Virus record (IMG/VR): IMGVR_UViG_3300012020_000004
Span: 18,921 to 82,920 of that record
Length of the DNA: 64,000 nucleotides
Strand: one strand, 5' to 3'
DNA from: a virus
Lineage: Duplodnaviria > Caudoviricetes
Under the pieces are notes generated by a model. That model had not been told where the DNA came from. It ran no database searches and worked only from the letters and a program-made list of their open reading frames with translations. A program made the translations under genes and the position numbers. Shown here in pieces: positions 1 to 64,000 of this stretch (position 1 is its first letter; each line of letters opens with the position of its first letter).

Positions 1-1
1 A

Positions 2-397
2 GCCACAGAGCATGCCATCATCCACACTACCGAAAGAACCTACCTCGTAAAGAACAGCTACAAGACGCCCTCAGGGCTGTATGACGCAATCTGTAACGAG
101 CTAGACGATCCCGTCATCGACGCGGCTACTTTTAAGTCCCGCACCTACAATCCGATCACCGATTCCTTTACGGACTCTCCCTCAACGATTAGGTGTATCA
201 GACTGAGGTGGCAGGACCGCTTCATGTACCTCTCCCAGGCATCAGAGAAGTTCGAGCGCGGAGATGTGCAGTTGTTCGTGCCGTCGTCGGTGACCCCTAA
301 GGCGGCTGACATTGTTGACCTGAGCGACGGCCCGTGGCGGGTTGTGTCCGTGGTTGACAGCGGCAGCCACAATCTTCTGCACCTGAGAAGAGCATGA
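2..397 (+). CDS. 5'-truncated virion protein, probable head-tail joining/head-closure protein
   Basis: Open frame from base 2 (ATEHAIIHTTER...WRVVSVVDSGSHNLLHLRRA) to TGA 395-397, which overlaps the next ATG; position before tail completion genes. Confidence 0.65.
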   Translation, partial: ATEHAIIHTTERTYLVKNSYKTPSGLYDAICNELDDPVIDAATFKSRTYNPITDSFTDSPSTIRCIRLRWQDRFMYLSQASEKFERGDVQLFVPSSVTPKAADIVDLSDGPWRVVSVVDSGSHNLLHLRRA

Positions 398-894
398 GAC
401 TGACGATGCCCCGGCGACTCATCTCTGAGGCCGTCCGGGCGTCTATGCGGGCGGCGGAGAATAGGACACTTGCCCAGACAAAGAAGATGGCGCAGGACAC
501 ACTTGCCTTCGCTGCCAAGGTGTCACCTCAGTGGACAGGCACTTTCGCTGCAAACTGGCGCTTGTCGATTAATAGGGCCCGCCCAGGGAACAGTAGCGAC
601 GAGGTAGCCAGCGACGCTGAGCGTGAGTTTCCGCAGGCGAGCGAGCGGGACTCAGTGGCAGTGAACACTGCGATCAATAGCGCAGGCTCCAAGCTCTCCG
701 GGCTCAAGCTCGGGGATAGGATATACCTCTCCACTGTCGCCAGGAATCAAGATGGTAGCGAGTACCACTGGGATGTCGAGGGAGGGCTAATACGCTTTAG
801 ACGAGACAACCCAACGGCTAAGGCCAACAAGGGCAGAATTCTTGAGTTGGCCAGGCTTTATCTTCGCGCTAGGAATGTAGGGAAACTGAGATGA
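394..894 (+). CDS. Tail completion / HK97 gp10-like neck protein
   Basis: 166 aa, SPQWTGTFAANWRLS motif resembling this class; synteny. Confidence 0.55.
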   Translation: MRLTMPRRLISEAVRASMRAAENRTLAQTKKMAQDTLAFAAKVSPQWTGTFAANWRLSINRARPGNSSDEVASDAEREFPQASERDSVAVNTAINSAGSKLSGLKLGDRIYLSTVARNQDGSEYHWDVEGGLIRFRRDNPTAKANKGRILELARLYLRARNVGKLR

Positions 895-1292
895 CAACTT
901 ACGTTGAGGCCCGCGACACAATTGTTGCCTATCTAGAGGGCGCGTTCGCAGGCCTGCCCAGATTCTACGAGGACACAGAGACGGTAGACCTTGACGTAGT
1001 TGGCGACCAGTTCCTGGAGATCTGCATCGAGTTCGTGGACGCATACCAGGCAACCATCGGTACTTCCCCAATCGATCGAACACTTGGTTTTGTTGTCCTG
1101 TCGGTGTTCACGAGGGAGGGCAAGGGTAGCCGCACAGCCCTACAAGTGTTTGACACCATCAAGCAGGCTACCAAGTTCAGGAACCTTGGAAAGGTGCAGC
1201 TCGAGACGCCACGGCCGGGGGACGTGGAGCGCAAGAACGGCTGGGTCAACCGTGAAATCCTAGTGCCGTTCTGGTTCGACTCAAACTCCTAA
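891..1292 (+). CDS. Tail terminator-like protein
   Basis: 133 aa directly before the major tail gene; ATGA overlap; ends VPFWFD. Confidence 0.6.
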   Translation: MTTYVEARDTIVAYLEGAFAGLPRFYEDTETVDLDVVGDQFLEICIEFVDAYQATIGTSPIDRTLGFVVLSVFTREGKGSRTALQVFDTIKQATKFRNLGKVQLETPRPGDVERKNGWVNREILVPFWFDSNS

Positions 1293-1295
1293 TGC

Positions 1296-1324
1296 TTGAA
1301 TAAACTGAGCTTATGGTGTAGTCT
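1296..1324 (+). promoter_or_regulatory. Sigma70-like promoter upstream of major tail gene
   Basis: TTGAAT-N17-TAGTCT followed by a GC hairpin and the 1364 ATG. Confidence 0.5.
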
Positions 1325-1363
1325 CCGAGGGAGCCCGATGGTGGGCGCCTCCCGGAGATTTCC

Positions 1364-2551
1364 ATGGCACTAGCTTCTTCCAACCGCGCCCAGGTTCGCT
1401 ACATCCCCGAAGCGACTTTTGGCGTGACGCCCACGACGGGCAACTGCATCAACCTGCGCGCGACCGGCGAGTCGCTCGCCTTCGAAATTCAGACGACGAC
1501 GTCTCAGGAGATCCGCGCCGACCGCCAGATCACCGACGTTGTCCAGACCGGCGCCTCGACCTCGGGCGGCGTGAACATGGAGTTCTCCTACAAGGAGTAC
1601 GACACCCTCATCGAGGCCACTCTGCAGGGCACCTGGGCGCACTTCGGCACCGAGGGTCTCGGCGCCGCCGCCGCGGTGACGATCGACTCGACGGCCGGCA
1701 CGCTGACGTGGGGCGTGGCCCCGACTGGCTCCAGTGTTTTGACCGGCCTCGAGGTTGGTCAGTGGTTCAAGCTCATTGCCCCGAGCGACGCTGCAAACGG
1801 GGCCTACCTCAAGGTGGCCTCCCGCACGTCCACCACTATCACCGTCGCCGCCGCGACACCGATCCCTGGCACAGGCTCCCGCTCCAACGTGGCCAACGTC
1901 CAGGTCAAGTCTTCCCGCGTCAAGAACGACACGACCCAGCGCTCGTTCAGCGTAGAGAAGGAGTTCGCGGACGTTGCCCAGTTCTTCCTCTACAAGGGCA
2001 TGACGGCCTCGAAGATGAGCGTGCAGTTCCAGAGCGGCTCCATCGTCGGGGGCAGTTTTGAGTTCATGGGCACGGTCTCGAGCCGCGCGGGGGCGAGGCA
2101 GCTCCCCGGCACGCCCGCGGCTTCCCAGACGTTCGATGTCATGAACGCGGTGTCGGGCGTCGGCAACATCTACGAAGCCGGCGTTCCGCTGACCGGCACC
2201 TTCATCAAGTCGATCAACCTGGACATCGACAACGCGCTCCGCGGCCAGGACGCTATCGGCACCATGGGCTTTGTCGGCATCGCTTCTGGCACCGTCAGCG
2301 TCGGTGGTGCGATCGAGATGTACCTTGCTGACGGCACCATGTATGACAAGCTCGTCAACAACACCTCGAGTTCGCTGTCGTGGTTCGTGCGCGACGGCCT
2401 GGGCAACGGGTACGTCATCACCGCGGACAAAGTCAAGTTCTCGGGCGGCGGCGTGACGGCGGGCGGCCTGAACCAGGACGTGATGCTGTCGATGAACTGG
2501 CAGGGCCTGATGGATTCGACCGGCAAGACCATTGCGATCGATCGCCTCTAA
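1364..2551 (+). CDS. Major tail tube protein
   Basis: 395 aa, Gly/Thr/Ser-rich beta protein, strongly C/G-ending codons, precedes chaperone and tape measure genes. Confidence 0.85.
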   Translation: MALASSNRAQVRYIPEATFGVTPTTGNCINLRATGESLAFEIQTTTSQEIRADRQITDVVQTGASTSGGVNMEFSYKEYDTLIEATLQGTWAHFGTEGLGAAAAVTIDSTAGTLTWGVAPTGSSVLTGLEVGQWFKLIAPSDAANGAYLKVASRTSTTITVAAATPIPGTGSRSNVANVQVKSSRVKNDTTQRSFSVEKEFADVAQFFLYKGMTASKMSVQFQSGSIVGGSFEFMGTVSSRAGARQLPGTPAASQTFDVMNAVSGVGNIYEAGVPLTGTFIKSINLDIDNALRGQDAIGTMGFVGIASGTVSVGGAIEMYLADGTMYDKLVNNTSSSLSWFVRDGLGNGYVITADKVKFSGGGVTAGGLNQDVMLSMNWQGLMDSTGKTIAIDRL

Positions 2552-2621
2552 ACCCTCCCGCCGCTGGCAGACCGGTTAAAGTCTGCCAAGCACAAGTTGT
2601 CAAAATAATAAGGAGTCCAAA

Positions 2622-3014
2622 ATGGACATTTTTGCTACCTACGCAGTGAACGAAGACCTCGAGAACAACGGTACCTGGATGGAAGTTGGCGATGCCAGGT
2701 TCCTCATTGCTCGCGCCGGCAACAAGGCCTACGCGAAGATGTTCACGAAGGAATACGAGCGCAACCAGAAGGCGCTCGAGCGCAAGGATGACTCGGCTGA
2801 CAAGCTGGCTGAGCAGATCATGATCAAGGTCATCGCCAAGACGATCCTGCTGGGCTGGGATAACGTCAAGTTCAAGGGTGAGGACCTCCCCTACTCGACC
2901 ACCAACGCCGAGATGCTCCTGGGCCTCAAGGACTTCCGCCGCGAGATCGTCAAGCTCGCAGACGACTTCGACTCTTTCAAGGCCCAGAAGGCTGAGGAAG
3001 ACGAAAAAAACTGA
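2622..3014 (+). CDS. Tail assembly chaperone (gpG-like)
   Basis: 130 aa between tube and tape measure; AAGGAG SD; ends GAA AAA AAC TGA. Confidence 0.85.
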   Translation: MDIFATYAVNEDLENNGTWMEVGDARFLIARAGNKAYAKMFTKEYERNQKALERKDDSADKLAEQIMIKVIAKTILLGWDNVKFKGEDLPYSTTNAEMLLGLKDFRREIVKLADDFDSFKAQKAEEDEKN

Positions 3015-3370
3015 TCGCGTGGTACCGGTGGGTTCTCAAGTGGGGGGCTGAGGAGGAGACCCTACTTGAGATCCAGGAAGCCACTGGTATCACTCCTCAG
3101 GGGTTGACGGATAAGCCAAGCCTGTCTGGGGACTTAGTAGGCGTATGGGGTGCGTATAATCTGCTGAACAGCAGTAGGCTGATGACAGAAGCTGGACCAG
3201 GCCCCATACCCCTAACTGAAATTAAAGCCTACTTAGACATTGTCGATATAGACGATGTGGATAGTAGGCTTTATGTTGTACGAATAGTGCGAACCCTGGA
3301 TAACCTTTATTTAGAGCACTACGCAGAGCGTACCCGGCAGAGCAACCCCAAAGTAGGTCAGACGAAATGA
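2622..3370 (+). CDS. Tail assembly chaperone, -1 frameshifted long form (gpGT-like)
   Basis: Slippery heptamer A AAA AAC at 3005-3011; the -1 frame (KLIAWYRWVLKWGAEEE...) is open into ORF 3104..3370. Confidence 0.8.
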
Positions 3371-6300
3371 GCGAAAACAACCAGGTAATCCTTGATACCA
3401 GTCAGGCTAAGGTTGCCCTAGCCGAACTCGAGGCTCGACTTAAGTCCCTGGACAAGGCCATGGACGGGGTTTCTGCTGGCGCATTGATTGCTGAGTACAA
3501 GAAGCTTAGTGCTGGGGCCTCCGAGATGGCTACAGCCATATCTAAGTTGGAGGCAGCCAAGGGCACATCTGTACGGTCAATGCAAAGATACCGCGAAACG
3601 CTGGCTAGTACTCTAACTACCATTGGGCAGTTGAAGTCAGGTACAACTGCTCTTAGCACAGCCCTGACCAATCAGGGGAAGGCGACAGACAACTCTAAAG
3701 CTGCGATGGTTAGCTACCGCGCGGTTATCAGCGGCCTCTCGTACAGCTTCAGGGAGGCTGGGAAATACAGCCAGGATTACGTCAAGGGCCTGGCCGTACA
3801 GAAAGCGGCAGCCGCAGAACAGAACGACATGCTTGCTGGCATGTACAAGATGAGGGACTCGTTCCAGAAGCTTGGACGTATGCAGTCCATTGCTGAGCAG
3901 ATGGACATGAGGAGAACGACAGCCCTCCAGAAAGCTGCAGCCGCAGAACAGAATGACATGCTGACTGGCATGTACAAGATGAAGGAGTCGTTCCAGAAGC
4001 TGGGTCGGCAGTGGTCGCTGGCAGAGCAGATGGATCTGAGGAGAACGACAGCCCTCCAGAAAGCGGCAGCCGCAGAACAGAATGACATGCTTGCTGGCAT
4101 GTACAAGATGAAGGAGTCGTTCCAGAAGCTTGGGCGTATGCAGTCCATTGCTGAGCAAATGGATCTGAGGAGAACGACAGCCCTCCAGAAAGCGGCAGCC
4201 GCAGAACAGAATGACATGCTTGCTGGCATGTACAAGATGAGGGACTCGTACAGGGCTATGGAGCAGAAGCGTGACGTAGAGCTTAACAATATTCGTCAGG
4301 CGCAGGCTGTAAGGTACAGAGCTATCAACGAAAAGAGGGACCTTGAGGAGTACACCATGCGTCAGGCCCACCTGAAGCGCATGGAAATGCTTGAGCGTCG
4401 CTGGCTGGAGGCAGGGCCTCGTGGCCAGGCGTCGCAGGCGATGAAGGCCAGGAGCCTGATGGACGCCGGGATGGACCCGTCCAAGTACTACTCTGCACAG
4501 GCTATCGCAGCCGCCAGGAGCCTCAAGGAAACTGACAACCTCACCACTGCCCTCGGCAAGATGGGCAAGGAGTACAGGGCTGGTGGCGGGCACGCGCAGG
4601 CGTTCACCGAGAGCCAGCACGCAGTCCATTCCGCCTTGCGCGGCGTCTCTGGCGCCCTTGGTGCCCTGTGGCTGACCTATGGCAAATATGTGGCCGTTAT
4701 GGCTGCTGCTTCTGCGGCTACTATTGCCGCCTCCAAGTCATTCAAGGAAGGGGCAGAGCTTAGCTACCAGGCCCGCTTTGCTGCGATTCTGCAAGAGGAC
4801 GGGCCAGCCCCCGAGCAGACAATCCAGAATATTCGCAAGCGCCTGATCGAGGTCACTGACGGCACTAAGTTCAATGCGCTCGAGGCTGCGGAGGGTCTTC
4901 GTGTTCTTGCGCAGACCGGGGTTAAGGCTGAGGACGGCCTTAATATGTTGAACACGGTGATGGCTGCCACCATATTCGGTGAGACGAATATGGAGACAGC
5001 CACCAAGGGTCTCACGGACGCGATGTACAACTTCAGTCTCATGACTGATAACGCAGCGCAAAATACAGAGAACGTGAAGCGTGTTGGCGACGCCATGGCT
5101 TATGTGTCTGTGCAGACCAAGGCGGGCATGGACGACGTTGCAGAGTCGTTCAAGAACATGACTGGTCTCGCCCAACGCTACGGCCTGACCATTGAAGAGG
5201 CTGCTGTCGTTCTGGAGCGGGTAGGCAAGCGGGGCCTTGTTGGTGGCAACGCCGGCACCCTTGTCCGCAACATGTTTGAGGATCTGCTTGGCGCCCCCAA
5301 TAACCGGGCTGCTGCCAAGATCAGAGAGCTCCTTGGCATGGACATGTTCGTTAAGGGCCGCGACAACCCGCTGCAATATCTCCAGCAGGTGATCGAGAAG
5401 TACCGCGAACTTGGCGCTGCCCAGAAGCAGCAGTTCGACGCCAACATGCTAAATGAGCGTGGGCGCAGGCCGTTTAGTGTGCTGATAGAGGACCTCACCT
5501 CCCTTCAGGAAGGGCTGGACAAGACTAATGCTAAGGCTGCTGGGCTCCTTGACCGGCTGGTCTCTGGGTTGGATGGTGACGTTAAGACTGCATTCCAGAC
5601 CGCAGGGTCTGCGCTTGAGAACGCCTTCATGGAGGCGTTCTCGGGTAGCGAGCAATCCCTCCTGAGCCTCGCTAAGACCATGGAGGACGTCTTCAGAAGT
5701 GACGGCTTCAGAGACGGGGTTAAGTCCATGGTCAATGGCCTGGCTGACCTCGCTAAGTGGCTGATTGAGAATGAGGACTGGCTCAAGAAGATGGCTGCTG
5801 CCTACCTGGCGCTAAAGGCCGGGGGCATGGTCGTCAATGTGGCCAACGACATCTTCACGATGGGCAAGGCCGTGTCAGGGATGGGGTCTGCAGCAAGCAC
5901 TACAGCGGGTGTACTCGGCACACTCGGTCGGGGTATCGGGGAGCTGGGGGCCAAGCTAGCCGCTAACTCTGCAGTCCTGACCTTCATCAGGTTCTTGGCG
6001 ATGAACCCACTTGTTGCGGCTGGGGGGATGGCTGCTGCGAGCGCAGCTTACATCGCTTACAAGGACATCGGGACTCCTGTCAAGAGCAATGAGGGCATGC
6101 TGATAAAGGGGCCGACCTACGACCAGTACAAGTCGGACGCCAGAAAGGACATTGGCCTGTCAGGTGACACGGATATTTCCACCCTTGGTAAGGACGAGAC
6201 AGCTAAGGCCCTCGAGGCAAGCAATAAGCGATACAAGGACGTTATGGGTACTGCTGCCTGGCAGCGGGAGCACATACCAACGTTTAAGTACATCGAGGAG

Positions 6301-7770
6301 GATAACAAGGCCCTCAGGGCTAGGGCTAAGGCGCTCGATGAGGTGGCCGCGGCGCAGGCTAAGGTTGATGGTCCGAAGGTAATCGACAAGACAGAGCCTA
6401 TCGATATTGGTACCCCCTTCCCCCTGGGTGGCGGGAACGGGGGCAGAGGCCGCGTCGACCGTACACCTATGAAGGAAGTCGACAGCGCGTCCAAGCTCGC
6501 CAACGCAGAGTACGAGCAAGCCCTTGCCTCCATCGAGTTCTATAAGAAGGGGCTCGACCTGCGCAAGAACGCTCGCATGGTCGGGGAGAAGGAGTACCAG
6601 GACACGCTGGACGCCCTGGCCGAGCTCGAGATCCAGAAGGGCATCGACCGCGAGGACGCAGTCCAGAAGGCGATCTCTGAGTCCCTCCCCCGCGTCAAGG
6701 ACTCAGCGATGCGGGAGGACCTGATGGGCCGCATGGCCGAGTCCCTCCAGAAGGAGCAGGAGCTCACGACCAAGGCTTACACGGACAAGGCCCTAGCCCA
6801 GCTCAAGGCTCAGATCAGTCAGAAGGAATTCCTGCGCGAGATCGAGCGTGTGGAGTCGGAGTCGTTCAGCAACCGCCTGAGCGCCCAGGAGCAGTTCGTC
6901 AAGGAGTGGAACGCGAAGAACGGCGAACTGCTGCAACGCGCCATGGTCGACGGCGACATGGAGTCGTTTATCCGGCTCAAGAATGCCGAGGGCGAGGGCC
7001 GGGAAGTTGCCAGAAGATCCGACGCTACTGAGTTGGCGGGGATGTTCCCGGACAACAACGAAGCGCAGATGGCCGCACTTGAGGCCCGGTACCTCGCGGA
7101 GAGGGAGCGGATGCTGGCGCTCACGAAGGAGAATCTGGACCTTCAGCACCAGCTCGAGATGGACCTGACCTCCAGGTACCAGATGGAACTCGCCCAACTG
7201 CGGTTGCAGGGGGTTTACAGCTTCATGTCCGCGGGCGAGCAGATGACGAGCGCGGTGGCGGGCCTCATCGGCGCCGTGGTCGGTGAACAGTCTGAGGCGT
7301 ATAGGGTGATGTTCGCTGCGAGCAAGGCCTTTGCCGTGGCCAAGGCGACGATGGATATGTACACTGCGGTCTCTGCGGCGATGGCGGTGCAGGGTCCGTT
7401 GGGATGGGCCCAGATCGGCCCGATCATGGCCTCGATGTCGTCTCTCATTGGCCAGATTTCGAGCATCAATTATTCCGGCGCTTATGACAAGGGCGGTATA
7501 ATCCCCAGCGGAAAGTGGGGTATCGTCGGCGAGTATGGCCCGGAGATTGTCCAGGGCCCCGCCAATGTCACCAGCCGCGAAAAGACCGCGGAGCTTCTCC
7601 GCGGGTCTGGCCGGTCTGAGGCCGCGGCGCCGGCTGCGCCCCCGACGCTGAACGCCCGCATCGTCAACGTCCTAGATCCGAAGCTGGTAGGGGATTTCCT
7701 GGGTACGGACGACGGCGAGAAGCTCATCATGAACGTCATCCAGCGCAACAAGACAGCGCTGACTGCGTGA
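3367..7770 (+). CDS. Tail tape measure protein
   Basis: 1467 aa, Ala-rich helical protein, TP901-like core region, C-terminal YDKGGIIP..KWGIVGEYGPE motif; synteny. Confidence 0.92.
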   Translation: MSENNQVILDTSQAKVALAELEARLKSLDKAMDGVSAGALIAEYKKLSAGASEMATAISKLEAAKGTSVRSMQRYRETLASTLTTIGQLKSGTTALSTALTNQGKATDNSKAAMVSYRAVISGLSYSFREAGKYSQDYVKGLAVQKAAAAEQNDMLAGMYKMRDSFQKLGRMQSIAEQMDMRRTTALQKAAAAEQNDMLTGMYKMKESFQKLGRQWSLAEQMDLRRTTALQKAAAAEQNDMLAGMYKMKESFQKLGRMQSIAEQMDLRRTTALQKAAAAEQNDMLAGMYKMRDSYRAMEQKRDVELNNIRQAQAVRYRAINEKRDLEEYTMRQAHLKRMEMLERRWLEAGPRGQASQAMKARSLMDAGMDPSKYYSAQAIAAARSLKETDNLTTALGKMGKEYRAGGGHAQAFTESQHAVHSALRGVSGALGALWLTYGKYVAVMAAASAATIAASKSFKEGAELSYQARFAAILQEDGPAPEQTIQNIRKRLIEVTDGTKFNALEAAEGLRVLAQTGVKAEDGLNMLNTVMAATIFGETNMETATKGLTDAMYNFSLMTDNAAQNTENVKRVGDAMAYVSVQTKAGMDDVAESFKNMTGLAQRYGLTIEEAAVVLERVGKRGLVGGNAGTLVRNMFEDLLGAPNNRAAAKIRELLGMDMFVKGRDNPLQYLQQVIEKYRELGAAQKQQFDANMLNERGRRPFSVLIEDLTSLQEGLDKTNAKAAGLLDRLVSGLDGDVKTAFQTAGSALENAFMEAFSGSEQSLLSLAKTMEDVFRSDGFRDGVKSMVNGLADLAKWLIENEDWLKKMAAAYLALKAGGMVVNVANDIFTMGKAVSGMGSAASTTAGVLGTLGRGIGELGAKLAANSAVLTFIRFLAMNPLVAAGGMAAASAAYIAYKDIGTPVKSNEGMLIKGPTYDQYKSDARKDIGLSGDTDISTLGKDETAKALEASNKRYKDVMGTAAWQREHIPTFKYIEEDNKALRARAKALDEVAAAQAKVDGPKVIDKTEPIDIGTPFPLGGGNGGRGRVDRTPMKEVDSASKLANAEYEQALASIEFYKKGLDLRKNARMVGEKEYQDTLDALAELEIQKGIDREDAVQKAISESLPRVKDSAMREDLMGRMAESLQKEQELTTKAYTDKALAQLKAQISQKEFLREIERVESESFSNRLSAQEQFVKEWNAKNGELLQRAMVDGDMESFIRLKNAEGEGREVARRSDATELAGMFPDNNEAQMAALEARYLAERERMLALTKENLDLQHQLEMDLTSRYQMELAQLRLQGVYSFMSAGEQMTSAVAGLIGAVVGEQSEAYRVMFAASKAFAVAKATMDMYTAVSAAMAVQGPLGWAQIGPIMASMSSLIGQISSINYSGAYDKGGIIPSGKWGIVGEYGPEIVQGPANVTSREKTAELLRGSGRSEAAAPAAPPTLNARIVNVLDPKLVGDFLGTDDGEKLIMNVIQRNKTALTA
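3799..4247 (+). repeat. 129-bp (43-aa) tandem repeat, ~3.5 copies, inside tape measure gene
   Basis: CAGAAAGC..GCCGCAGAACAGAA(C/T)GACATG recurs at 3799, 3928, 4057 and 4186. Confidence 0.95.
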
Positions 7771-7778
7771 GGTAGAGA

Positions 7779-8615
7779 ATGCCACATCAAATTGGGTTTG
7801 TTGACGACAGTACTGTGCTCGCCCACTACAAGTTACTCGAGGTGGTACGGGACTTTGTCGTCCTCAACGGCTGGACGGTGCTTAGGTACGACGATGTGTC
7901 CAGCAACAGAGAGTTAATAGTTAAGGCCCCCGGGCTTACGGGAACTGAGGAGATATTCATAGGTCTCAGGACATACCAGGACGTATCTGCGGACTACTAT
8001 AATCTCGTTGCTGCAGGCTTTAGCGGATACTTACCAGGGAACAGCTTCGATACACAACCCTCTGTGATGCTGTCAGGTGTGCCGGCCCATAACCAGTATA
8101 TTGACTACTGGTTGACCATGAATGGGCAGAGGCTGTGCCTGGCCCTAAAGATAGCCCCTGGCGTATATGAGACAGTCTATCTAGGTAAGATGTTACCCTA
8201 CGCTACTCCTGGGCAATACCCGTACCCACTTGTTGTTGGTGGGATGCTTAGTGGCACCCCGGCCACACGCTATTCTGACACGGCCCATTCAATGCCATAC
8301 AGGGGGACTCGGGCCAACATGCGGCTATTCACAACTGGAGGAGCGTGGATACAACCTGACTGTTGGCCGTGGATAAACAGCCGTCTCGGGGGGGCGACAA
8401 CCCAGCTTCGTGACACAGGGGGCAACTACCCTCTCCTACCCGTGGTACTAACAGACACAAGTGGAGTGTATGGGGAACTGGACGGTATCTACTATATCAG
8501 CGGATTTAACAACCTTGTGGAGAACACCCTGGTTGTTGGTGGTAAAACCCATGTAGTTATTCGTGACGTTTGGCGTACGGGGTTTACTGACTATTACGCA
8601 ATGAGACTAGACTAA
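7779..8615 (+). CDS. Virion structural (distal tail region) protein
   Basis: 278 aa immediately after tape measure; GELDGIYYISGF motif resembles D3112/YuA-type tail-tip modules. Confidence 0.65.
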   Translation: MPHQIGFVDDSTVLAHYKLLEVVRDFVVLNGWTVLRYDDVSSNRELIVKAPGLTGTEEIFIGLRTYQDVSADYYNLVAAGFSGYLPGNSFDTQPSVMLSGVPAHNQYIDYWLTMNGQRLCLALKIAPGVYETVYLGKMLPYATPGQYPYPLVVGGMLSGTPATRYSDTAHSMPYRGTRANMRLFTTGGAWIQPDCWPWINSRLGGATTQLRDTGGNYPLLPVVLTDTSGVYGELDGIYYISGFNNLVENTLVVGGKTHVVIRDVWRTGFTDYYAMRLD

Positions 8616-9608
8616 ATGCCATATTACACCGGAACAGCAACTAGCTACGCGAACCTGGCGTCAACATTGACTGCGGCCCTCACTAGCCACGGGTGGCTAA
8701 GCTCTGATGGCATTTTGTCTAAGGGTGACCTGTTTGTGAAGATAACGACCAGCGAGTCTTTTGTCTCTATCTATTCTCCAGAAGGCATAGCTGTCCAAGG
8801 CGGGACAGGGAAGACTGGCAGCACCCTCACTGGCGCATCCTTGGTAAGGCCCCGGTTTGGCAGACCAAGGAGCTCTGTGGCTGCTATGTCATGGCCTCTG
8901 GAGTACTTTATCCACATATTCACAAACCCAGATGAGGTGTACCTGATAGCCAGGTATAACGTAAACCTATTTACGTTTGTGTCCTTTGGGAAAAGCACAG
9001 TTCCCAACATTGGTGGAACGGGCTTGTGGGTAACTGGGTCCAATAACTGGATGGAACACAGTCAGTACTCAATCCCCTACACGCTTACACCAACGTTAGG
9101 CGGGGTGGATTACTCCTACTCCTATCACTACCCAGCGGCCCCGGGAGCGCCTTTTTGGGAGTCTGTGTGGAGCTCCTACAACGACGACAGGCATGCCGAC
9201 TATAGGTCAGCAACACTGCACGCCAATTTGATGGCGTACCCCATAGAGTGGATGGGGTATGAGACTACTGCGAGTGAGGGCACCCCCATCAACGCTGTTC
9301 TTTATGCTGCCCCTCTGATAAGTAGACTTCCATCAGCCTGGAATGCAGAGGCGACACTAGTGCCAATCCAGGTTTACGCCACCGTAGCCAGCGCTAAGTG
9401 CTCCCTGGTTGTGGACGTAGCCCATGCTAGGTATACGCGAATAGACAACTACGAGCCTGGGCAGGTGATCACACTCGGCCCTGACAAATGGAAAATCTAC
9501 CCGTTTGTTAGTAAGAACACTAGTAACAGAGACTGTGCCAGCTTAAACAGTTCGTCTACGCCTCAGTCTGGCACCCTGGGGTGGGCAATCAGGTACGACG
9601 GGGTTTAA
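8616..9608 (+). CDS. Virion structural protein
   Basis: 330 aa, MPYYTG start and GWAIRYDG end; abuts previous stop. Confidence 0.6.
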   Translation: MPYYTGTATSYANLASTLTAALTSHGWLSSDGILSKGDLFVKITTSESFVSIYSPEGIAVQGGTGKTGSTLTGASLVRPRFGRPRSSVAAMSWPLEYFIHIFTNPDEVYLIARYNVNLFTFVSFGKSTVPNIGGTGLWVTGSNNWMEHSQYSIPYTLTPTLGGVDYSYSYHYPAAPGAPFWESVWSSYNDDRHADYRSATLHANLMAYPIEWMGYETTASEGTPINAVLYAAPLISRLPSAWNAEATLVPIQVYATVASAKCSLVVDVAHARYTRIDNYEPGQVITLGPDKWKIYPFVSKNTSNRDCASLNSSSTPQSGTLGWAIRYDGV

Positions 9609-9610
9609 TT

Positions 9611-11269
9611 ATGCCAGAAATACAGAGCATCGAGACTACACGCATACTGGGGGGAGTGGTCAATGAGTACCTAGGAGACCACTTTCACCAGTATGTGGAC
9701 GAGTTTGATACGCTTGATGCCTGGCTGGTAGGGCCCACCAGCGTATCACCATACGTAAACAATGCCCCAGTATCTGCGGCCCCCCGGACTATCCTGGGGA
9801 GTATACTGAAGAGCTATCTAAGTGATTACTACGACCGTGTTCACATCCGCCCGAGCTATATAGACCTCGGGAATATGCTGTCTACGCAAACAAGGGAGGT
9901 AGAGGTTTGGTCTGCGTTCTTCACACCCTCTACGCTCTTGTCCACCGCGGCTGAGGACCTTGACAATGTTGATGTCACCCCATCTATTATACCTCCGGTG
10001 TTCTTTGCCCCCCTGCAGGCCAGAACATACAGTGTAAGTGTGGGAATTTCAGGGTCTCCGACTATATCTGGCTCGTATAGCTTTACATTCAACCTAGGCA
10101 CAGCGAGCCTAGCCATTGACGGCCGCAGAGTGTTGGTTTGGCCCTTTATGCCGCAGACCACGCACAGAGAGGCACTTGAGTGGAAAACAGACGTTATTCA
10201 GAGCTTCAGTAGCGAGCAGAGGATAGCACTCAGGGCAGAGCCCAGGCAGTCGTTTAATTACACCTACATGCTTACGCCACACGAGTTCAGCATGGCAAAG
10301 GCCCTGTCTACCCAGTGGGCCCACCGTGTTTATGGCATCCCCGTTTGGTCGGAGCTCTCCCATGTTGGCCCTATCCCTATGGGAACAACCTCGATCTCTG
10401 TAGACACTACGGCAGCGGACTACAGGTCAAATGATGTCATCATAGTGTGGCAGGACAGTGAGAACGAACTTGCTGTCGAGACAACCTCAGTGCAGGCCGG
10501 GAGTATCTCACTAAAGCTCCCGCTTCCACGAAGCTTTACAAACGCTTATGTTGCACCTCTTAGGTTTGCAAGAACTTACAGTGGTGTTGACTACACGCGA
10601 GCTGGCGGCGAGGTGGTCGTCTCTAAAGCTACGTTCTCTGTAACCCAGAACACACAGCTAAGCGCAGCCGCTGGGTACCCAACCTACCGTGGAAAGGAGG
10701 TTGTAACAGACAGGACAGTGCTGGTAGGTGACATCACTGAGAGAATACTTAGGCCAGTAGACGTGTTTGACAACGAGTCTGGCGTTGTAGAGGTTGATAC
10801 CCAAGATAATTGGGTTAGGCATCACCAGGTGCTTACGATCAGCACTAAGAGTAGGACTGACAGGTGGAAGGCTAGGCGGTGGCTGCATAGCTTGCAAGGC
10901 AAACAGAATACTTTCTGGCTGGTTTCCTGGAACAAGGACTTAGATGTTCTGGTCCCGCTTACCCCGGAAACGTCTGGACTGGTTATAAGAGCTATCAACT
11001 ACCCAGTTCTTTACGGAGTTAAAGATATTATGATAAGGCTCAAGAGCGGCACTACCTTGTTTAGGCGCGTGCTTAGCGCCGTAGCTAACAATGATGGTAC
11101 GGAGACGCTGGCCTTAGACGCTAACCTTGGTGTGAGCTCCAGCGTCAATGACATTGACATTGTCTGCTTTATGTCCCATGTCCGCCTCGATTCAGACTCC
11201 GTGGAGCTAAGCCACGAGTATAATGGCCAGGTCTCAGCTAACATCGCTGTCATTGAGGTGCCAGTATGA
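9611..11269 (+). CDS. Virion structural / tail tip protein
   Basis: 552 aa from ATG 9611; EALEWKTDV..EQRIALR..PR motif; tail module synteny. Confidence 0.65.
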   Translation: MPEIQSIETTRILGGVVNEYLGDHFHQYVDEFDTLDAWLVGPTSVSPYVNNAPVSAAPRTILGSILKSYLSDYYDRVHIRPSYIDLGNMLSTQTREVEVWSAFFTPSTLLSTAAEDLDNVDVTPSIIPPVFFAPLQARTYSVSVGISGSPTISGSYSFTFNLGTASLAIDGRRVLVWPFMPQTTHREALEWKTDVIQSFSSEQRIALRAEPRQSFNYTYMLTPHEFSMAKALSTQWAHRVYGIPVWSELSHVGPIPMGTTSISVDTTAADYRSNDVIIVWQDSENELAVETTSVQAGSISLKLPLPRSFTNAYVAPLRFARTYSGVDYTRAGGEVVVSKATFSVTQNTQLSAAAGYPTYRGKEVVTDRTVLVGDITERILRPVDVFDNESGVVEVDTQDNWVRHHQVLTISTKSRTDRWKARRWLHSLQGKQNTFWLVSWNKDLDVLVPLTPETSGLVIRAINYPVLYGVKDIMIRLKSGTTLFRRVLSAVANNDGTETLALDANLGVSSSVNDIDIVCFMSHVRLDSDSVELSHEYNGQVSANIAVIEVPV

Positions 11270-12075
11270 CCTACGCAGCTTACGAAGCGTCCGCCGCAGG
11301 CGGGGCCCCGCTGGAGCTTTACGCGTTCACCCAGGGAGCTAAGAGCTGGTACTACTCCTCTGGTACCCAGGAGTTCTCGAATCTTGGGAGACTTTTCGTA
11401 CCCTATCCAATAAAGCGCGACCGCATAAAGCAGGGAGGGGATGCGCTTAAGGAGACGTTGACACTGACATTCCCCCGGGGAAACGAGTTCGCATCACAGT
11501 TTCTTGGGCTTGCTCCTGACGCTGTGACTACAGTGAGCGTCTACCGCATGCACTGGACTGACCCCGACAAGCAACTTATCCAGTACTGGAAAGGCAGGGT
11601 TGCGGGGGCCAAAGCAGACGGGAACACAATACAGATTGAATGTGAGTCTGTGTTCACCTCTATAAAGCGTCCAGGCCTTCGCGCCAGGTTTGAGCTTAGC
11701 TGCCGGCACACTCTATACGCTCGTGGTTGTGGCCTTAACCAGGAATCATACGTTTTTTCTGGCCCACTAATCTCTATTTCTGGTGGCGTGGTGCTCAGAG
11801 TTCAGGGGTCTGGCGTATTCCCCGGTGGATATTTTACTGGCGGGATGGTGGTAGCACCAGACGCTAGCAGTAGGTTCATCGTGGCGCACACCTCCGATCA
11901 GGTCACTGTTTCAAGGCCGTTTAATACACTTGCGGGTAATGCTGAGTTGCGGTTGTATCCTGGGTGCGACCACCTGAGGACAACTTGTAATACCAAGTTC
12001 AACAACCTGGATAATTTTGGCGGGTTCCCGTGGATTCCAATCAAAAACCCGTTTACCATGAGCTCTATTGTGTGA
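11266..12075 (+). CDS. Tail tip hub protein (DUF2163/BR0599, gpL-like)
   Basis: 269 aa; SCRHTLY..GC and YPGCDH..TC..KFNNLDNFGGFPWIP Cys motifs. Confidence 0.85.
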   Translation: MTYAAYEASAAGGAPLELYAFTQGAKSWYYSSGTQEFSNLGRLFVPYPIKRDRIKQGGDALKETLTLTFPRGNEFASQFLGLAPDAVTTVSVYRMHWTDPDKQLIQYWKGRVAGAKADGNTIQIECESVFTSIKRPGLRARFELSCRHTLYARGCGLNQESYVFSGPLISISGGVVLRVQGSGVFPGGYFTGGMVVAPDASSRFIVAHTSDQVTVSRPFNTLAGNAELRLYPGCDHLRTTCNTKFNNLDNFGGFPWIPIKNPFTMSSIV

Positions 12076-12083
12076 GGTAGTTT

Positions 12084-12314
12084 ATGTGGTGGTATGTTGC
12101 TCTATGGGTTGCATCTTTCGTTGTCAGCTATGTGCTAATGCCAAAGCCGCAAAATGCAAAGCCGCCCGGGCTGGACGAGATCAAGGCACCTACCGCAGAA
12201 GTCGGAAGAGAGATCCCTGTCCTGTTCGGAAGAAGAAAGCTTGAGGGGCCTAACGTTGTCTGGTACGGCGACATTAAGCTTGAGGCCATCAGGAAGAAAG
12301 GGGGCAAGAAGTGA
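12084..12314 (+). CDS. Small tail assembly protein
   Basis: 76 aa, APTAEVGREIPVLFG..GPNVVWYGD motif. Confidence 0.75.
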   Translation: MWWYVALWVASFVVSYVLMPKPQNAKPPGLDEIKAPTAEVGREIPVLFGRRKLEGPNVVWYGDIKLEAIRKKGGKK

Positions 12315-12511
12315 ACAATATTGTTGTCAGAATTGAGCACTGCCGTAAGTTGCTCTACTGCAGCCGAGGCATCCGGGACCTCCTTGGCAGGTACGGGTTC
12401 GACTACTCCGATTTTCTGGCAAACGGCGTAGATGCTCAAGCTTTGCTAGAGGCATCTAACTACGACGCTATGGTCGTAGACGTTGTGGAGGTGGCACGTG
12501 GGGAAGAGTAA
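12311..12511 (+). CDS. Small tail assembly protein
   Basis: 66 aa, YCSRGIR...GV motif; GTGA overlap with previous stop. Confidence 0.65.
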   Translation: MNNIVVRIEHCRKLLYCSRGIRDLLGRYGFDYSDFLANGVDAQALLEASNYDAMVVDVVEVARGEE

Positions 12512-14672
12512 GAAAGTTACCGTGGGGTACAGGTACTATGTCGGTATGCACATGGTACTTTGTCACGGGCCCGTGGATGCTGTGACAGCCATCGAGGTTG
12601 ATGGGCGTCAGGCCTGGGCGGGGACATCCACTGGGGGCAGCGTTGCGGTCAACTCCCCGGATCTGTTCGGGGGTGAGAGCAGAGAGGGTGGGGTTGTGGG
12701 CACAGTCGACATACTCATGGGGGGCATCACCCAAGGGCGAAACGACTACCTGCAGTCTAAGCTGGGAACGGACATCCCGGCTTTTCGGGGGGTCCTTAGT
12801 GCTATCCTACGGCAGGTCTATGTAGGTAACAACCCATACCTGAAGAGTTGGTCGTTCTGGGCTAGCCGCAGGAACGTCAGGCTAGACGGACAACCACAGT
12901 GGTACCTGAGCAAGGTTGCTGTTGGCAGCGACATGAACCCCGCCCACATAATTCGGGAGTGCTTGACTGACCCCTCGTGGGGCATGGGATACCCGGAGGC
13001 GGATATTGACGACCAGTCTTTTACCAGTGCCGCTGACATTCTTCACTCAGAGGGGCTAGGGATGTCCCTGCTGTGGGACCGCTCTATGCCCTTGAATGAG
13101 TTCCTGTCAGAGGTGCTCAAACACATAGACGCCAGCCTTTATGTTAGTCGGGCCACAGGAAAATTTACGCTAAAGCTAATCCGCAGTGATTACAGCGCCC
13201 CCTCTCTTCTTGAGCTTAACGAGAGCAATGTCTCTAAACTGTCCGACTTCAAGCGTAACACTATTGGGGAGCTCATCAACTCTGTAACCGTGCAGTTTTG
13301 GGATGGGACCACGGGTAAAGACAACTCTGTCACTGTGCAGGACATAGCCCTGGTTGCACAGCAGGGCGCGACGGTGGGTACGACGATCCAGTTCCCTGGG
13401 TTTACAACCGGCGACAACGCCACAAAAGCTGCGGCTCGGTCTCTCAAGGCGCTCTCGACGCCCCTCGCTAGCTGCACTGTATATACCAACAGAGTTGCGT
13501 ATAACCTCAACGTAGGCGATGTCTTCAAGCTTAACTGGCCGCGCTATGGGGTCACCTCCTTGGTAATGCGGGTTAGCAACATTGAGTTTGGCGCCCTAGA
13601 TAATAATGAAATCAGGATTACCGCTGTCGAGGATGTGTTTGGTACGTCAGCGGCTGTATATGCGCCCCCTCCCCCGAGCGAGTGGACAAACCCTGTAAGC
13701 GTCCCAGCACCCTGCCCATACCATGTGACGATAGACGCCCCCTATTGGGAGCTGGTTCCACGGCTTGGTGAGGCTGCGACCCAGGCACTGCCAACTACTG
13801 TGTCGTATTTAGTGGCTACTGGCGTTCGCCCCTCAGGTGACGCAGTCAGTGCGAAGCTCTACACGGACCCAGGTAACACGGGCGCGTGGCAGGAAGCCAA
13901 CACTGTTGACTTCTGTCCCACGGCAGTTCTAGCCACAACCACGACGTTCAACGACACGGTGTGGACGATCAACAGCGGCATCGACCTGACCCTGGTCTCC
14001 ATTGGAACCTACGCCCTGATTGACAACGAGTTTGTCGCCGTTACTGCGATCAGCGCTTCGTCCATCACAGTGCTGAGAGGTGTGCTTGACACAGTCCCCG
14101 CCATCCACACTTCCGGGGCGCGTCTCTTCTTCATAGAGGACACCTGCGAGACGGATGGCGTGGAGTATGCGACCGGGGAGACAGCCAGGATAAGGCTCCT
14201 GCCGACGACTGGCAGAGGGACGCTGGCCATCAACTCGGCGACGACTCAGAGCCGCACCCTGTCAGGGCGGCAGGCCAGGCCGTACCCGCCGCAGCGGATA
14301 CGGATCAACGACCTAGCCTACCCTAGCAGTGTCCCGGGCGATGCCAACATCAGCGTCTCCTGGGCACACAGAGATCGGCTGCAGCAAACAGTCTCCCTCG
14401 TGGGGACAGAGACGGGGAGCATCGGGCCGGAGGCCGGTACCACGTACACAGTTCGACTGCTCCTGGCTTCTGGAACCGTGATAACCACCCAGTCTGGCCT
14501 GACTGGCGCCACTGCTACTTTCACTCTAGCAAACATGGGGGCTAATTACGGTGCGCTCAGGCTGCAGGTCTGGGCTACCAGGTCGACCTTGGACAGTCAC
14601 CAGATCCACGACATTCCGTTCCTGCGCGCAGGCTACGGGACAACCTATGGCAATTCCTACGGAGGTGCATGA
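12498..14672 (+). CDS. Central tail tip protein (gpJ-like / putative phage tail protein)
   Basis: GTG start 6 nt after GGAGG; GKSKKVTVGYRY, CHGPVD and MNPAHIIRECLTDPSWGMG motifs. Confidence 0.85.
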   Translation: MGKSKKVTVGYRYYVGMHMVLCHGPVDAVTAIEVDGRQAWAGTSTGGSVAVNSPDLFGGESREGGVVGTVDILMGGITQGRNDYLQSKLGTDIPAFRGVLSAILRQVYVGNNPYLKSWSFWASRRNVRLDGQPQWYLSKVAVGSDMNPAHIIRECLTDPSWGMGYPEADIDDQSFTSAADILHSEGLGMSLLWDRSMPLNEFLSEVLKHIDASLYVSRATGKFTLKLIRSDYSAPSLLELNESNVSKLSDFKRNTIGELINSVTVQFWDGTTGKDNSVTVQDIALVAQQGATVGTTIQFPGFTTGDNATKAAARSLKALSTPLASCTVYTNRVAYNLNVGDVFKLNWPRYGVTSLVMRVSNIEFGALDNNEIRITAVEDVFGTSAAVYAPPPPSEWTNPVSVPAPCPYHVTIDAPYWELVPRLGEAATQALPTTVSYLVATGVRPSGDAVSAKLYTDPGNTGAWQEANTVDFCPTAVLATTTTFNDTVWTINSGIDLTLVSIGTYALIDNEFVAVTAISASSITVLRGVLDTVPAIHTSGARLFFIEDTCETDGVEYATGETARIRLLPTTGRGTLAINSATTQSRTLSGRQARPYPPQRIRINDLAYPSSVPGDANISVSWAHRDRLQQTVSLVGTETGSIGPEAGTTYTVRLLLASGTVITTQSGLTGATATFTLANMGANYGALRLQVWATRSTLDSHQIHDIPFLRAGYGTTYGNSYGGA

Positions 14673-15028
14673 TGGCAGCACAAACTGAACCGAGAAGTGG
14701 TATTCAATATGGCTGGACACTAGGGGAGAACTCCTGGCACACCAGTATGGACGCGAACCTGTTGTGGTTGGGCAGATTTGGGACCCACCTCAGCGTCAAG
14801 GACCGGGGCCTCAGCACGCCCCCGGCGTCCCCTGCTGCGGGCGACACCTACATCGTCGGCCCTGCCGCCACGGGCGCCTGGGCCACGCACGAGAACAAGG
14901 TCGCAGTGTGGACGGGGTCAGCCTGGGCGCTGGGCACGCCTCGCGTCGGTTGGATGGCCTTCATCGAAGATGAGGCAGTCCTGTCTGCCTACAAGGCAAC
15001 AGGATGGTCAGCTGGCGTTGCTTTCTAG
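14669..15028 (+). CDS. DUF2793-like tail protein
   Basis: 119 aa; LSVKDR.LSTPP.SP..GDTYIV....TGAW.....AVW.G..W....PR.GW motif. Confidence 0.75.
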   Translation: MMAAQTEPRSGIQYGWTLGENSWHTSMDANLLWLGRFGTHLSVKDRGLSTPPASPAAGDTYIVGPAATGAWATHENKVAVWTGSAWALGTPRVGWMAFIEDEAVLSAYKATGWSAGVAF

Positions 15029-15045
15029 TTTGCCGTAGGGGCCTT

Positions 15046-15078
15046 CCCCGCGCACCTCCATGAGGGCGCGGGGCTTTT
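15046..15078 (+). terminator. Rho-independent terminator ending late operon
   Basis: CCCCGCGC(A)CCTC-CAT-GAGG-GCGCGGGG followed by CTTTT, at the convergence of the two transcription units. Confidence 0.75.
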
Positions 15079-15160
15079 ATGTCAAATGCAGGAATAGCAA
15101 CATAGTATCCACTTACGCCATCTTCTTGATCGTGACGTATTTGGTGCCCATGTCCTGGTC

Positions 15161-15508
15161 CTACCTAAGCTTACGAATCTTCAGCGGCTTTGGCAACTTT
15201 GTTGCCGGCACTTCACTAGCTGAGCGCTGTACCACAACTTCCTGCAGTACCTCAGGTGTAGGCAGCCCAGGCTCGCTGGAGAGCCGGGACAGGAACTCAA
15301 TCCGCCTCGCCAACTCCCGTGTCCAGCCTATCAGGTACCCTTGCTGCATATGCTTAATCAGCAGCCCGTGAACCTTCTGTAGGCGCTCTGTCAAGACACC
15401 GACCCTGTCCTCATCAGGTACTGCTTTCACTGTCTGGTAGCAATCTTCACACACAACCTTGTCCCCTAGTGCTCTACCGGCCCAGGAGTCACAATAGTAG
15501 CAGCCCAT
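15161..15508 (-). CDS. Hypothetical protein with CxxC..CxxC
   Basis: MGCYYCDSW...VCEDC, 115 aa. Confidence 0.55.
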   Translation of the reverse strand: MGCYYCDSWAGRALGDKVVCEDCYQTVKAVPDEDRVGVLTERLQKVHGLLIKHMQQGYLIGWTRELARRIEFLSRLSSEPGLPTPEVLQEVVVQRSASEVPATKLPKPLKIRKLR

Positions 15509-15622
15509 GTTCTTATCCTTATGCGGGTGCCCGCCCACGCTTTTCCCGCAGCACCCTTAGGTGTTCGTCATGCTGACCTGACGATGGCCTGAACCGTGGT
15601 GGTTCCGTGGGCGGGCGGTGAC

Positions 15623-15859
15623 TTACTTGATGCTGCAGTCTAGCCTGTTGAGTGCAGCAAACGTGTCCTTGAGGTTGCCTACTTTGACGTCCCTCCAGAG
15701 CCCCATTCGAATCTGCTCCCACTTGTCTTCAGGGCTGTGAAGAGAGGACAACTGAACCACCGGGTACCTGATCTGAACGACCAGGTGCCCGAACAGTCCG
15801 CGACGTAGACGAATCTCGGGTTCGCCCATCTCCTTGGTGGGCAGGATCGGGGCCACCAT
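15623..15859 (-). CDS. Hypothetical protein
   Basis: 78 aa, start overlaps thyX stop. Confidence 0.55.
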   Translation of the reverse strand: MVAPILPTKEMGEPEIRLRRGLFGHLVVQIRYPVVQLSSLHSPEDKWEQIRMGLWRDVKVGNLKDTFAALNRLDCSIK

Positions 15860-16494
15860 CAGGGTTGCTCCATCGCAGACCAGACCACGGGCACCTGCAG
15901 AGCAAGTTCGTCGCTGATCGACTGGGCAATCAACCGGTGTTCCTTCTGGGTTTCAGGCTGCGTGCGGAGCTGGCAGTAGTGCATCCATGAGCGCAGGGTC
16001 CCACTCATGTACATGCGACTGGGTGTCAAGCCCTCTGGCAGCACGGCCCGGGCCTGTTCCTTGGCCACACCCATCTCGAGAGCCTGTTGGTACGCTGCCA
16101 GCGCAACGCCGCTGGCCTTCGCCTGAAGCTGAGCCCACAGGCCATGCTTGGACTGATCGTCCGTGGTCAGGCTGTTCTGGCGGTTCTTCGTGTCCTGTAG
16201 GCGACATTCGCGCAATTGCGCGGCAGGCAGCAAGGACACATCAGCGTACCGCTGACTGAACTCCTGGAACGAGAACGAGCGGTGTCTCAGGATCTGCCGA
16301 GCGATGTCGCGTGTGGTCTCGATCTCGAACACTGCGCTAGCCATCTCGAAGGGGGACCAATGTTGGTGCTTAACCATGTACCGAAGCAGGCCCTCCACAT
16401 TCTCGTTGTCCTGGTTCTGTGGGTTAGACACCCGAGCAATGTAGCCGAGCAGCTTCTCGGCGTCGGGTGTAATCCAGATTAGTTTTACGCTCAT
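15859..16494 (-). CDS. thyX: Flavin-dependent thymidylate synthase
   Basis: RQILRHRSFSFQEFSQRY ThyX signature; HWSPFE motif. Confidence 0.95.
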   Translation of the reverse strand: MSVKLIWITPDAEKLLGYIARVSNPQNQDNENVEGLLRYMVKHQHWSPFEMASAVFEIETTRDIARQILRHRSFSFQEFSQRYADVSLLPAAQLRECRLQDTKNRQNSLTTDDQSKHGLWAQLQAKASGVALAAYQQALEMGVAKEQARAVLPEGLTPSRMYMSGTLRSWMHYCQLRTQPETQKEHRLIAQSISDELALQVPVVWSAMEQP

Positions 16495-17072
16495 TGAACA
16501 CTCCTCCAGGACTCACCGGAGACAGCCCTATGTGCTGTCATAGTCGACACACCGAACCTTTTAGCAAGCTTAGCGTAGGGTGTCTTCTCCGTCTCTCTGA
16601 CAAGTCTCATCAGCTTTACATCTTCGTCCGAAAGTTTTCTCGATCTTTCAACAAGGAGGTGGGCATGTTTTTTAGCCCTACTAGACTTGACCTCTGCTGG
16701 AATGTCAGCTCTATTCTGCACGTAAGTACCCGGGCAGAGGTTATCAAACCTGTTGTCTGTCTTAACGTCGTTAAGGTGCCGGACCACCTCAGCAGCCAGA
16801 GCTGCTTCCCCATAGAAACAGTAAGCCACGAACCTGTGGACCAGGACAGATTTTCTGCCCGCCCTAGGGCCAACCGCGGGCTTGAATGTTAAGTACCCTG
16901 TACTGTTGGGCCGGCCCGTTAGAGTATTGCCAAACGGGGTCTGCACTGTTCCGTTTTGGTTGGCCCTATACCCCGCTTTGTATGCAAGGATTATTGCGTT
17001 GTCTGAAAGACTAAGCCTTCTTTCGTCGCCCATGTGCATGATGTACTCACACGAAATGTCTTCCTTGATCAT
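16491..17072 (-). CDS. HNH homing endonuclease
   Basis: LVHRFVA...VVRHLNDVKTDNRFDNL HNH core, C-terminal HTH-like segment. Confidence 0.85.
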   Translation of the reverse strand: MIKEDISCEYIMHMGDERRLSLSDNAIILAYKAGYRANQNGTVQTPFGNTLTGRPNSTGYLTFKPAVGPRAGRKSVLVHRFVAYCFYGEAALAAEVVRHLNDVKTDNRFDNLCPGTYVQNRADIPAEVKSSRAKKHAHLLVERSRKLSDEDVKLMRLVRETEKTPYAKLAKRFGVSTMTAHRAVSGESWRSVQ

Positions 17073-17269
17073 TTACTATCCTCCAAGCGCATCTCAAGGT
17101 TAGCGATAGCCACCGCAACCTGAGCCATGTCTCCGGCCAGCTCTTTGGCCATAGCTTTGATACTCTCTGCAGTTTCAAGGATGTTGTCTCGCTCTTCCTG
17201 ATCAAGCTCCAGGAGGCTACCCTTGATCATCAGCAGCATTGCTCTCGCTTGATTCTTCTCTTCACTCAT
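17069..17269 (-). CDS. Hypothetical protein
   Basis: 66 aa, helical, ATGA-coupled at both ends. Confidence 0.6.
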   Translation of the reverse strand: MSEEKNQARAMLLMIKGSLLELDQEERDNILETAESIKAMAKELAGDMAQVAVAIANLEMRLEDSK

Positions 17270-17730
17270 TTCAAATCCTCAGGATAAAAATAAACATCTA
17301 CGCCAGCTTCCGACAACATCTCGAAGGCAATCTTCTCATCTTCACTCCAGTCAAACCGGAGCTCACCTGTACCAGGGTGCCTGATCTCCGGGGCTATTAC
17401 ACGTTTGACGCCAGCTTGAATCAGCATGCCCGCGCAGATTGCACAGGGGTGCAACGAGGTGAGGATCAGTGTCGTGCCCTCGAGTACCGGGCGTGCGGCC
17501 TGGGCGATGACGTTCATCTCTGCGTGGACCGTCCAACGATACTTAGCCGGTCTTTCGTGCCTCTCCCCCCGGAGGTCATCAACCCCCCGGGGGAAACCGT
17601 TATAGCCAGACCCCTTGATGACCATAGCGTCATCAAGGGCCACAGCCCCCACCTTAGTGCTTCGGTCCTTGCTCCGGCCCTGGGCCGCCTTGGCGTCGGG
17701 GAGAAACTTCAACATCTTGTCCATGTTCAT
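17266..17730 (-). CDS. dCMP deaminase
   Basis: GYNGFPRG, HAEMN and PCAIC zinc deaminase motifs. Confidence 0.92.
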   Translation of the reverse strand: MNMDKMLKFLPDAKAAQGRSKDRSTKVGAVALDDAMVIKGSGYNGFPRGVDDLRGERHERPAKYRWTVHAEMNVIAQAARPVLEGTTLILTSLHPCAICAGMLIQAGVKRVIAPEIRHPGTGELRFDWSEDEKIAFEMLSEAGVDVYFYPEDLK

Positions 17731-17927
17731 TGCAGCATCGCCCCTTCTTCCATATCGTCCTCATCTCGAATGGCGCCGACCTGATACAGCAAGTCTCCCA
17801 GCATCTCGAAGACCTGCACGGCGGCAGGGATGGCGAGAATGGCCGTGTCCCCATCGTTGACCTTGATGGCAATAGCGGGCCCCTCGTGCCCGTCCACCGC
17901 CACAATACCCATCATCACACCCTTCAT
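17727..17927 (-). CDS. Hypothetical protein
   Basis: 66 aa, coupled to neighbours. Confidence 0.5.
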   Translation of the reverse strand: MKGVMMGIVAVDGHEGPAIAIKVNDGDTAILAIPAAVQVFEMLGDLLYQVGAIRDEDDMEEGAMLQ

Positions 17928-18133
17928 TCTTCCACCTTCTCGGCTACAACGGTTGACAGCCCAGCCACGATCACCAACAGCTCCTCCGGCGTAAGGAGGT
18001 ACTCCACCGTTAGCTTAACCAAGTCTCCAGCCTTGGCTCCGAGCTGAATATCTGTGGCTCTCCGGGTGCTGATCCCTATTGAGTCGACAGCCGCGGCCAG
18101 TTTACTGGAGTTGACTACTGAAAAAGAAGACAC
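17924..18133 (-). CDS. Hypothetical protein
   Basis: 69 aa, coupled. Confidence 0.5.
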   Translation of the reverse strand: MSSFSVVNSSKLAAAVDSIGISTRRATDIQLGAKAGDLVKLTVEYLLTPEELLVIVAGLSTVVAEKVEE

Positions 18134-18142
18134 GACATTACC

Positions 18143-20242
18143 TCACAAAGTGATTAGGTTGTTGGCAAAGCTTTCACTGACATCTGAATGCGTCACCAGG
18201 AGCACCTGACTAAAGCCGGAAGCTGCAATGTAACCGAGCATCGCAGCTTCGCGTGATGCGTCACAACTGGCGGACGGCTCATCGAGGACGATGAACTGGC
18301 ACCCTGGAACAAAGGTCTTAGTGAGTGCACAACGTATAGCAAGGCCAAGAAGATCAAGAGTGCTCCCACTGAGAGAGTCAACGCTTCTGCCGTTAACCGT
18401 AAAGCCGTCTTTTTCCTTAGAGACAATTGAGTTCTCCCCCCTCATCTGGCTGAACACCGTGCTCACACTAGCCAGCACCATGGACCAGAGCTTGTTGCCG
18501 ATCACCGGCCTGGCTGCCCGGATCTTCTTGACCAGGGCGTTGTTGAACTCCAGCGCGCTGATCTCCTGCTTGGTGCTTTCGATCTGCTTCTCGAGCTGGG
18601 CTCGCTTCTCGAGCGCGGCGGTGTGCATGGCGACAGCGAACTGGAATTCGGCCTTCGCCCCGTCGATGCTTCGCTGCAGGTCCATGATGGCACCCCGGGC
18701 CTCAGCCAGGGTCCCTTCACCCTCCTTCAACCCGGCCTCGGCCTGGGCCAACGCCCCATCGGAGACGGGGCACAGGCCCCGAAGCTCGTGGACGAGCTTG
18801 AGTCGGTCGTCCTCAAGGTCGTGGATCTGGCAGTTGAGCATCTCCAGCTTAGTGTTGGCCTTCAGGATGGCATCATTGTACCGCTTCGCGTCGGCGAGCA
18901 TGCCGGCGTAGTCGGGCTCGGCGCCGGCCTCGGGCGGGGGCAGCCCCTGCCACATGAACAGCGCCGGCAGCACGCTCTCGTCCCTCTCCAGGTACTGCTC
19001 GATGCCCCGGACGCCACGCAGGATCTCGTCCTCGACCCGGAACAGGGCCTGCACGTTCTCCAGGCCCCGCTCCGCGGCCTCCTTGCTCTCCAGAGCCTCG
19101 ACTCGGCGTTGCCCCTCGCTCAGGATCGCAGCCTCGAGCTCAGCGTTGAGCTTGGCCACCTCTGGGAACTGGCTCACGTCCTGGCCGCAGAAGCCGCACG
19201 TACTGCTATTGATGAGCTTGGCCTGGGCCACCTTGATGTTTGTCTGGGCCTGCCGCACCGTCTCGTCGGCATGCTTGATGTCGGCCTGGAAGCGGCTGAT
19301 CTCGGCGTTCATCGCCTCGCGGCTGTGCCGCTCGGGTGTGGGCAGCTTCTGGAACTGTGCCCACGCGCGGCGCCGCGCCCAGAGGTCCTGGTATTGGCGC
19401 AGGCCTTCTTCCAGGGCTGCCGTCTCCCGGGGCTCGAGCGTTGCCTGCCCCTCAACACCGGTGCGCTCGGCGCCCAGGTCGTTGAGCCTGCCCTCGACCT
19501 TGGCCAGGTTGGCCTCCAGCGTGGCGCGGTGGGACCGTGCGTGCTTCATCTTGGCCACCGCGTCCCGTGCGCCGGCCAACTTCTCGACCAGGGTCGCCTC
19601 AGCCTCCTTGGCCGCGGCTAAGGAGTTGCTCAGCGCCAGGACGTTGGCCTCATGCGCCGCGGCGTCGGGCTGCGCAGGCGTGGTGAGCCCCTCGAGCTCG
19701 GAGGTCAGGCGCTGCAACCGGTCGGCCTGCACCGTCGCGGCGCCGAGCGGCAGCTTGTGCTGTGCGGCGTCGATGATGCGGTCAAAGAGATCGAACTCGC
19801 CCAGGTCCTCGATGAGCTGCGCGGTGGCCTTCGGGCCGTTGGTCAGCACGCCCCTCAGGCCCATCTGGTTTGAGAGCATGAGGTTGGCCGCGGTGTTGGC
19901 GTCGGCCCCCACCAACTTCTCACAGAACGCGGTGACCTCCGACTGACCCGTGACGAAGACCTGGCCCATGGCCAGGACCTCAGCCCCGGCCTTGCTGCGG
20001 GTGATGACATAGTCGCCGTACTCGACCTCGACCTTGAGCGCCTTGACGGGCTGGCCCCAGGTCACTGTGTTGTCCAGCCCGTCCCGCAGCACACGGCTAC
20101 CGAACAGGGCGTAGGAGATGGCCTCAAGAATGGTCGTCTTGCCCCCTTCGTTAGCGGCACGGATAACGTTTAGGCCCTCGGTAAAAGGTACTGTGAGGTC
20201 AGTGTGCTTACGAAAATTCTGCAGCTTTACTTTCTTCAACAT
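18143..20242 (-). CDS. SbcC/Rad50-like SMC ATPase (T4 gp46-like)
   Basis: LQNFRKH start, Walker A NEGGKTT, coiled coil with CGFC zinc hook, LSGS signature, Walker B FIVLDEP. Confidence 0.9.
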   Translation of the reverse strand: MLKKVKLQNFRKHTDLTVPFTEGLNVIRAANEGGKTTILEAISYALFGSRVLRDGLDNTVTWGQPVKALKVEVEYGDYVITRSKAGAEVLAMGQVFVTGQSEVTAFCEKLVGADANTAANLMLSNQMGLRGVLTNGPKATAQLIEDLGEFDLFDRIIDAAQHKLPLGAATVQADRLQRLTSELEGLTTPAQPDAAAHEANVLALSNSLAAAKEAEATLVEKLAGARDAVAKMKHARSHRATLEANLAKVEGRLNDLGAERTGVEGQATLEPRETAALEEGLRQYQDLWARRRAWAQFQKLPTPERHSREAMNAEISRFQADIKHADETVRQAQTNIKVAQAKLINSSTCGFCGQDVSQFPEVAKLNAELEAAILSEGQRRVEALESKEAAERGLENVQALFRVEDEILRGVRGIEQYLERDESVLPALFMWQGLPPPEAGAEPDYAGMLADAKRYNDAILKANTKLEMLNCQIHDLEDDRLKLVHELRGLCPVSDGALAQAEAGLKEGEGTLAEARGAIMDLQRSIDGAKAEFQFAVAMHTAALEKRAQLEKQIESTKQEISALEFNNALVKKIRAARPVIGNKLWSMVLASVSTVFSQMRGENSIVSKEKDGFTVNGRSVDSLSGSTLDLLGLAIRCALTKTFVPGCQFIVLDEPSASCDASREAAMLGYIAASGFSQVLLVTHSDVSESFANNLITL

Positions 20243-20446
20243 AAATCCTCCTGTCTATCTGGCGTGCCGCTTCCCTGAGTTGCGCTTTCAGGAACGACAA
20301 GGTTCGTTTTCTGGGGTCAGGGTCATTGACTAGGGCCACCCACGAAATAGCGGTGGTGACGCCCCTGTGTCGTCTGGACAGCGTATGCAGCAGGCCCTGT
20401 GGTGTTGTTCTTATGTGCCAGGAGTATCGCCGGCCAGCGACTCGGA

Positions 20447-20584
20447 TCATTCCAGCATTTCCATGAGTGCTTCATTGAGGGCAGCCCTGAATTCGACCAT
20501 GATGTCGTTCCGGCCCCATCCTGTCTTAGCCTGGAGGCGGGCCATGAACTTCTCTTCAAGAAGCGTGGCGAATTTCTTGATCAT
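20447..20584 (-). CDS. Small hypothetical protein (45 aa)
   Basis: MIKKFATLLEEKFMARLQAKTGWGRNDIMVEFRAALNEALMEMLE; ATGA overlap with nuclease stop. Confidence 0.55.
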   Translation of the reverse strand: MIKKFATLLEEKFMARLQAKTGWGRNDIMVEFRAALNEALMEMLE

Positions 20585-21606
20585 GACAGTAGCTCCTTCA
20601 CAACTTTGCCCTCTTCCTCGGACAACTCCTCGAGCAGTGCATCGAGCACGTTGAAGGCCGTGATCTGCTCAAGGCTCATCTCGGCCAACTCATCAAACGC
20701 GGCCACGCCCTCGACCTTGACTGCGTTGGTCACGACGTAGGCCTCAGACTTGGCCCGGAACCGGGCCACAGCATCGACCACTTCTGCGGCTTCCTCCGCA
20801 GTCGCCGTACCCTCTACACGGATGAACTGGTAGCCGGGGTCAGTGTCGAGGTTGCGCCAGTCAACGCGTGTGAAGACTTCGTTGATGTGAACCATGGGCT
20901 CTAGCTCATAGTCCGGCCCGTCAAAGTAAGCTGCAAACTTAGCGTCGCAACCGAGGCAGTCAGACACACTCGATGGCACACCGTTTCCTAGTATCAGCAC
21001 CCGACGCTGCTCAAGGGCTCTGTACTGGTGTTCATGCCCAAGGGTTAGAACGTTGCCACGTTTTAACAGGGGGTCAGCCATTTCCTGCGTAAGGTTCAAG
21101 GCGTGTTGGCTATCAGCAGCAAAGTTATTGTCATAGTTTGCATGGAACACAATAACGCTATTTTCAACGTCGCTCAGTTTCTCTACTTCAATCTTCAGTA
21201 GATCGTTGTTAGGGAGGTGGGGGACTAAGACAAACTGTCGCCAGCGGGTAACTTCACGGGCGACAGTAAGTGTGGCGGGGAACTGATGCTCCAGGATGCC
21301 CATCAGTAGGTCAAACGAGCTGACCTGCGTCGCCCTTGGGTGATGATCATGGTTACCACGCACTACAGCAAGCTCTTGCCCAGTGGTCAGAAAAGACTGA
21401 AGCACCCGGTAGACACTGAACAGTGCCGCAGAGTCAATCGTGAACTGGTCCAGAAGATCCCCCATGATCAGGTGAGGAAAGTTTGGGTCAAGGGCTTCCT
21501 TTAGGTTATTAAGCATGTATGTGCCAAGCGCATCGTTAGAGGCTGGAGTAGCTCCCGCCGTTCGCTTGGCGCCGATGTGCCAATCAGTTGTTACTTTGAC
21601 TCTCAT
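20581..21606 (-). CDS. SbcD/Mre11-like metallophosphoesterase nuclease (T4 gp47-like)
   Basis: DWHIG, GDLLD, GNHD, FH and GHEH motifs; near SbcC-like gene. Confidence 0.9.
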   Translation of the reverse strand: MRVKVTTDWHIGAKRTAGATPASNDALGTYMLNNLKEALDPNFPHLIMGDLLDQFTIDSAALFSVYRVLQSFLTTGQELAVVRGNHDHHPRATQVSSFDLLMGILEHQFPATLTVAREVTRWRQFVLVPHLPNNDLLKIEVEKLSDVENSVIVFHANYDNNFAADSQHALNLTQEMADPLLKRGNVLTLGHEHQYRALEQRRVLILGNGVPSSVSDCLGCDAKFAAYFDGPDYELEPMVHINEVFTRVDWRNLDTDPGYQFIRVEGTATAEEAAEVVDAVARFRAKSEAYVVTNAVKVEGVAAFDELAEMSLEQITAFNVLDALLEELSEEEGKVVKELLS

Positions 21607-22397
21607 GCCAGTCTCCTAGACGGGGTGGTTACGGCTTTTTCTACATCCCACATGTACTTTGTTAACCTTGCGTAAAGGGTGGGGTATGAAACTGCGGCTA
21701 TGTCTGCTAGGTCGGCTATAGTCTTTTTCTCGCCCCTAAACAGAAATAGAACATTTACTCTTGTGTTTCGGAGGTTAGCCCTCCTTGTTACCCACCTACA
21801 GTTACCCTTAAAGTAACCTAGTGAGTTGTCTATGCGGTCAATCTCAGTCCCTGGCGGCCTTTCACCCATTTCTGAAACAAAGAAATCGTAGTCTAGCCAG
21901 GCGGGATCAAGTGTTATTCCTGCTCCTCCATACCTCTCGTAAGCTTCATGTTCTGGGTTAGTACACCTAGCAACCATGGCCTTGTGGGTATTCCTGGTTG
22001 GGCCATGAAACCGCCCCGACCCTTTCCTTGAAGTTTTGGGTTGACAGGAGCATAATGCCTGTCTACCAGCCCGAAGCAAGGAGGCTCTCATCACCCTCTG
22101 CTCCCCACAGACATGCTGCCACAGGAACTCATGACCCTTGGCCCCTCTACCCACAAACTCAAGGCACGTCCAGCCAGATACCGAGTCACCTGGTTTACAC
22201 GATATAGGCTCCTTGGGCAGCTTCTTCAGGCACCCACAAGACTTAACTCTTCCTGAGGCCAGGAGGCTCCCGTTAACCGTGGTGTAGCCCCCGCATGTGC
22301 AGGCACACGTCCAGAACGTGTACTTATTTACGTACTCGAGGGACACCACAGTGAGTCTGCCGAATGTTCTCCCTGCCAGGTCTAAGCGCCTTGCCAT
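21603..22397 (-). CDS. HNH homing endonuclease
   Basis: FGRLTV..CxCxCG..SCGC zinc module; YERYGGAGI; EIDRIDNSLGYFKGNCRW. Confidence 0.9.
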   Translation of the reverse strand: MARRLDLAGRTFGRLTVVSLEYVNKYTFWTCACTCGGYTTVNGSLLASGRVKSCGCLKKLPKEPISCKPGDSVSGWTCLEFVGRGAKGHEFLWQHVCGEQRVMRASLLRAGRQALCSCQPKTSRKGSGRFHGPTRNTHKAMVARCTNPEHEAYERYGGAGITLDPAWLDYDFFVSEMGERPPGTEIDRIDNSLGYFKGNCRWVTRRANLRNTRVNVLFLFRGEKKTIADLADIAAVSYPTLYARLTKYMWDVEKAVTTPSRRLA

Positions 22398-22452
22398 CGT
22401 TCGTTAGGTCCATGTAAGCGGCCCCAGCGCTGTGCTGGGGCCTACAGGTTTC

Positions 22453-22481
22453 ACTTTAGGCCTGGATAGGCCATGTGTCAA
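22453..22481 (-). promoter_or_regulatory. Sigma70-like promoter upstream of HNH gene
   Basis: TTGACA-N17-TAAAGT; 9-bp hairpin GGCCCCAGC/GCTGGGGCC (22420-22442) just downstream. Confidence 0.7.
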
Positions 22482-22482
22482 C

Positions 22483-22596
22483 TTACCGCATGTTTCGCTT
22501 CCTCCACTCCTCGAGCACAGACAGCCAGATGAGCGCACCGAGACCCAAAGCGGCGAAAGAAACGGCCAACAGGGCAACACCAAAAAGCCACTCCAT
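22483..22596 (-). CDS. Small single-TM membrane protein (37 aa)
   Basis: MEWLFGVALLAVSFAALGLGALIWLSVLEEWRKRNMR; start overlaps ligase stop. Confidence 0.55.
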   Translation of the reverse strand: MEWLFGVALLAVSFAALGLGALIWLSVLEEWRKRNMR

Positions 22597-23588
22597 CACA
22601 TGTCCTCCTCGGCACGGAACCCCAGGAACACAGGGAATCGGGGGAGATCCTTGACCCCGATCTCGAAGTGCTTGATCTTCGCCATACGACCAATAAGAGG
22701 TACGCCTGACGGGTACACAGTTGCTACAGACGCAGGCTTCCAGCATTGGTCACTTTCATCCCAGTGCTTGGGCACGAGGTAGGACACCTGGCTCCCTATC
22801 GCGTCTGCCCAAATCTGGGCGCGCTGATTCTCGGAGAAACCAGTACCACAGCGGAAGGGGCCGGCGTCGTGCTTGAGGACAAGGGCACCGAGAGTCCCCA
22901 TAGGGACCATGCCAGCTTTGTGACTTGACCGCTCTGTGTATCCAAGCTCATTGGTAGTGGCGACGTTCCCATTGTGCATGCGCTCCTCGAACCCGATGAC
23001 TTCGTACTCATGGTCGGCAAATCGCTTCAGTTTCCAGAGGATGCCCTCCCTCATCGTGGCACGACCATACTTGTAGACGCCATAAATACTGCGGCCCATC
23101 ACGCCCTCGTAGCCGGCCTCCAGCCAGTGGGCCTCTACCTCGAGCAGTCCGGCAAGGTCGTGGACCTTGACCTGAGGGACGAGCGCAACCTTGTGTAACG
23201 CGAAGGCTTTTGGCGGGCAACAAAGCACCTCAAGGTTCTTGTACCGGGTGTCGAACGTTATGTACTGCAGGTCCCACCGGTCGAACACGTGGTAGGTGAA
23301 GTCGGGCTCCCCTGCCTTACTCATCACGGCGCTGTTGGTCGTGCGGTACACGTCCGGGGCATTGGCGGGGCCCACGATGATCTCCCCGTCCAGGCCATCG
23401 TAGATGCCTGATGCGAAGATGGACTGGATGTATCGGTTCGGTAGCTCCTTCATGGAGCGGGTCATCGCTTTCCCGTTCATGCCAAGGACCCTGATCCCGT
23501 CCAGCTTCGGGGATACGTAGCAGGGGAACTTGACCTTCTCAAGGTCAACGGTGGCCGCAAGGAGGGGCCGGAAGTCTTCACTGATCAT
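22596..23588 (-). CDS. ATP-dependent DNA ligase
   Basis: SPKLDGIR (KxDG), YEGVMGR, WKLKRF, OB domain GTGFS, RFPVF. Confidence 0.93.
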   Translation of the reverse strand: MISEDFRPLLAATVDLEKVKFPCYVSPKLDGIRVLGMNGKAMTRSMKELPNRYIQSIFASGIYDGLDGEIIVGPANAPDVYRTTNSAVMSKAGEPDFTYHVFDRWDLQYITFDTRYKNLEVLCCPPKAFALHKVALVPQVKVHDLAGLLEVEAHWLEAGYEGVMGRSIYGVYKYGRATMREGILWKLKRFADHEYEVIGFEERMHNGNVATTNELGYTERSSHKAGMVPMGTLGALVLKHDAGPFRCGTGFSENQRAQIWADAIGSQVSYLVPKHWDESDQCWKPASVATVYPSGVPLIGRMAKIKHFEIGVKDLPRFPVFLGFRAEEDM

Positions 23589-23599
23589 TGTTCTTCTCC

Positions 23600-24052
23600 T
23601 CACAGGTGGGCAGATAGCGCCAGCTCAGCGCTCGGGAAAGTCGGGAACGGGCGCAGGTCCCAGGACGGCCGACCAAGCTCAAGGTCCTTGGCAAGGAAGC
23701 AGCGCCACACGCCCTCGAGGTAGTGGTTCACGACGATGACGCCGCGTACCCCCGCCGCATCAAACTTGTGCATGGTGGCGAGCTGTCGCACCTTGTCCTT
23801 GGGCAGCCGGTAGGCATGGCTCAGGGCCTTGGCCTCCAGGAGGATGCCCTTCTTGCCGTTGGCCACCAGGTAGTCGGAGGGCTGGGCCGCGATCACGCGC
23901 CCCGCTGCCTTCGAGTCCGGGAACCTGTGCCAGGCGAAGTCAGCGCGACGCGTGTTCTCTTGGTCAAGGAGGCTTTCCACGAGGAGCTCTGTTTCGCACC
24001 CAACAACCTCGGGCTTCAAGGACTGCCACCACTCTTTTGAGTACTTTTTCAT
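23600..24052 (-). CDS. PD-(D/E)XK nuclease, RecU-like Holliday junction resolvase
   Basis: QPSDYLV...ILLEAK motif, 150 aa, between polymerase and ligase. Confidence 0.65.
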   Translation of the reverse strand: MKKYSKEWWQSLKPEVVGCETELLVESLLDQENTRRADFAWHRFPDSKAAGRVIAAQPSDYLVANGKKGILLEAKALSHAYRLPKDKVRQLATMHKFDAAGVRGVIVVNHYLEGVWRCFLAKDLELGRPSWDLRPFPTFPSAELALSAHL

Positions 24053-24076
24053 TGTTGCTCTTCTCCATTTATGACA

Positions 24077-27000
24077 CTAAGCGACTTCTGCAACTTCACC
24101 ACTGAAGATCTTCACCAGGATCTCCTTGATGTTCTCCTCGATGTACCAGTCCCCGGCCTCGTACTGTTTACCGAAGTTGGGACCAAGGCTGATGGAGCCC
24201 AGGAACGGGACGGGGAGGTCCCCATAAGGCTCGACCATGGCGTCGTGGAAGATCTTGATGACTTCCAGTGCGTGGTCACGATGAACAGAGAACACCAGTT
24301 CGTCGTGGATCGGGGCAAAGAACACCACGTCGTACTTCCACAACACACCTGAACGCCACACCCGAGCCATCGCCAGCTTCGTCTGCTCCGCAGAGCTCCC
24401 CTGGATCTTGAAGTTCGGGCCCTGTCGAAGTGCTTTCTCGATGTCCCACTTGTTGTCCGAGAGAAGCGCCTCGCGCAGGTGGCGGCGGGCCCCCATGCAC
24501 GTGGTGACGTACCCAAGGTTCGACGTCTCGGCCTTAACCTCCTCCTTCCACTCCTCGAACCGCGGGAACATGGCGAACTTGGCCTCGAGGAACGCCTGGG
24601 CGTCAGCCACCGGGATGATCAGCGTTTCGGCCAGCTTCGGCGCCTGGGCGTCGTACTGCGCACCGAAGTTCACGTTCTTCGCGTTCTTGCGAAGGTCATC
24701 GGCCATCTTGGCCACCACTTCGTCTTCCTTGCACTTGCGCAGGCGCAGGAACAGGTCGTACTCGGCGTCACCGGGCTTCCCGAAACGCTCAATCATCTCA
24801 GCGAGGACGGTCTTGCCCCACTTCTTCTCCATGGCGCCGGCCGCGGTCATGGAGTGCATGTCCTTGAGGTTATCACCGACGAAGCAGGCAAGCATGTTGG
24901 GGTCTAGCGACTGCCCGGCGCCCTGGCGCAACTCCTGGCCAGAGAAGTCGATCGATACCATGACCGCATCTTTGTGGTGCGGCAGGAAGCACTCCCGGAA
25001 CTTTACCCCCTCCCCCTTCTTGGGAAGCTGTGCAAGGTTCGGGTCGCTAGGAGCGAACCGGCGAGTAACGGTACGGGACTGGCCAGCCTGTCCGTGCACC
25101 TTGTTGTCTTTCCAGTGCCTGATCGTCTTGTAGGTGTTGTAGAACAGGCTTTGCCGCGTCGAGCACTTCTTCATCTTCTGGAAGGCGTGCAGGATCGGGC
25201 ACCCGGGTCGGTCCATGGCCAGGGCGAAGTCGACGGCGGTGTCGTCGGTCTTGGCCTTGAGCTTGAGGAGCTGCATCTCCTCGTCGGTGATCGGCGGCTC
25301 CGTCTCCGAGCCTGCCCAGATCTTCTTGTGGCGGGACACCGCGGCGTACATCTCACGGTTCTCGGTGCGCTCCTTCGGCGTGCAGTTGTTCACGATCCGC
25401 ACAGGCAGGCCGAGCATGTCGTAGAGGAACGCCTTCATCTGCTTCGGGCTGCCAACGTCGAAGATCGGCTCACCCTCGAACCGGGCGGCGACGAGCTTGT
25501 TGATCGACTCCAGGTCTCCTGCCTCGATCAGGCCGGCGAGCATCTCGGCGTCCGGGTGGTCCATCTCAGCCACCAGTTTGGCGATCTTGCTCACCGTCCG
25601 CATCTGGGTCTTAAGCTCGAGGCCGAGCGTGATCTTGGTGATCTCCTTGATGCCTGCAGGAGTCAGCTCCGAGAACCCCGGGCACACCGTGCCTTCCCAC
25701 CCGTGCTCGATCAGGGCCTCGCGCACCACGGCCCACGCCTTCGCGTAGGTTTCGTGGTCCTCGCGCTCCAGCTCCAGCATACGCTCGAGCGAGAACTTGG
25801 TCCCCTGCACATAAGCCAGTGCGCCGACGTACGCCGGCAACTGCTCCACCTCAAGGAACACGTCCCAGGTGTGCTCCATCTCCATGATGGTACGGAAGAA
25901 CCGGTAGAGCGCTGCGGTGCAGATCGTGTCATCGGCGCCGTAGGAGAGCACGTGCTCCGCAGTCAGCTCGCGCATCTTGTACTGGACGGTGTCGATCAAG
26001 CGCACAGCGAGCTGCTCGACCTCGACCGTGTTGCCGTCTTCGTCTTCCTGAAGCACAGGAACCATGACATGGTTGCCGTACTCATCAACGATGAACTCCT
26101 CCACTGTCTTGATGATCTTGCCCCCTTCCGGCAGCGTCCCTCGCTCACCCGTCATCGTGGTCACATGCTCGTAGTTCTCCTGCTCATACCCTAGGTACAG
26201 CTTGGAGTTCGCCTTCAGACCTTGGCTCTGGTTCTCATCGACATAGGAGCTGCAGACCGCGTTGTCGATCACGTTGGGGATGAAGCCGTGCCAGCCGTTG
26301 TCGCGCTGCTGGTCAGCCCACTCCATCGCAAGGATGGGGAGCTCGAACGCGGCGTTATGCACGACCACGAACTTGTTGCTCGGAATTGAGGCGACGAGTT
26401 GGCGCACCTGCTCAGAGGTGCAGTTGGGCGTGTCGCGGTGATCCACCGACAGGTAATAGGTGTACTGGCTGTTCGGCCCGAAGGTCAGGCCCATGCCTGT
26501 GAGTTCAGAGCCAAGCACGTCGACTTTCTTCTCCGCATCACGGGCAGCAAGCCACTCGTCGCTCTCGTCCGGGGTCGAGGTCTCGATGTCAAGGGAGAAG
26601 AAAGGGGTGCCCCGGACTTGCTTCTCGAAGAAGGCCAGGGCCTGGTCGTAGGTCTCCGCGGTGATGAGGCGAACCTGCTGGCCCCACTTCTTGAGCCGGT
26701 AGTCGGTCGCTGGCTTGACCATCCCGGGGTGCCACTGCAGGGGCACACGGAGCAGATTCACCCAGTCGGGGCGCAGCTTGGCAAGCTGGTAGCTGGTGTA
26801 GACGAGGTCCAGGTTGTTGAGCACGAGCTGGAACGGCGGGAAGTCCGCGACATCGTCCTTCAACTCGTCCAGGTTGCGCGTCTCCATCCAGCCGTCTAGC
26901 ACGGGAAGCGCGGAGCCGTAGCGCTCGAGCAGCGCCTCCCACTTCTTGGGGCCGAACTTGGGGCAGCCCGGGTACTCGTTCCCGTCCCCGACCAGCGCCT

Positions 27001-27553
27001 TCATCACGCGGATGTAGGTGGGGTCGAAGTCGCCGTATGGGTTGCTGGCCACCAGGGTGCCGCTCTTCCAGAGCATGACGTCAGGCAGGGCCAGGAGTTG
27101 AGCCAAGTCGCCGTCCGTCGAGTAGATGATCTTCTCACCACCCAGATGCTCAGCGAGGTAGGCGATGACATCGTCGCCCTCGGTGTGGGGCTGCGTGACC
27201 CAGGTGGCGCCGAGGTTGCCGAACAGGGTCAGAATCTCGTCCTTCGCTTTCTGGAAGTTCTCCTTCAGGAGTGGGTGGCGCTCCTCACGATCCTGCTTGT
27301 AAGGCTTATACATGGCCTGACGCCGCGCCTTGGAGTTGCCAGTTTCCACCACGAAGATGATGTCGGATGGCACGAGGCTGAGTGTCTCGAGGCAGGTCAC
27401 CAGGTTGTTGATGGCACAGTCTACGCCCCACTGCGCTGAGTTGATGTAGATCTCTTTGCCATTGTGCTGGATCTTTCTCCCGTTCTCCCCGTCCTTGCCC
27501 ACAAGCAATGACGTCCAAAGAAGGTTGGAGAAGTCCACGATTAGTCTTTTCAT
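24077..27553 (-). CDS. polA: Family A DNA polymerase with 5'-3' and 3'-5' exonuclease domains
   Basis: N-terminal LIVDFSN, EGDDVIA, STDGD, LVGD; Exo DIET, HNAAFE, YGADD; Pol motifs DFSGQELR, KNVNFGAQY, HDELV. Confidence 0.95.
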   Translation of the reverse strand: MKRLIVDFSNLLWTSLLVGKDGENGRKIQHNGKEIYINSAQWGVDCAINNLVTCLETLSLVPSDIIFVVETGNSKARRQAMYKPYKQDREERHPLLKENFQKAKDEILTLFGNLGATWVTQPHTEGDDVIAYLAEHLGGEKIIYSTDGDLAQLLALPDVMLWKSGTLVASNPYGDFDPTYIRVMKALVGDGNEYPGCPKFGPKKWEALLERYGSALPVLDGWMETRNLDELKDDVADFPPFQLVLNNLDLVYTSYQLAKLRPDWVNLLRVPLQWHPGMVKPATDYRLKKWGQQVRLITAETYDQALAFFEKQVRGTPFFSLDIETSTPDESDEWLAARDAEKKVDVLGSELTGMGLTFGPNSQYTYYLSVDHRDTPNCTSEQVRQLVASIPSNKFVVVHNAAFELPILAMEWADQQRDNGWHGFIPNVIDNAVCSSYVDENQSQGLKANSKLYLGYEQENYEHVTTMTGERGTLPEGGKIIKTVEEFIVDEYGNHVMVPVLQEDEDGNTVEVEQLAVRLIDTVQYKMRELTAEHVLSYGADDTICTAALYRFFRTIMEMEHTWDVFLEVEQLPAYVGALAYVQGTKFSLERMLELEREDHETYAKAWAVVREALIEHGWEGTVCPGFSELTPAGIKEITKITLGLELKTQMRTVSKIAKLVAEMDHPDAEMLAGLIEAGDLESINKLVAARFEGEPIFDVGSPKQMKAFLYDMLGLPVRIVNNCTPKERTENREMYAAVSRHKKIWAGSETEPPITDEEMQLLKLKAKTDDTAVDFALAMDRPGCPILHAFQKMKKCSTRQSLFYNTYKTIRHWKDNKVHGQAGQSRTVTRRFAPSDPNLAQLPKKGEGVKFRECFLPHHKDAVMVSIDFSGQELRQGAGQSLDPNMLACFVGDNLKDMHSMTAAGAMEKKWGKTVLAEMIERFGKPGDAEYDLFLRLRKCKEDEVVAKMADDLRKNAKNVNFGAQYDAQAPKLAETLIIPVADAQAFLEAKFAMFPRFEEWKEEVKAETSNLGYVTTCMGARRHLREALLSDNKWDIEKALRQGPNFKIQGSSAEQTKLAMARVWRSGVLWKYDVVFFAPIHDELVFSVHRDHALEVIKIFHDAMVEPYGDLPVPFLGSISLGPNFGKQYEAGDWYIEENIKEILVKIFSGEVAEVA

Positions 27554-27641
27554 TGTATGTGGTCCAAGATAAATTTAATGGAGTACGTCACAACGTACCC
27601 CATAGCGACTAACAGCACCAAGCTCTTGACGTAACGCATGA

Positions 27642-27782
27642 TTAGCGCCTGACAGCTAACCAACGAGAGCCTAGGAAAGCCACGCACTTCTTCCACTTGC
27701 GGATGTGGGCCTGCCGCATCTCCTCGGAGATGAAGCCGGTGTCCGGGAAAAGGCGCTCAGCCATCGCATCAATATCGTGCAT
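27642..27782 (-). CDS. Small hypothetical protein (46 aa)
   Basis: MHDIDAMAERLF...; GGAGAAGA-type SD upstream. Confidence 0.5.
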   Translation of the reverse strand: MHDIDAMAERLFPDTGFISEEMRQAHIRKWKKCVAFLGSRWLAVRR

Positions 27783-28026
27783 AGTTCTTCTCCTTCTTCT
27801 CTTTGATTGACTGACAGGAAAAGCAACGAACCTTACCCATGGCAAGGCGTTGCTCCTCGATGTCTTCTCCGCAGTCAACACACTCTTCTGTTTCCCACGC
27901 CCCGCTTTCATCCTGCTTCTGCTCAGGTGCAGCCAGGAGGCTGTAGTGCTTCACAGCCTCCTGGTTAGCCAGGTCAGCGATGTAGTTGGCGCGGTCGATC
28001 TCGTCGCTGAACTGGTTCTCGCTCAC
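27769..28026 (-). CDS. TraR/DksA-family C4 zinc-finger protein
   Basis: 85 aa; DEIDRA (DxxDxA) and CVDC-x18-CFSC. Confidence 0.85.
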   Translation of the reverse strand: MSENQFSDEIDRANYIADLANQEAVKHYSLLAAPEQKQDESGAWETEECVDCGEDIEEQRLAMGKVRCFSCQSIKEKKEKNYARY

Positions 28027-28571
28027 TTAATAGTCTCCCAAAGTCGGTCAACCTTGTGATGCAGTTCCTCGACGGACCCACTATTGCTGAGGTGCATGTC
28101 TCCGAACCGAAACTCGATGCCGGCCTCGCTCACGTGAGTGGCGCTGTCGCCGTCCAACCCAACGCCTGGTCGCACGATGTGGATGATGGTTCCACCAAGG
28201 TGCCTGATGGCCTCCGCTTCAACGTCGAACCTGACGTCAGGGACAACAACATGGTCCGTGTCTTGAACAACGGAGTAGCTCAGGAACCAGCGCTTGAGCC
28301 AGATGTCGTCCCCGAACACAGGCTTGGTGGCTTCAGTACCCAGGAGCTGAAGCATGCGTCGGGGGGTCATGCCCCAGTAATCAACGACTGTTTCTTTAAG
28401 TTCCCGGTCAATAAAGTTGACCGGCCCCAGGCCGAAAATACTTGTGGCAGCAGACCTCAGGGCATCAGCGAAAGCGATCTTGATCGCCCCCTCTTTCTCC
28501 CAAAGGTAATCTGCAACAGTGTCTTTTCCAGCCCCTGCCTTGCCGGCGAGACCAATAAGTTTTTTTGACAT
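28023..28571 (-). CDS. Deoxynucleoside monophosphate kinase
   Basis: IGLAGKAGAGKDT P-loop, PRRMLQLLGTE, DVRF. Confidence 0.88.
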   Translation of the reverse strand: MSKKLIGLAGKAGAGKDTVADYLWEKEGAIKIAFADALRSAATSIFGLGPVNFIDRELKETVVDYWGMTPRRMLQLLGTEATKPVFGDDIWLKRWFLSYSVVQDTDHVVVPDVRFDVEAEAIRHLGGTIIHIVRPGVGLDGDSATHVSEAGIEFRFGDMHLSNSGSVEELHHKVDRLWETIK

Positions 28572-28591
28572 ACTTATTCTCTTTAGAAGCG

Positions 28592-29410
28592 CTAGTTGAA
28601 CAATGACCGCCAGATCCGGCTGCGTTGATTTTGGTCTGGCTCCAAAACTCGACTTTCGAGTTTACCGAATATCTGCTCGAACCGAGAGGTTGTTAGCTTC
28701 TTCGGGACCATCTTTTTGTACAGCTCCCCCACGGGGTCGATGGATGTGTAGATGATCTCCCCGAGGAGGTCTATGCCTGCCTCGTCGTTTGGAAACTTCA
28801 CCCACCTGGCCATTGTTGACCACGGCGAAGACCTGTAGGCCCTCAACATCTCCAGGGCGCGCACTGCTTCGGGCTTCTCCAGTACCTGGGCACGTTTGTA
28901 CAGCGCAACGAACCCTCGTTCTCGGCAGGAAGTCTCCACGGGGGTCATGGCCGCAGCAAGGTCTATCTCCAGGTCTGTGTTGACGTTGTACCCATAGACC
29001 TTGGTGCCATCTATGCCATACGTGTACTCGCCCATCACCACCATCCGATTAGCCTCGGCGTCGAACTCCAGTTCGCTGCCGTCCTGCGCTCCGGCCAGAA
29101 ACATGAGCCGTGTTAAATCCCTGCCAATGAAAAGCCTGGTGGACGCCCCCAACTCAGATACTGGGTCAGCCTCAAATTCACCCCTGAGACTCAACACCAG
29201 GTTGTCAAACGCCCGAGCTAGGGCACAGCTACTCTGTACCCCCGGGGGGAGCGCAAGTGCGGGGAGCTTCACCCCGCCGTACTCTTCGTTAGTGAGAAGA
29301 CTTGGTGGGGTGAACCTGATAGCCTTGGGAAGGCCCTTGGGGTAGGTCCACCCATCGAGGTCAATACGCAGGGTCTTTAGAACCCTATTCACCTCAGGGG
29401 GCAATCTCAT
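28592..29410 (-). CDS. Hypothetical protein
   Basis: 272-aa ORF, coupled to upstream gene. Confidence 0.7.
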   Translation of the reverse strand: MRLPPEVNRVLKTLRIDLDGWTYPKGLPKAIRFTPPSLLTNEEYGGVKLPALALPPGVQSSCALARAFDNLVLSLRGEFEADPVSELGASTRLFIGRDLTRLMFLAGAQDGSELEFDAEANRMVVMGEYTYGIDGTKVYGYNVNTDLEIDLAAAMTPVETSCRERGFVALYKRAQVLEKPEAVRALEMLRAYRSSPWSTMARWVKFPNDEAGIDLLGEIIYTSIDPVGELYKKMVPKKLTTSRFEQIFGKLESRVLEPDQNQRSRIWRSLFN

Positions 29411-29760
29411 TTGAGCGCCTCCCGTACTGCAGAGTCTTCGGCCTCCGTATTCCTGTTGTTGGCGTGCTCTGTGTTAAACCTCAGGTCAGGGTATCGGGCC
29501 TCGAGCTTCTTGATGTTGGCCTCAAGTACTTCTTCCCAGGTGATCCCCATCACTACCATGATAAGGTTCATATACCAGGCGCAATCCCCCATCTCCTTGA
29601 TCAGGACACTTCTGTCAAACTCCTTATCGTGGAAGAGGACCTTCTTCATGTAGTCGACTACTTCACCGGTCTCACCAGCGAGGCCCAGGAGCCCATTCAT
29701 GAGCGTGTCTTTGGTGCCCGCGGTACGCATAGCGAGGGCAGAATAGGTATTGATGTCCAT
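29407..29760 (-). CDS. MazG-like nucleotide pyrophosphohydrolase
   Basis: LGLAGETGEVVD..KK, EMGDCAWY, NIKKLEARYP. Confidence 0.88.
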   Translation of the reverse strand: MDINTYSALAMRTAGTKDTLMNGLLGLAGETGEVVDYMKKVLFHDKEFDRSVLIKEMGDCAWYMNLIMVVMGITWEEVLEANIKKLEARYPDLRFNTEHANNRNTEAEDSAVREALK

Positions 29761-29787
29761 GTTGCTCTTCTTTTAGTGTGGGCAAGG

Positions 29788-29816
29788 AAAAGCCCCTGGT
29801 TTCTACCAGGGGCTTT
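29788..29816 (-). terminator. Rho-independent terminator (potentially bidirectional)
   Basis: AAAGCCCCTGG-TAGAAA-CCAGGGGCTTTT. Confidence 0.8.
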
Positions 29817-29840
29817 CTTCATGCAGGGAGAGGGCCTGGA

Positions 29841-30116
29841 TCAGGCATTCTCGGCAAGCCAAAGTTCGATGGCCTTACGGGCGGGGCCGCGGCCGGCGTT
29901 CTGCTTCGTCTTCTTCTCCTGCTCACCCTTCTCGTTCAGCTTCGGGGTGCCGTCTTCGTTGAAGACCAGCTCCGGCGCCGGGATCGGGAAGTGGGTGTCG
30001 ATGAACGCTTCGATCTTGGCCTTATGCTGGATGCCAGCTTCGTGGCGGGCAGCGTCCTGCTCCGACTCGAACACTTCACCATCGGAGGTCTTGAAAACTT
30101 GCATTGCCTGAACCAT
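29841..30116 (-). CDS. Hypothetical protein
   Basis: 91 aa, AAGGAAA SD, clean codon usage. Confidence 0.7.
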   Translation of the reverse strand: MVQAMQVFKTSDGEVFESEQDAARHEAGIQHKAKIEAFIDTHFPIPAPELVFNEDGTPKLNEKGEQEKKTKQNAGRGPARKAIELWLAENA

Positions 30117-30178
30117 GGTATTTCCTTGCGCGGGGTATTTATGGAGTTCCTGTGCTGCCCGCTATTTCAGCATCAGGA

Positions 30179-30862
30179 TTACTTGAAACCGAGGTTACCG
30201 AGGCTCGCCCTGAGGTCAGGGTCGAGGTTGTCCAACTTGAGAAGCCAGGTTACGTAGCTCGGGGGAAGATCCTTGAGCGGCGTCCCCTTGTGCTTGCCGA
30301 ACGTCATCTTGGTCATCTGGATCGGCGTGTTTGCCGCCTCGAACAGATCCCAGAGGGTGTAACCGAAGTCCTCCGTCATCTTTCCGAGAAAAGACATGAG
30401 AATGATCATGTCCCCGTCCGCAGAGTGGAAGCGATCTTTGTCGACGTCCAACTCTAGGGCATATACTAGCGTAGCCAACTTATGGTTGTCAACATCCGGG
30501 TATAGCTTACGCGCAAGTCGCAGCGTGCACATCTGCGGCGTGGCGTCCGGGAGGTAGGGCCCGAGGTAGCGAAAATCGAAGGGGGAGTTGTGGGCTGTGA
30601 AGATGGCATCGACGCTGCCCAGCTTGTTGCCCAGGACATCGTAGAAATACTCGTCGGCGGTTGGGGCGCTCTCAACGTCTTTCATCGTGATCCCGTGAAC
30701 GGCGCTGGCGCCTGCTGGGATAGGGCGCTCTGGGTTGATCAGGCTGTGGCCCTCGTCAAGGATCTTGAAGTCCTCGTTCATCAGGAGCCATGCCACTTCA
30801 ACCATTCGGTCAGAAGGGCTGACCCCGGTCGTCTCACAATCCGCCAAAAAGTACTGTGCCAT
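30179..30862 (-). CDS. DEDDh 3'-5' exonuclease (ExoX / Pol III epsilon-like)
   Basis: DCETTG, AHNSPFD, HSADGD; C-terminal MTFGKHKG..L..LP.SY. Confidence 0.9.
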   Translation of the reverse strand: MAQYFLADCETTGVSPSDRMVEVAWLLMNEDFKILDEGHSLINPERPIPAGASAVHGITMKDVESAPTADEYFYDVLGNKLGSVDAIFTAHNSPFDFRYLGPYLPDATPQMCTLRLARKLYPDVDNHKLATLVYALELDVDKDRFHSADGDMIILMSFLGKMTEDFGYTLWDLFEAANTPIQMTKMTFGKHKGTPLKDLPPSYVTWLLKLDNLDPDLRASLGNLGFK

Positions 30863-30889
30863 TTTGTAGTTCTTCTTGTTGTGTCAACT

Positions 30890-30965
30890 TGGCCTGCCCG
30901 GTAGGGATCGAACCTACGACCATCAGCTTAGAAGGCTGATGCTCTTCCAACTGAGCTACGGACAG
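30890..30965 (-). tRNA. tRNA-Arg(UCU)
   Basis: Cloverleaf CTGTCCG.../CGGGCAG-G-CCA, anticodon loop CT-TCT-AA, TTCGA T-loop. Confidence 0.95.
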
Positions 30966-30970
30966 AAAAT

Positions 30971-31046
30971 TGGTGCTGGCAGCAGGACTCGAACCCGCGA
31001 CCTTCGACTTACAAAGACGCTGCTCTACCATCTGAGCTATGCCAGC
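30971..31046 (-). tRNA. tRNA-Thr(UGU)
   Basis: GCTGGCA/TGCCAGC-A-CCA, loop TT-TGT-AA, TTCGA T-loop; two anticodon stem mismatches. Confidence 0.9.
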
Positions 31047-31440
31047 AGCGCCCGTCTTTCCGGGCCGTCACCACAACCCGCCGCGGCGAGCTTGTCATCC
31101 CATGTCCTTGGCAGGTGGTTCGCCAGTGGTATCCCGCATGGTAGGGGCTGCTTCAACCCGACGCAGGCTTTGCAGATCTTCCAGAGGGCTTTCGCCTTGT
31201 GCGTCTCTGAGTACTTGTATGTGGACACCTAACGATTTGTTCCGTCACGCGCTTAACTGTGACTCGCTGGTACCCACACGACTGACGGCTGACCCAACTT
31301 GCTGAAGGTTGGTGGTATTTCAGGTCCCTAACGTGTTTCGGGATTGCAGCCCCTACTTCCATCACTGGGTACGTTGCCTTCCCGTCTTACCGGGGGCGTA
31401 TCAGCTTCAGCCGTCATGCGTGTGGGCCCTCGAGGCTATT
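31047..31440 (-). ncRNA. Candidate large structured non-coding RNA
   Basis: Long-range stems (31273-31292 with 31407-31426; 31141-31151 with 31346-31356), twin CCCG-GWAAGA-CGGG hairpins, GNRA hairpin; no convincing ORF; abuts tRNA-Thr. Confidence 0.6.
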
Positions 31441-31479
31441 TGGTACACGCCGCCTCGAGGCTCTGGGCGTGGGGGAGGC

Positions 31480-32001
31480 CTAATAGTGCAGTTGTCGTGG
31501 GGGGTCTGGGTGAAACTTAGACGCCTCGCCAAACATGGCAACATGCGCTACCTTGAAAGCCCCGTGGGCTTCGTCAGGAGTGTCGAACGTTCCGATGTAC
31601 GTTCTTCTCCTGTTTACGTGTATGGCCGCAACGTAACGGCCAAAAGGCGTCTTCGTGACCCCCGGGAGGATTGGGTTACGCCTCCCATCTCCACCTGCGA
31701 GATTCTCCGTGCGGTTAACCAGACGTAGGTTCTCGATACGGCTGTTGCTTCTGTCCCCGTCTTTGTGGTCGATGTCCAAGTCCTTCGGGGGCAGCTCCCC
31801 GTGGTGGTAGAGCCAAACCAGGTGGTGAATCAGATACCTCCTACCGAAGATAGAGATTGACCTGTAACCCTCACCACCTTTACTCCCAGCCGACTGGCCT
31901 GCTTTAGCCCTGTGACTTGTAGGGGCCACCCAGATGAGGTGTCCTGACTCCTGGTCATATCTCATGTGGCTCCGCAGAGCCTCTTGGGTTAAAGCAGGCA
32001 C
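31480..32001 (-). CDS. HNH endonuclease with C-terminal AP2-like domain
   Basis: HHLVW, IDHKDGDRSNSRIENL; GV...GRYVAAI...YIGTFDT.DEA. Confidence 0.9.
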   Translation of the reverse strand: MPALTQEALRSHMRYDQESGHLIWVAPTSHRAKAGQSAGSKGGEGYRSISIFGRRYLIHHLVWLYHHGELPPKDLDIDHKDGDRSNSRIENLRLVNRTENLAGGDGRRNPILPGVTKTPFGRYVAAIHVNRRRTYIGTFDTPDEAHGAFKVAHVAMFGEASKFHPDPPRQLHY

Positions 32002-32010
32002 AGATCAACC

Positions 32011-32784
32011 TCACTTGGCCACGTGGAAGCTAAAGTTACTGTACTTGTTGCTGCCCTTAGAGCGGGCAACCGCCTCGACCTCCACTACATCCGAGACGCT
32101 CTTCACGACACCCTTGGCCAGCAGCACGCCCTGGGTCTGGCAGAACGCGGCGAACTGGCCGGCAGAGGTCTGGGACAGCTGCACGACCACCATCTTGCGC
32201 TCCTCCTCCGGGATGTCGCCCTTCTTCTCCGTCCAGGTCAGCATCCCGAACAGGTCGATGTACATCGACTTGTTGGCCTTGTCGTAGGCGTGGGTTTCCT
32301 TCAGGTCCTGGAGGTACTCCTCCACCGTGACATCCTTACCGTAGACGGTCTGGTTGTCATAGGTGTTGGCCAGGTACTGCTTGGACTCCTCATAGCCCGG
32401 GTCCTTCGACTGCAGGCCGGGGCTGAGAATCCAGCGGTAGTTCCACGAGATGATCTCGACACGGCAACGGGTGCCGAGGCTATCGTTGCCGATGTAGCAG
32501 GCGCCCTGCTCAGCCTTGACACGCTCGACGGCCATGGACAGGCCGACGACGGTCTCGATGTCGAAAGCGTCTTGCTTGTCGGCGTAGATCGGGGGGAACT
32601 TCGCCGGGGCGCGGGCGGCGCCAACAGCAGTCGTCTGGGCGACGACGGGGACGGAGGCCTGAGCGACCTCGGGGGCGGGAACACCAACAGCGTGGGCTTC
32701 GGCGGTCATGGTGTCAACTTCCTCATCAGTTTCGAACGGGGGCAGGGTCTGGGTCTGGGTCTGGATTGCGTCTTTGAGTGCCAT
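32011..32784 (-). CDS. Hypothetical protein, possibly ssDNA-binding/replication accessory
   Basis: 257 aa, strongly biased codons, own promoter, lies next to primase; function inferred only. Confidence 0.6.
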   Translation of the reverse strand: MALKDAIQTQTQTLPPFETDEEVDTMTAEAHAVGVPAPEVAQASVPVVAQTTAVGAARAPAKFPPIYADKQDAFDIETVVGLSMAVERVKAEQGACYIGNDSLGTRCRVEIISWNYRWILSPGLQSKDPGYEESKQYLANTYDNQTVYGKDVTVEEYLQDLKETHAYDKANKSMYIDLFGMLTWTEKKGDIPEEERKMVVVQLSQTSAGQFAAFCQTQGVLLAKGVVKSVSDVVEVEAVARSKGSNKYSNFSFHVAK

Positions 32785-32944
32785 TTTGGTTTCCTCAGCG
32801 GATTAAAATCCCGGTTGCCCGGGTGAAGCTCGCAACTTCTGCGAGGGAAGCTCGCATGAGTCTGCGAGGGAAGCGAAGGGCTGCGTATGACTTATTTGTC
32901 TCTGCAGCCCCTCTACTTTTTGTGGGCCTCGGCCCTATGGCTGC

Positions 32945-32973
32945 ACTGTAGTACTGGCCATATCGTCTGTCAA
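32945..32973 (-). promoter_or_regulatory. Sigma70-like promoter
   Basis: TTGACA-N17-TACAGT just after primase stop. Confidence 0.8.
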
Positions 32974-32987
32974 CTTTTTCTTGTTCC

Positions 32988-35924
32988 TTACATCTCGAAA
33001 GGCTCGCACCCGTCCTCGGCCAAGGTGTCGCAGTTGAACCTGAACAGGGGTTCGAAGGGGTTGCGGTAGATAGGCGAGTCCTCACAGGTTCTTGTGATGA
33101 GGCCGTTGTACCGCTCCATCGCTGCAATGAAGGCCTTATCAGTGTCGAAGAGCACCTCCTGCTTGAGGCTCAACTGATACCGGACATACTTGGCGTACGC
33201 GGGCCGCAGCTTGAGGTCCAGCACCATGCCGTCCGTCACGTAGTCGACGCCCTTCACAATCTGGTACTGAGCGTCCGTGTTGCGTGTAAGGTGGCCCATG
33301 ACGTCAAGGACCTTGGCTGCCTCCGAGATGACCTTCTGGGTGCTGGTCAGCGCTGACTCGATCACCGCCTCTTTCATGGCCTCAATGTTGTCGGCGTACC
33401 TGTCACCGAACACCTCGGAGAGGGTGATGCCCATGAAGTCAAGTCCGGTCAGAACGACGCTGTAGTTGTGCCAGGGGCGGTTCTGGTCCTCATAGACGCG
33501 ACGGCTCACGCGGGACTTGAACAGGTCTCGGTACTTGGCCACCGAGTCGCGCACGAGGTCGGGCTTGATCGCCAGGGCCGCGTCGATCATGGAGCGCCCG
33601 AGCCATGAGATGGGCCCACCCTGTCGCCTCGCGTAGCAGTACTCGAACTCGTCGCTGCGCCCGTCCCTGTCCTCTTTGCTGAGCGGCGTGGAGACGCAGC
33701 GCTCCAGGATGGCGGACTGTGACTCGAGGGCCTCGCCAATGAACATGATCGGGGCGACGTTGTCGTAGCCGTTGACAACGGTCCCGCCACCGGCCACGTC
33801 CCGGTTCACCGAACCGCGCTCCAGGCGCTCCCCGTTGTAGTTGGTCCGCAGCAGGTTCTGCACCTGGTCCAGTTGAAACTTGGCCATCTGTCGCGGCTTG
33901 AGCTCTTCGAAGATGACAGGCAGGCTCGCGCTCTGCGTCACCGCCGCCACCATCGGAAAGAACGTGTTGCCCGCTGCCGAGATCTTCTTCGGCATTTTCA
34001 GGTGGTAGTGCATGTGGGAGAACAGCTCGACCGTCTGCGTCTTGCCGGCGCCAGCCTGGCCCCACACCTGCAGCAGCGGGAACGCTTTCCAGTGGAAGCG
34101 GACCAGCTGGGTCAAGAACGCCGCCGAGAACCAGCCAGCGATCTTGCCGATGTTCACGGGGGTGTTGATGCGCCACAACTTGTCGAAGAACTCCCGTGTC
34201 TCAGGGGTGTCCTCAAGTCGGGGGGCTGACAGGATGTCGGTTCGGAACGCCCCCATCTCATCGTGCATGCCCCTAAACCTGTAGCGGCGCTCTTTTGGAG
34301 ACAGGCACTGCTCAGCGCAGGCGAAGATGATGTCGATATCGTCTACCGTCTTTGCTCCTGGGTAGATGACGAGGTCTACCCCTTCCCTCGAAGTAACAAT
34401 CATTTTCTTTGCCTTTGTATCAGTGCGGCGCCGGAAGGCCTCAAGCAGGTGACTGACAAGTAGGTCAGTGGCGTTCTGCCACGTTGCGAAACCGTTGACC
34501 CAATCGTTAAAAGAAGCCTTGGTCCTGAGGTTGCTCAAGGTTACGTAGGCTGGTCCGATCTCTTTGCCATGCAGGAAAGCAGTGAACTCGAAGCCCACGT
34601 GCTTGCCCTCCTTTGTGACAAGGCTGCATGGCTTGGAGATCCCGATGGGGCATATCCGCTTTGTGCCCTCCTCAGTAATGGCGAAGATCCCGTTGGGCCC
34701 GAACTCCACGAGCGCCCCGGACTCCCCGTCCTGCTTGGACTGCTGGTAGACGTCGGCGTCGTGGGTCTCGTCCTCAGCGCCAGTACCGCCCTCATCAGCC
34801 TGCGCTGTAGGCTCGTCCTCGACGTCAGGGGCCACGGCGCCGGCCCAGTCGAGGTCGGCGGTGTAGGTCCCCTTGGCGAACAGGCTCTTGACCCCGCCCA
34901 GGCTGAACTCATAACATGGATTTTCCCACTGATATCGGTACTGATTACGTAGTTCAGCCTCCCTCAGGCGTACTGACCCGTATCTGCTAGAGTCCCCTTG
35001 GTGGCTATCAATAAGCCCCCTAGCCTCCTCAACCATCTGGTCTTCAGTCTTACCCAGGGCAATGGCAAATGATGCCAGTTGCAGCGCGATCTGGTTCCAC
35101 CCCACACCAGGACGCACGCCCTCGCCGGTCAGCAGCAGCTTGACGCTGTCCGGGAACTGGCCGGCGAACCGCGCCATCTGCTCGTGGTTGACCTTCTTCG
35201 ACTTGCGGCGCTTGGCGCCGACCTCGACCCGCTCCTTGGCCAAGGCGTAGAGCAGCGAGAGCTTGGCGTTGGTGGAGGGCGGCGTGACGGGCAGCGGCGC
35301 CCGCGGCGCAGCGCAGATGGTCTTATATGACTCAGGGGTCGCGGAGAAAAACTCATCAACCGTGACCTGGACCTTGTACAGCCCATTACTACGCTTAACG
35401 TTAGGTGTGGACCAGAGTCTCCCGCGCTTCGCAGAAAAAACCCGGAGGTCTAGCGTGTCCACATACGTGGACATCGCTATCTCCTTAAAAATAGCGGGCA
35501 GGTTTGCTATACCTGCCGCGGGAATCTTGTGCGTGAAGCACAAGAGTGGGATTTCTATGTGACACCCGCGACTCCCTGTGAACCACAATCGAGCTTGGCT
35601 CAAATCAAAGTCGTGCTCGGACTGAAGCTTGGACAGATAGACACGAGCCTGTGTCAGAACTTCCTGGAGGTCTTCAGAGTCAAAGTCTGTATAGAACCCG
35701 TAAGGGGCGGAGTATTTTACAGCCGCTAACTCTTCAGCTGACAGAGTATCTGTAAAGCTATTGTCTACGTCTAGCACCGATACAAGGGCTGGGCGTACTT
35801 TTTCTACAATGTTTGTACGTTCTGAGGCCAGGGCGAGCTGCCACTGCCCCTTGGCTCGTTCTTGCTGATAAAAGAAGTACACGTTCGCCCTCTTATTCTT
35901 TTGGCGCGGTGGGTGCGAGGTCAA
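32988..35924 (-). CDS. Primase-helicase (AEP-like primase fused to P-loop helicase, DUF927-like)
   Basis: FYTDFD and FTGSRGCHI primase motifs; GQAGAGKT Walker A, PVIFEE Walker B. Confidence 0.85.
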   Translation of the reverse strand: MTSHPPRQKNKRANVYFFYQQERAKGQWQLALASERTNIVEKVRPALVSVLDVDNSFTDTLSAEELAAVKYSAPYGFYTDFDSEDLQEVLTQARVYLSKLQSEHDFDLSQARLWFTGSRGCHIEIPLLCFTHKIPAAGIANLPAIFKEIAMSTYVDTLDLRVFSAKRGRLWSTPNVKRSNGLYKVQVTVDEFFSATPESYKTICAAPRAPLPVTPPSTNAKLSLLYALAKERVEVGAKRRKSKKVNHEQMARFAGQFPDSVKLLLTGEGVRPGVGWNQIALQLASFAIALGKTEDQMVEEARGLIDSHQGDSSRYGSVRLREAELRNQYRYQWENPCYEFSLGGVKSLFAKGTYTADLDWAGAVAPDVEDEPTAQADEGGTGAEDETHDADVYQQSKQDGESGALVEFGPNGIFAITEEGTKRICPIGISKPCSLVTKEGKHVGFEFTAFLHGKEIGPAYVTLSNLRTKASFNDWVNGFATWQNATDLLVSHLLEAFRRRTDTKAKKMIVTSREGVDLVIYPGAKTVDDIDIIFACAEQCLSPKERRYRFRGMHDEMGAFRTDILSAPRLEDTPETREFFDKLWRINTPVNIGKIAGWFSAAFLTQLVRFHWKAFPLLQVWGQAGAGKTQTVELFSHMHYHLKMPKKISAAGNTFFPMVAAVTQSASLPVIFEELKPRQMAKFQLDQVQNLLRTNYNGERLERGSVNRDVAGGGTVVNGYDNVAPIMFIGEALESQSAILERCVSTPLSKEDRDGRSDEFEYCYARRQGGPISWLGRSMIDAALAIKPDLVRDSVAKYRDLFKSRVSRRVYEDQNRPWHNYSVVLTGLDFMGITLSEVFGDRYADNIEAMKEAVIESALTSTQKVISEAAKVLDVMGHLTRNTDAQYQIVKGVDYVTDGMVLDLKLRPAYAKYVRYQLSLKQEVLFDTDKAFIAAMERYNGLITRTCEDSPIYRNPFEPLFRFNCDTLAEDGCEPFEM

Positions 35925-36769
35925 ATCTTGCCACGGGCAATCCAGTCAGTCAGAGTCCGTCTATGTACTCCTAGCTTCCTGGCTAGTTGGGATACTGTTA
36001 GCTTCTCCCCTCCGTACTCTACGTAATGGCACGACCTTCGGTTGTTGTTCTGCTGTTCCGCCGTGCCCCACCTGCAATTATCAGGCGTATAGCCGAGGTT
36101 GTTGTCGATCCTGTCTATTGAGTACCCCGAACCAGGGCTGGGCCCCATGTCCGAATAGAACACCTCGAAAGACTCCTTCCACCTCTCACAAACAGTGATG
36201 CCACGGCCACCATAATCCTGGAAAGACTTGTGCTTTGGGTTTAGGCAACGCCTTAACATAGCCCTATAGGCCCTATACTCCCTGGAATTATACATCCCGT
36301 GTGTAACGTATTTAGGTTTTAATAGGTTCTCTCTATTGAGGCAGCCGCATGACTTCGTGGCGCCCTGCCGTACTGCGTAGAGCCTGCCAACCCACACACT
36401 TCCGCAATCACAAGAGGCGGTAACCGTGGGGAGCAGTACATCTCTGCCTCTCTGTTTAGAGTGAACCCTAACCCACTCGTCTCTTGGCTGAATGGCCAGG
36501 ATTGTGAGCCTGCCATACTTTTTTCCTACTTCGTCGCTGTGCTCCGCATATTTGTGCGAGCAGCCACAGCTAGTTGTGTTGCCTGTCTTTAGCGCGTTCA
36601 GCTTTCCTCTCCAAACCCCACCACACTCACATCTCGCCTCGACTACCGGCCGCAAATACTTGGCGTTAGGCATAAAGGACCTCCACTCTGACGAGTGGAG
36701 AACCCCGGAGACAGTCAACTTTCCATAGCTTTTTCCGACCTCTGGGAGGTATCGCTCACTCTTGTCCAC
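35921..36769 (-). CDS. HNH homing endonuclease
   Basis: Duplicated YGKLTV..CECG..SCGC modules; DYGGRGITVCERW; SIDRIDNNLGYTPDNCRW. Confidence 0.9.
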   Translation of the reverse strand: MDKSERYLPEVGKSYGKLTVSGVLHSSEWRSFMPNAKYLRPVVEARCECGGVWRGKLNALKTGNTTSCGCSHKYAEHSDEVGKKYGRLTILAIQPRDEWVRVHSKQRGRDVLLPTVTASCDCGSVWVGRLYAVRQGATKSCGCLNRENLLKPKYVTHGMYNSREYRAYRAMLRRCLNPKHKSFQDYGGRGITVCERWKESFEVFYSDMGPSPGSGYSIDRIDNNLGYTPDNCRWGTAEQQNNNRRSCHYVEYGGEKLTVSQLARKLGVHRRTLTDWIARGKI

Positions 36770-36798
36770 GCCGCCCTCCAGGATATTTTTGACTTTTC

Positions 36799-36828
36799 AG
36801 TCTACCTGACTAGGCGAGCTTCTGTCTA
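36799..36828 (-). promoter_or_regulatory. Possible sigma70-like promoter for HNH/primase
   Basis: TAGACA-N18-TAGACT. Confidence 0.4.
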
Positions 36829-36883
36829 CATCTTGGTTTAGCCTACAGGCCGAAGCTGTAGCTTAGTACATCCTGGGCTTTTG

Positions 36884-38287
36884 TCATCTTCCCTCAAGCG
36901 CCGCCCGTATGTCGTGACTCCCGCGGATCACAGTATTGACCAGGCTGTCGTTCTCCTGGAGGTACTCCCACACACGACTCTGCAGGGTCTTCTGGGCAAT
37001 AGCTACCCGACAGTTAACCCCGCTTTTCTGCCCGTCCCGGTGTAGCCTGGCTATCGCCTGGTGGAACGTAGCGGCCCTGTAGGGCATCTCCACGAACAGC
37101 ATGTCCTGGCAAACATCCTGCAAGCCGTCGATGCCCGCCGAAGCTGCCTGTATTTGGAGGATAATGACCTTACACTTAGGGTCCTTGACGAATGTGTCAA
37201 TAGGCGCCTGGCGGTCTTTCGTCTCCCCCCACAAAGCCACAGCGTTGAACGCCTTCAGGTACTCGAGCAACTGCGTGGTCGTACGCCGGTAGTGGCAGAA
37301 GATCACGAGCTTCTTCCCGGCCAGTTCATCCATCACAGTGTCGATCAGGTCAAAGACCGTGCTCCTGATCCTGCCCTCGCTGAAGTACTCAGCGTTGCAC
37401 GGCACCTGCTGCAGCGCCTGATAGAGCGCGCTCACATTGGTGAGGTCGATCTTGCCCCCGTTCGTGAGCTTGACCATCTGTTCGTCCACCATGCGGTTGT
37501 AGAGCTTAAGGTGCTCAGGCTCAAGGTCGTAGTAGATCGGTGTGTAGGTGAGTTCGGGAAGATCCCTGAGAACGTCCTCCTTCAGTACCCTGTGCGCGAC
37601 CAGCAATAGGTTGCGGTTAAGCATGTCTAGGTGAGCGTACGCTTTGGGCTTGTTGGTCCTGAAATCCCTCTCAGTGACGTGGATGGATTCGAACTGATAC
37701 TGTGACTTGTAGATCTCCGGCGTCAGTAGCTTGATATAAGCGTACCCATCCTCTGGGACTGAAAGTGGCGTGCCGGTTAGCAGGCACAGATCGTTGATGA
37801 GAGAGAAGTCCCGGACAAATTTGAAGTTGTCCGAGCCCGGGTTCTTCAGCGCCTGGGCTTCATCAACGATGATGAACAGTCGGCAGTTGCCTAGTTCAGC
37901 CTCAAATCGCTTGATGTCACGCTTGAACATCTGGAGGCCAACGAGGATGAACTGCTTGTCGAACGTCAGCTTTTTGCGCTGGGCTGGCGTCCCAGCATAG
38001 ACCATCACGTCCATACCCGGAAACTTCTCGATGTTTCGCTTCCAGTTCTGGAGAAGCACAGGTGGCATGATCACCACCGTCTTCTCAATACTAGCGAAGA
38101 GCATCTTGTACATGGCTATGGTGATGGCAGTAAAGGTCTTACCTGTGCCCACGTCGAAGTACAGGCCCAACCTTGGCAGAGGCCCCAGCTCATTAGTAGC
38201 CTTTTGTTGGAACTCGTAGAGTTCCACAGGAAGTTTTATCCGTCGCTTCAGCTCCTGGTAAGGGAGGAAAGAGTCGTTGTTACCCAT
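36884..38287 (-). CDS. SF2 (SNF2-like) helicase
   Basis: LYEFQ Q-motif, DVGTGKT, IIVDEAQ, LLTGTP, QAIARLHRDGQ. Confidence 0.92.
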   Translation of the reverse strand: MGNNDSFLPYQELKRRIKLPVELYEFQQKATNELGPLPRLGLYFDVGTGKTFTAITIAMYKMLFASIEKTVVIMPPVLLQNWKRNIEKFPGMDVMVYAGTPAQRKKLTFDKQFILVGLQMFKRDIKRFEAELGNCRLFIIVDEAQALKNPGSDNFKFVRDFSLINDLCLLTGTPLSVPEDGYAYIKLLTPEIYKSQYQFESIHVTERDFRTNKPKAYAHLDMLNRNLLLVAHRVLKEDVLRDLPELTYTPIYYDLEPEHLKLYNRMVDEQMVKLTNGGKIDLTNVSALYQALQQVPCNAEYFSEGRIRSTVFDLIDTVMDELAGKKLVIFCHYRRTTTQLLEYLKAFNAVALWGETKDRQAPIDTFVKDPKCKVIILQIQAASAGIDGLQDVCQDMLFVEMPYRAATFHQAIARLHRDGQKSGVNCRVAIAQKTLQSRVWEYLQENDSLVNTVIRGSHDIRAALEGR

Positions 38288-38714
38288 ATTTCTTCCCGGA
38301 TTTGAAGTCCACCTTGTAGACGTTAGGGCCCAGCCCTGCACACAGCCTGGTGTTGGCCTCTTTGGCTCGATCCCACATACGGTATCGAAAAGCCGTGGGG
38401 AAGCCCTTGCAGAGCTTGTCGATCAGCGCCCCATGGGTACGCATACCCATGAACATCTCAAAGTCACGCATCATCTCGATTGGCGGGCCCTTGAGCGCAG
38501 TCCTGAGGTCCTTGTACATGCCGTTGTCGATGTGCTCTGAGATCATGTCCCCGGCCCAGACCTTGTCGTGCAGGGCGTCGACGTCCGGGTGAACGAGCCA
38601 GAGCAGGTTCATCTTGCACTGGTCGTACCCGAAGGTGGTAGCGTCCCCAGTCCAGTGCTGTGGCTCAATGTATGGGTAGTAGATGACTTCAGCTTTCAGC
38701 AGCTCTTCACTCAT
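38280..38714 (-). CDS. Hypothetical protein
   Basis: MSEELLKAEV..., SD AAGGAAG. Confidence 0.6.
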   Translation of the reverse strand: MSEELLKAEVIYYPYIEPQHWTGDATTFGYDQCKMNLLWLVHPDVDALHDKVWAGDMISEHIDNGMYKDLRTALKGPPIEMMRDFEMFMGMRTHGALIDKLCKGFPTAFRYRMWDRAKEANTRLCAGLGPNVYKVDFKSGKKYG

Positions 38715-38953
38715 AGTTTCTTCCTTACTTTGATAACGGGGACTACAGGATCGGCAGAGGTTACGGCGTAGTCCCCGACCTGACGGGTTAAGTGCCACCC
38801 GTTGCAGTACGGGCAACGGTAGACGCCCAGGACTTTGGCATTGCCGTTGCGCTCGATGGAGTCCATCGCCGCAGCCCTCGCGGTCAACTCGCAAGGGTAT
38901 CGGCGCTTACTCGCGCAGGTTTTGTTGTGCCCCTTTAGTGGGGGTGCTGTCAT
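38711..38953 (-). CDS. Small zinc-ribbon protein
   Basis: CASKRRY...YRCPYCNGWHLT. Confidence 0.7.
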   Translation of the reverse strand: MTAPPLKGHNKTCASKRRYPCELTARAAAMDSIERNGNAKVLGVYRCPYCNGWHLTRQVGDYAVTSADPVVPVIKVRKKL

Positions 38954-39288
38954 TTATTGACCTCCCTCAACGCCTCTCTCATCGCAGCATAGAAGCGAGT
39001 CGTCCATAGCGTGCCAATATAGTTGAAGTGGCCCCAGTCACGAACGAAATCAAGGAACCAGTCAGGGTTTTCCGGGAGGGCAGACTGCCCTGGCAACACC
39101 TTTCTGTCGCCGTGCACGATGGCCCGGTGGATACGGTTCACGGTGTCCTCGGGCAGGCCTGTGGCCCGAAGGAACCTCAGGACGTCCTCGTGATCCTCGG
39201 AGGCGCCCAGACCTTCGAGAAGACCCTTGATCTGTTCGTTGACGAGCCACAGAGGACTGTCCTCATCAAGTTCGACGGAGTTGTTCAT
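38950..39288 (-). CDS. Hypothetical protein
   Basis: MNNSVELDED..., starts in the CCGGAGGCCAAGCCATGA junction. Confidence 0.65.
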   Translation of the reverse strand: MNNSVELDEDSPLWLVNEQIKGLLEGLGASEDHEDVLRFLRATGLPEDTVNRIHRAIVHGDRKVLPGQSALPENPDWFLDFVRDWGHFNYIGTLWTTRFYAAMREALREVNK

Positions 39289-39479
39289 GGCTTGGCCTCC
39301 GGTGTTGCTTTGTATGAACCCATTCCAGTTAGACGACAACGGTCGTCATCCACCCTTTGCGCCTGTGACTGGATTGGTTTTCGTAGTGCATCAGGCATCT
39401 GGTTAAGGGTCTGCCAGTTCATTTCATGTAGGCAGGTTCTGCATTTTTCATGGGTGTACCCAAGACAATACGTTTTCAT
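39285..39479 (-). CDS. Hypothetical Cys-containing protein
   Basis: 64 aa ending PEAKP. Confidence 0.6.
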   Translation of the reverse strand: MKTYCLGYTHEKCRTCLHEMNWQTLNQMPDALRKPIQSQAQRVDDDRCRLTGMGSYKATPEAKP

Positions 39480-39688
39480 GGCTTGGCCTCCGGTGCAGAA
39501 AGCCCTTGTTCCTCGATAACGACGCCCATTCGCGTATTGATGACGTCCATGAGTTCGCTATCTCCGCGCTCCCTTGCCTCGCCGTACATGCCTGCCAACT
39601 CCATGATGTCAGAGCAGTCCAGCACCTTGAGCGTTTCGCGTACTCCGATAGGGGCGGGCCTCCCGAATATGTCTAGAAAAAAGGTCAT
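39476..39688 (-). CDS. Hypothetical protein
   Basis: 70 aa ending PEAKP. Confidence 0.6.
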   Translation of the reverse strand: MTFFLDIFGRPAPIGVRETLKVLDCSDIMELAGMYGEARERGDSELMDVINTRMGVVIEEQGLSAPEAKP

Positions 39689-40281
39689 GGCTTGGCCTCC
39701 GGTGCTGCTGCGAGCATTGCCTTCACTTCATCGACCAGTTCAAGCAGGGTGGTGTAGTGATCCATTTTGATCTCACCGTTCATTCCCGGACCAAAAGAAA
39801 GACCGCCCATGTCGTCATGACCGTATTCTATAGCGTAGTCGTTGGCTTTTTTCTGGAGCATGTCCGCGACAGCTTTGACGCCATCTTGCCATCCATCCGG
39901 CACGCTCGGCGCGGGTTCTCCCATGTGAGTAGGCCCGTTAATTTCAGCGATTAACTTCCGATTCAGGTCTTCAGCCTCAAGCGCACGCTTTTTCCAGATC
40001 GCGGCTTCCTCCATCGCACCTTGGTAGGCGTCTGCAAAACTCGGCGCGGGCTGTGCGCCGGTAACGCGAGCCTCGATGGCCTTCCACGTCGGCTCGTATT
40101 CCGGCCAGTCGGCCTCAACGATGAGCCCCTTAAACGTGGGCTTATTAGCGCAGTCTCTCCCGGCGTCAATCTCCATTTTCATCATCGTGATATTCGCCCT
40201 GTCTTTGTCTGTCAAGTATCTTTCAACATCGGACATCTTGAAAACGATGTAGCGTTCTTCACGCATGAACTCGTTGGTCAT
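39685..40281 (-). CDS. Ead/EaA-like phage protein
   Basis: REERYIVFK.SD, EADWPEYEPTWKAIEARV, PAPSVPDGW; ends PEAKP. Confidence 0.6.
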   Translation of the reverse strand: MTNEFMREERYIVFKMSDVERYLTDKDRANITMMKMEIDAGRDCANKPTFKGLIVEADWPEYEPTWKAIEARVTGAQPAPSFADAYQGAMEEAAIWKKRALEAEDLNRKLIAEINGPTHMGEPAPSVPDGWQDGVKAVADMLQKKANDYAIEYGHDDMGGLSFGPGMNGEIKMDHYTTLLELVDEVKAMLAAAPEAKP

Positions 40282-40472
40282 TTCTCTTCTCCTTGTGCGT
40301 TAGGTCTTTCGGGCAAGGGCATCCAGTGGGTCGGCTCAACCATGACATAAGGCCACGACCACACCCCGTAGACAGGACTCCAGAACCCATCGGCTATACG
40401 ACCTTTCGGAGTAGCCAGAAGAATAAAACTTCCGTCCTTTGGTGCTGTTTCAATCGGTTGCCACATGTTCAT
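40278..40472 (-). CDS. DUF551-like protein
   Basis: WQPIETAPKDG...PTHWMPLP. Confidence 0.8.
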   Translation of the reverse strand: MNMWQPIETAPKDGSFILLATPKGRIADGFWSPVYGVWSWPYVMVEPTHWMPLPERPNAQGEEK

Positions 40473-40912
40473 TTCTCTTCTCCTTTTGCGCCGGAGAGGG
40501 CGTAGAGCGGCTGAACTTCGTGGTTGTGCTTTCTTGCCCGCCGTGCGGTTTCTTCTGTCAGCTCGCCGTACTGCCACATAACGGCACCACGATAACGCCA
40601 GCGATACGCGGTCGCCGTAACCAGACGGGCTGGCTCCTACTGCTCCATCCTTGCGATCTTGGCGCGCAGGGCTGCGCATTCATTCATCGCGTCTTCGCAG
40701 CGCTCTGCGTGCCAGTCACGCTCCCTCTCAGCCGCTTCGAGCTTCGCCATCAGTGCCGCTTCGCGCTCGCTACCCATGCCGTTGAGCCGAGCTTGTTCGA
40801 GACATTCGGACTCAGCCGCTTCGAGGCGGTCGAGAAGTTCATTAATGGTTACAGGAGATGTAGGCCAATAACAGTCAGCAATCACCTTGCGCAGTTCGTT
40901 GATGTCGATCAT
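40469..40912 (-). pseudogene. Ead/Ea22-like gene with in-frame amber stop
   Basis: ...ARMEQ-TAG-EPARL... continues in frame for 55 codons to a TGA overlapping the next ATG. Confidence 0.55.
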
Positions 40913-41262
40913 TTCGATTCTCCCAGTATCGCTTCACACCACCTCAGCTCTTCAGCGGTCATCAGCATGTCGTGGCTGTTTTGACGGACGGCCAGCCGCA
41001 GAGCGTCGGTGAGTGTGGCACAGCGCTCTTCGAGTTCAGAGATCATGTCTTTAAGAGCGTCGGCGCGGTGCATGCCAAGATACTTGGCAGGCGCGCTCTC
41101 CTGCACCCACTCCGTCTTGTCGGTCCACTCGTTGTACGCAGTGCGATAACGTTGCAAGTTCTCAAGTTCGTCGGCAGCTTTCGACATTGCCGCGGGGTAT
41201 ATGTTGTACCCGTTGGCGTACAGGTCTTCGGCCAGCATTCGTAGTTCGTTGACCAGGTTCAT
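40909..41262 (-). CDS. Hypothetical coiled-coil protein
   Basis: MNLVNELRML..., EWTDKTEWVQ...LGMHRAD motif. Confidence 0.65.
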   Translation of the reverse strand: MNLVNELRMLAEDLYANGYNIYPAAMSKAADELENLQRYRTAYNEWTDKTEWVQESAPAKYLGMHRADALKDMISELEERCATLTDALRLAVRQNSHDMLMTAEELRWCEAILGESK

Positions 41263-41263
41263 G

Positions 41264-41437
41264 TCAGTTGTCCTGAAGATGAAGTGGATCAACCGTGTCC
41301 AGCAATTCAAGCAAATCTACATTGGTGAGGTCATTGATTCGCTTATCAATGTACTCGTCGTACCAGCCAGGGCGAGTTGCGTAACCTTGCTCTTGCCACT
41401 CATCAAAGTAACGACGAAGGCTTTCAAGTCGGTGCAT
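41264..41437 (-). CDS. Hypothetical protein (57 aa)
   Basis: GGAGA SD, MHRLESLRRYF. Confidence 0.5.
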   Translation of the reverse strand: MHRLESLRRYFDEWQEQGYATRPGWYDEYIDKRINDLTNVDLLELLDTVDPLHLQDN

Positions 41438-41546
41438 GTTTGTCTCCAAGCGTAAAGGTGCCCCGCCGACACCAAGGTGTCCCACGACCCACAACGGACA
41501 ACTCCTATAAAGTTGAGGTTGTTAGAGGTGACGGCGGGGCATTGAC

Positions 41547-41622
41547 TGGTGGGCCCTGCGGGACTTGAACCCGCAACCTTCGAATTATGAGTTCGCTGCT
41601 TGACCGATTAAGCTAAAGGCCC
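41547..41622 (-). tRNA. tRNA with CAU anticodon, most like tRNA-Ile2 (lysidine, reads AUA)
   Basis: GGGCCTT/AGGGCCC-A-CCA acceptor, CT-CAT-AA loop, TTCAA T-loop; G1-C72 pair and no triple G-C anticodon stem, so not an initiator. Confidence 0.85.
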
Positions 41623-41629
41623 GGGACTA

Positions 41630-41788
41630 CTACGGCCCCTCGTAGCGAACCTGCTTACCGTTGATCATCACCGACCCCGGACGCTTGACCTCGTGGTCCA
41701 TGATGGCCCGCGGAAGGTCAGGCTTGCACATCTGCTTGCGAATATCCTTGGGCGCCGACGCCCACATCACTTTGTGTTCACGCTTCAT
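41630..41788 (-). CDS. Small hypothetical protein (52 aa)
   Basis: MKREHKVMWASAPK..., AGGAG SD. Confidence 0.55.
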   Translation of the reverse strand: MKREHKVMWASAPKDIRKQMCKPDLPRAIMDHEVKRPGSVMINGKQVRYEGP

Positions 41789-41814
41789 TTAGTGTTTCTC
41801 CTTTGTTTGACTAC

Positions 41815-42036
41815 TTAACGACGAAGCCCAAGGAGGCTCTGGATGGTCTCTGCGTCCTGGTGAACGCGATCGGTAAGCACTGTGAGGCCCCACACCGACT
41901 TAAGGCTGCAGGACTTCTCAGTACCTGTACGAATGCCTACCGCTTCCGCGGTGGCAACCTTGCGGCCGGCGAACCGGCCGCTCAATGGGGTCAATTCATA
42001 CAGCCCCGCTTGATTCTTCTCAATAGCAAGTTGCAT
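41815..42036 (-). CDS. Hypothetical protein
   Basis: 73 aa, GAGGA SD. Confidence 0.55.
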   Translation of the reverse strand: MQLAIEKNQAGLYELTPLSGRFAGRKVATAEAVGIRTGTEKSCSLKSVWGLTVLTDRVHQDAETIQSLLGLRR

Positions 42037-42048
42037 GCCGTGTCGTCC

Positions 42049-42279
42049 TCAGATAGATTTGGGGAAGGGGTCAGTGTCGAGCTTGTGGTACGGGAAGTGC
42101 CCGCGCACCAGTCGGTGGAATGCGCTCCCTACGCTATCAGACTCCTTCAGGGTGCGAAAGACAGGGAAAGGGACCTTCTCGTAGCTATACGTCTGACCGC
42201 TATTGAAGCGGATGAACAACTGCCCTCGTCGATACCCGAGACAGTTGATATTGCTCGATACCACGTAGTGGGGCTTCAT
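42049..42279 (-). CDS. KTSC-domain protein
   Basis: VVSSNI..LGY....LFIRFNSG..YSY..VP..VF..L..SDSVGSAF...VRG.FPY. Confidence 0.85.
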   Translation of the reverse strand: MKPHYVVSSNINCLGYRRGQLFIRFNSGQTYSYEKVPFPVFRTLKESDSVGSAFHRLVRGHFPYHKLDTDPFPKSI

Positions 42280-42518
42280 GCCGAGTACTCCCACTCTCGC
42301 TCGAACCGGGCAGTGTACAGGTCCTCCAGCGCTTGCGCCTCAAGACGCTCAACGACAGGTAGCGCGGCCATGACGAGGTCGTATTCGATACTAGACTCCA
42401 GTAGAAAGTGAGCGTCATGGCCCCGACAACTCAGATCATCAAAAATGAGCTGGTCATCTTCGTCCAAGTAGACCTTGGCCTCGAAGGTCAGGCCGATGTG
42501 CTGAAACGTGATGTTCAT
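42276..42518 (-). CDS. Hypothetical acidic protein
   Basis: 80 aa, AGGAG SD. Confidence 0.55.
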   Translation of the reverse strand: MNITFQHIGLTFEAKVYLDEDDQLIFDDLSCRGHDAHFLLESSIEYDLVMAALPVVERLEAQALEDLYTARFEREWEYSA

Positions 42519-42560
42519 GTTAGCACTCCTGTTTGTTGTGTCAACTTGCACCCACCCACA

Positions 42561-43232
42561 TTAGTGGCGTTTGAAAGCCACAGGTTTGGTGGTCGACCAG
42601 CACAGGCCGCAGGTCATGCAGCTGGCGGTCTTGCCGATCTGCTCCGGGCACGGGATGCCCTCGCCCTCGACGTTGGCGCTCATGGGCCCTCCGGCGTTCG
42701 AGAACCTGATCCAGACCCGCTCCGGGTCCGCGTCGTTGATGGTCTGCACGGCGCGGCCGATCTCGCTGTCCCTGGGCCACTGGGTGAAGCCGAAGATGTG
42801 CAGGCCTCGGTGCTCGAGGACAAGGTGGCGCCAGAAGGCAGCGTACCCCTCAGAAACAAAGTCCCCGAGAACATGCAGGCGAACGAGTACCTTCCCATAA
42901 GTACGCAGCAGACTCTTAAGCTCCTGCTCAATCCTCGCTTGAAGCGCAGGCATGTCGTCACTGCTGACCCGAGTCGCAAAACGGACATTGTTACCGTAGC
43001 ATTCCGCCCACATCTGGCAACTTGTTGGGCACGTCTTCCTTTCTTCCAGCGTCAGCGTGAAGGCTGCCATACCGCGCCACTTCCCCTTGGCAACCACGGG
43101 TACGCCGTTGCCCAGCTTCGAGTTGTTGGCCACGCTCTGAAGCACGCGCTTGACCTCGGTCACCGTCTTCACGCGGTAGGGGAAGACGGTTTGATGTTCG
43201 GAGAGCGCTGGGTTGTCAGGCCTTAGCTTCAT
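42561..43232 (-). CDS. GP88-like Cys-rich protein
   Basis: NNSKLG, TCPTSC...CYG, VRLHVLGDF, CPEQ...SCMTCGLCW. Confidence 0.65.
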   Translation of the reverse strand: MKLRPDNPALSEHQTVFPYRVKTVTEVKRVLQSVANNSKLGNGVPVVAKGKWRGMAAFTLTLEERKTCPTSCQMWAECYGNNVRFATRVSSDDMPALQARIEQELKSLLRTYGKVLVRLHVLGDFVSEGYAAFWRHLVLEHRGLHIFGFTQWPRDSEIGRAVQTINDADPERVWIRFSNAGGPMSANVEGEGIPCPEQIGKTASCMTCGLCWSTTKPVAFKRH

Positions 43233-43782
43233 GCGACTCCTCCGTCACCAGCATGGCTGCTTTCACTTGGCTGAGCTTCAGGCGGTACGTGGTCCCCGTC
43301 TCCACGCTCTTTGCGTAGAAGCCCCGGCGCCCAATGTCGCACTCCAGCCTGTAGTCGTGGCCGTAGAGCCGAACCACGTCCCCAACCTTCTTCACCACCT
43401 TCTTGAAGTTCACGTTGGCCCAGCACTTCTCGCGCCAGGTGTTAGCCCACTCACTGTCAGTGGGTGTGAGCAGCTTCAGGATCTTCTCCGGGCAGTTGTG
43501 ATAGTACGGGCCCTCAAACTCGCTCATCGCCTTGACGCAGCAGTTGTAGTGGTCCTCCGGGTGCCAGCTCACCTTCAGCACGGCGCACCACACCTCACGT
43601 GTGCCATCAGCCCTCACGTGCTCGACGGCGGCGTAAAACTCACGCATGTTAACCAGGGCTGTGGCCAGGACGGTGTGCTTTTCCCCGGTCTCCTTGTCGT
43701 GGCTGTCCCAGGTCAGGTGGTTCTGGATGATGAAGTCGGTGGCCTTTACGTTGTCAGGCTTGTGGCTGCAGGTGGTGCCCAT
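43216..43782 (-). CDS. DUF6927-like protein
   Basis: FYAAV...MSEFEGPYYHNCP..IL.LL....SEWA..WR..C. Confidence 0.6.
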   Translation of the reverse strand: MGTTCSHKPDNVKATDFIIQNHLTWDSHDKETGEKHTVLATALVNMREFYAAVEHVRADGTREVWCAVLKVSWHPEDHYNCCVKAMSEFEGPYYHNCPEKILKLLTPTDSEWANTWREKCWANVNFKKVVKKVGDVVRLYGHDYRLECDIGRRGFYAKSVETGTTYRLKLSQVKAAMLVTEESHEAKA

Positions 43783-43803
43783 GATGTACTCCTAGAAATG
43801 AAG

Positions 43804-43823
43804 AAGGCCCACGTGTGGGCCTT
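43804..43823 (-). terminator. Possible terminator hairpin
   Basis: AAGGCCCA-CACG-TGGGCCTT followed by CTTCATTT. Confidence 0.4.
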
Positions 43824-43847
43824 AATTTAGAACTGCGGATGGTTTGA

Positions 43848-44255
43848 CTACTCTTCGATCAGCGATTCATTAGGGTATCCGTCCTCATCAGTAATTTCGC
43901 AGATGGCCATCTCGATGGCGTCCTTGTGCTCCAGCGCCCACTCCACGACGTGCTTGGGGAACAAGTCCGTGTTCTCTCCCTGGAGCCCTGTACGCATCTC
44001 ATACTCCGCTGACTCAACGGCAGCTAGCATGAAGCCCAGGAAGGACACGAAGATGCCGACAGTGCTCTGAAAGCCGCCGACACCGGAGCGCAGCTGGTCA
44101 CCCACATACTCAAACTCTGGCGTGACTAGCAGGAAGGTGGCCAGGTCCCTCCCCTCTTCAGCGACCTGAACGTCGGTCAAGTGCAAGATCCCGTCCCCGA
44201 TCTTGATGCCCGGGGATAGTGTCGACGTTATGATGAACTGGTCATGCAGCTTCAT
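43848..44255 (-). CDS. Hypothetical acidic protein
   Basis: 135 aa, GGAGAAGG SD. Confidence 0.65.
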   Translation of the reverse strand: MKLHDQFIITSTLSPGIKIGDGILHLTDVQVAEEGRDLATFLLVTPEFEYVGDQLRSGVGGFQSTVGIFVSFLGFMLAAVESAEYEMRTGLQGENTDLFPKHVVEWALEHKDAIEMAICEITDEDGYPNESLIEE

Positions 44256-44640
44256 TACCTTCTCCTTGATCCAGAGATTCAATCCACGCGGCTACCTTCT
44301 GGCAGTCCTGGGCGTCCAGGTCGTACTCGGGGTAGCCACCATCGAGGCTGAGGCCATTCCTGACCGGGCCCCCGTTGAAACTGTACTTGGACTTGCCCAG
44401 AAACGTGCTGAGGTAGTAGCGACTGATGAACCAGTAGCCCTTGACCCCGTCCCAGGCCAAGGCGCCATCTTTGTCGTCCCCGATGAGGCTGTAGAACTCG
44501 ATCATCGGCTCTTTGAATGACTCCTTACGGTCTGGGTGTGTAAGGCACCCGTCAAGGCCGTAGCGGTCACCCAGTCGAACAAGTCGGGTGAGCATGGGCT
44601 CACCCCGGAAAGAGGTAAAGGTCATTCTTGGTGCGGTCAC
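44242..44640 (-). CDS. Hypothetical protein
   Basis: 132 aa; YGLDGCL and FISRYYLSTF motifs. Confidence 0.65.
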   Translation of the reverse strand: MTAPRMTFTSFRGEPMLTRLVRLGDRYGLDGCLTHPDRKESFKEPMIEFYSLIGDDKDGALAWDGVKGYWFISRYYLSTFLGKSKYSFNGGPVRNGLSLDGGYPEYDLDAQDCQKVAAWIESLDQGEGNEAA

Positions 44641-45128
44641 TTGGAGAACTCCTTCTTCACGGTTTCCAGCACCTGGGCAGCGATGCTCAGATGGGCCTTA
44701 TCCTTCGCCTGCTTCACCATCTCCTCGATGTCGCGCTTGACTTGCTGATGGAACATAGCCTCGTACACCTGCTTTACCACATACTCGTGGCGAGGCACCT
44801 TCTCGCCGTAGCTGCTGCCAGTGCGCCCGTCGCTTCCCACCTTTTCGGTCAGGAACGTCTCCGCCTTCTTGGCCAGCACGCCCATGACTGTGGTTGGCTC
44901 ACCCACAGGGCTGCCGAACACGTCCATTGGTTGGAACACGCGAGTCACGACATCGGCGAGGATCTCGTTGACCTTGGCTTCGATGGCCTTGGTCATGAGC
45001 TTGTCGAACTCTTGGCGGTGCTCCCGCCCCAAGCGTTCTACATACTGGGCTGCCGCCCGCTCCACGATCTCTTCAAGGACGCGGTCCTGGCAGTAGTTCA
45101 GCGTTACTTCGATCTTGTCGGTCATCAC
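44637..45128 (-). CDS. Hypothetical protein
   Basis: 163 aa, coupled. Confidence 0.65.
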   Translation of the reverse strand: MMTDKIEVTLNYCQDRVLEEIVERAAAQYVERLGREHRQEFDKLMTKAIEAKVNEILADVVTRVFQPMDVFGSPVGEPTTVMGVLAKKAETFLTEKVGSDGRTGSSYGEKVPRHEYVVKQVYEAMFHQQVKRDIEEMVKQAKDKAHLSIAAQVLETVKKEFSK

Positions 45129-45328
45129 GACTCTCCTTCAGCTGTATCCGGGAACAACTCGTCCATACACTCCTTGTTAATGAACCCGTCCCCGTCCTTG
45201 TCGCGCTCGATGTAGAACTCCAGCTCATCTACCCGGGCCTGAGCGGCAGCTAACTCCACACGCATGGTGGCAAGCTCGTCCTCAGCTTCCGTGTATGCCT
45301 GCCACAGGCTCTCGTAGCTCATGTCCAT
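45125..45328 (-). CDS. Hypothetical coiled-coil protein
   Basis: 67 aa from MDMSYESL. Confidence 0.55.
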   Translation of the reverse strand: MDMSYESLWQAYTEAEDELATMRVELAAAQARVDELEFYIERDKDGDGFINKECMDELFPDTAEGES

Positions 45329-45747
45329 CACATGTCCTCCGGGAGATCGCCGCTGGCTATGAACAACATGCAGTCCGAGCATACCACGTACGGAATGTAA
45401 TCGTAGGGCTCGTGGCGCACGGCGCTGACCGCGTACCGGTTGCCGGCCTTGCCCCCGCATAGCTCGCAGCACATCCACGTGAAGCCCTCGTCGCCATCGG
45501 GCATGCGCTCGTCACGCCACGCGATATAGGGTGGGAGATATGGGGCGTCATCGACCCCCTCCTCCATCTTGTCGAGCTGGTCGTGGCACCAGTTCCTGTA
45601 GTCGTCCCAGCTCAGGTTGTATTCGTCAGCGGGCCAGCCCGTGACAAGGTGGTAGCCCTGCTTGGCCAGGTTCTCAGCCTCTGCGCTGAAGCTCAGGTAC
45701 CACTCGCTGAGGCGCGGGTTCTCTTTCAGGTGTTCTTGCAGATCCAT
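45328..45747 (-). CDS. Hypothetical protein with zinc finger
   Basis: CELCGG...VCSDC. Confidence 0.65.
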   Translation of the reverse strand: MDLQEHLKENPRLSEWYLSFSAEAENLAKQGYHLVTGWPADEYNLSWDDYRNWCHDQLDKMEEGVDDAPYLPPYIAWRDERMPDGDEGFTWMCCELCGGKAGNRYAVSAVRHEPYDYIPYVVCSDCMLFIASGDLPEDM

Positions 45748-45750
45748 GGT

Positions 45751-45918
45751 TCAGTCCTCCACTTCTTCAACGTCGTCCAGGACGTTATGTGCGATGAGGC
45801 GCCCGTCGTCGTTGCTGATCTCGAACATGTAGTCCAGGCAGCCCGCGACCTCTTCCGCGGCAGTGGTGGCGTCCTCGGCCTCGATGGTGATCACAGCCGT
45901 GACTTCAAACGTTTTCAT
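45751..45918 (-). CDS. Small acidic protein (55 aa)
   Basis: MKTFEVTAVITIEAED...EEVED; flanked by two identical GGAGGACTGAACCATG junctions. Confidence 0.65.
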   Translation of the reverse strand: MKTFEVTAVITIEAEDATTAAEEVAGCLDYMFEISNDDGRLIAHNVLDDVEEVED

Positions 45919-45921
45919 GGT

Positions 45922-46263
45922 TCAGTCCTCCAGAAGGGTTTCAACCCAGTCGGCGTGGCGCTCCATCAGCGCCTCGAAGTCCTTGGGCCAGATAGGGTAG
46001 TTGCACACCACGTCCAAGCCGTTCCCAGTGATAAATTCCACCCAGGTGTGGCTCGAGCCTTCCTTCTTTATCCACAACGTGGACCACTCCACAGAGTCGA
46101 TAGCAGCAAGTGCCTCACTCCACGTTGGAGTAGGCAGCATGTCTTCGCCTCCGTCATCTACATCAACAGGTCTCCACCCCTCCTCCTCGAACATCTCGAA
46201 GAGCTTGGTCACGATCTTGACCTCGATGTCGCTCATGTTGTGCGGCGTGTAGTCAAGCTTCAC
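45922..46263 (-). CDS. Hypothetical protein
   Basis: GTG start after GGAGAG; ITGNGLDVVCNY motif. Confidence 0.6.
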   Translation of the reverse strand: MKLDYTPHNMSDIEVKIVTKLFEMFEEEGWRPVDVDDGGEDMLPTPTWSEALAAIDSVEWSTLWIKKEGSSHTWVEFITGNGLDVVCNYPIWPKDFEALMERHADWVETLLED

Positions 46264-46513
46264 CTTTCTCTCCTTCGAAGTAGCACTCCTTGCGTGCGCA
46301 GTCCAGCACGAACGGGTTCTCGGGGTTACGGAGCGCGACCTGAAGCGCGCCAATGAACGCATCAACATGCTTGGTCGGGATGCCGACGCAGAACAGGTCG
46401 TCGCCTGTGCCATCCCACTGTTCGATCAGCACCCCGCTCTCATAGGCCGTGATGACCACGGGCTGAAAGACATCGAGTTGGCTGCAGTCCAGTTCACGGT
46501 CAAATTCAATCAT
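46253..46513 (-). CDS. Hypothetical protein
   Basis: 86 aa, GAGGAG SD. Confidence 0.55.
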   Translation of the reverse strand: MIEFDRELDCSQLDVFQPVVITAYESGVLIEQWDGTGDDLFCVGIPTKHVDAFIGALQVALRNPENPFVLDCARKECYFEGEKGEA

Positions 46514-46739
46514 CTTCGTTCTCCTCTTCGTCAAGTTGCCAGTCAATGGTCTCGTTCCAGAAGGCCAACGAGCACTCATCCATCATGAACCGGGTAGTGT
46601 CCGCCCAGGTATCGTCTAGGTAGTTGCGCAGCATGTGGCTGAGCAACGCCTCGCCCAGGTTAGCCTTCAGTTTGAGTTGGTCGTACTCCTCTTTGTCAAT
46701 GAGGATGTTTCCGCCAGTCAGTTCAGTCATGAGAATCAC
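46506..46739 (-). CDS. Hypothetical acidic protein
   Basis: 77 aa. Confidence 0.55.
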   Translation of the reverse strand: MILMTELTGGNILIDKEEYDQLKLKANLGEALLSHMLRNYLDDTWADTTRFMMDECSLAFWNETIDWQLDEEENEDD

Positions 46740-46975
46740 CAGTCGTAGGTTTTAAGTCCAGGCACAGGGTCAGCGTCACAGTCTAGCCGAATCCACTCGT
46801 ACCCTGCGGGCCGGAAGTGCTCGACAAGGTCGTCGTACCACTCCAGACCCCAGCCGTGGTCGGGGTCCAGGTACAGGAACCACCCGAACTCGTACTCGGC
46901 GCAGAACATGCCCTTCACAGCGTCGGGGCCGGGTAGGTGCGCCGTCGAGATGACCGGAATGTTCATAGTCTCCAT
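46736..46975 (-). CDS. DUF5983-like hypothetical protein
   Basis: VISTAHL...EFGWF...WIRLDCDA..VPGL.TYDW. Confidence 0.6.
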   Translation of the reverse strand: METMNIPVISTAHLPGPDAVKGMFCAEYEFGWFLYLDPDHGWGLEWYDDLVEHFRPAGYEWIRLDCDADPVPGLKTYDW

Positions 46976-46978
46976 GGT

Positions 46979-47335
46979 TCAGTCCTCCCCATACATGTCT
47001 TCGAGGATGGCCTTAACGTCCTCACGCTCGGGCAAAACTATCCACTCGGTGCAGTCCAGATAGCCGGGTGCGTTCATGCGCCCGCCCCAGCCCTCGACCA
47101 GGGTGAGGTCGTAGATGTCGGTGCGGTCGGCCTCCACGTAGTCTTCGAGGTCATAGACCAGGGCCTTGAGGTTGCTATCCTCCTCGAGGTTGTACCACTC
47201 CACCTCGTAGGCCACGCCTTGCTTCAGGAACGTGGGGCCTACGGGGTCCTCGGGGAGCCACCACGTACCCTTCGTGGTGTCCACGCGGAGCCACAGGCCG
47301 TGGACGATTTCAGGTTGCATGAATGACATGGTCAC
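46979..47335 (-). CDS. Hypothetical acidic protein
   Basis: GWGGRMNAPGYLDCTEW motif. Confidence 0.65.
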   Translation of the reverse strand: MTMSFMQPEIVHGLWLRVDTTKGTWWLPEDPVGPTFLKQGVAYEVEWYNLEEDSNLKALVYDLEDYVEADRTDIYDLTLVEGWGGRMNAPGYLDCTEWIVLPEREDVKAILEDMYGED

Positions 47336-47514
47336 TTACCTCCGTAGATCGTGGTTTCACACGTTTGAAGAATGGCGTACATGTAGAGGCCGATGCTCTT
47401 AGCGAACTTATCGGCATCTTCGAAGGACGTGAACTGCTTTGCACGCCGAATGGATTGAACGGGCCTGCCCTCGCCAGTGTAGCCGGTGTGAGTGCAGATG
47501 TAGTACAGGGCCAT
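47332..47514 (-). CDS. Hypothetical protein
   Basis: 60 aa. Confidence 0.55.
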   Translation of the reverse strand: MALYYICTHTGYTGEGRPVQSIRRAKQFTSFEDADKFAKSIGLYMYAILQTCETTIYGGK

Positions 47515-47523
47515 GTTGTGTCC

Positions 47524-47751
47524 TTATTTAAGGGTTGCTTTCCAGGCCAGCGCTTCGCTGATCTCGCCGTTGCGCTGCATGTTGTCGATGAAGAATACCC
47601 ATGCCATACGGACGTCGGCGGGGTAGTCGTTCTGGTCCGCGTACTTGTAGAAGGGCTTGCCGTTGCGCGACATCTTGCTCACGGTCTTGCGCTTGTACGT
47701 GGGGTGCTGCTCCCAGAACTGGGCGCGCAGCTCACTGAGTGTCTTGATCAT
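47524..47751 (-). CDS. Hypothetical protein
   Basis: 75 aa; LRAQFW...D.RMAW..FID...RNG.IS..LA..ATL. Confidence 0.65.
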   Translation of the reverse strand: MIKTLSELRAQFWEQHPTYKRKTVSKMSRNGKPFYKYADQNDYPADVRMAWVFFIDNMQRNGEISEALAWKATLK

Positions 47752-47999
47752 TTGGCTTTCTCCTTGTTGCGCTGGAACTTGCTGACCTCTTTCTCGGCAT
47801 CCTCTTCCGTAACCTCGAGGATCTCTCGGCAGCCGAAGCTGGAGTCAACGAACTTCTGGTAGACCACAGACTTGGCACAGTCACGTAGGGCGCGGGCCAG
47901 CGCCCGCGCCTGCTTGGCTGTTAGGTAGGTGGTGCTCCCGTTGCCCACATAGATGGCTACCTTGTTGTGGAATCGGTGAACGCTTGCAAGAGTTTTCAT
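47748..47999 (-). CDS. Hypothetical protein
   Basis: 83 aa. Confidence 0.55.
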   Translation of the reverse strand: MKTLASVHRFHNKVAIYVGNGSTTYLTAKQARALARALRDCAKSVVYQKFVDSSFGCREILEVTEEDAEKEVSKFQRNKEKAK

Positions 48000-48001
48000 G
48001 C

Positions 48002-48193
48002 TCATTCTCCTGTGAAAGTTTCCTTGATCCACCACTGGGCCTGCTTGAGGGGCTTGCCGGTGATCGGGTGGTATTCCAGGCACTCGGCGTATGCTTCCCA
48101 ACCCTTGGGGGCCTCGTGACACCTCACGTCATACCCTCCTGAGTGCTTGCGCCACCGTGTGGCGCCCAACTCATAGCTCCAGGTTGTCATCAC
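48002..48193 (-). CDS. Hypothetical protein
   Basis: 63 aa, coupled. Confidence 0.5.
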   Translation of the reverse strand: MMTTWSYELGATRWRKHSGGYDVRCHEAPKGWEAYAECLEYHPITGKPLKQAQWWIKETFTGE

Positions 48194-48396
48194 TGTCTCC
48201 CCCGCACGCGGTCAGCGTACTCTTTGCCCCACACGCCGGCATTCCAGTGGTACTGGCACTTGCCCGCGCCCCGGATAAGGCCGGGAATGCCGGGCTCGCC
48301 GCAAATCGTGCAGGGGTTCTTGACCCTGCTCTTAACCCGTGAGCCCTTAGAGGGCGTGATGGGTGTTTGCTTTTTTCCGGCCGGACCATAGTCCAT
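48190..48396 (-). CDS. Small zinc-finger protein
   Basis: CTICG...GKCQYHW. Confidence 0.55.
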   Translation of the reverse strand: MDYGPAGKKQTPITPSKGSRVKSRVKNPCTICGEPGIPGLIRGAGKCQYHWNAGVWGKEYADRVRGRQ

Positions 48397-48399
48397 GTC

Positions 48400-48903
48400 T
48401 CAGCCCTCCTTGGCGTACAGCGCCTCGACCCCAGGCAGCGAACCGGTGAAGCTCCAGTCCGCGTCCTCATACCCAGGGAGGCGCGAGATCGCCTCGCCCA
48501 TGATCCAGTCAAGTTGGCGTGCGGCCAGCGTCATCGGCCAGTCCTCCGTCTCGCAGCTCTGGTAGTCCAGGCTGCGCACCAGCTTGAGTACCTGCACGGG
48601 CTCGAGCACGTCTTCAGCCATCACGATCACGCCGCCTAGCCGCTTGGCGAAGTGGCCGGCGTAGATCTGGCACGCCTCCACGATGTCCGCGTCCTTGAGG
48701 CAAGGGCCGGGGCGTTGGCCATCCTTGTCGTCCGGGTACCGGTGCGCCACACTGCGGATGTTCTCCAGGACCAAGCCCTTGGCCACGTTCTGGGCCGTGA
48801 GGATGTTGTCGCTCATACGCCACTCGTAGATGGCGCAGTCGTTGACAGCGGCATAGGCGGCGAGGACGCCGATGTGTTCCGGGTTTACGATATACGCGCT
48901 CAT
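48400..48903 (-). CDS. Conserved-looking phage hypothetical protein
   Basis: MSAYIV..HI, NIRSV..RY, SLDYQSCE..DW. Confidence 0.7.
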   Translation of the reverse strand: MSAYIVNPEHIGVLAAYAAVNDCAIYEWRMSDNILTAQNVAKGLVLENIRSVAHRYPDDKDGQRPGPCLKDADIVEACQIYAGHFAKRLGGVIVMAEDVLEPVQVLKLVRSLDYQSCETEDWPMTLAARQLDWIMGEAISRLPGYEDADWSFTGSLPGVEALYAKEG

Positions 48904-48904
48904 T

Positions 48905-49540
48905 TCAATCTCCTTTATTCCAGGTTCTTCCGTTTTTGACGTGATTAACAGCTTCCCGACTTACACCTAGCTCTTCTGCAATTACCCTGTCAGGGCGCTT
49001 GTCGTTTCGTATGCGCTCGGCCAGATCTTCGTTAAGCCTCACTGCATTGGTGTTTCTACCCTGTTCTTTGCGTGTAGCCCACCTGCAGTTTCCAGGCTCA
49101 TAGTTGCCGTCTTTGTTTGGGAACCTGTCTAAACTAGTGCCCTCTGGGCGCTTCCCCATATCCTGTAGGAAGTTCTCGAAAGTTCTCCACCTGTCACAGA
49201 CCTTGATCCCTCTCCCTCCATACAACCCATAGGACTTAAGCCTTGGGTTAGTGCATCGCTGCACCATGCAGGACCAGCTCTCATACTCTGGGGAGCCGTA
49301 CTGGCCGTGTTTAAGCCGACTCTTCCCTAGGGCCCTCGCCTGCGCCCTACCTTGGCACCCACATGAAGTGGAGTTGCCTGACTTAATGTCTGCTAGTTGC
49401 ACAACCTTAACTGTTCCACAGGAACACTCAACTAAAACAGCTCGCTTAGGGCCACTACCAGTGACTATGTCGTCAGCTTCTGACATAACTGTTAGCAGCC
49501 CGAACTTTTCTCCTAACGGAGCGGGCTTCCTTGGTCTCAT
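48905..49540 (-). CDS. HNH homing endonuclease
   Basis: FGLLTV..CSCG..SCGC; EYESW..MVQRC; YGGRGIKVCDRW; SLDRFPNKDGNYEPGNCRW. Confidence 0.9.
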   Translation of the reverse strand: MRPRKPAPLGEKFGLLTVMSEADDIVTGSGPKRAVLVECSCGTVKVVQLADIKSGNSTSCGCQGRAQARALGKSRLKHGQYGSPEYESWSCMVQRCTNPRLKSYGLYGGRGIKVCDRWRTFENFLQDMGKRPEGTSLDRFPNKDGNYEPGNCRWATRKEQGRNTNAVRLNEDLAERIRNDKRPDRVIAEELGVSREAVNHVKNGRTWNKGD

Positions 49541-49722
49541 GATTGTTGCTCCTCCTCAAGATCAATAATGGTCCCAACGCCATTGGCGTCGATGACTTCA
49601 AACACGTTAGCGGTGCTGTCCGGGCGTCGCATGTGGCCCCAGGCCTTCTCCGCGGCCTCACGTGGTGAGTCGGCGTAGATGTCGATTTCCCACGTAACTA
49701 GGTATCTTTGTGTGGCTTTCAT
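49537..49722 (-). CDS. Hypothetical protein
   Basis: YLVTWEIDIYADSPREAA motif. Confidence 0.65.
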   Translation of the reverse strand: MKATQRYLVTWEIDIYADSPREAAEKAWGHMRRPDSTANVFEVIDANGVGTIIDLEEEQQS

Positions 49723-50033
49723 ACCTTGATCTCCTCGATCATTGCACTCACATCGACAGGCCCGCCATCGCCCCGATGCCCGTAGATCAGGTCCAGGAGT
49801 TGCTCGACCTCACACTTGCCGAAGTGCCAGTGCCCTTTCCCCGCGGAAGGCGCTCCCGACGCCTCACTCATGAGGTACAGGGCGTACAGCTTGGCCACCT
49901 TTCGGGTCACCTGAGCCTCAACGACCCTGACCCCGGCATTGAACACTTCAATCTCGTACTGCCTGGCCTCGTTCGGGGAAACGAACAGCTCTCCGTCAAT
50001 GGCTTGGTACATTTCTGCCATCACTTTCTTCAT
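49719..50033 (-). CDS. Hypothetical protein
   Basis: 104 aa; YQAIDG.LF....EA..YE. Confidence 0.6.
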   Translation of the reverse strand: MKKVMAEMYQAIDGELFVSPNEARQYEIEVFNAGVRVVEAQVTRKVAKLYALYLMSEASGAPSAGKGHWHFGKCEVEQLLDLIYGHRGDGGPVDVSAMIEEIKV

Positions 50034-50407
50034 GATTGCTCTCCTAGCCTGCCAAGGTCGACAGTCAGGGTCTCGTCCCCATGCTTGGCGTACCACTCCA
50101 ACCAGCACGAGTACCTTGTCACGTAGAGGCCACCAAAGCGCCACGTGCAGTCCCACTCCTCGCGGACATACAGCATCTCTCCGTCCTCGTCGACCCCGAT
50201 CACGTGCATGTCGAAGTCAGTGGTCGTGTCCAGGAAGAGGGATACGTCCCCCACATACCCAAAACACACCTTGTCGATGTTGGGGTGTGCTTTGAAAATG
50301 GTGTCAGCCTCCCTCTGGTACTCGTCGTAGTAGCTCGGGTCCACAAGAACGGCACAAGGGTCGGCGCACCACTCGGTGCCGCCGTAGGTTCTCAGGATTT
50401 TCATCAC
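50030..50407 (-). CDS. Hypothetical protein
   Basis: 125 aa, coupled. Confidence 0.6.
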   Translation of the reverse strand: MMKILRTYGGTEWCADPCAVLVDPSYYDEYQREADTIFKAHPNIDKVCFGYVGDVSLFLDTTTDFDMHVIGVDEDGEMLYVREEWDCTWRFGGLYVTRYSCWLEWYAKHGDETLTVDLGRLGEQS

Positions 50408-50580
50408 TCATACCTCCTGGCCGCAGCCTCATAGTCCAGCTTAGACACGAACATGGAGTGCGTAGGCCGACCAGCTCTGGCCGCGTCACGAATAAACTTC
50501 CCACACTGATACCGAGATCCAGTAAAGACCGTTTTCAGGTACCTGCAATTGCCAAAGCAGTGAGCATAGACGTGGTACAT
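50404..50580 (-). CDS. Small hypothetical protein (58 aa)
   Basis: MYHVYAHCFGNCRYL...; fills gap between coupled ORFs. Confidence 0.5.
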   Translation of the reverse strand: MYHVYAHCFGNCRYLKTVFTGSRYQCGKFIRDAARAGRPTHSMFVSKLDYEAAARRYE

Positions 50581-50583
50581 GAT

Positions 50584-50829
50584 TCATTCCCTCCACTCAA
50601 GTTCGTCTTCCGTCCAGTGGGCGTCCGTGTAGTTGCTCCGGTCGTAGTTCCACATCACGAACTCCTGCAGCTCGTAGCCGCCCATCTCCAGCATGCCCCC
50701 GGAGACCGGGATGGTCCCCGTGATGCCCCGGGCGTGGTCCCGGAACTTGACCTCGTGGTCACGTTGGATAGCTGTGATGGGTTGGCCCGTAGGGCTGTAG
50801 GCGCGGCTTGTGTTGAATTGGATTCGCAT
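50584..50829 (-). CDS. Hypothetical protein
   Basis: FNTSRAYSPTGQPI...F.D..RGI.G...YD..NY. Confidence 0.65.
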   Translation of the reverse strand: MRIQFNTSRAYSPTGQPITAIQRDHEVKFRDHARGITGTIPVSGGMLEMGGYELQEFVMWNYDRSNYTDAHWTEDELEWRE

Positions 50830-50833
50830 GTTC

Positions 50834-51064
50834 TCAGTCCTTCAGGTCGCACTCACTAATCCAGCAGCTTTCATACTCCTGCGTTTCCTCAAAGTACATG
50901 TCAGCGAGCTCGTCCCTGTCCTCAGGTTCCTCAAGGTGTGGGCACTCCACGCTGAACCAGGCCTCAGCAATCAATCGCCGCTTCTCCTCCGCCCGCTCTC
51001 TTGTTGTGAAGACATACACGTCATCGCCGTAGTTATGGTTCCATACCAGCACGTAGACTTTCAT
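50834..51064 (-). CDS. Hypothetical acidic protein
   Basis: MKVYVLVW, 76 aa. Confidence 0.6.
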   Translation of the reverse strand: MKVYVLVWNHNYGDDVYVFTTRERAEEKRRLIAEAWFSVECPHLEEPEDRDELADMYFEETQEYESCWISECDLKD

Positions 51065-51075
51065 GGGTTTAGTCC

Positions 51076-51252
51076 TCACCTGTTGTAGCCCTTGCGGGGC
51101 GGCTGGCCATAGAAAAGGGTGCGTTCATAGACCTCCACGACATCCCAGAGCCGTGCTGCGTCCACGAACCTCTCTGCATTTTCTTCGTCTGCGAAGACTG
51201 CGAGCACCCTCCCAGGAGAGTTATTGATGTCCACCACTAAATAGACTTTCAT
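51076..51252 (-). CDS. Hypothetical protein
   Basis: MKVYLVVD...VLAVF.DEE.AE. Confidence 0.6.
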   Translation of the reverse strand: MKVYLVVDINNSPGRVLAVFADEENAERFVDAARLWDVVEVYERTLFYGQPPRKGYNR

Positions 51253-51460
51253 GTTCTCGGTCCTCCAGCAAGTCAACAGGGCTACCCCTGTCGCTGGCCT
51301 CACAGGTATTGCAAAGCCAGAAGATCGGGTCAGCCTCCTCGTCAAGGTGTCCCGGGGACAAGTCGTAGCTCGTGTCCTCCCTGCACCATATGGGCAGGGC
51401 GATCTCCACGTCCTTGCTGCCACAGTTGGGGCAGGCCCAGCGCGAATCTTCGTGGTCCAT
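51221..51460 (-). CDS. Small zinc-ribbon protein
   Basis: CPNCGSKDV...CNTCE. Confidence 0.6.
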   Translation of the reverse strand: MDHEDSRWACPNCGSKDVEIALPIWCREDTSYDLSPGHLDEEADPIFWLCNTCEASDRGSPVDLLEDREHESLFSGGHQ

Positions 51461-51462
51461 GT

Positions 51463-51648
51463 CTAGTCCTCCAGGGTTTTGCCTTCGCAGGTCAGGGCGT
51501 GGAATATGCACTCCCCCAGCTCGTGAGCGGCCTCCACGTAACTGAGACGGCTAACGACATGCGCACCATACTTGACTCTATACGTCTTCTCCCCACGCTC
51601 CACCGTAATGGGGTACGCGAGGCTATTGAGTGTAAAGATTGTTTCCAT
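51463..51648 (-). CDS. Hypothetical protein
   Basis: YGAHV...LSY.EAAHELGECIFHAL.CEG. Confidence 0.6.
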   Translation of the reverse strand: METIFTLNSLAYPITVERGEKTYRVKYGAHVVSRLSYVEAAHELGECIFHALTCEGKTLED

Positions 51649-51652
51649 GGTC

Positions 51653-51862
51653 TCAGTCATCCTTCATCTCGAGTTCCCGCATGAACCTGGCGCAAATGGC
51701 AGCAAGGTCCGCACCTGACCCTAGTACCTCCTGCACAATGTCGAAGGCCGCTTGCACGCCTGCGTCCCAGCCTTTGTCGAACTGTTCATCGAGCAGTTCG
51801 TTGTAGCTCCTATCGACCAGCGAATATGCTGGCAGTGTCACGGTGTCTTCTTCCTTCATCAC
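51653..51862 (-). CDS. Hypothetical protein
   Basis: 69 aa. Confidence 0.5.
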   Translation of the reverse strand: MMKEEDTVTLPAYSLVDRSYNELLDEQFDKGWDAGVQAAFDIVQEVLGSGADLAAICARFMRELEMKDD

Positions 51863-51871
51863 TCATCCTCC

Positions 51872-52213
51872 TCACTTCATGCTATTGACGCGGTACTTGT
51901 TGATCCAGCGCTGAGCGACACGCTCGCTTCGCACGAGGGCGGACTGAAGCTCTTTCAGCGTGTTCGCCTGAATGTAGAACATCACGTCTCCGTACTCCTG
52001 CTTCTCACGCACGTCGATGGACTTGCTCCTCTTGAACTCCTTCTTTAGCATGTCCCACAGGCGATCCGTGTAGGTTGTGGATACGTGATAGTGATGGCGT
52101 GGGTTGCCATTGCGATCATCAGCGGCACTCAGCACGAACTCCAGCCGGCTACCGTGCTTGGTTTCGATAGCGATCCAGGCCCCGAATGAGTAGGTGCTGG
52201 TGGCCGACATCAC
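51872..52213 (-). CDS. Hypothetical protein
   Basis: 113 aa, coupled. Confidence 0.55.
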   Translation of the reverse strand: MMSATSTYSFGAWIAIETKHGSRLEFVLSAADDRNGNPRHHYHVSTTYTDRLWDMLKKEFKRSKSIDVREKQEYGDVMFYIQANTLKELQSALVRSERVAQRWINKYRVNSMK

Positions 52214-52644
52214 TCATCCTCCTCTTTCATGCCGAGCCAGCGGCCCATCGTCACGAACGCCACCGTCAAGGTGGCGAACAGGTGGTTGCGGGCCCATGCC
52301 GCTGCTGCCGCAACGAGCAGCCACAGGCTGCTGGGCTCGGGCACATTGCGTGCCGGAGCCTCGAAGGGGTTGCGCGTTGGCGCCTCGAACGTGATGACGG
52401 GGTGGTCATCGAACACGATGCAGTCCTTGCCCCGTGTGTCGCAGGGCGGCAGGGTGACGTGGTTGGGCTTGCTCAGGCCCGCATAGACGGGCGTCGGCTC
52501 CCACGTCGGGCGCACGCCCTGGCTCAGTTCTTCAGGTGCGGCCAGCGACACAGCGACCACGCTGCCCATGATGAGTGCGGCCATCGCGGCGGCACCCGAG
52601 ACCACACCTTTCCAGAAGGTGCGGCGGTGAAGTAAGGGTTTCAT
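52210..52644 (-). CDS. Exported protein with Tat-like signal and PEP-CTERM-like motif
   Basis: HRRTFWKG plus hydrophobic h-region; VPEPSSLWLLVAAAAAWAR near the C-terminus. Confidence 0.65.
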   Translation of the reverse strand: MKPLLHRRTFWKGVVSGAAAMAALIMGSVVAVSLAAPEELSQGVRPTWEPTPVYAGLSKPNHVTLPPCDTRGKDCIVFDDHPVITFEAPTRNPFEAPARNVPEPSSLWLLVAAAAAWARNHLFATLTVAFVTMGRWLGMKEEDE

Positions 52645-52663
52645 GGTCGGTACTCCGTGCATG

Positions 52664-53158
52664 CTAGTGGTTCCAGAAGTAGTAGCCGTCGTGCTCAGTG
52701 AAGTCGCCGCCGATACGCAAGTCGTTCGCGTATTTCTCGTAGTCGAAGTAGCAGCGCGCCCAATCAGGAATCTCCTCAAGCTGGCCGATTTCTTCGAGTA
52801 GTTCTTCGGCCATGTGCTCCCACGAATCGTACTCGCCTCGGTAGCGCTCGTTGAAGTCGTTCTCGTTCCACTCACCGAAGCAGTAGCAGTACGCGTTCGC
52901 CGCGTCTTCATCGTACTTCTCGTAGGCGTCGAGTAGGAACCAGCACTCAGGGCTGACGTGTGACTCGCTGATCATGTCGCTCGGGATGCCTTCCCAGTCC
53001 TGGAACATGAACTCAGGGTCTTCCTCGTCAGCGTGTAGTTTTGCACACGCTTCGTAGAATTCGTCACGGTCGGTGTAGGCTTCAAGATCGAGCCACTTGC
53101 CGAACAGATTGCCGTCGTTGTACTTGGCGTACGTGCCAACATAGGTTCGCATGGTCAC
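52664..53158 (-). CDS. ardA: Antirestriction protein ArdA
   Basis: YVGTYAKYNDGNLFGKWLDL, EFMFQDWEGIP, YFDYEKYANDL; very acidic. Confidence 0.9.
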   Translation of the reverse strand: MTMRTYVGTYAKYNDGNLFGKWLDLEAYTDRDEFYEACAKLHADEEDPEFMFQDWEGIPSDMISESHVSPECWFLLDAYEKYDEDAANAYCYCFGEWNENDFNERYRGEYDSWEHMAEELLEEIGQLEEIPDWARCYFDYEKYANDLRIGGDFTEHDGYYFWNH

Positions 53159-53481
53159 TCCTCTGTATCAGGAAGCTTGATCAAAAAAGAGAACAGGCGA
53201 TGCGTCTCATCTTTCAGCCGCGCAACCTCCTCGTCGTTGTTCTGAATCGTGTCAAGCAAGTCCTGCTTTACCTGTGCCCATGCCGCCGCTTCCGACTCGA
53301 AGTAGTCGCGCGGAGAACCCTGAAACGTGCGGCCGTCGCTGCCCTTCGCCGTGATCGACACACCACTGCAACCCGGCAAGATTCCTTCACGCAGAACCTC
53401 GATGGGCGTCACTGTGCAGTGGGAGAATTGATTTTGATCGCTGTCTTTGTAGTGCCAGTTGATTTCGTAGAGGGTTTTCAT
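53155..53481 (-). CDS. Hypothetical protein
   Basis: 108 aa, coupled. Confidence 0.6.
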   Translation of the reverse strand: MKTLYEINWHYKDSDQNQFSHCTVTPIEVLREGILPGCSGVSITAKGSDGRTFQGSPRDYFESEAAAWAQVKQDLLDTIQNNDEEVARLKDETHRLFSFLIKLPDTEE

Positions 53482-53717
53482 TCCAGCACCTCCTTCAGTG
53501 TGTTCCGCACCTCCTCGTCAGCGCGGAGACGCCCGCACAGCGCCAGCAGGTAGGAGTAGGTCTCGTGCTTCATCTGCCCGGACTCTTCCAAGGCGGTGAT
53601 GTAACCAGTCATGTAGCACTCGTTGCGCTCAGTCGGAAACTTGGCGTATTTCCTGAGCACCCGTATCAGCCGAGGTGAGAGACGCCCAAGGGTGCGGCTC
53701 AAAAGTTGTTTGTCCAC
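53478..53717 (-). CDS. Hypothetical protein
   Basis: GTG start after GGAGAAGAGC, 79 aa. Confidence 0.55.
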   Translation of the reverse strand: MDKQLLSRTLGRLSPRLIRVLRKYAKFPTERNECYMTGYITALEESGQMKHETYSYLLALCGRLRADEEVRNTLKEVLE

Positions 53718-53727
53718 GCTCTTCTCC

Positions 53728-53997
53728 TTACATGCCGTGGGCGCTGAGCCACGAGGGCTCCAGCACAGGCTCCTGTGGGTTGACGTACCAAATCTCGCTG
53801 ACCCGAACGCTGTTCGTGAAGCTCTCGCCCTTGAAGATGGCCCAGGCGATATAGCCCCGCTTCTTGCACTCCTTGGCGGCGATCTCACCGATGGTCCTGG
53901 ACTTGAGTCGAGCGTCGATGATGACGACCGAGCGGTCGCCGCAGGCTTCGACAAGGTTGCCGCTGAGGCCGTAGTGGTAGAACTGTGCGTAGATCAT
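53728..53997 (-). CDS. Hypothetical protein
   Basis: YAQFY....EACGDRSVVIIDAR. Confidence 0.65.
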   Translation of the reverse strand: MIYAQFYHYGLSGNLVEACGDRSVVIIDARLKSRTIGEIAAKECKKRGYIAWAIFKGESFTNSVRVSEIWYVNPQEPVLEPSWLSAHGM

Positions 53998-54218
53998 TTC
54001 TGCACCTCATCGTTGGGCATATCAGCGATCTCGTAGGTCTTGGTGCCATCGTGGTGGTAATGCACCACGCCGATGATCTCGCCCACCATCGGGCCTTGGG
54101 CCAGCTTGTGGTACAGGACGTAGTGGTAGTCCTCGCCCTCGAAGTCCTCGGTAGCGTAGGTTCTGAACGAGGAGCAGAAGTCAGCCCACTCGTCGGCGGT
54201 CACTTGTTTGTATTTCAT
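53994..54218 (-). CDS. Hypothetical protein
   Basis: 74 aa, coupled. Confidence 0.55.
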   Translation of the reverse strand: MKYKQVTADEWADFCSSFRTYATEDFEGEDYHYVLYHKLAQGPMVGEIIGVVHYHHDGTKTYEIADMPNDEVQK

Positions 54219-54460
54219 TTCGCTTTCTCCTCCACCTCTTTGTAGATGCTCCCCCAGTTCTCCATTAAGAAAGAGGGCTGTGGCATGTTGCACAGGAAGC
54301 ACAGGTGGTCAAGGATCATCTTCACGGCCGGGTCCTGGCTTATGTCCCCGCCCTCGTCCCGTACTTCCTTCATGGCGTCCAGTAGGGCGTTGGTCACGCC
54401 CACGGGGTTGCTCGCGCCCCAGTTCCAGATCTCGTAGGCGTTCTTGAATCGTTTGCTCAT
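54215..54460 (-). CDS. Hypothetical protein
   Basis: GASNPVGV.NAL...DPAV.MILDHL..LC. Confidence 0.65.
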   Translation of the reverse strand: MSKRFKNAYEIWNWGASNPVGVTNALLDAMKEVRDEGGDISQDPAVKMILDHLCFLCNMPQPSFLMENWGSIYKEVEEKAK

Positions 54461-54609
54461 GCTTCTCTCCTCGCCAGAATACGCAGTGCAACATTGAGGC
54501 TCACGCCCCTATTACGCAGAAAGCCCGCAGCCGCGCGGGTACCCAGGGACTTCTTGATGTTTAGTGCTCGGACGCCTAGCGTGGTCAGGGTCCGCAGGTA
54601 GTTCTCCAT
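54457..54609 (-). CDS. Small basic protein (50 aa)
   Basis: MENYLRTL...GTRAAAGFLRNRGVS; GAGGAGG SD; ATGA overlap. Confidence 0.6.
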   Translation of the reverse strand: MENYLRTLTTLGVRALNIKKSLGTRAAAGFLRNRGVSLNVALRILARREA

Positions 54610-54645
54610 CTCGTCGTTCCTCCTCGGTGTGGGTCAACAAACTTA

Positions 54646-54681
54646 GTGCTCTCTGCGTATTTTGGCAATACACAGAGAGCA
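54646..54681. promoter_or_regulatory. Intergenic 16-bp inverted repeat (one mismatch)
   Basis: GTGCTCTCTG(C)GTATT-TGGC-AATAC(A)CAGAGAGCAC. Confidence 0.6.
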
Positions 54682-54694
54682 CCAATTTGGTGGC

Positions 54695-54946
54695 CTAGTT
54701 GATGCTGTCGAAGAACATCACGTACTTGTTGGTGATGAGCCTCATCCTTGCCGCAGCCTCATCAGCCTTCTCACGCTCCCCCGCAAGGTTCAATGCTATG
54801 GCCTCCTCCAGGGCTTCATCGAACTCCCTGCTCCACTTATCGAGGTAGTAGGCGTACTGCTGCCACTTCACCTCGTAGATCCTGCCCACCACATGGAGCG
54901 TGGTGCCGATGAGGATCAGCACCACTTGCAACCAGAATAGCGTCAT
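54695..54946 (-). CDS. Membrane-anchored hypothetical protein
   Basis: N-terminal hydrophobic segment, 83 aa. Confidence 0.6.
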   Translation of the reverse strand: MTLFWLQVVLILIGTTLHVVGRIYEVKWQQYAYYLDKWSREFDEALEEAIALNLAGEREKADEAAARMRLITNKYVMFFDSIN

Positions 54947-54956
54947 GGTCTTCTCC

Positions 54957-55445
54957 TCACCGCATGACGAGCACGCGAGCGTATTCCAACAAGTACAGCT
55001 TGGGCGCCACGAGGATCTTGATCCAGTCGAGGTTGCCCAAGGTCAGGGCAGCCCCTATGAGCGTAGCTATAGACCCGCACAGGAGGATGGCGAACAGGGC
55101 GTCTTGGTCTATGAGGCCATCGTAGCCGTGGGTGAACGTCTCCTTGTATCTCGCCTCTCCGTACTTCGGCTCGGTGGGCTCACCCCGGCCACCCCACCGC
55201 CAGTACACGAGCCAGGGCGCGGCAAGGATCAAGGTGCCGAGGAAGAACCAGATGAAGCTCTCGATGGCGTGCCAGACGAGCAGCTGCTGGATCACGTCCG
55301 GGATCTCTGCGGCCAGAAAGTCAAGGGCGGTGCCAGTGGCGTTGGTAATGTCCCCGGCCACCGACTCCGCAGCGTCGATGCTGCGGTTGATCAGGCGGGT
55401 CAGGGCCTCGTCCAGCGGGTTTGGTGCAGTGGTGTTGGTGGTCAT
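54957..55445 (-). CDS. Membrane protein (2 TM)
   Basis: EIPDVIQQLLVW...TM...TM..WIKILVAPKLYLLEYA. Confidence 0.7.
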   Translation of the reverse strand: MTTNTTAPNPLDEALTRLINRSIDAAESVAGDITNATGTALDFLAAEIPDVIQQLLVWHAIESFIWFFLGTLILAAPWLVYWRWGGRGEPTEPKYGEARYKETFTHGYDGLIDQDALFAILLCGSIATLIGAALTLGNLDWIKILVAPKLYLLEYARVLVMR

Positions 55446-55705
55446 GCTTGCTTCTCCTTGGCTTGTTTGAACAACAGGGCATCCTCGACCGTGGCGAAGT
55501 CCGCGATCCACGCCCACACGAAGCCATCCCCAAATGGCTCCCGGGTGTAGACGCCATAGTGCGTGACCTCCACGGGGCGGAGCTGGGAGTCCACATATTG
55601 ACCCGTAGGGCTCAGGTCCGTGCAGACGCCCTCGTCAGCGGGGTAGGCCCACATATCGTCCTCTTCCTCGTCGCAGTACAGGGCCTTGATCTGGTACTCG
55701 CTCAT
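55442..55705 (-). CDS. Hypothetical acidic protein
   Basis: 87 aa ending EKQA. Confidence 0.6.
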   Translation of the reverse strand: MSEYQIKALYCDEEEDDMWAYPADEGVCTDLSPTGQYVDSQLRPVEVTHYGVYTREPFGDGFVWAWIADFATVEDALLFKQAKEKQA

Positions 55706-55935
55706 GCTTGCTTCTCCTCGTAACGTTTGCGGATCTCTTTCTCGGTGAGCTCGGGCATGTCCAGAAGGACGGCGAGCTCGTCGGCGCAGTGAATGTCATA
55801 GGCCCGCAGGTAGCCCACGAGCTGGGCGCAGAACAGGTCCCGGGTGCTGTTGCCCGGGACCCTCGTGCTCTTGTTGTCCCGGGCGCGGCGTGCTTCCGCG
55901 ATCAGGGTTTGTGCGTGTAGTGCGGTCATGGTCAT
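55702..55935 (-). CDS. Hypothetical protein
   Basis: 77 aa ending EKQA. Confidence 0.55.
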   Translation of the reverse strand: MTMTALHAQTLIAEARRARDNKSTRVPGNSTRDLFCAQLVGYLRAYDIHCADELAVLLDMPELTEKEIRKRYEEKQA

Positions 55936-56132
55936 GCTCCTCGGTCGTAGAGTGGCCCGTTCGGCAGGGACTGCCACTCCGGGTTATCTTTCAGATCATC
56001 AAGCCAGAACCACCCGAGGCTTGTCTTGGCATACCACGAGTACCGGGAGAAATTCCTCTGCATGTCGAGGACCTCCCCGCCAGGAGGGCTCGGGAGGTGG
56101 TATTCAGCCAGTATTCTTGGATAGTCGGGCAT
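55932..56132 (-). CDS. Hypothetical protein
   Basis: 66 aa, AAGGAG SD. Confidence 0.55.
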   Translation of the reverse strand: MPDYPRILAEYHLPSPPGGEVLDMQRNFSRYSWYAKTSLGWFWLDDLKDNPEWQSLPNGPLYDRGA

Positions 56133-56143
56133 GGCGTTGCTCC

Positions 56144-56383
56144 TTATAGGCCCACGCGGGCCCTCTCCATTGCTAGGTAGATGGCCTCCACCGCTTGGAT
56201 CTGGCCCTCCGCGTACTGCACGGCAAGGTCCCTGTTCGGGGCCTTGGCGGCGCTCCACTCGCGCCACGTGGGCCCACCCCCGATCCCACCCATGCTGCGC
56301 GAGACCTGAGCGGTGATGAGGTCGGAGGCCATCTTCGACCCTGCGGCCGCCATTCGGTAAGTGACGCCGTTCATTTCATCCAT
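56144..56383 (-). CDS. Hypothetical protein
   Basis: 79 aa after GAGGACTGA junction. Confidence 0.55.
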   Translation of the reverse strand: MDEMNGVTYRMAAAGSKMASDLITAQVSRSMGGIGGGPTWREWSAAKAPNRDLAVQYAEGQIQAVEAIYLAMERARVGL

Positions 56384-56386
56384 GCT

Positions 56387-56734
56387 TCAGTCCTCCTCGG
56401 CATACGCCGCCTCTATCTTGGCGTAGCAGTTGTCACACTGCAGGTCGTTGTCTTCGTAGTTGATCTCCTGGGCCACGATGCACCACTGGTCATAGTCCTT
56501 GTCGAGGGTGAGGTTCATGTTCTCGTTCGCGCAGGAGGGGCAGAGGCAGCCCCCATCGAGGGTCGTGTAATAGATGGGGTAGCCTCCGGGCCAGGCGTAG
56601 GCGGGGCACTCAAGGTGGCTGAACGTGTAGCCGTGCCTGACCATGTCCTCGGCGCTGTCCCTCGTGGTCTCATAGAACCTCGTGCCGTATGGGCTGATGA
56701 GGACGTGCTCGGGGGCGGGATAGTGGATAGTCAT
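56387..56734 (-). CDS. Hypothetical zinc-binding protein
   Basis: YAWPGGYPIYY...DGGCLCPSC...INYED.DL.CDNC...IEAAY. Confidence 0.7.
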   Translation of the reverse strand: MTIHYPAPEHVLISPYGTRFYETTRDSAEDMVRHGYTFSHLECPAYAWPGGYPIYYTTLDGGCLCPSCANENMNLTLDKDYDQWCIVAQEINYEDNDLQCDNCYAKIEAAYAEED

Positions 56735-56738
56735 GGTT

Positions 56739-57035
56739 TTACTCCTCGTACTCGATCCAGTCGGTGAGCCAGCGGACGAAGCCCCTGCCTTTCTCATAGA
56801 AGTTGGCGTCCTCTGGCGTGTCTGCGGTGCTGGTGTAGTAGACAGAGGTATCGCTTTCGAACAGCGCCACCCGGTACTTCTTGGCGGGAGGCTTGATGCG
56901 GTAGCTCTTTCCACAGAAATTAGGGTCTTTCAGTGCCAGGTCGCACCACTTGTTGTTGAGGCCGTCCCAAACCTGCACATCTTTCCCTTCAGCCCACGCG
57001 ATGATCACGTCGGCATGCTTGTGCCGCTTGCTCAT
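56739..57035 (-). CDS. Hypothetical phage protein
   Basis: RHKHADVIIAWAEG..VQ...YRIKP. Confidence 0.7.
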   Translation of the reverse strand: MSKRHKHADVIIAWAEGKDVQVWDGLNNKWCDLALKDPNFCGKSYRIKPPAKKYRVALFESDTSVYYTSTADTPEDANFYEKGRGFVRWLTDWIEYEE

Positions 57036-57280
57036 ACCCCGACCCTCCTCACACGATAGCGTTCAGCGATCAGGAGCTGGACCCTGACCAAGTCCTCGCC
57101 ATTGACGAGCTGCTCCAGCATCTGGATGTAGCGGTCGAGCCGCATGGCCATGAAGCCTGCGACCGCGGCCGGCTCCAGGGTGTCGCCCCTGTCCAGGCCC
57201 ATGTCAAGGCCTGCGGCCACGCAGTCCGCTATCATCTGGCCCCTGAAGGTCTCGTGGGGTGCTTGCTTGTTCATGTCCAT
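57032..57280 (-). CDS. Hypothetical protein
   Basis: 82 aa. Confidence 0.55.
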   Translation of the reverse strand: MDMNKQAPHETFRGQMIADCVAAGLDMGLDRGDTLEPAAVAGFMAMRLDRYIQMLEQLVNGEDLVRVQLLIAERYRVRRVGV

Positions 57281-57283
57281 GAT

Positions 57284-57529
57284 TCAGTCCTCCAGGATCT
57301 GGTCCAAGGTCTTGATCGGGTGGGCGGCGCTGACCTCGGCCTCGATCTCGGCCACTTTAGGTGGAGGCACGCACGCCTCCAGCGCCTCGACGTAGGCACA
57401 CAAATGGGCCAGGATGTCCGCCGCGTCCTGCGTGGTTTGGGCGTAGCGGGCATCGTCCACGTCCATCTCCGCTTGCTTGCTGATTGCGAACGTGGCTCGC
57501 GTGATGAGGTCGAGGATATGGCTGCTCAC
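57284..57529 (-). CDS. Hypothetical protein
   Basis: GTG start overlapping upstream stop. Confidence 0.55.
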   Translation of the reverse strand: MSSHILDLITRATFAISKQAEMDVDDARYAQTTQDAADILAHLCAYVEALEACVPPPKVAEIEAEVSAAHPIKTLDQILED

Positions 57530-58263
57530 AGTCCTTCTCCTTCCTTGAACGTGACGTGGAGGCACGCGATGCGGCTGCTGTCTGCGTACTGGTCCGCTTC
57601 TGCCCTCGACCTATTGGCCGCCGCCCGACAGTACCCCGGCTCCTCCGGGTAGACATTGAGCCACAGGCTGTGCTCGGGCTTCTCCGGGTCCTCGCCGGCC
57701 GCCTTCTCGCGCATGGTGGCGATCCTCTCCCGCAGCAAGTCGCCCAGGCTCTTGGGCTCCTCGGGGACATGTCCCCCATCGGCACACGTGACATACGGCG
57801 AGCTGAACTCACGGTTCGTGTCCCGGCCGAACCAGTGCGGGGCAGTCTCCAAGGTGTCGATGATGCCCTTGGCCTCGGAGAGGCCAAGGCCCCCACGGCG
57901 ATCCCACGCGGGAAGCGCGTTGGCTGCCATGAATGCCTTCCACTTCTCGTTGGTGATGTAGGGCGGGAGCGCGGCCGGGATACCGGTCCATACGCACGTC
58001 GAGGCGCGCAGGAGCTTGATCGCCTCAACCTTCCTGCTGGCGACAAGGTGTTGCACGATGCTGCGCCACTGCCCCCAGCTGGGGCACTCGAGCACGCGGT
58101 CGGGGTCCTCGCCGTGCTCTCGCTCATGGTTGATGTAGGCGCAGACGGCGTTCCAGAACGTGACGACGTGCGGACTTTCATTCATGCAGCGGTCCAGGTC
58201 GTTTTCCTCGTCCAGGCGAGTGGCGAAGTAGCTTTCCGGGGATGCTTGGTAGTCGTAGCTCAT
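57526..58263 (-). CDS. Protein containing ribosomal bL12 (L7/L12) C-terminal-like motif
   Basis: KVEAIKLLRAST...GGLGLSEAKGIID. Confidence 0.6.
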   Translation of the reverse strand: MSYDYQASPESYFATRLDEENDLDRCMNESPHVVTFWNAVCAYINHEREHGEDPDRVLECPSWGQWRSIVQHLVASRKVEAIKLLRASTCVWTGIPAALPPYITNEKWKAFMAANALPAWDRRGGLGLSEAKGIIDTLETAPHWFGRDTNREFSSPYVTCADGGHVPEEPKSLGDLLRERIATMREKAAGEDPEKPEHSLWLNVYPEEPGYCRAAANRSRAEADQYADSSRIACLHVTFKEGEGL

Positions 58264-58685
58264 GGTTGTTGCTCCTTGGTTTGTGCGTTGAAAAGGTGGG
58301 GGAACAGGGACGAGGCAAGTGTCTGGCGCCGTTGCTTGTACGCCTCGGCGTCCTGGCGCTCGATCTCTTGATCGGCAAGCTCGAGGGCTTCACGCTGCTC
58401 GTCCTCCAGCAGCAGGGCCTGCTCATGCGGCGTGAGATCGCTGCGATTCACGAACAGGGTGAACTTTACGCCCCCGAGGCCCCCGTAAAGGATGTCCCGC
58501 ATACGGTAGATGCGCAGCTCCAAGTCTTCCGCACGAACTTCGACGCCTACGGCATACCAGGTCTTGTCCGTGAGGCCCGGGTCTTCCTTGCGCAGCCGGG
58601 TCCAGACAGCGTGGGCGAGGCGGGGGCTCTCCGCGGACCCCGAGGAGTACTCGTGGGGGTAGAGGGTAAAGGGGTAGATGCTCAT
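58260..58685 (-). CDS. Hypothetical protein
   Basis: 141 aa. Confidence 0.6.
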   Translation of the reverse strand: MSIYPFTLYPHEYSSGSAESPRLAHAVWTRLRKEDPGLTDKTWYAVGVEVRAEDLELRIYRMRDILYGGLGGVKFTLFVNRSDLTPHEQALLLEDEQREALELADQEIERQDAEAYKQRRQTLASSLFPHLFNAQTKEQQP

Positions 58686-58703
58686 TTCGTCGTTCCTCCT
58701 CGC

Positions 58704-58943
58704 TCAGAGGCACTCGATTTCTTCGAGCGCGGTGTAAAAGCTGGTGACCTCGTTGATCACGAAGGACCACGAGGCGATGATGGGGTCCGACTCAAGGTTG
58801 TCCCCGTAGTCGATGACTACCTCATAGCGCCCGTTGGGCAAGGTGTCGATGACGAGGCGCCACACCTCGGGGTCATCGAGGATGAGGCGGCGCTTGTCCT
58901 TGAGGCGTTGCAGGTCACGGTTGATGCGTTCGTGCTTGGTCAT
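58704..58943 (-). CDS. Hypothetical protein
   Basis: 79 aa, AAGGAG SD. Confidence 0.6.
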   Translation of the reverse strand: MTKHERINRDLQRLKDKRRLILDDPEVWRLVIDTLPNGRYEVVIDYGDNLESDPIIASWSFVINEVTSFYTALEEIECL

Positions 58944-58961
58944 GGTCGTGCTCCTTCTCGT

Positions 58962-59339
58962 CTAGATGTTGAGGTAACTGTAGGCGGGGACGGCCCACCG
59001 GGTGGCCGTGCTGCTGTGACGTCGGCTGGCCTTGATGGTCCAGCGGTGGTTGAGCTGGACGTTGTTACCCCCGGCCACCGTCTGGACGCAGCAGCAGTCG
59101 TGCTCGCAGGCGCACTGCTGGTGCAGCTGCCACAGGATGCCGCGGATCAGCTCGGACTCGGTGACGGGCCGGCTGGTGGTGATGTAGAGCCAGCGCTCGC
59201 CGCTGTCCCCGCCCCCGTCGATGTGGAACTTGCCGGCAACGACCTTGGCGCTCCACCCAAGGTCGTGGTGCTCGTTCAGGTGGTAGTAGGCGGGGCGGTA
59301 GCTGCCCTTGTTGGTCTGGGCTGTGAGGCGGTATGCCAT
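58962..59339 (-). CDS. Hypothetical protein with CACEHDCCC motif
   Basis: 125 aa from MAYRLTAQ. Confidence 0.6.
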   Translation of the reverse strand: MAYRLTAQTNKGSYRPAYYHLNEHHDLGWSAKVVAGKFHIDGGGDSGERWLYITTSRPVTESELIRGILWQLHQQCACEHDCCCVQTVAGGNNVQLNHRWTIKASRRHSSTATRWAVPAYSYLNI

Positions 59340-59341
59340 GT

Positions 59342-59785
59342 TCAGTTCTCCAGGTAGCCGAGGAGGGCTGCCCGCGCCTCCCGGTAGGCGTCGTGGTCCG
59401 CCCTGTGGATGATGTCGCGCTGCTCGTCGGTGAGCGCGGCGTAGCTGCGCTGCGAGGCCACCTCGCGCATGAGGCGGAAGGGCTCGGCCAACCACTCAAA
59501 GTGGTCGCGTGCCAGCGTCAGGCCGCGCAGATACTCGACGACCGTTGGCACGCCGTCAGGCACCTTCTTGATGATGATCGCGTGGCTGTCCCCGCCCCTG
59601 TCCCAGCCCTTGTCGACCAGGATGTAGTAGAGGCCGGGGCCGGCGACCCGGAAGGACTCCTGCACAAGGTCGTGCTCCTGCAGGAAGTCATCGAGGGCCT
59701 CAGCGTGCTCGAGCACCTCGATGCGTAGGAAGGTGCTCAGCGTGACGTAGCCGCCGAACTCGAAGTCCGAGAGGGTCATGGTCAT
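59342..59785 (-). CDS. Hypothetical protein
   Basis: 147 aa, AAGGAG SD. Confidence 0.6.
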   Translation of the reverse strand: MTMTLSDFEFGGYVTLSTFLRIEVLEHAEALDDFLQEHDLVQESFRVAGPGLYYILVDKGWDRGGDSHAIIIKKVPDGVPTVVEYLRGLTLARDHFEWLAEPFRLMREVASQRSYAALTDEQRDIIHRADHDAYREARAALLGYLEN

Positions 59786-59798
59786 GGTCGTGCTCCTT

Positions 59799-60869
59799 CT
59801 ACATGGTTGAGGCGATGGCGGAGACCACGCGGACGTACCTGTCCTTGCCCTCGCTCGCTGCTTGGATGCAGAACTCCTCGAGCGTGCCCTGGAAGCAGCC
59901 CGCTTCCACACGCACGCCCTCGGCGTGCTTGACGATCTTGATCTGGCGCCCCGACCCGTCGACGTTGGCAAGGGTGAGCCAGGACTCGACGGTGACGCCC
60001 ACCCACTGGGTCTCGGCGCCTAGCACGCAGCTGTTGCTGAGCGTGCAGCTGTTGCCGAGCGTGCAGCTGTTGCCGAGCCAGCAGTAGCTGCCGAGCGTGC
60101 AGCCGGAGCTGAGCCAGCAGCTGGCGCCGAGTGTGCAGCTGGCGCCGAGTGTGCAGCTGGCGCCGAGTGTGCAGCTGGCGCCGAGCGTGCAGCTGGCGCC
60201 GATCTTGCAGTAGGCGCCGAGCGTGCAGCCGTCGCCGAGCCTGCAGTAGTTGCCGAGCTCGCAGCCGTCGCCGAACGTGCAGCTGGCGCCGAGCGTGCAG
60301 TAGACGCCGAGCGTGCAGCCGGCGCCGAGCCTGCAGTCGTTGCCGAGCGTGCAGTAGACGCCGAGCGTGCATCCGGCGCCGAGCCTGCAGTCGTTGCCGA
60401 GCGTGCAGCTGTTGCCGAGCCAGCAGTAGCTGCCGAGCGTGCAGCCGGAGCTGAGCCAGCAGCTGGCGCCGAGTGTGCAGCTGGCGCCGAGTGTGCAGCT
60501 GGCGCCGAGCCTGCAGTCGTTGCCGAGCTTGCAGTCGTAGCCGAGCCTGCAGCCGTCGCCGAACTTGCAGCCGGCGCCGAGCCTGCAGCCGTCGCCGAGC
60601 TCGCAGCCGTCGCCGAGCTTGCAGTCGTAGCCGAGCCTGCAGTAGGCGCCGAACTTGCAGTCGGCGCCGATCTTGCAGCCGTCGCCGAGCGTGCAGTAGA
60701 CGCCGAGCGTGCAGCCGGCGCCGAGCGTGCAGTAGACGCCGAGCGTGCATCCGGCGCCAAGGACGCAGCTCTCACCGAGATCCGACCAAGCGGGGATCTC
60801 GGTGCCGTCAGGAATCGCCGTGTTGGCCGGGACGACCCAGCCACCGTGGCTGTTGGTTTCGAATTGCAT
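59799..60869 (-). CDS. Hexapeptide-repeat (left-handed beta-helix-like) protein with invariant Cys
   Basis: 42 contiguous [LIF][GS]xxCx hexads plus C-terminal VEAGCFQGTLEEF domain; AGGAG SD. Confidence 0.85.
   Translation of the reverse strand: MQFETNSHGGWVVPANTAIPDGTEIPAWSDLGESCVLGAGCTLGVYCTLGAGCTLGVYCTLGDGCKIGADCKFGAYCRLGYDCKLGDGCELGDGCRLGAGCKFGDGCRLGYDCKLGNDCRLGASCTLGASCTLGASCWLSSGCTLGSYCWLGNSCTLGNDCRLGAGCTLGVYCTLGNDCRLGAGCTLGVYCTLGASCTFGDGCELGNYCRLGDGCTLGAYCKIGASCTLGASCTLGASCTLGASCTLGASCWLSSGCTLGSYCWLGNSCTLGNSCTLSNSCVLGAETQWVGVTVESWLTLANVDGSGRQIKIVKHAEGVRVEAGCFQGTLEEFCIQAASEGKDRYVRVVSAIASTM
60024..60779 (-). repeat. 18-bp coding tandem repeat array (42 units)
   Basis: Recurring CTCGGC-N6-TGC-N3 with nested block duplications. 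Confidence 0.95.
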
Positions 60870-60878
60870 GGCTTGCTC

Positions 60879-61127
60879 CTAGTTGATGATGGTGTCGTGG
60901 CCCTCGATGTCCTTGAGGTGCAGGACGCCCGTCTTGGGGTCTTGCGCGAGGACGGCGTACAGGCGCTCAGTGCCGTTGGGCAAGGTGACGCGCACCTCCG
61001 CCCCCACGAGCTCGTTTGCGTCGAACGTGGGGCTCGTGGTGAGCTTGGCGAGGCGTTTGATGATGGGCTGGAGGGTCGTGGTCGCGTGGCCTTGCCGGAT
61101 TCCGCGGATGTAGGTGCTGAAGGGCAT
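60879..61127 (-). CDS. Hypothetical protein
   Basis: 82 aa. Confidence 0.55.
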   Translation of the reverse strand: MPFSTYIRGIRQGHATTTLQPIIKRLAKLTTSPTFDANELVGAEVRVTLPNGTERLYAVLAQDPKTGVLHLKDIEGHDTIIN

Positions 61128-61129
61128 GG

Positions 61130-61795
61130 TCAGGGCCTCTTGCTGGTCATGTCGAAGGTGGTGATGAGCTTGTCCCAGGCGCGCTGGGCGTCCTCGTAGG
61201 TCGCCTCGAGGAGCATCTGGTGGGCTTGGCCGTCCCCGCCCCGGTACCAGAAGGTCCAGGGGTAGATCTTGGCGGGAGGGGCCGAGGACAGGGGCGGGGT
61301 CGACTCAGGCTCGGGCTCCCACTCCCCAGACGAAGCCTGGAGCGGGAAGTCTTCGGGCTGCTCGGGCAGCAGCCCGGTGTAGGCCACTTCGGGGATGCCT
61401 GCGAAGAGCTCGTCGTCCTCGTCCTGCGCGCTCACGGCGTCGTCCAGGGCCTCGTGGATACGCATCGACGTGCTCAGGTTGAAGAGCAGCACGTCAAGGG
61501 TGCGCAGGCGCTGCTCGCCGTCCCAGTAGGGGACGTTGTTGGGGAGGTGCCGATAGGCCTGCTGCTGCTCCCAGTCGACCGGGAGCAGCGGGATCACGGC
61601 GAAGTGCTCGCCCCCGCAGACGAGCTCCTTGCCGCGCAGGATGGCGACGGGGATGTCGTCCTGCTTGAGCAGGTACTCGGGGAAGTTGGGGGCAGCCTTG
61701 CCCAGGCTGAGGCGGAAGGTGGTGCCGCGTTGGCCGTGGTGGAAGGCGGCGCGGACGGAGTCTTTCTCGGGGTAGATGGTGAAGGTCTTCAGCAT
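61130..61795 (-). CDS. Hypothetical protein with Pro/acidic linker
   Basis: 221 aa from MLKTF, AGGAG SD. Confidence 0.65.
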   Translation of the reverse strand: MLKTFTIYPEKDSVRAAFHHGQRGTTFRLSLGKAAPNFPEYLLKQDDIPVAILRGKELVCGGEHFAVIPLLPVDWEQQQAYRHLPNNVPYWDGEQRLRTLDVLLFNLSTSMRIHEALDDAVSAQDEDDELFAGIPEVAYTGLLPEQPEDFPLQASSGEWEPEPESTPPLSSAPPAKIYPWTFWYRGGDGQAHQMLLEATYEDAQRAWDKLITTFDMTSKRP

Positions 61796-61881
61796 GGTGG
61801 TGCTCCTGTAGATGTTCCCCATGGGTGGGGAAGGAAGAAAGTGGTTGGTTGGTTGGCTTGCTTGCTTGATGGGCTGATCCA

Positions 61882-61959
61882 GACCTGAGGGCTGGCTTGG
61901 GGGCTGCCCCTGCCCCAGACCTGAGGGCTGCCCCCGACCTGAGGGCTGCCCCCGACCTG
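61882..61959. repeat. GC-rich direct repeats GACCTGAGGGCTG(CCCCC)
   Basis: Copies at 61882, 61918 and 61936, partial at 61954. Confidence 0.85.
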
Positions 61960-62525
61960 TATTTCAGAATAGGGGAAAATCTAGCAGGCGGCGCTGAAAC
62001 CCAAGGCTGGCGCGGGGCCTGGCCAAGTGTGCTTCAGACAGGGTCTTCTATAAACCCAAAACCCGCCAAAAAATGCCCCCACCTGGGGTAAAGGCAAGTT
62101 GAGAGTGTGTGCTTGCTAAATGCGAGGAGATCGCATTTACCCTTTCGAAAGGCTCCCTATATATTGGAAAAGAATTGGTTTTATATATATAGAGAGGAAA
62201 CCTTGTGGTTACTGGCTTGCAGCTTGATCTGCTGGATTTTCCCCTATTCTCGAAAGACTAGGAAAATTTTGCCGTGGAACCACTTGCAAAAAGGCGTGAA
62301 ACCCTTGCAGTTGCTGGGTTTCTGCCCTTTTCCCATGAATAAACAGGGGTCAGTTATTCATGGGTAGCCATTTAGGACTTACCTTGCTTTTGGCAACTTC
62401 TTTCCATAGCGTTAGCCTATGGCTTTTCTCTGCGCTGGTAGCCGTTTGCTGTTGCAGCATCAGGAAGTGCTCATGTTTCCAGAAGCACTTGCTGATGCAG
62501 GCCCCGACTTGGGGCCCTTGCTTGG

Positions 62526-62741
62526 TCAGTTGTCCTCGATCTGCTCGCAGATCCAGCCCAGCAGGCACAGGGCGAAGGTGACGACGCCGACCAACTTAGC
62601 CAGTGCCCACCCTGCTTGGCTGGGCTCGCCGGCCAGCTCGGCGCCAATGAGGCTGGCCACGACCACAAGGGCCACAGCCAGAACGGACAAAGCCGCCCAT
62701 TGGGCGGCCTGCTTGATTTTCCTACGGGTGCTCAGCCTCAC
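62526..62741 (-). CDS. Small two-TM membrane protein
   Basis: Basic N-terminus then two hydrophobic segments; AAGGAG SD. Confidence 0.65.
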   Translation of the reverse strand: MRLSTRRKIKQAAQWAALSVLAVALVVVASLIGAELAGEPSQAGWALAKLVGVVTFALCLLGWICEQIEDN

Positions 62742-63024
62742 CTTAGTACTCCTTGCTGCTTTGGCAACTTGTTTGTTGCCGTGTTTTCGGCGCGCGGCCC
62801 AGAGTGCTGCTGTCCGCGTTATGTAAACTTCGGTTGTTGCTCCTTTTGGAACAATCCTGCCTAAAAATGAGGCAGATTGTGCTGAAAATCGACCCGAAAA
62901 TCCCGCCGCGGCCAGATTTTCAGGTCGATTGTTCCATTTTCGACAACAATCAGCGTTTGCTTATGCTGTTGCTGCCGAAAATTCCGCGCCGCGGCCAGGG
63001 TGTGGTCGCAGCACGTTATGTAAA

Positions 63025-63330
63025 CTACAGCGGCTTGCTCAGTGCCCGCTCGAAGGCGACCCAGAACAGGCCTCGAGCCGTGATCGAGCCCCTGGTCACG
63101 ACCATTCCGAAGATGCGCCGCTCTTCGCGGTCCAGGTCGCCGCAGCGGATTCCAATCCGCGCAAGTTCTGCGACCCTGCTGTCGAAGTGGCGGTCGATCC
63201 CGCCCCACTCCCAAGCCGCATCTGCGGCCTGTTCTTTGACGGTTTTCACGTCGCCGTCGAAGATGGTGCCGCACACTTCAGCGGCGGTTGGGTTGAGCTT
63301 CTTCAAGGTCAGGCACTTGGGGATGAACAT
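63025..63330 (-). CDS. Hypothetical protein
   Basis: 101 aa, AAGGAGAAGG SD. Confidence 0.65.
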   Translation of the reverse strand: MFIPKCLTLKKLNPTAAEVCGTIFDGDVKTVKEQAADAAWEWGGIDRHFDSRVAELARIGIRCGDLDREERRIFGMVVTRGSITARGLFWVAFERALSKPL

Positions 63331-63933
63331 GATTCCTTCTCCTTAGGTGTGCTGTAGAAAGTGGCAGCACTGCCAGCCATGACCTTGCCGATGCTGCTGG
63401 TAAGGGCATGACTTGCCTTGCTGCTGGCAATTCGAGCGTGTTCGAGGTCGAGCCCGGGCTCATCGGCTGGCTTCCTGCCGATTTGCTCGCGGTGCTTTCG
63501 GTGCTGCTGATGCTTTGGGAGCATGGTTGAAGCGTGCTCGACCTTGCTTTGACACAGCCAGCGGGCGCAGCGGGATCAGGGTGCCGGTCCTTGCGCCTGC
63601 TCAGTGCTGGCTTGTGGGGTTGTCTCGGCTTGCGCCGCCATGCTCGACCCCGCATGCCTGCTGGTCGAATCGCAATTTTTGCTCCGGTGTGGTCCGAACA
63701 CCTTTTTCGTCGCGCTGCTCGACAAAAGCCGAGACACGCGAAAAACGCGGCGTACAAGATCCCCTGCCTGCTCTAGGCGCTGTTCCAGACTTTGGCTGGT
63801 GGCAGTGGTGGGCAGGATCAAGGGCATGCTCATACCGTGCATGCTTGCTTACATGGAAACCGCACTGCTGCGCTTGCTTAGGGCGTGGTCCGTCCTGCCC
63901 GTAAGCATGCGCGTTTGCGCGGTGGCATTGCAG

Positions 63934-64000
63934 CGGGCTCCGCCCCCGCCGCAAGGGCTGGGACGGGCTCCGCCCCCGCCGCAAGGGCTGGGACGGGCTC
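63934..64000. repeat. Exact 30-bp tandem repeat running off the window
   Basis: CGGGCTCCGCCCCCGCCGCAAGGGCTGGGA at 63934 and 63964, third copy starting at 63994. Confidence 0.95.

Follow-up and report, generated by a model that had tools for sequence, protein, structure and literature searches.

The window, that is, the whole 64,000-nucleotide stretch of DNA analysed here, comes from an IMG/VR virus record that is 82,920 bp long and has direct terminal repeats. The locus under study sits in the replication module, beside primase/helicase-like genes, and comprises the following features.

32011-32784, minus strand: gene for a 257-aa protein, upstream of the HNH_3 gene
31480-32001, minus strand: HNH_3 endonuclease gene, upstream neighbour of the RNA and outside it
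31047-31479, minus strand: spacer of 433 nt between the HNH_3 gene and tRNA-Thr
30971-31046, minus strand: tRNA-Thr(UGU), directly downstream of the spacer
30890-30965, minus strand: tRNA-Arg(UCU), downstream of tRNA-Thr
30179-30862, minus strand: RNase_T-type exonuclease gene, downstream of the tRNA pair

The best PolA match of this phage clade among cultured phages reaches only ~28% identity, indicating that the clade has no laboratory relative and no cultured member. An earlier note, made from the window alone, had proposed that the spacer holds a candidate novel RNA. The search of Rfam that it suggested revealed no clear match to a known family: none in Rfam 15 reached E = 0.1 on the spacer and, with gathering as well as permissive thresholds, the window and 13 related loci gave tRNAs and a few chance-level sub-gathering matches. 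BLAST of the spacer against 50,697 phage records returned just tRNAs and chance 20-mers. Three pattern scans of viral contigs found nothing, a pattern scan of genome contigs gave two chance matches, both within coding genes, and a literature search with two conserved 11-mers retrieved primers only. The RNA is single-copy in its own genome, and a comparable spacer was not found at the tRNA-Met locus (41547-41622).

The 257-aa neighbour has 29 metagenome relatives. Contigs reached via this protein, together with ten contigs carrying an invariant 21-mer, provided the related loci (L numbers below), and the spacer recurs in ~20 metagenomic relatives in the same syntenic slot. For example, L036 matches the entire spacer, the tRNAs and the exonuclease gene at 94%. 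In L040, which lacks 31048-31286, the part 31287-31473 is better kept (85.6% identity) than the flanks, where the 257-aa gene reaches 70% and the stretch spanning the tRNAs and the exonuclease gene 78.6%. The 257-aa protein of L062 is only 54% identical to that of the window.

The HNH gene is an incidental neighbour, given that a TerB gene and a 52-58-aa ORF occupy its position in relatives and that their homology to the window starts exactly at the HNH stop codon. Thus, of the location first described, between an HNH gene and the tRNA pair, the proximity to tRNAs holds, whereas the link to HNH does not. The HNH/TerB replacement (window 31480-32001; L036:5846-6456; L059:4758-5889) ends exactly at the 5′ edge of the RNA, and both genes are present in L059 (L059:4758-5889). 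The 257-aa protein (32011-32784) has no match in Pfam, PHROG or deposited phages; some of its atlas look-alike clusters carry Pam3_Gp34, DUF5895 or Gp3-like domains, which are leads only. Accessory genes near the slot vary among relatives: L153:3915-4268 is a gene with an Acb2/Tad1-hairpin domain, L040:6581-7438 encodes an HNH-MazG fusion product and L036:8169-8669 is an extra HNH gene. L149 has a 135-aa ORF ahead of the exonuclease gene and, at L149:1112-1182, ~10 nt downstream of stem A (see below), a weak tRNA-like sequence (50.6 bits with the Rfam tRNA model). Ahead of the exonuclease start codon, the clade conserves an unstructured A/C-rich leader in which no Shine-Dalgarno sequence is obvious (window 30863-30889, L151:1995-2030, L062:3660-3703).

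On the comparative evidence described below, the spacer (31047-31479) encodes a real, folded, non-coding minus-strand RNA that belongs to no Rfam family. As read from the aligned relatives, this RNA is a chain of modules, namely a pseudoknot, a long stem (stem A) with a ~110-nt apical domain, a 3′ module and an optional block of ~175 nt. The RNA is therefore discrete, structured and absent from Rfam, as first suggested, but it does not form a single 390-nt unit; its conserved core covers ~250 nt (31220-31479). The modules and their parts are listed below.

31428-31471, minus strand: H-type pseudoknot, directly after the HNH stop codon and preceded by a C-rich leader
31466-31471 with 31446-31451, minus strand: pseudoknot stem S1, formed with the first six bases of the H1 loop
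31452-31460 with 31428-31436, minus strand: pseudoknot stem S2, which is hairpin H1
31437-31445, minus strand: A-rich loop 3 of the pseudoknot
31273-31426, minus strand: long-stem domain, in which stem A (31407-31426 with 31273-31292) bears the apical domain V1
31370-31400, minus strand: P3, an irregular hairpin with a conserved hexaloop (31385-31390)
31340-31353, minus strand: P4a, a local 4-bp hairpin using part of the 5′ arm of stem B
31294-31312, minus strand: P6′, a 5-bp hairpin with a 9-nt loop
31401-31405 with 31301-31305, minus strand: candidate pseudoknot P2, formed with five bases of the P6′ loop
31226-31272, minus strand: 3′ module, in which P7 encloses hairpin H3
31264-31272 with 31226-31235, minus strand: P7, with A31230 bulged
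31244-31263, minus strand: hairpin H3, inside P7
31220-31225, minus strand: third copy of the stem-base hexamer, able to pair with 31273-31278 (P8) or with 31071-31075 (closing block 2)
31047-31219, minus strand: optional block 2 (~175 nt), ending 3 nt before tRNA-Thr and containing a GNRA hairpin (31187-31196), the 3′ arm of stem B (31141-31151), a terminal hairpin (31050-31065) and most of a 63-aa ORF
31037-31228: 63-aa ORF, extending past block 2 at both ends and 10 nt into tRNA-Thr

Stem S2 of the pseudoknot is 99% paired over 12 sequences, with two G.U variants, and one S1 pair, A-U in 4 and G-C in 8 of these sequences, is never broken. Compared by eye and partly by script, this topology is also seen in L052 and L060, built there from unrelated stem sequences, and more loosely in L062/L154; the fold of L151/L065 is ambiguous between a pseudoknot and a nested hairpin. 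The element again lies right after a stop codon in relatives, often with a similar A-rich third loop, and it begins at most ~10 nt from the stop codon in every lineage.

Stem A, in which 18 of 20 positions pair in the window (31273-31292 with 31407-31426), is as real as the earlier note had claimed and is conserved: it is present in all complete relatives, with differing arm sequences, and 10 of its 18 pairs are changed on both sides in alignment A10. By our own estimate, the chance expectation of such an 18-of-20 match is ~1e-4. L040 has 12 pairs by a strict script and ~18 by hand, and the other relatives have 17-23. A 2x2 internal loop interrupts the stem in V1 and V3 (another apical domain, see below) and is missing in L062, L154 and L049.

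In the 3′ module, P7 shows 96.8% pairing across 7 sequences; two-sided changes affect 2 of its pairs, and it is rich in G.U pairs, which would be A.C mismatches on the opposite strand. An integron attC-like reading of this module was rejected, as the helix register does not fit (by eye). P8 (31220-31225 with 31273-31278) is 100% paired in 7 sequences, via one-sided transitions only. Two copies each of the hexamer that forms the base of stem A and of its complement are present (31220-31225, 31273-31278, 31421-31426 and 31071-31075), which makes alternative pairings possible (stem A base, P8 or closure of block 2), and L062 alters the matching position in all its copies of the hexamer. The pairing of P8 in place of the stem A base weakly hints at a conformational switch. 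Block 2 is missing in L040, L048/L044, L049, L059 and L062, and it is nearly invariant where present; its terminal hairpin shows one compensatory double change, in L047.

The V1 apical domain was examined in the same way. A MAFFT alignment of close relatives, folded with RNAalifold, yielded stem A, P3, P4a and P6′, with 7 compensated pairs. Three of the four top pairs of P3 are changed on both sides across the window, L048 and L062, as are two pairs of P6′. A G-C pair of P4a becomes A-U in L040, and two others vary by a one-sided G.U change. P2 is invariant, which is compatible with the data and gives no covariation signal either way. We built a covariance model of the V1 domain (R2) from three sequences, and it detects L062 at E = 7.7e-11. 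In the alignment of four sequences, 96.9% of cells are paired and 17 of 42 pairs are changed on both sides; none of 500 shuffles scored as high and slid controls gave at most 4 such pairs. It should be noted that these statistics rest on four distinct sequences and that alignment A10 was fitted to the model, which favours structure. The covariation check suggested at the outset thus revealed compensated pairs: in the aligned sequences, paired changes preserve stem A, the 3′ module and four inner helices. The antisense of P6′ (31294-31312, plus strand) with its T-rich tail scores as terminator-like on the plus strand; such sites are not commoner than in shuffles.

The support for the RNA is comparative, not thermodynamic. 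Folding energy is unremarkable (sense strand, z = -1.3; opposite strand, z = -2.3). When the region was dinucleotide-shuffled 200 times, 1.5% of the shuffles contained a perfect inverted repeat of at least 11 nt. On the sense strand, the supported helices contain ~40 G.U cells compared with 4 A.C mismatches (our own tally). This excess of G.U over A.C on the minus-strand RNA indicates that the folded molecule is the sense-strand RNA and, judged from the alignments, selection keeps the pairings on that strand.

The fold first proposed was a pseudoknot between stem A and a second stem, B. Rechecked on the sequence, all the stems, hairpins and distances then listed are present at their coordinates, including the complementarity of stem B (31141-31151 with 31346-31356, 11/11 bp), its 6-bp extension (31123-31128 with 31363-31368), a 6-mer pair that crosses it (31131-31136 with 31339-31344), the GNRA hairpin at 31187-31196 and the twin purine-rich hexaloop hairpins (31381-31394 and 31050-31065). 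No other convincing hairpin of this type occurs in the 64-kb window, the scan giving 3, including 1 likely chance match, with 1.1 expected by chance. Pseudoknots are indeed part of the fold, but the A/B pseudoknot was not borne out: stem B has its 3′ arm in the optional block, which several lineages lack, and its 5′ arm lies partly in the covarying hairpin P4a. Moreover, the two arms occur apart in relatives. L040 and L048 have the 5′ arm and no partner, block 2 being missing, while L038 and L042/L046 have block 2 with another apical domain and without the 5′ arm; the 6-bp extension is broken in L043, with no compensating change. Stem B was therefore rejected as a conserved pairing. In the window, ~23 complementary bases in three segments (31123-31151 with 31339-31368) join the V1 domain and block 2, one segment crossing the other two, and this pairing is not conserved in relatives. 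The complementarity is notable and may be a lineage-specific long-range contact, which nothing in the comparison supports.

Comparison of the closest relatives revealed that phages with flanks that are ~88-97% identical to those of the window differ in what the common stem base carries, their interiors being unrelated. The apical domains were assigned as follows.

V1: the window and others
V2: L038
V3: L042/L046, and also the more distant L059 and L149
V4: L049
V5: L154, which is close to L062 and shares its H1 and stem base

A further long hairpin occupies the slot in L153. Overall, at least six mutually unrelated apical domains (V1 to V6) occur on the common scaffold. They are confined to the slot, none being found elsewhere, and the V interiors have no Rfam match. 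Copies of a mobile element were considered as their origin and rejected, as no copies lie outside the slot and the RNA is single-copy in its genome. The V3 interior, like that of V1, contains compensated pairs. In L052, the pseudoknot is followed by just a 12-bp hairpin with a 15-nt loop and then by tRNA-Thr, and L062 and L154 have the RNA while the tRNA is missing. These alignments show a scaffold that stays constant and an apical domain that is exchanged among close relatives.

In phages whose 257-aa protein is ~40-44% identical to that of the window, and in two phages found via the exonuclease gene only, a different RNA (D-type) lies between the 257-aa and exonuclease genes (L053:4617-4782, L054:4597-4775, L055:3400-3559, L056:4647-4806, L073:333-474 and L075:2370-2491). 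In each case the exonuclease gene follows just downstream; L053-L056 have the 257-aa gene on the upstream side, and in L073 and L075, the two found via the exonuclease, an ORF ends just upstream. The D-type fold consists of a 6-bp helix, a 3-bp hairpin and a 5-bp pseudoknot of the hairpin loop with the 3′ tail. In this double-pseudoknot motif, all cells pair and 3 of the 5 pseudoknot pairs are changed on both sides. D-type RNAs have no Rfam match. Features common to V1 and D-type RNAs are the slot, a short hairpin motif and a helix of 5-6 bp that pairs with a loop further downstream. The window is not detected by R1, our covariance model of the D-type RNA, even with filters off, and we therefore treat D-type, on the strength of this model, as an analogue rather than a demonstrated homologue. 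In still more distant phages, an ordinary intrinsic terminator fills the slot.

Membership in known classes was also considered. As the earlier note had stated, signatures of tmRNA, RNase P RNA and group I or II introns are lacking; for these, and likewise for known self-cleaving ribozymes and riboswitches, Rfam models and ARAGORN gave no match. Degenerate tRNAs within the spacer were rejected, as no tRNA model matches there. 6S RNA has no Rfam match at E up to 10 in 30700-31700, and the fold is a closing stem with a multi-branched, pseudoknotted apex, not a long rod with a large central bubble. Neither the window nor the related loci match the Rfam models of GOLLD and ROOL; a phage genome and a position beside tRNA genes are shared with these RNAs as context, not as membership. 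For D-type RNAs, the P1, P3, P1.1-like pairing and following hairpin of HDV-like ribozymes can be drawn by eye; HDV-like ribozymes, including theta, were rejected, since L053 offers no P2 partner (by eye) and Rfam gives no match.

We propose, with a probability of roughly 60%, that the spacer encodes a minus-strand structured RNA that is co-transcribed with the replication genes and the tRNA pair and whose 3′ end is freed by RNase P. A promoter-like site is predicted upstream of the 257-aa gene, and neither a sigma-70-like promoter nor an intrinsic terminator is predicted in the spacer interior on the minus strand, where H1 is followed by G/C-rich sequence and no U run; the RNA is thus probably part of an operon transcript. 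From this polycistronic transcript it would probably be cut out. The final hairpin ends at 31050, 3 nt before tRNA-Thr (which starts at 31046, minus strand), so that RNase P could make the 3′ end, as suggested previously; cleavage at the 5′ end of tRNA-Thr would leave the RNA ending at 31047. L062 and L154, which have the RNA without the tRNA, indicate that RNase P is not the general route to this end. The pseudoknot and the long stem may protect the new ends or serve as an RNase III-type site. With 17-20 bp in the relatives, the stem offers the roughly two turns of intercistronic double-stranded RNA that a T7-type RNase III site has, cleavage being putative. As to function, the released RNA or its apical domain most likely acts in trans as an accessory phage RNA; we rank this first, at somewhat less than even odds.

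The second-ranked explanation, distinctly more tentative, is that the RNA is only a 3′-end stabiliser or processing insulator, which would protect the upstream message after tRNA excision and carry the apical domains as passengers. The pseudoknot lies within ~10 nt of the stop codon in every lineage, L052 makes do with the pseudoknot and its 12-bp hairpin ahead of tRNA-Thr, and plain intrinsic terminators fill the slot in more distant phages. Moreover, the apical domains are interchangeable or, in L052, nearly missing, which suggests that these phages can do without the V1 fold as such and agrees with a role that is structural only. However, the V1 interior is kept by compensatory changes down to L062, with its 54% identical 257-aa protein, and the V3 interior has compensated pairs as well. 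Such changes would not hold passenger sequence, which disfavours this explanation.

A role as cis-regulatory leader of the exonuclease operon, either a riboswitch or an operator bound by a protein, as in T4 gene 32, is ranked third and appears unlikely. In T4, repression by gp32 of its own mRNA operates through a 5′ pseudoknot and the unstructured RNA behind it (PMC3014915, PMC535899), a precedent that recalls several of the loci: the RNA directly precedes the exonuclease gene in L062 and in D-type phages, and in L151/L065 a paired-stem element with the same A-rich loop motif is followed by a ~35-nt unstructured C/A-rich leader and the exonuclease start. A gene 32-type arrangement thus fits in L151/L065, where the fold is ambiguous between pseudoknot and nested hairpin, and the window has a similar unstructured leader at 30863-30889. 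In the window, however, ~250 nt of further structured RNA and two tRNAs lie between the pseudoknot and the exonuclease gene, so that a gene 32-type operator was rejected there, and tRNA processing would separate the core from that gene. In addition, no terminator or element sequestering a ribosome-binding site was found, and no known riboswitch class matches.

It is very unlikely that the conserved element acts as DNA, for instance as a replication origin or as a hairpin recognised in single-stranded DNA. Its location inside the replication module, beside primase/helicase-like genes, and its long inverted repeats, typical of origins, would suit such a role. Against it, the G.U pairs are strongly biased to one strand, the operon sense strand, and pseudoknots and a conserved hexaloop are RNA-type features; given that a G.T pair is tolerated in DNA hairpins too, the bias only weakens this explanation. 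A small protein gene or decayed gene remnant in the 63-aa ORF is highly improbable: although its GC3 of ~0.75 is gene-like, the ORF matches no family in Pfam or PHROG, overlaps tRNA-Thr by 10 nt, lies mostly in a block missing from five lineages, has 9 non-synonymous or nonsense changes compared with 2 synonymous ones in its frame (own count) and a premature stop codon in L036, while the double change of L047 keeps the hairpin and alters two residues of the ORF product. Conservation therefore does not follow this frame, which the earlier note had named as a check, and coding by the 63-aa or by a 70-aa ORF was rejected, as neither shows a conserved frame with synonymous-biased change.

The preferred reading, a structured RNA released from the operon transcript, has several known parallels. 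Small, structured stable RNAs (species 1 and 2, rnaC/rnaD) lie beside the tRNA genes in the T4 tRNA cluster; their transcript includes the tRNAs, tRNA-processing enzymes set them free, and to our knowledge they have no assigned function. The spacer RNA resembles them as a structured RNA beside phage tRNA genes, but it is larger, pseudoknotted and equipped with an exchangeable apical domain, and outside the tRNAs it is similar to none of the 50,697 phage records. T7 has RNase III processing hairpins between its early genes. Likewise, stem A lies between cistrons and has ~20 bp, interrupted in V1 and V3 by a 2x2 internal loop, but it bears a conserved ~110-nt apical domain, and L062, L154 and L049 lack the loop. 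GOLLD and ROOL reach several hundred nucleotides. The spacer RNA shares with them its nature as a phage non-coding RNA near tRNA genes, whereas its core of ~250 nt has no Rfam match and no motifs in common with them were seen. GOLLD and ROOL have been described as ornate non-coding RNAs, often found in phages or prophages near tRNA genes (bioRxiv 10.1101/2024.12.08.627333). With the T4 gene 32 operator, whose pseudoknot has no Rfam model (PMC10690425), the window shares an H-type pseudoknot in a phage replication operon, and L151/L065 share the succession of paired-stem element, unstructured RNA and start codon. In the window, by contrast, the pseudoknot lies after, not before, the candidate binding-protein gene and far from the next start codon. 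The spacer RNA belongs to none of these four groups.

A survey of IMG/VR reported 8,495 unnamed candidate structured RNAs, averaging 67 nt (PMC10690425). These covariation-supported phage intergenic motifs outside Rfam are of the same nature as the spacer RNA, which is far longer than their average and may be among them. The spacer RNA represents a new family of an already known kind of RNA and is unusual in its modular habit.

A further, rather speculative interpretation, which we consider improbable, is that the slot constitutes an RNA accessory locus, in which a fixed scaffold (pseudoknot, 18-20-bp stem and 3′ module) displays the interchangeable domains V1 to V6. This would liken the slot to the hot spots at which phages exchange genes for anti-defence proteins and, if true, V1 and D-type would each define a new class of functional RNA (decoys, ligand sensors or ribozymes, for instance) with a part in phage-host conflict.

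Phage non-coding RNAs beside tRNA genes are poorly understood. The locus provides a defined scaffold together with covariance models for the D-type RNA (R1) and the V1 domain (R2), as well as a natural experiment, in which one scaffold carries at least six different apical domains in phages that are otherwise near-identical. Should these domains act in trans, the slot would correspond, at the RNA level, to the variable loci of accessory genes in phages; otherwise, it would clearly exemplify how a phage insulates its messenger RNA from tRNA processing.
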